Source of the DNA: Pseudothioglobus sp. nBUS_23 | Lineage (GTDB): Bacteria > Pseudomonadota > Gammaproteobacteria > PS1 > Pseudothioglobaceae | Assembly: GCF_051201565.1 (NCBI RefSeq) | Contig: NZ_CP179200.1 | Span: 1,230,001-1,262,000 of the forward strand | Reading direction: 5' to 3' | Length of the DNA: 32,000 nt | In this document: positions 1-32,000 of the stretch, piece after piece | Layout: each line of letters begins with the position of its first letter | Position numbering within the stretch: position 1 is the stretch's first letter | The notes under the pieces: model-generated | Told to the model about the DNA's origin: nothing | Database searches by the model: none | Seen by the model: only the letters and a program-made list of their open reading frames with translations | Position numbers and translations under genes: made by a program

Positions 1-414
1 AATTGGCCTTCATTTGAAAGAAATACATCAGAGCAGTTCGAAGCCAGATTTACTGGAGTTAAAATTAACCATTCAAACTCAATACTATTTAATGGTATGC
101 AGGACTCAGTCATGCCAGTTGCCATTGCTCATGGCGAAGGTAGAGCCTCCTTCAAGTCAAAATTAGCTGAAAATAATATTACAATGCAATATGTTGACCA
201 TTCTGGAAACTCCTCTCAAATTTATCCGCATAACCCTAATGGCTCTGAAAATGCAGCTGCCGCGATCTGCGATGAATCAGGAAGGATTACAATTATGATG
301 CCTCATCCAGAGAGGGTTTTTAGAGCAGTCCAGAACTCTTGGCACCCTAATGATTGGAAAGAGCGCTCGCCATGGATGAGAATGTTTGAAAATGCCAGAG
401 CATGGATCAATTAA
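1..414 (+). CDS. purL: Phosphoribosylformylglycinamidine (FGAM) synthase, C-terminal glutamine amidotransferase end (5' partial)
   Basis: Frame 1 is open from base 1. The translation (..WPSFERNTSEQFEARF..PVAIAHGEGRA..MMPHPERVFR..WMRMFENARAWIN) matches the C-terminus of single-chain PurL. TAA at 412-414. Confidence 0.9.
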   Translation, partial: NWPSFERNTSEQFEARFTGVKINHSNSILFNGMQDSVMPVAIAHGEGRASFKSKLAENNITMQYVDHSGNSSQIYPHNPNGSENAAAAICDESGRITIMMPHPERVFRAVQNSWHPNDWKERSPWMRMFENARAWIN

Positions 415-424
415 TTACATTCAT

Positions 425-1084
425 ATGAATCCCAATAAAATCATTAGAAGCAAGCGTAAAACCCTCAGCCTCACGATTAATGAAAATGCTGAGCTCATTA
501 TTCGTGCACCTAAAAGACTCTCTATTGAAAAAATTCAAGATTTTATAAATGAAAAAGAAAACTGGATTAATAGAAAAAAAAGATTAATTGAAAATCAAAT
601 AAAAGATGTTACAAGTAATCATAACAAGCTTCTGTATTTAGGTACTCTTTTTCCAATCAATGTAGAACAGAATGCGTCAAAAGAGCTTTTTTTTACCGGT
701 GAAGAGTTTATTGCTAATTCAATAGAACCAGACTCTCTGTCATTATCTATCAAGAAATGGTACAAAAATAAATTTAAAGAGATAGCTCTGCCTAGAGTTG
801 CATACTTTGCTAATAAACATAATTTGATGGTCAACCAGGTCAGAATAAAAAACCAGAAAACTATGTGGGGATCATGCTCTTCTAAAAACAACATTAACCT
901 TAACTATCTTTTATTAATGGCTCCAATGGGTGTCATTGACTACGTCATAGTTCATGAATTAGTCCACACAATACACAGGAATCACTCTACTGACTTCTGG
1001 GACTCAGTTGAATCAATAATGCCTGAGTTTCAAGAACACAAACGCTGGCTTAAAAAAAATGGCTACAAGTTAAGAAGGATTTGA
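425..1084 (+). CDS. YgjP-like (DUF45) metal-dependent hydrolase / M48-type zinc metallopeptidase fold
   Basis: HELVHTIHRNH (HExxH) motif near the C-terminus, and the N-terminal IRSKRKTLSLTI..IIRAPKRLS pattern typical of DUF45. Start is ambiguous: ATG 425 leaves a 10-nt gap after purL, while ATG 392 or TTG 386 would overlap purL. Confidence 0.8.
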   Translation: MNPNKIIRSKRKTLSLTINENAELIIRAPKRLSIEKIQDFINEKENWINRKKRLIENQIKDVTSNHNKLLYLGTLFPINVEQNASKELFFTGEEFIANSIEPDSLSLSIKKWYKNKFKEIALPRVAYFANKHNLMVNQVRIKNQKTMWGSCSSKNNINLNYLLLMAPMGVIDYVIVHELVHTIHRNHSTDFWDSVESIMPEFQEHKRWLKKNGYKLRRI

Positions 1085-1091
1085 GAGTTAA

Positions 1092-1418
1092 TTAGCTATT
1101 AAACTTTTCAACAGCTTCTTGCATGGCATCTTTCAGGGTATCCTGCTCAGCCATTTCTATGATGATGTCTCCACCACCAACAAGTTCAGAATTGAAATAT
1201 ATTTGTGGAAAAGTTGGCCAATCAGCAAAGTCAGGTAGGCTTTGAAAGACCTCTTGATCTTCAAAAACATTGACGTAAGCAAACTCTACACCAGTAGAGG
1301 CAAGTGTTTGAGAGGCTCTAGCAGAGAAACCACACTGAGGGAATTGTGGAGTACCTTTCATGTAAATGACAATTGCTGCGCTATCGACTTGCTTTTGAAT
1401 TTTTTCTAATACTTCCAA
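1092..1418 (-). CDS. grxD: Monothiol glutaredoxin (Grx4 family)
   Basis: CGFS active site with full-length similarity to GrxD (..YMKGTPQFPQCGFS..WPTFPQIY..ELVGGGDI). TTG start at 1418 preceded by a GGAGAAG SD 7 nt upstream. Confidence 0.93.
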   Translation of the reverse strand: MEVLEKIQKQVDSAAIVIYMKGTPQFPQCGFSARASQTLASTGVEFAYVNVFEDQEVFQSLPDFADWPTFPQIYFNSELVGGGDIIIEMAEQDTLKDAMQEAVEKFNS

Positions 1419-1487
1419 TTTACTTCTCCGATTTTTTTTTGTTATTTTAATCTAGTATTTAAATCACTGTACACAATCATTCAAGAA

Positions 1488-2078
1488 TTATTGTTTTACA
1501 GCTTGCGAAATAATGTATTTTTGCCCTTGCTTAATTTTTTTATAATTACCGAAAACTGACTTAAAGTTACTCTTAATGAAATCTTTCAGCCCATTGATTG
1601 TAACAACTGTAATTTTGCCACCTGACTCAAGGGCGTCAAAGGCATCATAAAGTATGATTGAAAGCTGCTCTCTTCCAACCTTTGCAGGAATATTTGAAAT
1701 AATTTGACTAAACTTTATCTCACTTGGGACGTGCGTAAACGCATCTGAGAGATATGCTTTTGCGTTAACAATACCATTTCTCTTTGCATTTTCATTTGCA
1801 AGCTCAACAGCAATAAAATCCTTGTCTACCATGTGTACTTGGCCCTTATGGCATTGTCGAGCTAAAGCAAGACCAATGGGGCCATAACCACACCCTAAAT
1901 CTAAACATACATCACCCTCATCAGCACTGATATATTTCATGAGTAAAAGAGTTCCATCATCAATTGATCGTGGACTAAAGACTCCCCATCGTGTATGCAA
2001 ATTTAATTTCGTACCCAATAACTCAACATCTAAAATAATGTCTTTTTTGAGCTTTGAAATATCTTTTCTTTCAAACAT
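1488..2078 (-). CDS. Class I SAM-dependent methyltransferase, MTS (RsmC/RlmG/MJ0882-like) domain
   Basis: LDLGCGYGPIG SAM-binding motif I, with GVFSPRSIDDGTLLL upstream as in MTS-domain enzymes. Motif IV reads IISNIPAKVG rather than the usual NPPF/NPPI. Confidence 0.75.
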   Translation of the reverse strand: MFERKDISKLKKDIILDVELLGTKLNLHTRWGVFSPRSIDDGTLLLMKYISADEGDVCLDLGCGYGPIGLALARQCHKGQVHMVDKDFIAVELANENAKRNGIVNAKAYLSDAFTHVPSEIKFSQIISNIPAKVGREQLSIILYDAFDALESGGKITVVTINGLKDFIKSNFKSVFGNYKKIKQGQKYIISQAVKQ

Positions 2079-2099
2079 TTAAACCTTTTCAAATAAATA

Positions 2100-3032
2100 T
2101 TACCTGTGTTTATTTTTTACAACGATAGCGTCATCTCCAATATGCTCTTCGCCTCTCTTTTTAGCTAGCTGAACTTGTTTTTCTCTTTCTCTATAGCGCC
2201 TTAACTGGTCTGAATTTTTGGTTCCAAAACATCTTGGGCATGATGCTCCTTTCTCATAATGAGGATGCTTAGTGTCCTCTTCAGTAATTGGAAATCGACA
2301 TGCGTGACACTGATCATATTGACCTTGCTCTAAATTATGTTTAACCGCAACCCTGTCATCAAAAACAAAGCACTCTCCTTCCCATAAGCTCTCTTCCTCT
2401 TTAACCTCTTCAAGATATTTAAGAATACCACCCTGCAGGTGAAAAACATTTTCATAGCCCTTAGACTTGAGATAGGCTGTAGATTTTTCGCATCGAATAC
2501 CCCCAGTACAAAACATTGCAATTTTCTTGTTTCGATACTTCTCAAGAGTATTTTTTGTAAAACTTGGAAATTCTCTAAAAGTCTCAGTATTAGGGTTGAT
2601 AGCGCCCTGAAAGCTACCAATTTCATATTCATAGTTGTTTCGAGTATCAATTAATACGACATCGGGATCATTGATTAAATTATTCCAGTCTTTTGGCTTC
2701 ACGTATGTCCCAACTGAATGGGTTGGGTCTATTTCTGTTAAGCCCATGGTTACTATTTCTTTTTTTAATTTAACCTTAAGTCTTCTAAATGGAATTTTTT
2801 TACTATATGAAAATTTGTATTCAAGACCATGAAATCTCTCATCAGCTTGCAAATAGTCAAGAACATTTTCAAGACTCTCTTTGCTTCCTGAAATAGTTCC
2901 ATTAATGCCCTCTCTGGCTAGCAAAAGAGTGCCCTTAACTGACAACGAATCTAGAAATGACCTCAGAGGTTTCTGAATATCCTCAAAATCATCAAGTCTA
3001 GTAAACTTATATAAAGCACAAATGGCATGCAT
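2100..3032 (-). CDS. trhO: Rhodanese-domain protein YceA/TrhO (tRNA uridine-34 hydroxylase, UPF0176)
   Basis: Rhodanese active-site loop CTGGIRCEK and a C-terminal Cys cluster (CHACRFP..CPRC). Length and layout fit YceA/TrhO. Confidence 0.85.
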
Positions 3033-3209
3033 TTTTCAGAGACACTAAGCTAAAAATTTTTAATTTTACTTGCCATATCAAAAGATATAAGCTTAATTAG
3101 GGCTCTAATAATCATAAAAACTCCATTAGTGCTTCACTTTAATTTATATTGAGAAGTGTATAATTCGACTCTTTCTTGTGATTCTAGAATAATAATTAAA
3201 TCTTCTGCA

Positions 3210-5015
3210 ATGATATTAGATCAAATTCAAACTCCAGTTGATATAAAAAACCTGAGCATCGATGAGCTAAATACTCTTGCTGAGGAAATTAAAGTTTTTT
3301 TAATTGAAAGTATTGAAAAAACTGGAGGTCATCTAAGCTCAAATCTTGGAACAATTGAATTAACCTTGGCGATGCATTATGTTTTTGATAGCCCAAATGA
3401 TACTTTTGTATGGGATGTTGGACACCAAGCCTACACTCATAAAGTTCTAACTGGAAGAAAAAGTATGATGTCTACACTGAGGCAAAAAGACGGTTTATCA
3501 GGCTTTACAAAAAGAAGTGAGAGCGAGCATGACGTCTTTGGCGCAGGACACTCATCTACCTCCATAAGTGCTGCCTTAGGAATTGCTTTTGCAAATAAAC
3601 TCAATGATAACTCAGATACCTCTATTGCAATTATTGGTGATGGTGCACTCACTGGTGGCATGTCATTTGAGGCACTGAACCATGCAGGTGATACGGATAC
3701 TAATCTATTAATCATTCTTAATGATAATGATATGTCAATCTCCAAGAATGTTGGGGCTCTCAGTAAATACTTAACGAGACTGATTTCAGGAAAGATCTAC
3801 TCAACAATGAAATCTAAATCACTTGAATTTTTAGAGCGCTTGCCTCGCATTCAAAAATTTGCGAAGCGTTCAGAAGAGCATTTAAAAGGGATGATTCTTC
3901 CAGGAACTCTTTTTGAAGAATTAGGTGTAGACTACTTTGGGCCAATTGATGGACATGACATATCAATCTTAATCAAGACTTTAGAAAACTTAAAGAATCT
4001 TAAAAAACCTAGAATCCTTCATATCATTACAAAGAAGGGTCATGGTCTAGAAGAGGCTGAAGAGAATCCACTGAAATTTCATGGCATATCTCCACCTTCA
4101 GTGTCAACAAATAATTTCCCAAGCTATAGCAGTGTTTTTGGAAGATGGCTTTGTAATTCTGCCAAAGTTGATGAAAAAATCATAGGCATAACTCCAGCAA
4201 TGTCAGAAGGATCAGGAATGGTTGAATTTGCCAATGAATTTCCTGAGCGCTTTGTTGATGTTGCAATTGCAGAACAACACGCAGTAACTTTGGCAGGTGG
4301 AATGGCTGCAAAGGGACTAAAACCGATAGTTGCAATCTATTCAACCTTTTTGCAACGAGGTTATGATCAGTTCATTCATGATATTGCACTGCAAAATTTA
4401 AATGTTACTTTTGCTATAGACAGAGCTGGACTTGTAGGGGCTGATGGAGCGACTCATGCTGGAATTTTTGATTTGAGTTTCTTGAGATGTATACCCAATA
4501 TTACTATCATCGCTCCGAGTTCATCAATTGAAATGTATAAAGCTCTTAATTTTGCAAACCGCTTAGAAGGACCGGTTTGTGTAAGATTTCCAAGAGGAAA
4601 GTCCAGTGTGGAAGACTTTGTTACTGACTCTGGATTTGAGTTAGGCAAAGGCGAAATTGTACGAACGGGACAAGATACTTCCATTTTTGCTTTTGGAAAT
4701 ATGCTCGAAGCCGCCATTGAAGCTTCAGAGAAGATTAATGCAACTGTTGTGGATATGAGGTTTGTAAAGCCATTAGATGAAGAGTTGATACTAAAAATTG
4801 CAAATCAGTCTAAAACTCTCATTTCTATAGAAGACAATACTTTAAATGGTGGAGCTGGAAGCGCCATCAATGAGCTATTACAAAAAAATAACATTAAAAC
4901 AAACCTTCATATACTGGGTGTTCCTGACAAAGTTACCGATCACGGGACACAATCTGAACTTTATGAACTATATGGTTTGACTGCAGAGAGAATTATTGAG
5001 GTCTCAAAGAACTAA
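3210..5015 (+). CDS. dxs: 1-deoxy-D-xylulose-5-phosphate synthase
   Basis: GHSSTSISAALG and the TPP-binding IGDGALTGGMSFEALNHAG..NDN motifs, with transketolase-like C-terminal domains. The ORF track starts at GTG 3156. ATG 3210 (MILDQIQTPVDIKNLS..) fits Dxs N-termini, and a perfect TATAAT at 3159-3164 overlaps the GTG. Confidence 0.95.
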   Translation: MILDQIQTPVDIKNLSIDELNTLAEEIKVFLIESIEKTGGHLSSNLGTIELTLAMHYVFDSPNDTFVWDVGHQAYTHKVLTGRKSMMSTLRQKDGLSGFTKRSESEHDVFGAGHSSTSISAALGIAFANKLNDNSDTSIAIIGDGALTGGMSFEALNHAGDTDTNLLIILNDNDMSISKNVGALSKYLTRLISGKIYSTMKSKSLEFLERLPRIQKFAKRSEEHLKGMILPGTLFEELGVDYFGPIDGHDISILIKTLENLKNLKKPRILHIITKKGHGLEEAEENPLKFHGISPPSVSTNNFPSYSSVFGRWLCNSAKVDEKIIGITPAMSEGSGMVEFANEFPERFVDVAIAEQHAVTLAGGMAAKGLKPIVAIYSTFLQRGYDQFIHDIALQNLNVTFAIDRAGLVGADGATHAGIFDLSFLRCIPNITIIAPSSSIEMYKALNFANRLEGPVCVRFPRGKSSVEDFVTDSGFELGKGEIVRTGQDTSIFAFGNMLEAAIEASEKINATVVDMRFVKPLDEELILKIANQSKTLISIEDNTLNGGAGSAINELLQKNNIKTNLHILGVPDKVTDHGTQSELYELYGLTAERIIEVSKN

Positions 5016-5500
5016 TGAGAGAAACACTAAAAAAATACAGTCCAAAACCTGAAAATATTAATCTTGGCTGGTTTAATAAACATTTAACGAATCCTGAAAT
5101 TTGGAAATGGAATAAAAAAACGATTTCAAGGGCGTTTGCTATTGGACTTTTTTTTGCATTTATTCCGCTTCCAATGCATACTTTACTTGTGGCAATTTTC
5201 GCAGTATTTTTTTCCGCAAACATTCTTCTCTCAGTTCTTGTGGTTTGGATTAATAACCCAATTACAATGGTTCCTTTTTATTTCTTTACTTATAAATTAG
5301 GTGCCTCCATTATGGGTATTGAAATGGACCCAGAGTTTGAATTTACATTTTCATACATTATGCAAAATTTTGGAAATGCTACGTTAGCATTTTGGGTTGG
5401 CGGACTAATTACATCGACCATTACTGCGGTTGCAGGTTATTACTCAATTATAGCTATCTACAAATATAAAGCATTCAAGAGGGTTAGACGTTGGAAATAG
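5015..5500 (+). CDS. DUF2062-family integral membrane protein
   Basis: N-terminal ..[36 protein letters not shown].. followed by several hydrophobic segments resembles DUF2062. ATG overlaps the last base of the dxs TAA (TAATG). Confidence 0.7.
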
Positions 5501-6566
5501 GTATTCGCCTTCTAATTTGCATTTCAAGAGTATCAACTAAAGATTCGTTATTGACCTTACTGTGAGTTTTGCCATCTATATACAATAAGTTCGGTGAACC
5601 GCCAGTAAGTCCCACACTGACCTCTTTAGCCTCTCCAGGGCCATTGACTACGCATCCAATCACAGCTACATCAATTGATTCAGTAACATCCTCAAGGCGG
5701 GACTCTAGCTCATTAACTACAGAAATGACATCAAATTTTTGTCTAGAGCATGAAGGACAAGCAATTAAGTTCACACCTTTTTTTCTTAAGTGGAGTGATT
5801 TTAAAATATCAAAACCAACTTTAACCTCATTCACAGGATCCGATGCGAGCGATACGCGAATTGTATCTCCTATACCTTCACTTAATAACATACCCATTCC
5901 AATTGAAGATTTAACAGCACCCGATCGAAAAGATCCAGCCTCAGTAATACCTAAATGAAGTGGATTGTCAATTTGCGAAGCAAGTTGGCGATAAGCAAAT
6001 ACTGTCATAAAAACTTCAGATGCCTTTAGTGACACTTTGAAATTATCAAAATTCAACCTATTTAAAATATCAATGTGCCTAAAGGCTGACTCTACCATTG
6101 CTTCAGGAGTCGGCTCAGTATATTTCTTCTGCAAATCTTTCTCAAGAGACCCTGCGTTAACTCCTACTCTGATAGGAATCCCATTATCTTTTGCAGATGC
6201 AACAACCTCTCTAACTCGATCTTCTTTACCAATATTTCCAGGGTTAATTCTCAGACAATCAGAACCGTATTCTGCCACTTTCAAAGCTATTTTGTAATCA
6301 AAATGAATGTCAGTAATTAATGGCAAGTTGACAGATTTTTTAATTTTTTTAAAGGCTTCAGCAGCCTCCATAGTTGGTATTGACACCCTGACTATGTCAG
6401 CACCAGCCTCTTCAAGGGAAATTATTTGAGCGACAGTAGAATCAACATCGCAAGTATCTGTATTTGTCATGCTTTGTACACTAATCGGAGCATCTCCACC
6501 TATGGCAACATCACCGACAAATATCTGCCTAGAAACTCGTCTTTTAATTTTGTGTATTTGCTTCAT
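5484..6566 (-). CDS. ispG: 4-hydroxy-3-methylbut-2-enyl diphosphate synthase (flavodoxin)
   Basis: Full-length similarity to IspG/GcpE (..[15 protein letters not shown].., CPSCSR and GCVVNGPGE Fe-S ligand motifs). Confidence 0.95.
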
Positions 6567-6837
6567 AATTGCTTACAACCTCATCTAGACTCTCTACATT
6601 ACTCTCTATTAATTTGGGAGCAATTGGCTCGTTAGAGTCTTCAACAACTTTTTTTTCATCTTCAACATATTCAGGGGGCTTACTGATGATAATTGTGCTT
6701 GATTTACTTTCACTTAAATCTAAATTCTGAAGATAATACCACAGACTGATTAGAGCCAAGAAAAACAATAAGAGTCCGATTAATTTTCCAAAAGATCTTT
6801 TTTTCTTTTTTGGGTAGTAATCAATTCCGTCCAACAT
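6544..6837 (-). CDS. Small single-pass membrane protein (hypothetical; occupies the RodZ slot between rlmN and ispG)
   Basis: Basic stretch KKKKRSFGK followed by one clear TM helix ([18 protein letters not shown]) and an acidic tail. Overlaps rlmN by 17 nt and ispG by 23 nt, so it looks operonic. No recognisable domain. Confidence 0.5.
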
Positions 6838-7903
6838 TTCTTCTACTCTTGTCTATTACTTTTCCAGCCAGTTGACCGCATGCAGCATCCACGTCATCAC
6901 CTCTGGTTCTTCTTGTAGTTGTGCGAATACCTGATCGGTGCAGGATATCTTGAAATTTATCTATAGATTTATTATTGGACGTTTTATATTGAGTTTCTGG
7001 AAATGGATTGAAAGGAATCAAATTCACTTTAGCTGATTCTCGATCAAACCAAAAGTTCAACAGCTTTGAAAGTGTTTTAGCATTTTCTACAGAATCATTT
7101 ACATTTTCTAACATCACATATTCAAAAAGAATATGCCTCTCCTGAGACCCAGCATTCAGATAATAATGGCACGCTTTCATTAATTCTTTTATTGGGTATT
7201 TCTTATTTATTGGAACCAGTATATCTCTTAATTCATCTTCAGGTGCATGCAAAGAAATAGCTAGACTAACTGGAACTGTATCCGACATTCTTAGAAGTGC
7301 AGGAACAATTCCTGAGGACGAGACCGTAACTCGTCTTCTTGATAGTCCAAAAGCCCAATCATCTAATAGAATCTGACAAGCATCGTAAACAGGTGATTCA
7401 TTTAATAATGGCTCCCCCATTCCCATAAAAACTACATTAGAGATGCGTTTATTTTCTTGAGCTAAATAATTTTTAGCAACTAAAACCTGACCAATAATCT
7501 CATGAGTTTTTAGGTTCCTGTTAAAGCCTTGATGCCCTGTTGAGCAAAAAGTACACGCAAGTGAGCAGCCAACTTGTGAAGAAATACAAAGAGTTCCTCT
7601 TTCTTTTTGAGGAATATAAACGGTCTCAATATGATTATTTTCACCAAGCTTTATGACCCATTTGACAACCCCATCCTTTGAATTATTTGTTGAAATAACT
7701 TCAGGCAAATCTAGAGAGGCTATTGAGTCAAGCTTATCTCTAAGGGCCTTTGAAAAGTTATGCATATCACCAAAGTTATAAACCCCTTGGTGATAGATCC
7801 ATTGCATAATTTGTTTTGTACGAAAGGGCTTTTCACTCAAGTCTGAAAAAAAATCCTTAAACTTACTTTGAGTTAGTCCGAGTAAGTTTTGTTTTTCTAA
7901 CAT
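6821..7903 (-). CDS. rlmN: 23S rRNA m2A2503 / tRNA m2A37 methyltransferase (radical SAM)
   Basis: Radical-SAM CSLACTFCSTG motif with full-length RlmN-like sequence (..FRTKQIMQWIY.., ..MGMGEPL.., ..AACGQL..). Confidence 0.95.
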   Translation of the reverse strand: MLEKQNLLGLTQSKFKDFFSDLSEKPFRTKQIMQWIYHQGVYNFGDMHNFSKALRDKLDSIASLDLPEVISTNNSKDGVVKWVIKLGENNHIETVYIPQKERGTLCISSQVGCSLACTFCSTGHQGFNRNLKTHEIIGQVLVAKNYLAQENKRISNVVFMGMGEPLLNESPVYDACQILLDDWAFGLSRRRVTVSSSGIVPALLRMSDTVPVSLAISLHAPEDELRDILVPINKKYPIKELMKACHYYLNAGSQERHILFEYVMLENVNDSVENAKTLSKLLNFWFDRESAKVNLIPFNPFPETQYKTSNNKSIDKFQDILHRSGIRTTTRRTRGDDVDAACGQLAGKVIDKSRRNVGRN

Positions 7904-7919
7904 GAGGATGATCTAATAT

Positions 7920-8345
7920 CTATCGCGTTCTAGGGCAGACACCCTTATCACCAAAGAAATAGGCAATCTCTATGGCTGCATTTTCCAATGAGTCTGAACC
8001 ATGAACAGCATTTTCATCTAAAGACTCTGCAAAATCTGCTCTAATAGTTCCTGCATCAGCCTCTTTTGGATTTGTTGCACCCATGATCTCACGATGCTTT
8101 GCAACAGCATTTTCACCTTCTAAAACTTGAACCATTACAGGGCCTGAAGTCATAAAAGTCATTAGGTCATTAAAGAAAGGTCTGTCCTTATGAACAGCAT
8201 AAAAACCTCCAGCCATTTCTTGATCTAAATGTATCATTTTAGATGCCACAATTCTAAATCCAGCATTTTCAAATCTTGAGTAAATTTGACCGATGACATT
8301 TTTAGCTACGGCGTCTGGCTTAATTATTGATAAAGTTTGCTCCAT
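7920..8345 (-). CDS. ndk: Nucleoside-diphosphate kinase
   Basis: ..[10 protein letters not shown].. and the NAVHGSDS active-site His. The track ORF begins at TTG 8351. ATG 8345 sits 6 nt after a GGAGA SD and is preferred. Confidence 0.93.
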
Positions 8346-8375
8346 GGACAATCTCCAATTATTTAAAAAGCCGGT

Positions 8376-8402
8376 ATTTTACCATGCAGATAGTTATTTC
8401 AA
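8376..8402 (-). promoter_or_regulatory. Candidate sigma70 promoter for the ndk-rlmN-small ORF-ispG operon
   Basis: Minus strand reads TTGAAA, then 15 nt, then TGgTAAAAT (extended -10 with a short spacer), about 30 nt upstream of ndk. Sequence pattern only. Confidence 0.35.
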
Positions 8403-8446
8403 CGGTTTATGCAGAGATGAGTCGACAAATTCAAAGTCAAAATATT

Positions 8447-9754
8447 TTATAAATTTTTTCTTCTACGATAGTTATCAAATTTATCGTAGACTTTAAAGTA
8501 AGCACTCGCAATTGGAAGAAACCAAGGAGAACCATAATAATATGGGCGAGTCTGTAATGATGTGCTCTCGAATACAGTTACTTTTTTATCTGGCTCTAGA
8601 ATCTTTAATGCTGCCATGTGACCTAGGTAAGGAGCCATAGCTACACCATTGCCACAATAGCCCATTGCAGAATATATTCCATCATAACACCCCAAGTTAG
8701 GAATCATACTAAAACTAAAGCCAGTAAAACCTGTCCAGCAGTGACTTATATCAACTCCATCCAACTCAGGAAAAATCTCAGATAATGTTTTTTTAAGTAT
8801 TGGAAGTGCTTTTTCAGCTGGCATGGAATGCATAGCTGCTCTTGTTCCAATCATTATCCTTTTTCCGCATGGAGTTGGCCGATAATAACAATAGCGCTTT
8901 CTTGTTTCTACTATGCAATGACCTCCTGGTATTAATGAGTTTACTCTGTCTACTCCAATCTCTTCGGTAGTTATAATAAAGCTAGGTACTGGCAAGATTC
9001 TTCTAGATAAATATTTTGAAAGAGAAGATCGAGTGTATCCGTTGGTTGCTATCAAAACATCCTTACAACTTATGAATTCATTTGCAACGGAAACAACAAA
9101 GCCAGCTCCTTGATTCCCTGATAATGGAGTGATTTGATTTACTGGCATATTTCCAAAAACCTTTGCGCCAGATTGTATGGCCAGCTCATAGAGACCATAA
9201 TGAAACTTTCGAGGCTGGACTGAGCCATGGTCTTCATAATACTGACCTCCAAAATATAACTCAGTTTTAATTGATTCAGACATTGTCGAAGAATCAATCA
9301 TTTTAGAATTAAAATTATCAATAGCTTTTAATTTTTTTAGATTCTCAGACATGCTTAATTGATCCTGAGGCACCCATGATGTCCTTAATCGCCCACAAAT
9401 CTGAAGATCACAATCAATATTGTTTGCTTGAATTAAATTTGTAGTAAAAGCGAGAGACGCATTTGCTTCTTTATGGATTTGTCCAGCAACATCTATTCCA
9501 TATTTTTCTTCTGCCTGTTGTGGTGAAACTTTATGTCCTGATCCCAACATCCCACCATTTCTTGTGCTTGCACCAAAACCTAACTCAACTGAGTCAAAAA
9601 CAACAACTGAAACTCCAGATTTTGCTAAAGTAATTGCCGCACTTAAACCAGTAAATCCTGCACCAACAATTACTACATCTGCATTCTTTGGCATACTGTT
9701 ACTCTCTAGATAGTGTGGCTGCCCTTCCCACCAATAAGGAGTGAATTTAGTCAT
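8447..9754 (-). CDS. FAD-dependent oxidoreductase (DAO family, PuuB/OrdL-like amine oxidoreductase)
   Basis: N-terminal Rossmann dinucleotide motif VVIVGAGFTGLSAA. Size (435 aa) and overall pattern fit DAO-family enzymes. Substrate not inferable. Confidence 0.85.
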   Translation of the reverse strand: MTKFTPYWWEGQPHYLESNSMPKNADVVIVGAGFTGLSAAITLAKSGVSVVVFDSVELGFGASTRNGGMLGSGHKVSPQQAEEKYGIDVAGQIHKEANASLAFTTNLIQANNIDCDLQICGRLRTSWVPQDQLSMSENLKKLKAIDNFNSKMIDSSTMSESIKTELYFGGQYYEDHGSVQPRKFHYGLYELAIQSGAKVFGNMPVNQITPLSGNQGAGFVVSVANEFISCKDVLIATNGYTRSSLSKYLSRRILPVPSFIITTEEIGVDRVNSLIPGGHCIVETRKRYCYYRPTPCGKRIMIGTRAAMHSMPAEKALPILKKTLSEIFPELDGVDISHCWTGFTGFSFSMIPNLGCYDGIYSAMGYCGNGVAMAPYLGHMAALKILEPDKKVTVFESTSLQTRPYYYGSPWFLPIASAYFKVYDKFDNYRRRKNL

Positions 9755-9885
9755 AAATTTAAAAATAGCTAATTTAAAAAAAAGTATATCAACCTTAAAT
9801 AACTTTATTTATTTTTCTTTAAGTTATTTCGAAGAATTAAAACTTTAAGTATTATTAACGCTAATCACTTTGAAGCGATAAACAT

Positions 9886-10902
9886 ATGAAAGAGAAACTA
9901 TTAAACACTCCTATAAGTTTTCCAAATACTCTCCCTGAGGGATACTACTATCTTGAAGATGAGCCCGCTTATGATTCAAATATTCATCTAGAGCTTGAAC
10001 TCCCTAAAAAATCTTTCTCTCTTTCTGACTTAGGATATACCAAAGATGAGATAGAAAAGTGTCCTACAAGTTTTGGTGTTTCTGGTATCGCAAGGCTTTT
10101 GTCAGATGAAGGAGTTAGAGTTTTAATGCAGACTGCACAATCACTCAGAAAATTTTCTTCGAGTGGGGGAGAGAGGATTCAATATTTACTTCGTGGGTGT
10201 GTATATCGATCTAGATTTTTAAGGGACTTATGCTTGTGTCCGAAAGTGAGTGAATTCTTATCTGAGATCTATGGTATTCCAGTAGCGCCTCACTCTGTAC
10301 CCCTTCATCTTGGGCACTTTAACTTTGCCCCAGACGACCTGAGTCGTGCAGTTGACAAGTGGCATACTGATACTATTGGACTTGATTATGTGATGATGGT
10401 ATCTGACCCAAATAAACAGATTGGGGGTCAATTTCAGTATTTCCTTGGCACAAAGAAAGAGGCTCAAGAGATTAAAGACAGCAATCAATCTATGCCAGAA
10501 GACAGGATTATTAGTCCTCATTTCCCTGGGCCCGGCTATATTATTGTATTACAAGGAAATATGGTGGTTCATAGAGGTGCTAAACTAAAAGAGCCTTATG
10601 ATAGAGTAACAATGGTTAATGCCTATGTTCCATTGGGATTAGACTCAAGCGATCCATCAAGATTTTCTGATGTTAAAACCGTTGACCCTCATCAGCTACT
10701 ATTTCCGGAATGGGCTCGTCACAAAGCCTGGTTATCCCGCGGCAAATTAAATCGTCTTATTGAAGAGCTACCTTTCACTGATGACAAAGACCTAATTATT
10801 AGTGAACTAAAAAATGCGATCAGCGATGTTGAAACTGCAATCAGCGATCTCTCTGAAAGTGGCTCTGGTGAACAAAATTTTTATGGAGATTTAGAACAAT
10901 AA
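9886..10902 (+). CDS. Hypothetical protein; putative Fe(II)/2-oxoglutarate-dependent dioxygenase (TauD/TfdA-like motifs)
   Basis: KWHTDTIGLDYV (HxD), a distal LQGNMVVHRGA..DRVTM (His plus Arg) and GGQFQYF resemble the TauD-type facial triad context. The acidic helical C-terminal ~70 aa has no obvious match. The ORF is clean and followed by a terminator. Confidence 0.6.
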   Translation: MKEKLLNTPISFPNTLPEGYYYLEDEPAYDSNIHLELELPKKSFSLSDLGYTKDEIEKCPTSFGVSGIARLLSDEGVRVLMQTAQSLRKFSSSGGERIQYLLRGCVYRSRFLRDLCLCPKVSEFLSEIYGIPVAPHSVPLHLGHFNFAPDDLSRAVDKWHTDTIGLDYVMMVSDPNKQIGGQFQYFLGTKKEAQEIKDSNQSMPEDRIISPHFPGPGYIIVLQGNMVVHRGAKLKEPYDRVTMVNAYVPLGLDSSDPSRFSDVKTVDPHQLLFPEWARHKAWLSRGKLNRLIEELPFTDDKDLIISELKNAISDVETAISDLSESGSGEQNFYGDLEQ

Positions 10903-10946
10903 ATTTTGCTAGTAATTATTTATTGATGAATCATTTTCATTTGGAC

Positions 10947-10974
10947 AAAAAAAAGGCGCAAACAGCGCCTTTTT
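10947..10974. terminator. Bidirectional rho-independent terminator
   Basis: AAAAAAAA-GGCGC-aaaca-GCGCC-TTTTT lies between the convergent dioxygenase-like gene and hupB. The A-run and T-run allow it to function on both strands. Confidence 0.8.
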
Positions 10975-10995
10975 CAAAGAAACAATATAACTTAA

Positions 10996-11268
10996 TTAGT
11001 TACATGCATCTTTCAATGCTTTACCAGCTTTGAAGGCTGCCACATTAGAAGCTTTAATCTGAATAGTTGCTCCAGTTTGTGGGTTACGGCCAGTGCGAGC
11101 TGCACGGCTTCTAACTACAAAGCTACCGAATCCAGTAAGCTGAACTCCATCACCACTAGCCATCGCTGAAGTGATTGCGCCTGTAGTGGCGTTTAGTGCT
11201 CTAGCAGCATCTGCTTTAGATAAATTTGCACCTGAAGCGATTGCATCAATTAATTCTGATTTATTCAT
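10996..11268 (-). CDS. hupB: DNA-binding protein HU
   Basis: [38 protein letters not shown] is near-identical in pattern to HU-beta. ATG 11268 follows a GGAGAG SD. The upstream ATG 11283 is part of that SD. Confidence 0.93.
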
Positions 11269-11447
11269 TTTAATTCTCTCCAATAAAAGTTTGTTAAAAA
11301 AAAAGATAGAGCGGAAGAGGTAACTTTTACACCTATTTCAGGAGGAAAGAATCAAAAGAAACCATCTGCCTCCAACGCTGTACCTAATGTTTATTGTACT
11401 ATCAAAATAATGCTATTTGAAAAATAATTTAAAAAAAATATAATAAT

Positions 11448-11924
11448 TTATCGATTACTTTCCTTTAGAGCTCTAGCTTTGTCTAATTTCCAATCTCTTT
11501 CCTTAATATCTTGTCTCTTGTCATGAGATTTTTTACCCTTAGCAACTCCAATTTCTAACTTAACCTTGCCTCTAGCCCAATACAATTTTAAAGGAACAAC
11601 TGTAGCTCCTTTTTGCGTAATCTTTTCTCGAAGTCTGTTGATTTCAAGCTTATTAAGAAGGAGCTTTCTAGTCCTAATTGGATCACAATCTACATGACTT
11701 GATGCAGACCTTAATGGCGAAATATGTGCACCAAATAGAAAGAGTTCATTATTTTTATAAATCACATAACTCTCTTTTATCTGAACTTTATTCTCCCTCA
11801 AGCTTTTAACTTCCCAGCCAAGCAAACTAAGGCCAGCCTCGAGACTTTGTTCGATAAAATAGTCATGCCTTGCTTTTTTATTCAAGGCAATAGTATTTGA
11901 ATTATCTTTTTTATTTTTTGCCAT
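11448..11924 (-). CDS. smpB: SsrA-binding protein
   Basis: [38 protein letters not shown] matches SmpB. Start chosen at ATG 11924 by N-terminal agreement with known SmpB. The track ORF extends to 11993. Confidence 0.93.
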
Positions 11925-12354
11925 GCATCGTATTTCAAAAAGTGCAATAGTTCCATACTCACCCCAGCAAATGTTTGAGCTGGTCAATAACATTAATGAC
12001 TACTCAAATTTCCTCAACTGGTGTGACTCTTCATCTATTTTAAATGAAACTGGCAATCAAGTTACTGCCTCGGTTGAGATAAATAAAAGTGGATTCAAGC
12101 AAACCTTCACTACTAATAATACATTGATGCCTTTTGAATCGATAAAGATGCAACTACTTGATGGACCATTTGATGAGCTCTTCGGAGAATGGCGCTTTGA
12201 AAGTCTTGGGGATAGTGCAGCAAAGGTTTATTTAGATCTTGAGTTTAGTTTCAAATCTAGAATTGCTGATATGACAATGTCTCCATTATTTAAAAGTATT
12301 GCAAATTCACAGTTAGATGCATTTGTGGAGAGGGCAAAACAAATTTATGGCTAA
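11923..12354 (+). CDS. ratA: SRPBCC/START-fold protein RatA (Coq10-like, ubiquinone-binding / ribosome association toxin family)
   Basis: [34 protein letters not shown] parallels the RatA/YfjG N-terminus. It keeps the conserved divergent position next to smpB. Confidence 0.85.
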
Positions 12355-12877
12355 GGTCGTCGCCTTCAATAAACCTTTTGGAGTTATATGTCAGTTTAGT
12401 GGTGAAGGAGATACTTTAGCTAATTACATAAATATTCCAAACATATATCCAGTAGGAAGATTAGACAAAGACTCTGAGGGGCTTGTCATATTAACTAATG
12501 ATGGCAAGCTTCAAAATAAAATTTCTAATCCAAAAAGTAATAAAACTAAAACCTACCTTGTTCAGCTGGATGGAGATATAACCAAAGAGGCGATAAATGA
12601 TCTTAAAGCTGGAGTTGTACTAAAAGATGGGTTAACAAAACCCGCTTTTGTAAAAAAAATACATCAGCCTGAATGGCTCTGGGATAGAACGCCCCCAGTT
12701 CGAAAAAGGATACTCATTCCCACATCTTGGATTGAAATCTCTATCACTGAAGGTAGAAATAGACAGGTTCGTAGAATGACAGCAAATGTTGGGTTTCCAA
12801 CATTACGATTAATAAGAATACAAATCGATAAATGGAAACTAGCAAGCATTAAGGTGGGCTCCTATGTCTCTCTTTAA
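12347..12877 (+). CDS. rluE: 23S rRNA pseudouridine synthase E (RsuA/RluE family)
   Basis: ..FNKPFGVICQFS..GRLDKDSEGL (catalytic Asp)..PEWLWDRTPPVRKR..IPTSWIEISITEGRNRQVRRMTA..GFPTLRLIR. ATG 12347 overlaps the ratA stop (ATGGCTAA). Confidence 0.85.
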   Translation: MAKVVAFNKPFGVICQFSGEGDTLANYINIPNIYPVGRLDKDSEGLVILTNDGKLQNKISNPKSNKTKTYLVQLDGDITKEAINDLKAGVVLKDGLTKPAFVKKIHQPEWLWDRTPPVRKRILIPTSWIEISITEGRNRQVRRMTANVGFPTLRLIRIQIDKWKLASIKVGSYVSL

Positions 12878-13673
12878 AGACTCATATTATGCACTAACCT
12901 GCGATGATCCAAATGAGAAGGTACTGCTAACTAAAAAACTAATCAAATACCAAAAAAAGGAAATAGGGCCGACATGTGAAGTAAAGAAAATACTATCTCC
13001 TGGGCGCCCATTAAAGCCAAAATTAGTCAGCTTCAATGGCGCTCCTAAAAGAGACAAGTCAGATCTTGGCATGATTAAAAATATTCATGCCATTTGTCAT
13101 ATTGAATTTAATGCAATTAATTTAGCTCTTGATGCGATTTACAGATTCCAAAACATGCCTCATCAATACTATCTTGACTGGATTAAGGTGGCAACTGAAG
13201 AGTCATATCACTTTTCACTTCTTAAAGAACATTTAGAGCAGCTTGACTATCATTATGGAGACTTTGATGCGCACAATGGATTATGGCAAATGTCCATAGA
13301 TACGGACTATGATGTATTAGCAAGAATGGCTCTTGTTCCAAGGGTTTTAGAAGCGAGAGGGTTAGATGTAACTCCTAGCATTAGAAAAAAATTTAGTGGA
13401 TCAAAATTCACTAGAATGGTTCACATATTGGATATTATCTTTGAAGATGAGATCGGGCATGTAAAGATTGGTAATTATTGGTATAGGTATCTATGCAACA
13501 AGAGAGGTATTGATCCAGTCCAAACATTTGATGAACTTATAAAAAAACACATTGGATCAAATTTGAGAGGTCCATTCAATATCGAAGCAAGGCTACTTTC
13601 AGATTTTAGTCGAGATGAATTAGAATATTTAGAGCACCCTGAGCGACTTGAACTTAACCAATCTCATCCATAG
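12864..13673 (+). CDS. DUF455 ferritin-like (di-iron carboxylate) domain protein, function unknown
   Basis: Candidate di-iron ligand motifs are visible: [18 protein letters not shown] (ExxH), LEARG and FEDEIGH (ExxH). A GGTGG SD sits 7 nt upstream. It overlaps rluE (14 nt) and rnhA (20 nt). Confidence 0.75.
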
Positions 13674-14091
13674 CTTGATTCGCTAAAAGATCTGCCATAT
13701 CGTTTCCAGGATCATCGCTATGGCCTTTTACCCAGTGCCAGTTGACATGATATTTTTTATTGAGAACGTCTAATTGCTTCCAAAGTTCAACATTTTTGAC
13801 TGGCTTTTTATTTGCAGTTCTCCAGTCTTTTGATTTCCACCCCTTAATCCACTCATTGATCCCCTGAATCACATATTTCGAGTCAGTATATAAGTCAACA
13901 GAAATGTCGCTTGATTTAAGAGCCTCCAAGGCCTTAATGGCTGCAGTAAGCTCCATTTTATTGTTCGTAGTATTCTGCTCAGCTCCTTTGAGCTTTTTAT
14001 CATGATCTTTGTATCGAAGCCACACGCCCCATCCACCCACGCCAGGGTTTCCTCGGCAACCACCATCTGTATAAATTACAATCTTATCCAC
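13654..14091 (-). CDS. rnhA: Ribonuclease HI
   Basis: ..[45 protein letters not shown]: the full DEDD catalytic pattern. GTG start at 14091. Confidence 0.93.
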
Positions 14092-14094
14092 AAG

Positions 14095-15867
14095 CTAGTT
14101 ATCTAAATTAATCTGAAACCAATATTCAAGAAGTGCTAAGTGCCATAATCTTGAGCCATTTAACGCGGTCATATATTCTCTCGGTGAGTCAATTACCTTT
14201 TGAATGTATTGCTCATCAAAAACTCCCCTACTCCTGCAAGCGCTTGACAAGAGTATATCAGACATAAATTCTAGGAATTCTCCTTGAATATACTTAAGAG
14301 CTGGCATTGGGAAATAACCTTTTTTTCGGTCAATCACTGACTTTGGTAATAGACTTCTTGATATTTTCTTTAGTGGATACTTGCCTTCCTCTCTCATTTT
14401 CAATGAAGGGGGTATACTTAATGCCCACTCAACTAGCTCCGTATCCATAAAGGGTACTCTAGCCTCAAGGCCCCATGCCATTGTCATATTATCAACTCGC
14501 TTCACTGGATCATCAACTATCAGACGAGTCATATCTGTCCTGAATACCTTATCAATAAAAGAGTCGGTCCCGGGCTTGGAAAACTCCTTATTGAGCCAAT
14601 TATGCGTATGATTTTCACCGCGATATTTAGATGCTACTGTTTTTAAGTATTCTTTATGGGGCCTATCAACATAGTGTTTTGAAAAACGATCTATCTCATT
14701 CCCATGTTCATCTGCCATTCTGGGATACCAAAAATAACCTGCAAAAGCTTCGTCAGCACCTTGACCAGAAAGAACAACTTTGGTGTGTTTTGAGACCTGC
14801 TCTGAGAGCAAATAAAATGCAACTGCATCTTGACCAACCATTGGCTCAGCCATATTTAATACTGCCTCAGACAACCTTGGAAGGACCTCTTGATTGCTCA
14901 CTTTGTATTTCTTATGTTCTGTTTTAAATCTAGATACAATTTGATCTGAGTATTCAAACTCACTGCCAGCCTCATCATCAATATCTTCAAAACCAATGGA
15001 GAAGGTTCTAATTCTTTCATGTCCAGCCTCTTTAAGGAGTGCAACAATTAAGGACGAATCAAGACCACCAGAAAGAAGAACACCAATTGGGACATCAGAG
15101 GCATTCATTCTTTTAGTGACTGCAGCAGTCAATAGTTCATGAGTTCTCTCGATATATTCCTCATTACTAACCTCGCGATCTGGTCTCTTAGCATTTGGGC
15201 TCCAGTATGTTTTTTCTTGGATTTGACCATCAGATTTCAGAATCATATAGCTTCCGGGCTTTAGCTTTTGAATGCCCTTAATGATTGTATTTGGTGCTGG
15301 CACGACTCCATGAAGAGATAGCTGTTGTTGAAGTGCAATAGGATTGACACTCCTATCAATTTCTTGTGTTAAAAGAGCCTGTGAATTTGATGCAAAAGTA
15401 AATGCTTTTGAAGTAGAGTTAAAGTAGAGTGGCTTGATACCCATTCTATCCCTAGCAACAAATAATTTTTTATTAGTATGCTCCCAAATAGCAAAAGCAA
15501 ACATACCATCTAAATGCTCCAGACAGTTTTCACCCCAGAAGTGGTATGCCTTGATAATAACCTCAGTGTCTGAATGAGAGAAAAAATTATAGCCCTTCTT
15601 TAATAATTGTGCTCGAAGTGACTTGTAGTTATATATTGTTCCATTAAAGACAAGGGTAAGTTCAAGCTTGTCATCAACCATTGGCTGAGAACCATAGCTA
15701 GATAAATCAATAATGCTCAATCGTTGATGTCCAAAACCAATGTGCTGAGCACTCCATTGTCCACTTGAATCAGGGCCTCGTCTTGCTAGCTTTGACATCA
15801 TTTTATCGAGTGACTCTGATGAGACTTCTTTTCCATCAAATCGAAACTGACCACAGATACCACACAT
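14095..15867 (-). CDS. asnB: Asparagine synthase (glutamine-hydrolysing) family amidotransferase
   Basis: N-terminal nucleophile MCGICG (the start must be the Met preceding Cys, ATG 15867) and PP-loop SGGLDSS. The exact physiological product (Asn versus another amide) is not inferable. Confidence 0.85.
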   Translation of the reverse strand: MCGICGQFRFDGKEVSSESLDKMMSKLARRGPDSSGQWSAQHIGFGHQRLSIIDLSSYGSQPMVDDKLELTLVFNGTIYNYKSLRAQLLKKGYNFFSHSDTEVIIKAYHFWGENCLEHLDGMFAFAIWEHTNKKLFVARDRMGIKPLYFNSTSKAFTFASNSQALLTQEIDRSVNPIALQQQLSLHGVVPAPNTIIKGIQKLKPGSYMILKSDGQIQEKTYWSPNAKRPDREVSNEEYIERTHELLTAAVTKRMNASDVPIGVLLSGGLDSSLIVALLKEAGHERIRTFSIGFEDIDDEAGSEFEYSDQIVSRFKTEHKKYKVSNQEVLPRLSEAVLNMAEPMVGQDAVAFYLLSEQVSKHTKVVLSGQGADEAFAGYFWYPRMADEHGNEIDRFSKHYVDRPHKEYLKTVASKYRGENHTHNWLNKEFSKPGTDSFIDKVFRTDMTRLIVDDPVKRVDNMTMAWGLEARVPFMDTELVEWALSIPPSLKMREEGKYPLKKISRSLLPKSVIDRKKGYFPMPALKYIQGEFLEFMSDILLSSACRSRGVFDEQYIQKVIDSPREYMTALNGSRLWHLALLEYWFQINLDN

Positions 15868-15998
15868 AAAATTAGCCCTAAAGTTAAAATTTAAAATAAA
15901 TGCATTACTCAAAATAGAGATATTTGATAACTATTTCTGTAATGTGGGTTATTTTAAAAAATGTAAAATAGTCATTTTATCAAGTATTACTAATCAAA

Positions 15999-17402
15999 AT
16001 GCCTCAAACACTATACGACAAACTAATGAGTGCGCACAAGGTTTTAGAGCAAGATGGATCAACGCTCATTTATATTGATCGTCAATTAATCCATGAAGTG
16101 ACCTCTCCACAAGCTTTTGAAGGACTCTCTTTAGCTGATAGAAAAATTTGGCGCAATAAGTCTAATCTTGCGGTTCCAGATCATAATGTGCCGACTACAG
16201 ACAGATCAAGTGGTGTGAGTAGTATTTCTGATCCCGTTTCTAGACTTCAGGTTGAAACTTTAGATAAAAACTGTGAAGCATTCGGTATCAATGAAATTCA
16301 CATGAACGATATTCGCCAAGGCATTGTTCATGTTATTGGCCCAGAGCAAGGTGCGACTTTGCCAGGAATGAGTATAGTTTGTGGGGACTCACACACCACA
16401 ACTCATGGAGCTCTTGGAGCACTAGCATTTGGAATAGGTACTTCTGAAGTAGAGCATGTTCTTGCAACAGGCTGCCTTTGGCAAAATAAAGCAAAGAATA
16501 TGAAAATAGAGATTAATGGAGAGTTGGCTAGTAATGTCAGCGCCAAAGATCTCGCGCTGTATGTTATTGGAAAAATTGGTACTGCTGGCGGAACAGGTTT
16601 TGCTATAGAGTTTTGTGGAAATACTATTGAAGAGATGAGCATAGAGGGAAGAATGACTCTGTGTAATATGTCTATCGAGGCTGGAGCAAAAGTAGGGCTT
16701 GTTGCAGTTGATGAAAAGACACTTGAATATGTGAAAGGCAGACCTTTTTCTCCGACAGGAGACACCTGGAATTCAGCTCTAGAATATTGGAAGACTCTTC
16801 ATAGTGACCCAGAATCTCATTTTGATGATTCGATCTTTATTGATGCGAATCAAATAAAACCTCAGGTCACATGGGGAACCTCACCTGAAATGGTTGTTGA
16901 TATTCATGGCTCCACGCCAGATCCAAAACTTGAAAAAGATGAAGTCAAGGCAGAAAGTATCCGTAATGCGCTCAAGTATATTCACCTAGAACCAAATACT
17001 TTAATGAGTTCGGTAGAAATAGATAAGGTTTTTATTGGATCCTGCACAAACTCAAGAATTGAGGATTTGAGAGCTGCTGCTGATGTTGCAAAAGGCAAGA
17101 AAATTGCTAAAAACGTTAAATTAGCTCTTGTTGTTCCTGGATCCGGGCTTGTAAAAAAGCAAGCTGAAGAGGAGGGTCTTGATCAAATTTTTAAAGATGC
17201 TGGCTTTGAGTGGAGAGAGCCAGGTTGCTCTATGTGCCTTGCAATGAATGCAGACAAACTTGAACCAGGAGAAAGATGTGCGAGCACTTCTAATCGAAAC
17301 TTCGAGGGTCGACAAGGCCAAGGCTCATTTACACACCTTGTAAGTCCATCAATTGCTGCTGCAACAGCAATAGCTGGGCGTTTTTCAGGAGTAGATGCAT
17401 GA
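15999..17402 (+). CDS. leuC: 3-isopropylmalate dehydratase large subunit
   Basis: [48 protein letters not shown], the aconitase-family Fe-S ligands. Confidence 0.96.
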
Positions 17403-18013
17403 AAAAATTTACTCCTATAAACTCCATTGCAATGCCGCTTGACCGTGCTAATATCGACACAGATGCTATCATTCCAAAACAGTTTCTAAAGTCCATCAAA
17501 AGAAGTGGCTTTGGACCAAATTTATTTGATGAATGGCGCTATTTAGATCATGGAGAGCCAGGCATGGATAATACTAAACGTCCAATAAATCCTGAATTTG
17601 TCTTAAATGATCCAAAGTTCAAGGGTGCACAAATTCTTCTCACTCGTCGAAATTTTGGATGTGGGTCTTCAAGGGAACATGCTCCATGGGCGCTTGATGA
17701 TTATGGCTTTAGGGCAATCATTGCTCCAAGTTTTGCTGATATATTCTATAACAATTGTTTTAAGAATGGTCTTCTTCCCATTATCCTCAGCAATGAAATT
17801 GTTGATAAATTATTTAACTATAGTGGAAAAATATCTATAGATTTAATCAATCAAGCAGTTGAAACAAACGATGAATCCTATAGTTTTGAGGTCGATCCAG
17901 AGAGAAAGAGAAGACTCATAAACGGTTTAGATGATATTGGGTTAACATTACAGCATGAGGATCAGATTCGTGCATTTGAAAAAGAGCATTTTGCTAAGTT
18001 TACCTGGTTATGA
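17399..18013 (+). CDS. leuD: 3-isopropylmalate dehydratase small subunit
   Basis: ..[27 protein letters not shown]... ATGA overlap with leuC and an AGGAG SD. Confidence 0.95.
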
Positions 18014-18603
18014 TTGGTCATCTTAAAGGCAGAATTATAAGTAAGAACCCGCCTGAGGTCCTTATCGAAGTTGAAGGGATTGGATATGAAGTCCTCTGCC
18101 CAATGTCAACCTTCTATGAGTTAGATAATTTGTCTGAAGATGTTTTAATATATACCCATCTCAGTATTAAAGAGGATGCTCATACTTTGTTTGGTTTCAT
18201 TACAAAAGATGAAAAGAGCGTTTTTAGAGAATTAATCAGAGTTAATGGTGTGGGACCAAAGGTTGCACTTGCGATCCTATCAAACCTGAGTGTTCACTCT
18301 CTGGTTGAGTGCATTTCTTCAGAGGACGCTGATTTGCTAGCTAAGACTCCTGGAATTGGCAAAAAGACTGCTCTCAAACTAATAGTTGAACTACAAGATC
18401 GACTGAGCAAACTTGAGCTAGCTGGCAATATGAACAAATCTCCTGACTTAAAGCAGGGCTCAAATCCAAATTCTAAACAGGCCATTGAAGCACTTCAATC
18501 ACTTGGCTTTAAAGCTAAAGAGGCTAACAGAATGGTTTCAAAAATTGAAGATCAGAATCTCACTACTGAGCAGATAATACGACTTGCCCTTCAAAATAAA
18601 TAG
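18010..18603 (+). CDS. ruvA: Holliday junction branch-migration complex subunit RuvA
   Basis: [15 protein letters not shown].. with HhH motifs [12 protein letters not shown] and [12 protein letters not shown] overlap with the leuD stop. Confidence 0.93.
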
Positions 18604-21600
18604 CTAAGCTGGCGCTTTTTTCCTAGAAAATCTTGCTCCAATTCTGCTAAGCATATTGATAAAGTCATAGTTCATTAGGTACATACAAGGCAACAGGATT
18701 AATGTTAAAAATGTACCAAATATTAGGCCATAGCCAAGAGCAAGAACCATAGGCTGAAGGAATACATCAGTACCTCCAATTCCATAAGCCAAAGGCAAAA
18801 CTCCAGCCATTGTTGTCAGGGTAGTCAATACAACAGCCCTCAAACGATCTCTAGAGCCTCTAGCAATCCAAACCTTTTTTTCTTCCAATTGGGCGCTCTT
18901 ATCCCTAATGTAGTTTAGATGGCTTACCATCACTAGAGAATCATTCACAATAACCCCCATCAATGCCAAGGAGCCAGTCAGTGCAAAAAAGCTGAGTGGC
19001 TCACCATGAAAATAGAAAGCCCAAATCACACCAATCAGAGAAAATGGAACTGCAGCAAGGACCAGCATAGGCTGAGAGTATGAATTAAAGAGTATCGCAA
19101 GAAGAAGAAAAATTCCAATGATTGCCACGACAAAAGCCCTTAGGAAGTCTTGAAGTGATTCAATCGATTCTTGAGCTCCTCCAGAGGTAACGATAGATAC
19201 TTGAGGGTATTCCACTGAAGCATTTAATTCCTTCAGAGCCTGAGCTAAAATGATGGTCTTTGACGGAGGCGGACCCCTTCTTTCTGGCTGAGCTGCACTT
19301 TCATCTGATTCCTCTAGCTTGACATCAAGTGAATCACTCTCGACGTTTTCAGAGCTCTCATCAACTTTAGAAGGTCTTCCCCTTGGACGTCCGTCTGCAA
19401 TACTTGCTGTAACTTTGATAGAGCGATCACCATCCAGATGATTATAATCTGGCTCCCCTTCAATTTCTCGAAGGGTTGAAAACTGACTCATAGGTATTAA
19501 ATTACCTTGACGATTTTTTACTGCAGTATTTTGGATAAAGTTTTCAGTATAGTCATTCTCACCAATATAGATTCTTACGTCTTCTTCCTTACCTGCAATA
19601 GTAGCATCAGTTACATAGGATCCTGAAAAGGCAGTTCTAAGATGCCTGTAGACAGATTGATAATCCACTCCTAGACGTGCCATTTCATCAAAATCAAGGA
19701 CTGTTTCAATTCTTGGCTTACCAATTTCATCATTTCGATTAATATTGTCAACACCATTGATTGACTTTAATATCTCCTCAAGCCTATCTGCGGCTAACAC
19801 TCGCTGGGCATCATTAGCTGAAACTAAGGTAACCTCAATATCAGCACCCTGAGGAGGCCCTGGTCTAAGCAAAGATATTCTTATTTCTTCAGCACCTTCA
19901 ACATTTTTTACCAACTCTTTAAGCTTTTCCTGCATATCTTCAGCAGCACGCTCTCTGTCGCTAGTAGGTGTAAGAGCAATCTCTATGTCAGCTTTATTTG
20001 TGAAAAATGCATCAATTTTGCTCGTGTAAGATTTCAAGTCTTCACCAATCTCATTAACAATCAAATTTTCCACATCAATGACAATTTTTTCAGTGTAAGA
20101 AGCGGAACTTCCATTCGGTGCCTCAATGTTTGCAAACATGACTGTAGCGCCCCTCGATGGAAACAAATTGAAAGGAATATTCTTCATAGCAAACATTGCT
20201 GAATAAACTAGGAGTGCAATAAATAATGGAACGATAAGGTAACGCCACTTTAGAATACGCACCATCATTATGTTGTATAAATTTTCAAAAGGCACAAACC
20301 ACGTTTTCTGTTTCTCAACTTTCTTAGTCGCTAGGTGAGCTGGAAGAGCGAATGTAATTTCTAGAAATGAAATTGCAAGGGCGAATAATACAACAACAGG
20401 CAGCACATAGATAAATTTACCTAATACCCCAGACATTAAGAAAAATGATGACATAACTAGCATGGTAGAAATAATTGTCGTCACTACAGGCATGATGACT
20501 CGCTTTAACCCCATCACAACATTTTTGTAGAGATTTCCTTCTTTTGATTTATAGTGATGGATGCTCTCAGCAATAACAATACTATCATCCACAACAATTC
20601 CTAGAACAAGGATAAACCCTGAGAGAGATATTAAATTGATGGTGTTTCCAGTAAGCCCAAGCCCAAAAACAGTTCCTAAGAGAGTCACTGGAATACTCAC
20701 TGCGACCCAAAAAGCAGTTTTTAATGAAAGGAATACACCTAATACTACCAAAACTAGAGCCAGTCCAATGTAGCCATTTTTAATGATGATATCTAGCCGA
20801 TTTGCAACAGCTTCTGAGGAGTCATCAGTATAGAAAATATTGATATCGTCTGGAATGTTTTTCTGGAGTTCAGCAACACGCTCTCTCACTCTTTTGACGG
20901 TTCTAATGATATCAGCCTGCGGCTGTTTTTTTACCTGGAGAACAAATCCTTTTGTTCCATTGACTCGAGTTATCGAGGTCTCTTCTTCTTGCCCCCTGAA
21001 GACCTCTGCAATATCATTCAACCTAATGACTGGACCATCAAAGCTTGATTTAATGACAACGTTCTTGATATCCTCGATACTCTCAAACTCTGAAAGTATT
21101 ACAATATTTTTTTCAAGGCTTTCTTGATTATTATCTCCAACAGTAAATCGAGCATTTCTACTTGAGATCGCGGAGATCACTTCGTTGATTGACATCTCGT
21201 ATTTGACAAGTTTGTCTGGGTTGACCTTTATTTGAATTTCACTATCAAGATAACTCGGATTATCTACTGATGCTACGCCTTTAATTCTTGAAATAGCCAC
21301 CTCAAGTTCATCTGTAATTTGCCTTGCCTGGTTAAAGTTTCCGGATGTACTATCAATATTAATTGTAACTACAGGGAATTCAGTGACATTGAAATCAACC
21401 ACTTGGGGTAAATCAGTTACTTCTTCAGGAAAAGCTTTGACACGGTTCACCGCATTTCGAACATCGTTTTTAGTAGTTGTAACATCTTTAAGATCAGCTT
21501 CGAGAGTCACTATGATGCTGGAAATGCCTTCTCTTGAGGAAGAAGTAATTTCTTTAATTCCACTAACACTAAGAAGCTCTTCTTCAATAACATTAGTTAT

Positions 21601-21789
21601 AGATTTTTCAACATCTTCAGGAGAGGCCCCTGGATAAGCAGTAGTTACACTCAATACTTCAAAATCTACAGTCGGAAATTGATCTCGCTGCATGCCCACT
21701 ACAGAAAGGACACCAATAGCTATAAATGCAAGAGAGAAGACAAGCGCAAATTTCTTCTGTCTCACCAGAAAATCTAAAAAGGCATCCAT
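18604..21789 (-). CDS. RND-superfamily efflux transporter permease (AcrB/AcrD/AcrF family)
   Basis: 1061 aa with the typical 12-TM two-large-loop layout (N-terminal TM, TM2-6 cluster around ..ISLSGFILVLGIVVDDSIV.., second cluster ..GSLALMGVIVNDSLV..). No adjacent membrane-fusion or outer-membrane component. Confidence 0.9.
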   Translation of the reverse strand: MDAFLDFLVRQKKFALVFSLAFIAIGVLSVVGMQRDQFPTVDFEVLSVTTAYPGASPEDVEKSITNVIEEELLSVSGIKEITSSSREGISSIIVTLEADLKDVTTTKNDVRNAVNRVKAFPEEVTDLPQVVDFNVTEFPVVTINIDSTSGNFNQARQITDELEVAISRIKGVASVDNPSYLDSEIQIKVNPDKLVKYEMSINEVISAISSRNARFTVGDNNQESLEKNIVILSEFESIEDIKNVVIKSSFDGPVIRLNDIAEVFRGQEEETSITRVNGTKGFVLQVKKQPQADIIRTVKRVRERVAELQKNIPDDINIFYTDDSSEAVANRLDIIIKNGYIGLALVLVVLGVFLSLKTAFWVAVSIPVTLLGTVFGLGLTGNTINLISLSGFILVLGIVVDDSIVIAESIHHYKSKEGNLYKNVVMGLKRVIMPVVTTIISTMLVMSSFFLMSGVLGKFIYVLPVVVLFALAISFLEITFALPAHLATKKVEKQKTWFVPFENLYNIMMVRILKWRYLIVPLFIALLVYSAMFAMKNIPFNLFPSRGATVMFANIEAPNGSSASYTEKIVIDVENLIVNEIGEDLKSYTSKIDAFFTNKADIEIALTPTSDRERAAEDMQEKLKELVKNVEGAEEIRISLLRPGPPQGADIEVTLVSANDAQRVLAADRLEEILKSINGVDNINRNDEIGKPRIETVLDFDEMARLGVDYQSVYRHLRTAFSGSYVTDATIAGKEEDVRIYIGENDYTENFIQNTAVKNRQGNLIPMSQFSTLREIEGEPDYNHLDGDRSIKVTASIADGRPRGRPSKVDESSENVESDSLDVKLEESDESAAQPERRGPPPSKTIILAQALKELNASVEYPQVSIVTSGGAQESIESLQDFLRAFVVAIIGIFLLLAILFNSYSQPMLVLAAVPFSLIGVIWAFYFHGEPLSFFALTGSLALMGVIVNDSLVMVSHLNYIRDKSAQLEEKKVWIARGSRDRLRAVVLTTLTTMAGVLPLAYGIGGTDVFLQPMVLALGYGLIFGTFLTLILLPCMYLMNYDFINMLSRIGARFSRKKAPA

Positions 21790-21819
21790 ATTAAACTATT
21801 GTTTTTGACAAAAAAAGTG

Positions 21820-21848
21820 ATTATATAGGCTTTAAAATGAAGAAACAA
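21820..21848 (-). promoter_or_regulatory. Candidate sigma70 promoter of the RND gene
   Basis: Minus strand reads TTGTTT, then 17 nt, then TATAAT (perfect -10), about 30 nt upstream of the RND ATG. Sequence pattern only. Confidence 0.4.
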
Positions 21849-21889
21849 TGTAGATTGAATGAAAATCAGGTTTCAGAATGATTCAACTT

Positions 21890-23701
21890 CTATGAATTTC
21901 TTGCTCGTTTTCTTTGATTCTCAGTTAACAACCTCTTTCTAATTCTAATATGACTTGGAGTAACCTCTACGAGCTCATCATCATCAATAAATTCAAGAGC
22001 TTGCTCCAAATCTAGACTAATTTTTGGAGTCAGAGCTACAGCTTCATCAGTGCCTGATGCTCGAACATTGGTCAATTGCTTACCCTTTAAAACGTTTATG
22101 ACAAGATCTTTATCCCTTGAATTTATGCCAACTACCATGCCCTCATAGACGTCTTCTCCATGCCCCACAAAAAACTTGCCACTTTTTTGTAAATTAAAAA
22201 TGGCATATGCAACTGACTTGCCTTGATTCATTGAGATTAGAGAGCCATTCGTTCTTTGACCAATCTTTCCTTCTTTTTGAGGCCTGTAAGACTCAAAGGA
22301 TGAATACATAAGACCCGTTCCGGTGGTAGCAGTTAAAAACTCAGTTCTAAAACCGATTAATCCTCTTGCAGGAATAACAAAGTCGAGCTTTACTCGACCT
22401 TTTCCATCTGGTGTCATATTTGTAAGCTCAGCCTTCCTTTCTCCCAATTTTTCCATGACCGAACCTTGATGGACTGACTCAACATCGACAGTGAGCTCTT
22501 CAAAAGGTTCACACACTTTACCGTCAATATCTTTTAAGATCACTTGTGGCCTTCCGACTGAGAGTTCAAAACCCTCTCTTCTCATAGTTTCTATTAATAT
22601 AGAAAGGTGCAATTCACCTCTTCCTGAAACTAAAAACTCAGAGGAATCATCTGTATCCTCAACCCTTAAAGCAACATTGTAAATTAATTCTTTATCAAGC
22701 CTCTCTCTAATATTTCTAGAGGTGATATATTTTCCATCTAGGCCCGCAAAAGGAGAATCATTGACTCTGAATGCCATGCTTACAGTTGGCTCATCTACAC
22801 TTAAGGGAGGTAAAGGCTCTATCTTAGATGGTTCACAAAGTGTATCAGAAATTGATATATTTTCTATACCTACTACTCCAACAATATCTCCTGCAGTTGC
22901 TAAATTTACTTCATGCCTCTCAAGGCCACTAAATCCAAGCAATTGAACAATCTTTACATTTCTTTTAGAACCATCAGGAGCAACTAAAACATTTTGCATA
23001 TTTTTTTTTGCTACGCCTCTTTCTATCCTTCCAATCCCAATGGCGCCAACAAATGATGAATAATCTAGAGAAGTTATTTGCATCTGAAATGGTCCGTCAA
23101 TATCAACCTCTGGGGCAGGGGCTTTCTCGACAATTACCTCAAACATTGGAGTCATATCTCCATCTCTGACAGAATCGTCCTCAGAAGCATAGCCTCCAAG
23201 TGCAGAAGCATAAATTACTGGAAAATCTAACTGGTCTTCGGTGGCACCTAACTGGTCAAAAAGATCAAAAACCTGATCAATGACCCAGTCTGGTCTTGCA
23301 CTAGGTCTATCAATTTTGTTTATAACTACAATTGGATTGAGTCCTTGCTCAAATGCCTTCTTAGTTACAAAACGCGTCTGAGGCATCGGCCCATCGACTG
23401 CATCGACTAATAAAAGCACACTGTCAACCATAGAAAGAACTCTCTCAACCTCTCCACCAAAGTCAGCATGGCCAGGCGTATCAACAATATTAATTCGATA
23501 TTCTCCCCAGTTGATGGCTGTATTTTTTGAACTGATTGTGATTCCTCTTTCTTTTTCAAGGTCATTTGAATCCATCATTCTGTCAGTTGCCTGAAAACGA
23601 TCATCAAAGGTTTGTGATTGAGAAAGTAATTTATCAACTAACGTTGTCTTGCCATGATCTACATGGGCTATGATTGCAATATTTCTTAATTTAACTGCCA
23701 T
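21890..23701 (-). CDS. typA: Translational GTPase TypA/BipA
   Basis: G motifs AHVDHGKTTL, DTPGHADF and NKIDR, with an EF-G-like domain series and the BipA-specific C-terminus. 603 aa. Confidence 0.95.
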   Translation of the reverse strand: MAVKLRNIAIIAHVDHGKTTLVDKLLSQSQTFDDRFQATDRMMDSNDLEKERGITISSKNTAINWGEYRINIVDTPGHADFGGEVERVLSMVDSVLLLVDAVDGPMPQTRFVTKKAFEQGLNPIVVINKIDRPSARPDWVIDQVFDLFDQLGATEDQLDFPVIYASALGGYASEDDSVRDGDMTPMFEVIVEKAPAPEVDIDGPFQMQITSLDYSSFVGAIGIGRIERGVAKKNMQNVLVAPDGSKRNVKIVQLLGFSGLERHEVNLATAGDIVGVVGIENISISDTLCEPSKIEPLPPLSVDEPTVSMAFRVNDSPFAGLDGKYITSRNIRERLDKELIYNVALRVEDTDDSSEFLVSGRGELHLSILIETMRREGFELSVGRPQVILKDIDGKVCEPFEELTVDVESVHQGSVMEKLGERKAELTNMTPDGKGRVKLDFVIPARGLIGFRTEFLTATTGTGLMYSSFESYRPQKEGKIGQRTNGSLISMNQGKSVAYAIFNLQKSGKFFVGHGEDVYEGMVVGINSRDKDLVINVLKGKQLTNVRASGTDEAVALTPKISLDLEQALEFIDDDELVEVTPSHIRIRKRLLTENQRKRARNS

Positions 23702-23841
23702 AATGACTACTTAATGAAAAATCGATGGCACATTATCCCGGAAAAGTTTCGTGAACCATGACTTAAATCAAAAATCAATTTAATAATGTTCAAAGAACTT
23801 CTCTTATAAAATAATTCTATTCATTTCACATAATTTAAATC

Positions 23842-24459
23842 GTGGCAAAAAAAGGAAGCTCTCGACGCTGGATGCATGAACATCTGAGCGATGAATTTGT
23901 TAAAAAAGCCCAAAAAGAGGGCTATCGCTCAAGAGCAGTATACAAATTGCTAGAGATTATCGAAAAAAATAATGTCATTCATAATGGTGATATAGTTTTG
24001 GACCTTGGTGCAGCTCCAGGAGGGTGGTCTCAGGTAGCTGCAAAATTTGTTGGAGAGAAAGGTAAAGTGATTGCCAGTGATATCTTGCCGATTGAGGAGA
24101 TCAATGGTGTGATTTTTCTTCAAGGTGACTTTACTGAAGAGTCAATTTACGAAAAATTACTAGAATTAACAGGTGATTTCAAGGTTAACGTAGTTTTATC
24201 TGATATGGCGCCAAATATGAGTGGTCAATTATCAGTTGACCAACCAAAATCAATGTATCTTGCTGATCTTGCAATTGAAATGGCTATTAAAACTTTGGAT
24301 TTAAATGGAAGTTTCATAGTCAAATTGTTTCAAGGTGAGGGATTTGATGCTTTTGTACAAACTACGAGAAAATCATTTAAGAAAGTCTCTGTATTAAAAC
24401 CTAAAGCCTCTAGACCCAGATCTAAAGAAGTTTATTTATTAGCAAGTCAGTTAAAATAA
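23842..24459 (+). CDS. rlmE: 23S rRNA U2552 2'-O-ribose methyltransferase
   Basis: ..[49 protein letters not shown]... GTG start at 23842 retains the conserved N-terminal segment. Confidence 0.92.
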
Positions 24460-24465
24460 TTCCAT

Positions 24466-25437
24466 ATGCAAAATTTCACTGAAATACAAGCTCTTATGAA
24501 GAGCGAACTTGACCTGATGAATAAGATTCTAGTCGATCGACTTGACTCAAATGTAGGCCTTATTAATCAAATGAGTCACTACATTATTAATTCTGGCGGA
24601 AAGCGTATAAGGCCGCTTCTTCTTCTTATTTGTGCTAAAGCCACTGAATATGAAGGAGACTATCATTACTCGATGGCAGTTGTTATTGAACTCATTCACA
24701 CAGCAACACTGCTTCATGATGATGTGGTCGATCAATCGAAAACGAGACGAGGTCACGAAACTGCTAACGAGTTATGGGGTAATGCTCCAAGCGTATTAGT
24801 TGGTGATTTTTTATATTCCAGAGCATTTGAAATTATGGTTGAGCCAAACTCTATGTCAATTATGAGGATCTTGTCAAAAGCTACAAATCAAATTTCAGAG
24901 GGTGAAGTTCTTCAATTATTGAATATAAAAAATGCCAAAGTGACTCAGACTAAATACTTTAAAGTCATTGAGAGAAAAACTGCCTGTTTATTTAAGGCTG
25001 CATGCCAGATTGCTGCAATTTTATCTAAATCTGATCAACAAACCATTAATGCATTAGGAAGCTTTGGAATGCACCTAGGTAACGCTTTTCAAATCATTGA
25101 TGACACTTTGGATTACGAATCAGACTCAAGCATTATTGGAAAGGAAATAGGTGATGACTTATCAGAAGGAAAGGTGACACTTCCAATGATCTATGCATTG
25201 GAGAAAACAAAAAAAGTTGAAAATAAAATTCTAACAGATGCGATCAATAATGCAGATGCATCAAATATTAACCAGATTGTCGATATACTTTTAAATGTTA
25301 ATGCTTTTCAATATAGTCGTGACATTGCAAAGGCCCAATCAAATAAAGCACTGAAGTCAATTGCTCATCTTCCAGACTCAAAATATAAAACTGCGCTCAT
25401 ACTTTTGTGTGAACTATCTCTTGAAAGAAGTGCCTAA
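24466..25437 (+). CDS. ispB: Octaprenyl (long-chain polyprenyl) diphosphate synthase
   Basis: First and second Asp-rich motifs LLHDDVVD and IIDDTLD. IspB-like length (323 aa) and sequence. Confidence 0.9.
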   Translation: MQNFTEIQALMKSELDLMNKILVDRLDSNVGLINQMSHYIINSGGKRIRPLLLLICAKATEYEGDYHYSMAVVIELIHTATLLHDDVVDQSKTRRGHETANELWGNAPSVLVGDFLYSRAFEIMVEPNSMSIMRILSKATNQISEGEVLQLLNIKNAKVTQTKYFKVIERKTACLFKAACQIAAILSKSDQQTINALGSFGMHLGNAFQIIDDTLDYESDSSIIGKEIGDDLSEGKVTLPMIYALEKTKKVENKILTDAINNADASNINQIVDILLNVNAFQYSRDIAKAQSNKALKSIAHLPDSKYKTALILLCELSLERSA

Positions 25438-25445
25438 GCCCCTTA

Positions 25446-27503
25446 ATGCTCTCTCCTGAACTCAAACAACAGATTCGCTCCTCTTTTGATGGCGCGAAAA
25501 CTCAGCTGAATAATTTTAGTAATCGATCATCTCAAAACAAAATGATTGCTGAAATTTCCAAAACCCTGATGGGAGAATATCCTAATTCAAATCCCATCAT
25601 TTGTGTTGAAGCTCCAACAGGAACTGGAAAAACAATGGCTTACCTTGTCAGCTGTCTGCCGATTGCAAAAGCTCTAAAAAAGAAACTTATTATTGCATCT
25701 GCTAATGTAGCGCTTCAAGAACAAATTCTTAATAAAGATATTGTTGAAGCTACAAAATATGCATCTGTAGATTTTGAATTTGCATTGGCTAAAGGAAGAT
25801 CAAGATATGTCTGCATTAGAAACTTAATTAATTTGACGGAAGAAAATTCAAACTCTAGAGAGCTTTTCGAAGATGCTCTTCTTTGGGATGAAAAGCCAAC
25901 TAAAAATGATCTTGATATCCTTTCAGAGATGGCTGAAAGCTTCTCCTCTAAAAGCTGGAGTGGTGAAATTGATGATTTAGAAAGCCCTCCAGAAAATAGT
26001 CTCTGGCAAAAAATTGCATGCAATAGATTCACTTGCAATTCAAAAAATTGTGAATTCTATAATGATTGCTCTTTTTTTAAAGCTAGAAAGAGAGCCTCAA
26101 ATTCGGACGTAATTATTGCTAACCATGATTTGGTTCTTGCTGATATTATCAATGGAAATAATGTTCTACCTGATGTTGAAGATTGCATTTTTATTTTTGA
26201 TGAAGCGCACCACTTATCTCAAAAAGCTTTGTCTCATTTTTCAATTGGAGGAAGCACTGAGTTTATGAAAGCCTCGATACGTCAAAGTCAGGGCTCAATA
26301 GAACAAATTATTAAAATAACTAAATCAAAGGCTGCAGATAGTTATATTGAAAAAGTTGATGAGTCAATTAAAGATTTGATCGAACTAATTTCTGAGCTTG
26401 ATTTTAAAGATGATACTTTCCTTTTTTCAATTAAGGGAATACCTAATGAGATAACCAACTTAACTAAAAAATTGTTTGTTATATTTAACTCAGCTTACAA
26501 TGACTTTTGTCAATTTAAGGAACAGTGGGAAGAGTTTGTCAAGACAAATAAAATAGACCAACCAACTACAGATAATATCAACAACATAGTTGGCCAAAAT
26601 AATCAAAATCTTTCATCAATTTTATCTCTTCTTTCTACATTTAATCAAATCCAAGACCCTGAAAAACCACCACTGAGTAACTGGATAAATCAGTCCAGAC
26701 TTGCAAATAAGAAATATAACTATCAGTTAAATTCTGCCAAAATTGATGTCTCAACTTCTTTGAAAAATATGATTTGGTCAAAGGCAGCAGGAGTTGTTTT
26801 AACATCTGCAACTCTGACCGCTCTTGGCAGTTTCGATCGACTGAATCAGCAAATTGGATTAAATGCGCTCGACAATCAATACCTCAGATTGCCTTCACCA
26901 TTCGATCATAAGTCTGTTGAATTTATAGTTGGAAAGATAAAGTCAAGTCCTACTAATACATATGAGCATACACAGGAAGTTGCGCAGGAACTAATAAAGA
27001 GAATAGATTCTCAATCCGCATCATTAGTTTTATTTGCCTCTAACAACCAGATGCAGGAGGTGGCAGACTTATTAGAAAAATCAGTAGACTGTGAACTTCT
27101 AATTCAGGGCGAATATAGTAAAAAAAATATTTTAGAGAGGCATATTCAAAATCGTAAAAATGGCAAAGGGAGCATTATCTTTGGGCTAGATAGCTTTGCT
27201 GAGGGAGTGGACTTGAAGGGTGATAATTTAAACCATGTATTTATCTCTAAGCTTCGTTTTAGTGTTCCAACTTCTCCGATAGAAATGACTACCCAATCCT
27301 ACCTTGAATCAATGAACCGAAATGCATTTATGGAAATATCACTTCCAGATGCCTCTTTGAGACTAATCCAAGCATGCGGAAGACTTATTAGAACTGAAAC
27401 TGACTCTGGAACAATTACAATTTTTGATAATAGACTAATAACAAAGTTTTATGGCAAACTTCTGCTAAAAGCTCTTCCTGAATTTAAGATTGTGGTTGAA
27501 TAA
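25446..27503 (+). CDS. dinG: ATP-dependent DNA helicase DinG (XPD-like, Fe-S)
   Basis: Walker A APTGTGKT, DEAHHL box, the cysteine set C..C..C..C (YVCIRN; ACNRFTCNSKNCEFYNDCSFF) and an N-terminus parallel to E. coli DinG. Confidence 0.88.
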   Translation: MLSPELKQQIRSSFDGAKTQLNNFSNRSSQNKMIAEISKTLMGEYPNSNPIICVEAPTGTGKTMAYLVSCLPIAKALKKKLIIASANVALQEQILNKDIVEATKYASVDFEFALAKGRSRYVCIRNLINLTEENSNSRELFEDALLWDEKPTKNDLDILSEMAESFSSKSWSGEIDDLESPPENSLWQKIACNRFTCNSKNCEFYNDCSFFKARKRASNSDVIIANHDLVLADIINGNNVLPDVEDCIFIFDEAHHLSQKALSHFSIGGSTEFMKASIRQSQGSIEQIIKITKSKAADSYIEKVDESIKDLIELISELDFKDDTFLFSIKGIPNEITNLTKKLFVIFNSAYNDFCQFKEQWEEFVKTNKIDQPTTDNINNIVGQNNQNLSSILSLLSTFNQIQDPEKPPLSNWINQSRLANKKYNYQLNSAKIDVSTSLKNMIWSKAAGVVLTSATLTALGSFDRLNQQIGLNALDNQYLRLPSPFDHKSVEFIVGKIKSSPTNTYEHTQEVAQELIKRIDSQSASLVLFASNNQMQEVADLLEKSVDCELLIQGEYSKKNILERHIQNRKNGKGSIIFGLDSFAEGVDLKGDNLNHVFISKLRFSVPTSPIEMTTQSYLESMNRNAFMEISLPDASLRLIQACGRLIRTETDSGTITIFDNRLITKFYGKLLLKALPEFKIVVE

Positions 27504-27513
27504 TCAGATTAAC

Positions 27514-28113
27514 TTAAAGATTATCAGCATTTTTTGATAAATACTCTGCGACACTCTGAGCACTCTCATTCATCCCATCATCGCCCTTGTTCCATCCAGC
27601 TGGACAGACTTCACCATTTTCGGTATGAAAATCAAGTGCATCAACCATTCTCAGCATTTCATCTACATTCCTACCTAATGGATGATCATTTACTACTTGG
27701 TGACGAATAACAAAGTTCTCATCTATTAAAAAAGAAGCTCTTAATGCTGTTCCCTCAGGGTGTTCAATTCCATATGAGCTCATAATTGAGTGATTCATAT
27801 CTGAAACTAATGGAAAGTCTATTGCTCCTATTCCTCCATCATTAACATTAGTATTTCGCCAAGCATTATGAGTGTGCTTAGAGTCTATTGAGACTCCAAT
27901 AAGCATAGTATTTCTCTCATCAAAAGCTTTAACTCTTTTGTGATGAGCCAAAATCTCAGAAGGGCAAACAAATGTAAAGTCCAGTGGATAGAAAAAAAGT
28001 ACTATTTTTCTCCCTTTGAATTTTGATAGTTGAAAGTCATCAACAATACTCCCATCACCAAGAATAGCGGATGAAATAAAGTCAGGTGCTTGTTTAGTAA
28101 CCAATACGCTCAA
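27514..28113 (-). CDS. Typical 2-Cys peroxiredoxin (AhpC/Tsa family)
   Basis: Peroxidatic Cys motif FTFVCPSE and resolving Cys EVCPAGW. TTG start at 28113 lies 6 nt after an AGGAG SD. No ahpF follows, so it is probably thioredoxin-linked. Confidence 0.92.
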   Translation of the reverse strand: MSVLVTKQAPDFISSAILGDGSIVDDFQLSKFKGRKIVLFFYPLDFTFVCPSEILAHHKRVKAFDERNTMLIGVSIDSKHTHNAWRNTNVNDGGIGAIDFPLVSDMNHSIMSSYGIEHPEGTALRASFLIDENFVIRHQVVNDHPLGRNVDEMLRMVDALDFHTENGEVCPAGWNKGDDGMNESAQSVAEYLSKNADNL

Positions 28114-28343
28114 AGTATTCTCCTGTTTAATGTTCTAGGGCTTTTGTAATAGGAATCTAATTCTTTCTTAAAGTCATTTTTCACTTGATCTAAGAGTATT
28201 TGACCAATAATTTTCTTTGGAATGCCGTGTTTCCTCATCGAAATAAAACTCAAACGATTGGCTTTCTTTAGTAAATAGATTTTGTAGCTATACCAATATT
28301 TCATTTTTAGTTTAAAAAAAGCCCTATGGAAGGAGGAAGACAT
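28110..28343 (-). CDS. Doubtful 77-aa basic ORF upstream of the peroxiredoxin gene
   Basis: ORF-track entry only, with no SD and no recognisable domain. Its ATG and first ~10 codons are the stem and U-tract of a strong terminator hairpin, and its Lys/Tyr-rich composition is typical of AT-rich non-coding sequence. Confidence 0.2.
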   Translation of the reverse strand: MSSSFHRAFFKLKMKYWYSYKIYLLKKANRLSFISMRKHGIPKKIIGQILLDQVKNDFKKELDSYYKSPRTLNRRIL

Positions 28344-28348
28344 AGGGC
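28311..28348 (-). terminator. Orphan rho-independent terminator (minus strand)
   Basis: Minus strand reads GCCCTATG-tcttcctccttc-CATAGGGC followed by TTTTTTTAAA (8-bp stem with 5 GC pairs, 12-nt loop, U7 tail). No annotated minus-strand gene lies upstream of it. Confidence 0.7.
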
Positions 28349-28367
28349 CAATTAATTACAAATAGGG

Positions 28368-28391
28368 AGTTATTAAAGGAAGTAAATAACT
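28368..28391. other. Hairpin H2 with AAGGAAG (plus) / CUUCCUU (minus) loop
   Basis: AGTTATT-aaaggaagta-AATAACT, a perfect 7-bp inverted repeat. Confidence 0.45.
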
Positions 28392-28439
28392 ATGAATGTA
28401 ATTAAAATATCACTTATTTAAAATCTCCTTTGATATTTC

Positions 28440-28472
28440 GCTTCATACTAGTTCGGAGGGCTATTCTGAAGC
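28440..28472. other. Hairpin H1 with GGAGGG (plus) / CCCUCC (minus) loop
   Basis: GCTTCA-(21 nt including an inner TAG/CTA pairing)-TGAAGC. The apical loop is ttcggaggg. Confidence 0.4.
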
Positions 28473-28565
28473 AGTTGAAATGATCAAAAATAAAACGAAG
28501 ATTGAGGAAGTCAGTTTTATAAATAATCATTTCAAACCTTTAAAAAATTTAGTGTTTTCAATTTA

Positions 28566-28600
28566 ATGATAATGATACTCATTCTCATTTGCAATTGCAA
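28566..28600 (-). promoter_or_regulatory. Candidate sigma70 promoter(s), minus strand
   Basis: Minus strand reads TTGCAATTGCAAATGAGAATGAGTATCATTATCAT. This gives two registers of TTGCAA, then 17 nt, then TATCAT (-35 at 28595-28600 or 28589-28594; -10 at 28572-28577 or 28566-28571). Confidence 0.5.
28568..28586. promoter_or_regulatory. Fur box (ferric uptake regulator operator)
   Basis: GATAATGATACTCATTCTC matches the consensus GATAATGATAATCATTATC at 17/19 positions. It overlaps the spacer and -10 of the minus-strand promoter and lies 115 nt upstream of the CDF gene ATG. Confidence 0.7.
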
Positions 28601-28700
28601 GTCTTTTTTAAAAAAAAATTGTAATATCTACTATGGAGTTCAAAAATCGTAATAACATAACCTAAAATATAACTATAAAACTTTCAATAATTAACACTGA

Positions 28701-29837
28701 ATGGATTTAGGAAAACGCAGTAAGGAAAGTCAAAAAGTAACCATTGTTGGGGCTTCAATTGATTTATTTCTTTCGATCATAAAAATTGTATTGGGTTACA
28801 TTGGACAATCAAGTGCTCTAATTGCTGATGGAATTCACTCTTTTTCTGATTTGCTCACTGACTGGGTAACTTGGTATGCTTCAAAACTTTCTGGTGACGC
28901 GCCAGACGACGATCATCCTTATGGTCATGAGCGTTTTGAAACTGTAGCAACGCTTGGTATCAGTATTTTTTTAGCGATTGTTGGAACTATAATTATATTT
29001 GATGGCTTTGAACGCTTCTCAAATCCTAATGAGCTTCAATATGGCAACTGGTTAATTGCTGCTGCTGCTTTATCTATATTGAGTAAAGAAGGGCTTTATT
29101 GGTATACACTTAAAGTTTCAAAAAATATAAAATCTGACCTTCTTAGGGCAAATGCTTGGCATCACAGAACGGATGCCTTGTCCTCTATCGTTGTAGTTAT
29201 AGGAATCATTGGCGCTGTTAATGGATACTCTTTCCTTGATAGTGTGGCGGCTATGATTGTTGGAGTATTAATCATATATATTGGCTGGCAACTTGGCTTC
29301 GAAGCCACTAAGGAATTAGTTGATACGTCAATTGATCAAGAAGATATAAAGGCACTTCGTTTAGCTTTGTCTGAGATTAAAGGTGTCAAAAGTGTTCATA
29401 CTCTCAGAACAAGAAAGGTTGGCCATAAAAAGTCTGCCGATGTCCATGTCCAGGTTAATCCCTTTTTGTCTGTTAGTGAGGGTCATATTATTAGTGTAAG
29501 TGTTGAGCGTGTTGCTAAAGAATGCATCGAAGAGCTTGATGACGTTACTGTACATATAGATCCAGAGAATGATGAAGAAAAAGAGGATGCACCTTATAAG
29601 GACTTACCTGAGCGTGCACAGGCTCTAAAAATTATTAGTCAATCTTTAAAACTTGAAAACTTAAATTTTGAAATTGAGAAAACACAGCTTCATTACTTGG
29701 ACGGGGAAATATTGGTTGATTTTTACTTATCAATTGATTATTTAAAAAATAAAACAACTGAGCAGATTCAATCAGAATTCAGTTCAGCTCTTGAAAAACT
29801 TCCAGGGTTTGGCCAAGTTAAGGTCTATTACAGCTAG
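28701..29837 (+). CDS. Cation diffusion facilitator (CDF) family divalent-metal efflux transporter with extended C-terminus
   Basis: Six predicted TM helices with metal-site motifs HSFSD (TM2) and HHRTD (TM5). A cytoplasmic CTD (..VKSVHTLRTRKVGHKKSADVHVQV..VTVHIDPEN) is followed by about 88 extra residues. Confidence 0.88.
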   Translation: MDLGKRSKESQKVTIVGASIDLFLSIIKIVLGYIGQSSALIADGIHSFSDLLTDWVTWYASKLSGDAPDDDHPYGHERFETVATLGISIFLAIVGTIIIFDGFERFSNPNELQYGNWLIAAAALSILSKEGLYWYTLKVSKNIKSDLLRANAWHHRTDALSSIVVVIGIIGAVNGYSFLDSVAAMIVGVLIIYIGWQLGFEATKELVDTSIDQEDIKALRLALSEIKGVKSVHTLRTRKVGHKKSADVHVQVNPFLSVSEGHIISVSVERVAKECIEELDDVTVHIDPENDEEKEDAPYKDLPERAQALKIISQSLKLENLNFEIEKTQLHYLDGEILVDFYLSIDYLKNKTTEQIQSEFSSALEKLPGFGQVKVYYS

Positions 29838-29841
29838 TAGA

Positions 29842-30312
29842 CTAAAGTGCATGATAACCATGGCAAATAGCTCCTGCTAGTGCATCGCCAGCATCTGCTT
29901 GAGGTGCTTTATTAAGTTTTAAGAGTTGTTGCACCATGAATGAAACTTGCTCCTTAGTAGCATGCCCTCTTCCCACAACAGCTTTTTTTATTTGATTAGC
30001 AGTGTAATCAATAATTGGAATCCCTTTTCCCCCAGCAGCTGAAATTATTGCACCTCGGGCATGACCAAGCTTTATTGCAGCATCGGGGTTTGGCCTATCA
30101 GGCCTCATGAATACTCTTTCAACTACAACAATATCAACTTCGTGTTTATCAATGATTTCCTTAATTCCCTCATAGATAGTAATTATTCTTTCATTAAGCT
30201 CGCCTTGCGTTCTTATACATCCACTATTAATATATGAAAATTTTAGCTTATTGGCTTCAATTAAGCCGAAACCAGTAATTCTAGAGCCAGGATCTATACC
30301 AAGTATTTTCAT
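29842..30312 (-). CDS. ruvC: Crossover junction endodeoxyribonuclease RuvC
   Basis: MKILGIDPGSRITGFG.. with the E and D catalytic pattern (..VVVERVF.., ..QADAGDALA.). Confidence 0.92.
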   Translation of the reverse strand: MKILGIDPGSRITGFGLIEANKLKFSYINSGCIRTQGELNERIITIYEGIKEIIDKHEVDIVVVERVFMRPDRPNPDAAIKLGHARGAIISAAGGKGIPIIDYTANQIKKAVVGRGHATKEQVSFMVQQLLKLNKAPQADAGDALAGAICHGYHAL

Positions 30313-30400
30313 AAAGCTATTCTATCAGCTCAGTAAAAACAAGCCAGTATTTTAGTAAAAAAGATATAATGCGATTTGACTTTAAATTAAGAGGGGAACT

Positions 30401-30760
30401 ATGTCTGTTATCGAGCTCAAGCAATCTAACTTTGACGAAACAATAAGCAGTAATGATATTGTTATTATTGATTTTTGGGCTCCATGGTGTGGGCCATGTC
30501 TCCAATTTGCTCCTACCTTTAAGGAGGCCTCAGAAAAAATTGATGGGGTCACTTTTGCAAAAGTAAATACTGAAGAAGAGCAATCACTGGGCGCTCATTT
30601 TGGAATCAGATCAATCCCTACCTTAATGATATTTAGGGAGCAGATTGGAATATTCTCTCAGGCAGGATCCATGACTGCTAAGGATTTAGAAGATTTGCTT
30701 GATAAGGCGAAATCAATTGACATGGATGAAGTTAGAAAGGAGCTTGAAAGTCAAAAGTGA
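30401..30760 (+). CDS. Thioredoxin
   Basis: WAPWCGPC active site and thioredoxin-fold sequence (..GIRSIPTLMIF..). GAGGGG SD. A TATAAT at 30365-30370 is a possible -10 element. Confidence 0.9.
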   Translation: MSVIELKQSNFDETISSNDIVIIDFWAPWCGPCLQFAPTFKEASEKIDGVTFAKVNTEEEQSLGAHFGIRSIPTLMIFREQIGIFSQAGSMTAKDLEDLLDKAKSIDMDEVRKELESQK

Positions 30761-30762
30761 CT

Positions 30763-31104
30763 TTATAACAGAAGCTCAGAATATTGTTTCTCGCTAAACC
30801 CGACCATCACATCTCCATTCTGAATTAAAACAGGCCTTTTAATAAGAGTTGGATACTTGGATACAAGCTCATAACCAATATTTTGTTTTTCATCGTCAGT
30901 TAATGACCTATAGGTGGAGGAGCGTTTATTAATAAGCATCTCAAGGCCTACCCCCTGCTCCATTGTTTTATAGAGATCTTCAGATATTAGGTTTTCTCTG
31001 AAGTCTATAAATTCATGCGGTAATGACTTACTCGAAAGAAACTTTAAAGCCTTCTTGACAGTATCACAGTTTTTTATTCCATAAATGGTCAATGAGATAG
31101 TCAT
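30763..31104 (-). CDS. yffB: ArsC/Spx/MgsR-family protein, YffB-like
   Basis: IYGIKNCDTVKKALKFL.. N-terminal Cys motif and ..LIKRPVL... Length 113 aa, as for YffB. Confidence 0.8.
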   Translation of the reverse strand: MTISLTIYGIKNCDTVKKALKFLSSKSLPHEFIDFRENLISEDLYKTMEQGVGLEMLINKRSSTYRSLTDDEKQNIGYELVSKYPTLIKRPVLIQNGDVMVGFSEKQYSELLL

Positions 31105-31108
31105 TAAG

Positions 31109-31546
31109 CTAAACCTCTAACAGAAAGGTCACAGGACCATCATTAACTAGTGAGACTTTCATATCAGCACCAAAAATTCCAGTCTCAACTTTAAGGCCTG
31201 AACTCCTTGCGTTCTCTACAAAGTAGTCGTAAAGACTCTCTGCATCCAGAGGCGGCATGGCAGTTGAAAATCCAGCTCTGGTTCCATTTTTTGTATCCGC
31301 AGCCAAAGTAAACTGAGAAATAATTAAGATTTCTCCATTGATATCCTTGAGACTTAAGTTCATTTTTTGATTTTGGTCAGGAAACAATCTATAAGAGATA
31401 ATCTTGTTAATCATCTTATCTGCCATAGGCCTTGTATCTTGTTTCTCTAAACCCAAAAAAACTAATAGGCCCTTTTCAACAGATCCAACTAACTTTCCAT
31501 CAACTTTTACCTGTGAGGAGCTTACTCTCTGAATTAAAGCTTTCAT
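31109..31546 (-). CDS. dtd: D-aminoacyl-tRNA deacylase
   Basis: MKALIQRV..LVFLG..SQFTL..G.R..F..A..NDGPVTF, full-length Dtd pattern (145 aa). Confidence 0.93.
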   Translation of the reverse strand: MKALIQRVSSSQVKVDGKLVGSVEKGLLVFLGLEKQDTRPMADKMINKIISYRLFPDQNQKMNLSLKDINGEILIISQFTLAADTKNGTRAGFSTAMPPLDAESLYDYFVENARSSGLKVETGIFGADMKVSLVNDGPVTFLLEV

Positions 31547-31549
31547 TGA

Positions 31550-32000
31550 TTATGATGACAGATGTGAAATATCTGCTACAGAAAGAAATAGATGTCTCAC
31601 TCTTCTTATGAGGGCCAGCCTAGAACTTCTAACCTTATCATCCTCAGCATTGACCATTACATTATCAAAGAATGAATCAATTGAGTCTTTTAAGTTCAAC
31701 AAAGATTTCATTATCTCTTTGTAATTCTTGCTGCCTGATAATTCTTTTGTTAAGGATTCAGTTGCCTTGTATAGAATCTTTTCAGAATCTTCAAGAAGTA
31801 TATTTGAATTCAATTCCTCCAGCTTCTCATCTGAGTCTTTCAAGATGTTTGCAATTCTTTTATTCGCCTCAATTAGACTTTTTGAATCAGCACTCCGAGT
31901 AAATTCATTTAAAGCATCTATCCTGTAATGAAAGTCTAAAGGAGAATCTGGCGAAACTGCCAGAACAGCTTCATAAATATTTGTATCAATATTGGCGTCT
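31550..32000 (-). CDS. glyS: Glycine--tRNA ligase beta subunit, C-terminal end (5' partial)
   Basis: I checked codon by codon that the frame stays open to the window edge. The C-terminus ..FFDNVMVNAEDDKVRSSRLALIRRVRHLFLSVADIS.. and the upstream ..AVLAVSPDSPLDF..ANKRIANIL.. are GlyS-like. The TTG at 31843 in the ORF track is an internal Leu. Confidence 0.88.
   Translation of the reverse strand, partial: DANIDTNIYEAVLAVSPDSPLDFHYRIDALNEFTRSADSKSLIEANKRIANILKDSDEKLEELNSNILLEDSEKILYKATESLTKELSGSKNYKEIMKSLLNLKDSIDSFFDNVMVNAEDDKVRSSRLALIRRVRHLFLSVADISHLSS

Follow-up and report, generated by a model that had tools for sequence, protein, structure and literature searches.

A strongly conserved candidate structured-RNA gene behind a predicted Fur-binding site in Candidatus Pseudothioglobus

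The stretch analysed here comprises 32,000 nucleotides of the genome of Pseudothioglobus sp. nBUS_23 (hereafter referred to as the window, to which all positions refer). Towards its end, a gene for an AhpC-type peroxiredoxin and a gene for a small basic protein of 64 amino acids lie on the minus strand, and a divergent gene encodes a cation efflux (CDF) protein. The region between them had been described in an earlier note, made from the letters alone, as the only long non-coding stretch of the window and as a candidate Fur-controlled small RNA or leader on the minus strand. It is indeed the longest non-coding stretch of the window, but is shorter than was assumed, positions 28110-28304 (minus strand) being occupied by the gene for the 64-residue protein. 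The candidate itself is supported in silico by a conserved promoter and terminator, a predicted structure of five hairpins and evidence on the transcribed strand. The features of the locus are as follows, in the direction of the predicted transcription.

28595..28600, minus strand: -35 hexamer TTGCAA of the predicted RNA promoter (promoter scan)
28562..28592, no strand assigned: Fur-box array, made up of five NATWAT hexamers and extending over spacer, -10 hexamer and start site
28572..28577, minus strand: -10 hexamer TATCAT after a 17-nt spacer; predicted transcription start near 28564
28314..28564, minus strand: predicted RNA of a new family, ~250 nt, with an A/U-rich 5' tail, stem-loops SL1 to SL4 and the terminator
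28477..28533, minus strand: SL1, a long hairpin with CUUCCUC in its loop (GAGGAAG of the plus strand, 28504-28510)
28440..28472, minus strand: SL2, a hairpin with AAUAGCCCUCCGAA in its loop (the CCCUCC corresponds to 28455-28460 of the plus strand)
28405..28438, minus strand: SL3, a weak hairpin (-2.5 kcal/mol) whose 18-nt loop carries an invariant Shine-Dalgarno-like AAAGGAG (28425-28431 of the plus strand)
28353..28404, minus strand: SL4, a two-tier hairpin with the invariant UUUACUUCCUUUA in its loop (about 28373-28385 of the plus strand)
28314..28349, minus strand: intrinsic terminator with a G+C-rich stem of 8-9 bp, a 12-nt loop UCUUCCUCCUUC that contains the 16S-like anti-Shine-Dalgarno sequence CCUCCUU, and U7
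28348-28314, minus strand: parts of the terminator, namely GCCCTATG (28348-28341), the loop TCTTCCTCCTTC (28340-28329), CATAGGGC (28328-28321) and U7 (28320-28314)
28110..28304, minus strand: conserved gene of the 64-residue basic protein (MKYWYSYKIYLLKK...), beginning 9 nt past the U-tract; its own promoter and Shine-Dalgarno sequence are absent
27514..28113, minus strand: peroxiredoxin (AhpC-type) gene with Pfam and NCBIfam matches

The promoter, the Fur box and the downstream genes

The core 19-mer of the Fur box, GATAATGATACTCATTCTC (28568-28586), agrees with the consensus GATAATGATAATCATTATC at 17 of 19 positions, as had been noted previously. No second site with three or fewer mismatches exists in the 32-kb window, the chance expectation being 0.01. 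The next unrelated Fur-like site in the window has five mismatches, and none of 100 shuffles reached 2 matches. Within 1.1 Mb of related loci, all other sites with at most three mismatches fall within coding sequences. The box is conserved in the relatives: among 32 distinct upstream sequences, the segment AATGAgAATGAGTATCATTATCATT is nearly invariant, including the spacer positions that the promoter alone would leave unconstrained, and the -35 hexamer TTGCAA is identical in 30, the remaining two carrying TTGTAA and TTGCAT. The arrangement TTGCAA, 17 nt, TATCAT does occur in two overlapping registers in the window, as the earlier note had it, but only the one with its -35 at 28600-28595 and its -10 at 28577-28572 is conserved in the upstream sequences of the relatives, and the second (28594/28566) is not. 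The start near 28564 is predicted from the usual spacing behind the -10 hexamer. A putative Fur-binding site thus placed over an RNA promoter, as in the Fur-repressed iron-sparing small RNAs, is conserved in all members of the family. Genes for Fur and Hfq were found neither in the window nor in the fetched related loci.

The terminator had been taken for an orphan, which did not hold, as the conserved gene of the 64-residue protein always lies downstream of it. This gene begins 9-47 nt past the terminator at every locus with a long enough contig, and the RNA was never seen apart from it. Its codon-position variability (0.23/0.15/0.39) is that of a coding sequence. The protein has no match in Pfam, NCBIfam or the PDB, is modelled by AlphaFold2 as a helical hairpin (pLDDT 74.5) and carries a net charge of about +12 by our own count. 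The stop codon of the gene overlaps the start of ahpC (TTGA), and the AhpC-type gene is by prediction translationally coupled to the small reading frame in the genome of the window; it is a variable member of the unit, and about one locus in four lacks it or has it at another place.

Conservation, fold and strand of the predicted RNA

Homologues of the RNA element were collected from genomes and metagenomes and amount to 45 distinct sequence versions. Hardly any variation occurs among them in the Fur-box promoter, in the four CU-rich hairpin loops or in the terminator; as the sequences of the metagenome scan were chosen by a pattern requiring two conserved blocks, the invariance of those blocks counts within the 14 loci of the protein search only. 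Pairwise differences per site are 0.05-0.19 for SL2 to SL4 and the terminator, 0.30 for SL1 and 0.18 for the whole RNA, as compared with 0.15 and 0.39 at the second and third codon positions of the adjacent small gene. A covariance model of the family (R1) finds one copy of the RNA per locus, and no second copy elsewhere in the window or in relatives without the module. The contig ends of the metagenome assemblies, considered as a clue to transcript ends, showed no pattern.

The family corresponds to no known one, as the earlier note had supposed when it saw no likeness to RyhB. Searches with Rfam returned no match in the whole window at gathering thresholds and only noise between 28050 and 28750, on both strands, at E values up to 10 (icaR 5'UTR, Tetrahymena snoRNA, bxd_5, manA-II, RsaOG, mir-84, tsr25); RyhB (RF00057), PrrF (RF00444), NrrF and the other iron-related small RNAs of Rfam gave no match in either search. 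The model of IsrR/tsr25 (RF02578) scored 12.5 bits at 28475-28535 of the minus strand (E = 5.2; gathering score 63), which is noise level. For Thioglobus, Pseudothioglobus and SUP05, the literature yielded nothing on Fur, Hfq or small RNAs, and no paper containing the core sequence was found.

The predicted fold of the whole RNA has an energy of -52.7 kcal/mol (z = -4.6, minus strand). Covariation in the stems supports the predicted structure: across the 45 distinct homologues, 90-91% of the stem cells are paired as compared with 33-48% in slid controls, and 12-13 pairs show changes on both sides, the observed values being matched by at most 1 of 500 shuffles. The individual hairpins differ in what they contribute. 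The outer helix of SL1 (-12.8 kcal/mol) is 91% paired, with G.U variants; its inner part varies among clades, and UCCU(C/A)A is unpaired in every one of them. One stem pair of SL2 is C-G in 32 sequences, U-G in 4 and U-A in 7. In SL4 (-8.3 kcal/mol, z = -5.1), the outer stem is 97% paired and shows many changes from A-U to G-U and from U-A to U-G and one from A-U to G-C, the inner stem shows changes from G-C to U-G, and the loci L103 and L180 contribute further compensatory changes. The strong minus-strand terminator was confirmed with its 12-nt loop and U7; it folds with -13 kcal/mol, is found in all members, and in the L103 clade shows a compensatory change from C-G to U-A in its stem. A consensus scanner that allowed loops of up to 8 nt had missed it. 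No conserved reading frame lies within the RNA, which is non-coding by this measure, and a discrete transcript ending at this Rho-independent terminator is predicted.

Conserved CU-rich motifs with the shared core UCCU occupy the loops of SL1 (CUUCCUC), SL2 (CCCUCC), SL4 (CUUCCUUU) and the terminator (CUCCUU, invariant). Five such motifs had been proposed, three of them in hairpin loops; four prove to lie in loops and to be conserved, while the fifth, CUCCCU, is not conserved. The loops are conserved as much as the stems or more (variability 0.00-0.10 against 0.13; 0.053 for the SL2 loop in the unbiased set), and one clade has gained an additional CU-rich hairpin. The SL3 loop is of the opposite kind. 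Every base of its AAGGAG could pair with the invariant CUCCUU in the loop of the terminator, and in an alternative given by RNAalifold its AAAGGA pairs with UCCUUU of SL4; these pairings are beyond the reach of covariation, because all the bases involved are invariant.

With regard to the transcribed strand, variation in the stems, read on the minus strand, comprises 142 G.U cells against 42 A.C cells, the minus strand reaches 269 bits with the covariance model and the plus strand 17, and the U-tract of the strong stem exists on the minus strand only. Stability of the fold does not separate the strands (z = -4.6 and -3.8, respectively). As judged from the alignment, the wobble and compensatory changes of the stems fit the minus strand only.

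Comparison with known systems and alternative explanations

The CU-rich loops resemble the anti-Shine-Dalgarno sequence of the ribosome. The most likely partners of the RNA, in trans, are purine-rich ribosome-binding sites. A target search against the 35 translation start regions of the window, by full-length duplex folding and with loop-only duplexes, gave nothing distinctive. The closest parallel is offered by IsrR (S596/Tsr25) of Staphylococcus, a Fur-repressed iron-sparing small RNA with Fur boxes over its promoter and start site, several stem-loops and a Rho-independent terminator; conserved C-rich motifs, presented in single-stranded loops, allow it to pair with the G-rich Shine-Dalgarno regions of an AT-rich genome (PMC9410917). 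Both families are conserved within one genus. IsrR, however, has 174 nt and three C-rich regions as compared with ~250 nt and four CU-rich loops, and the Pseudothioglobus RNA is gammaproteobacterial, always has a small protein gene behind it and shows no homology to IsrR in sequence or model.

FsrA of Bacillus subtilis is, as described in PMC9410917, repressed by Fur and uses a C-rich motif to bind Shine-Dalgarno sequences; its partners are small basic proteins of the Fur regulon, FbpA, FbpB and FbpC. The combination of a Fur-linked RNA bearing a C-rich motif with a small basic protein is thus common to both systems; FbpA, FbpB and FbpC are encoded elsewhere, whereas the gene of the 64-residue protein of Pseudothioglobus follows the RNA directly and seems to belong to its transcription unit, and no homology to FsrA or the Fbp proteins was detected. 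An RNA-binding role of this protein, to which the analogy would point, is pure conjecture. FsrA is also much the shorter molecule, with ~84 nt.

RyhB (Enterobacteria, Vibrio), PrrF1, PrrF2 and PrrH (Pseudomonas), NrrF and HrrF are likewise Fur-repressed iron-sparing small RNAs of proteobacteria, and PrrH resembles the present case in being a longer product that depends on terminator read-through; RyhB, PrrF, NrrF and HrrF are, however, RNAs of 90-120 nt that depend on Hfq and act through a single-stranded core, in contrast to the several anti-Shine-Dalgarno-like hairpin loops found here. CsrB, RsmY and RsmZ also display one short motif in the loops of several hairpins, but the motif of the transcribed strand here is UCCU, GGA occurs only on the untranscribed strand and their models do not match; no bacterial protein is known to be sequestered by CU-rich loops. 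Terminator-ended leaders and riboswitches that yield stable small RNAs share with the locus a structured RNA between the promoter and the first gene, an intrinsic terminator, covarying stems and conserved unpaired bases. As points of difference, neither a conserved antiterminator nor a match to any known aptamer was found here, and a repeated loop motif is unlike a ligand pocket.

The explanation favoured here, to which we assign a probability of about 0.55, is that the locus encodes a Fur-repressed regulatory RNA of ~250 nt that is specific to the Candidatus Pseudothioglobus lineage and represents a family not described before, with an iron-sparing action in trans and read-through into the small protein. 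At the sequence level this rests on the Fur box, the promoter and the terminator, on the conservation and structure of the RNA, on the strand assignment and on the constant presence of the small gene behind it. The sigma-70 promoter is overlapped by the array of Fur hexamers from the spacer to about +10, so that iron-loaded Fur would block transcription when iron is plentiful and synthesis of the RNA would begin once iron runs short. The transcript would then fold into its five hairpins and stop at the strong intrinsic terminator, and its CU-rich loops would pair in trans with the ribosome-binding sites of selected mRNAs and lower their translation, the outcome being an iron-sparing response of the IsrR or FsrA type. 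A fraction of the transcripts reading through the terminator would supply the 64-residue basic protein, together with AhpC at the loci that have it, so that these proteins would share the control of the RNA. The dependence on Fur and iron, the discrete transcript, the pairing in trans and the read-through are what we infer from these features.

A serious rival, although we consider it less probable than the favoured explanation, is a purely cis-acting 5' leader or attenuator, which would set the passage from the Fur promoter past the terminator into the small gene (and ahpC), the basic protein possibly binding the CU-rich loops of its own leader and so autoregulating termination or antitermination. 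The position of the small gene behind the terminator keeps this reading alive: the RNA always lies directly upstream of it in the same orientation, no promoter-like site intervenes between the Fur promoter and the reading frame, whose ATG follows the U-tract at 9-47 nt, and the strongly basic protein (about +12) is compatible with RNA binding. Moreover, the RNA and the small reading frame have apparently been lost together, and in other relatives the homologous promoter heads a protein-coding operon with the same small protein and without such an RNA. On the other hand, a search by eye found no conserved antiterminator pairing. The best candidate, between AGCCCU of the SL2 loop and AGGGCU of the 3' arm of the terminator, does not survive in the L103 clade, which has an altered terminator but an unaltered SL2. 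Four repeated loop motifs with a common core are typical of multi-seed small RNAs or sponges rather than of aptamers, no known riboswitch or leader model of Rfam matches, and the small reading frame has no Shine-Dalgarno sequence that the anti-Shine-Dalgarno loops could mask.

It is very unlikely that the locus holds no functional RNA, with the Fur box controlling the divergent CDF gene and the remainder being promoter DNA and decayed remnants of peptide genes. The CDF family does include iron and zinc exporters (Pfam/NCBIfam), and relatives carry two peptide reading frames at the equivalent position. A role of the box for the CDF gene is nevertheless improbable, because the CDF promoter is conserved in relatives without the box: its -10 hexamer (TAAAAT, 28663-28668) is present in all relatives, including those that lack both Fur box and RNA, and more than 45 nt separate the box from the CDF -35 downstream of it. 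The RNA body also outconserves the neighbouring coding sequence and shows compensatory changes, unlike decaying DNA.

Little probability likewise attaches to a small peptide as the payload. The 38-codon reading frame (28414-28530), offered earlier as an alternative payload, exists in the window but is not conserved: L011 and L014 have it frameshifted, and the L015 clade lacks it. Its variability has no periodicity by codon position (0.136/0.206/0.130). A mini-ORF of three codons, in which AAAGGAG is followed after 10-11 nt by GUG AUA NNN and a stop, is present in 37 of 43 sequences, with a four-codon version in two more; its bases form the 3' arm of SL3, so that their conservation has another explanation, and L028 carries GAG in place of GUG. 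The least probable reading, a plus-strand protein sponge of the CsrB/RsmZ type with GGA motifs in four hairpin loops (GGAAGGAGGAAG, AAAGGAAG, GGAGGG, GAGGAAG), was rejected on promoter, terminator, G.U pattern and covariance score: the plus strand folds about equally well (-57.2 kcal/mol, z = -3.8) and a TTGCAATTGCAA palindrome with T6 (28589-28609) could pass as a weak terminator, but neither palindrome nor T-run is conserved, the strong stem has its T-run on the minus strand only, the region upstream, being occupied by the coding part of the small gene, offers no plus-strand promoter, the dominant G.U variation would be C.A mismatch on this strand, the model scores only 17 bits there, and no match to CsrB, RsmY or RsmZ was obtained on either strand at E values up to 10.

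Thioglobus-type relatives and significance of the RNA

The promoter and Fur box of Pseudothioglobus are homologous to a promoter of Thioglobus relatives (83% over 53 nt, E = 1e-9), which there drives operons of small-peptide and iron-uptake genes (imelysin/Peptidase_M75, DHOR); one such locus adjoins the bfd and bacterioferritin genes with a classic Fur box of their own. Remote homologues of the 64-residue protein head Fur-box iron-uptake operons in these relatives. Only the promoter and the small-protein gene align, no homology to the RNA body having been found in the equivalent Thioglobus region, where two peptide reading frames are located. In some relatives the RNA and the small reading frame appear to have been lost together, leaving remnants of the reading frame.

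These comparisons are compatible with a more speculative and rather doubtful proposal, in which the locus would be a self-contained riboregulatory cassette of four anti-Shine-Dalgarno loops, one Shine-Dalgarno-like loop able to kiss them and a dedicated basic helical-hairpin partner of 64 residues supplied by read-through of the one Fur-controlled transcript. The RNA body would have taken the place, in Pseudothioglobus, of a pair of peptide genes that once lay in the leader of an ancestral iron-uptake operon under Fur control. Such a cassette, if real, would correspond to FsrA and FbpABC fused genetically into one unit and would be a case of a small RNA born in the operon leader of a streamlined marine genome.

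The favoured explanation, a Fur-repressed RNA acting in trans, bears on the biology of an abundant group. Iron limits microbial activity across large areas of the ocean, and Pseudothioglobus is the heterotrophic SUP05/Arctic96BD-19 lineage of abundant marine bacteria, and the assembly collection lists the neighbouring CDF protein alone in 572 blocks. Regulators are generally considered scarce in streamlined marine genomes, and no description of a regulatory RNA of the Pseudothioglobus clade was found in the literature. The strongly conserved, previously undescribed structured-RNA gene of ~250 bases behind the Fur site probably helps these bacteria to adjust to iron scarcity. A conserved Fur-controlled RNA of this kind would give an in situ marker of iron stress readable from metatranscriptomes and would give access to the iron-sparing network of a bacterium that is difficult to grow in the laboratory. 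The comparison with Thioglobus indicates how such an RNA can arise inside the leader of an existing iron operon, and the family would represent a further independent origin of the combination of a Fur box with C-rich loops directed at ribosome-binding sites, known so far from the Firmicutes.

Promoter and putative operator of the RNA gene

At the level of the sequence comparisons made here, the minus-strand element holds up as a genuine RNA gene, conserved and structured, with a putative Fur-type operator, in agreement with the earlier note, whose observation as a whole (Fur box, promoter and terminator) was upheld. The genes are ordered DinG (plus strand), AhpC-type peroxiredoxin (minus strand), the RNA region, the CDF cation efflux gene (28701-29837, plus strand), RuvC, thioredoxin and an ArsC-family gene, in a window of 36.7% G+C and high coding density. 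The identical CDF protein is found on many marine metagenome contigs, and genomes under the names Candidatus Pseudothioglobus, Ca. Thioglobus, SUP05 or Thiotrichales encode homologues of 72-92% protein identity, which places the window in a Pseudothioglobus-type gammaproteobacterium. The non-coding stretch described earlier is real but spans ~400 nt rather than ~590 nt, since 28110-28304 on the minus strand is a gene. Elsewhere in the window, the ORFs at 9886-10902 (plus strand, 338 aa) and 6544-6837 (minus strand, 97 aa) had no Pfam match at E-values up to 1e-5.

Features of the RNA locus
27514-28113, minus strand: AhpC-type peroxiredoxin, TTG start, AGGAG ribosome-binding site
28110-28304, minus strand: 64-aa ORF, coding-type substitution pattern, beginning 9 nt past the U-tract
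28320-28314, minus strand: U7 of the intrinsic terminator (8-9 bp stem, 12-nt loop UCUUCCUCCUUC, -13 kcal/mol)
28562-28592: array of five hexamers (TTTAAT GATAAT GATACT CATTCT CATTTG) containing the Fur box
28577-28572, minus strand: -10 TATCAT, conserved among 32 distinct upstream sequences
28600-28595, minus strand: -35 TTGCAA, conserved among the same 32
28663-28668, plus strand: CDF -10 TAAAAT, in the context ACCTAAAATA within 28639-28668

The 19-mer at 28568-28586 is indeed near-consensus, with two mismatches to the Fur consensus; no other site in the window comes within three mismatches (0.01 such sites expected by chance), the next unrelated one having five. The promoter scan found both minus-strand occurrences of TTGCAA, 17 nt, TATCAT that had been reported as two registers, of which only the one tabulated is conserved and the second is not. 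The consensus of the 32 upstream sequences reads T-run, A-run, TTGCAA, ttgcAAATGAgAATGAG, TATCAT, TATCATTAAAT, with pairwise differences of 0.05 per site over the promoter and Fur box. The spacer positions are also invariant, which a protein site overlying the promoter explains and promoter function alone does not. Transcription is predicted from the spacing to start near 28564. Directly upstream of the -35 element, a T-run followed by an A-run (~T8, A8; 28601-28620) is conserved in most family members and, lying between the divergent RNA and CDF promoters, may act as an UP element or a bend. The CDF promoter appears from its sequence to be independent of the Fur box, because its -10 context is invariant in 20/20 relatives, including those lacking the RNA module.

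Structure and conservation of the RNA family

A metagenome scan with a pattern of two conserved blocks, CCTCCGAA and ATATCAAAGGAG, yielded 69 loci, 48 of them family members; with the genome loci and three loci found via the small protein, the family comprises 67 instances and 45 distinct sequences, 43 of which were aligned. As the pattern itself demanded both blocks, their invariance was judged solely on 14 loci found through proteins, in which both are likewise invariant. The element occupies the same place in 10 of the 20 closest species-level genomes; the covariance model detects one copy per locus, and no copy was found in relatives without the module. The loci L103, L127, L144 and L180 represent a more divergent clade.

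The minus-strand RNA folds into five hairpins (SL1-SL4 and the terminator) at -52.7 kcal/mol (z = -4.6), with the same fold in every clade, and the strong terminator lies where it had been placed earlier. The stems vary among relatives by compensatory and wobble changes: 90.3% of the stem cells in the alignment are in standard pairs, against 34-48% with the partners slid by 1-3 columns, and 12 pairs are changed on both sides, the observed values being reached by at most one in 500 shuffles. Model-guided realignment gave the same pairing picture. In SL2, one pair is C-G in 32 sequences, U-G in 4 and U-A in 7; in the terminator, a pair that is C-G in 42 sequences reads U-A in L103. The SL4 stems vary almost solely via G-U and U-G intermediates, along with an A-U to G-C change and additional compensatory changes in L180. 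SL3 alone is weak (-2.5 kcal/mol). The strand is indicated by 142 G.U cells against 42 A.C cells in the minus-strand reading, by covariance model scores of 269 bits (minus strand) against 17 (plus strand) and by a U-tract on the minus strand only; folding thermodynamics alone did not discriminate between the strands.

Pairwise differences per site are 0.05-0.07 for SL2 and the terminator, 0.13-0.19 for SL3 and SL4, 0.30 for SL1 and 0.18 for the whole RNA, compared with 0.23 (first), 0.15 (second) and 0.39 (third) for the codon positions of the adjacent small gene; by this measure several segments of the RNA are more constrained than second codon positions. The proposal of a new family agrees with the Rfam search, in which no family matched, and a literature search found nothing on this RNA. 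The S. aureus tsr25 model scored at noise level (28475-28535, minus strand; 12.5 bits, E = 5.2), which is no evidence for homology. The 38-codon ORF suggested as an alternative payload was discarded, being frameshifted or missing in several species and devoid of codon periodicity.

The minus-strand loops carry CU-rich motifs with the common core UCCU, namely CUUCCUC (SL1), CCCUCC (SL2), CUUCCUUU (SL4) and CUUCCUCCUUC (terminator), the last including CCUCCUU, which 16S rRNA also carries at its 3' end. Loop variability in the unbiased set is 0.053 (SL2), 0.00 (SL4) and 0.095 (terminator), and 0.129 at paired positions. The interior of SL1 is rebuilt in the L015 and L103 clades with UCCU(C/A)A still unpaired, and the L015 clade has gained a small extra hairpin with the loop CUCCUAA. 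The SL3 loop presents an invariant, Shine-Dalgarno-like AAAGGAG that is complementary to CUCCUU in the terminator loop, likewise invariant, and also to the SL4 loop if one wobble is allowed; the helix preferred by RNAalifold is AAAGGA/UCCUUU, a candidate pairing whose bases do not vary. In 37 of the 43 aligned members, GUG AUA NNN plus a stop codon lies 10-11 nt beyond AAAGGAG (28405-28431, minus strand), and two others have a version of four codons. A mini-ORF of three codons is one possible reading; just as plausibly, the pattern results from the SL3 stem sequence and the regional A/U richness.

The downstream small gene and its relatives

The terminator had been called orphan, the 64-aa ORF directly past its U-tract having been missed. 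This ORF follows the RNA in every locus whose contig continues, at up to 47 nt from the U-tract in other loci. Its stop overlaps the ahpC TTG start (TTGA, 28110-28113), which suggests translational coupling; some pipelines place the ahpC start later, giving a 196-aa product. ahpC is absent in eight loci, and another gene intervenes in several more. The protein is strongly basic (~+12, counted by hand) and predicted by AlphaFold2 to form a helical hairpin (pLDDT 74.5), with no match in Pfam, NCBIfam, PDB sequence or Foldseek searches. The interval from the Fur promoter to this ORF contained no further promoter-like site in the promoter scan, so terminator read-through would be the simplest route for expression of the ORF. 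Relatives that lack the RNA retain, upstream of CDF, either degenerate traces of the small ORF (L013, L020) or an ahpC fragment truncated to 82 aa (L016), which indicates secondary loss of the module in several lineages.

Remote homologues of the protein share an N-terminal motif of ~46 residues (profile search). They lie behind homologous Fur-box promoters in L170-L173 (a freshwater gammaproteobacterium whose Trx-RuvC-CDF neighbourhood is the same) and in L174 and L175 (uncultured Ca. Thioglobus), the L174 promoter CTTGCAATTATAAATGATAATGAGTATCATTTGCATT being 83% identical to the window over 53 nt (E = 1e-9).

Small genes behind the homologous Fur-box promoter in Thioglobus-type relatives
L170:2463-3165 and L174:2454-3153: 27-aa ORF, 42-44-aa ORF and small-protein homologue

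These are followed by genes for a porin-like protein weakly similar to a siderophore porin, an imelysin-like Peptidase_M75 protein and DHOR, gene types associated with iron uptake. The 27-aa ORF (MKVKKGYLVISRKELEDYLDFFSRLVN in L170, MTMRKGYIIISPKELKDYLDFFEKLAN in L174) is conserved with a strong ribosome-binding site, and the 42-44-aa ORF has a cysteine-rich C-terminus (...GACTGCCSDCSDKKRN and ...NACVNCCVGCKPK, respectively). None of the three small ORFs has a match among known families, and the set may represent an undescribed iron-regulated peptide system. The L174 cluster adjoins bfd and two ferritin-family genes, the intergenic region there having its own Fur box (two mismatches). Ahead of the porin-like, imelysin and DHOR genes lies a second promoter of the same build (L174:3225-3285; TTGATA, 17 nt, TATCAT), in which GATAAT-type hexamers are embedded; this suggests that Fur-regulated promoters share one layout across this family of bacteria. 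The occurrence of the box before genuine iron genes raises confidence in Fur control of the RNA. The RNA body was not found in such loci by the covariance model or blastn. We conclude from these comparisons that the promoter and small protein probably constitute an old iron-regulon unit beside the CDF gene, whose two peptide ORFs Pseudothioglobus appears to have replaced by the 250-nt RNA. In hydrothermal-vent metagenome loci (L176-L178), a 65-aa remote homologue follows acetolactate synthase genes and a 135-aa ORF, without a Fur box, so that the small-protein family is not confined to iron loci.

Proposed mechanism and significance

The best-supported model, which we infer, is a mechanism of four steps. 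Fe-Fur would bind the hexamer array and block the promoter; when iron is scarce the RNA would be transcribed, most transcripts ending at the terminator; the CU-rich loops would bind certain mRNAs by pairing with their purine-rich ribosome-binding sites; and read-through would yield the small basic protein together with AhpC, an iron-free peroxidase, at loci that have it. Shine-Dalgarno sequences occur at only some genes of the host genome, which could let the loops distinguish among mRNAs. A target screen of the start regions within the window gave no distinctive target. The main rival is a leader that acts purely in cis and may be autoregulated by the small protein. It accounts for the strict linkage of RNA and small gene, but leaves the repeated loop motif unexplained, and a conserved antiterminator was not found; we regard it as the less likely of the two readings. 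The proposed design matches, without homology, those of staphylococcal IsrR, a 174-nt RNA with two Fur boxes and three C-rich loop regions, and of FsrA, which works with small basic partner proteins (PMC9410917). IsrR, the same RNA as tsr25, is the closest functional analogue. The RNA represents a new family, unusual in its constant association with a small orphan protein, and its origin can be traced to the leader of an iron operon.
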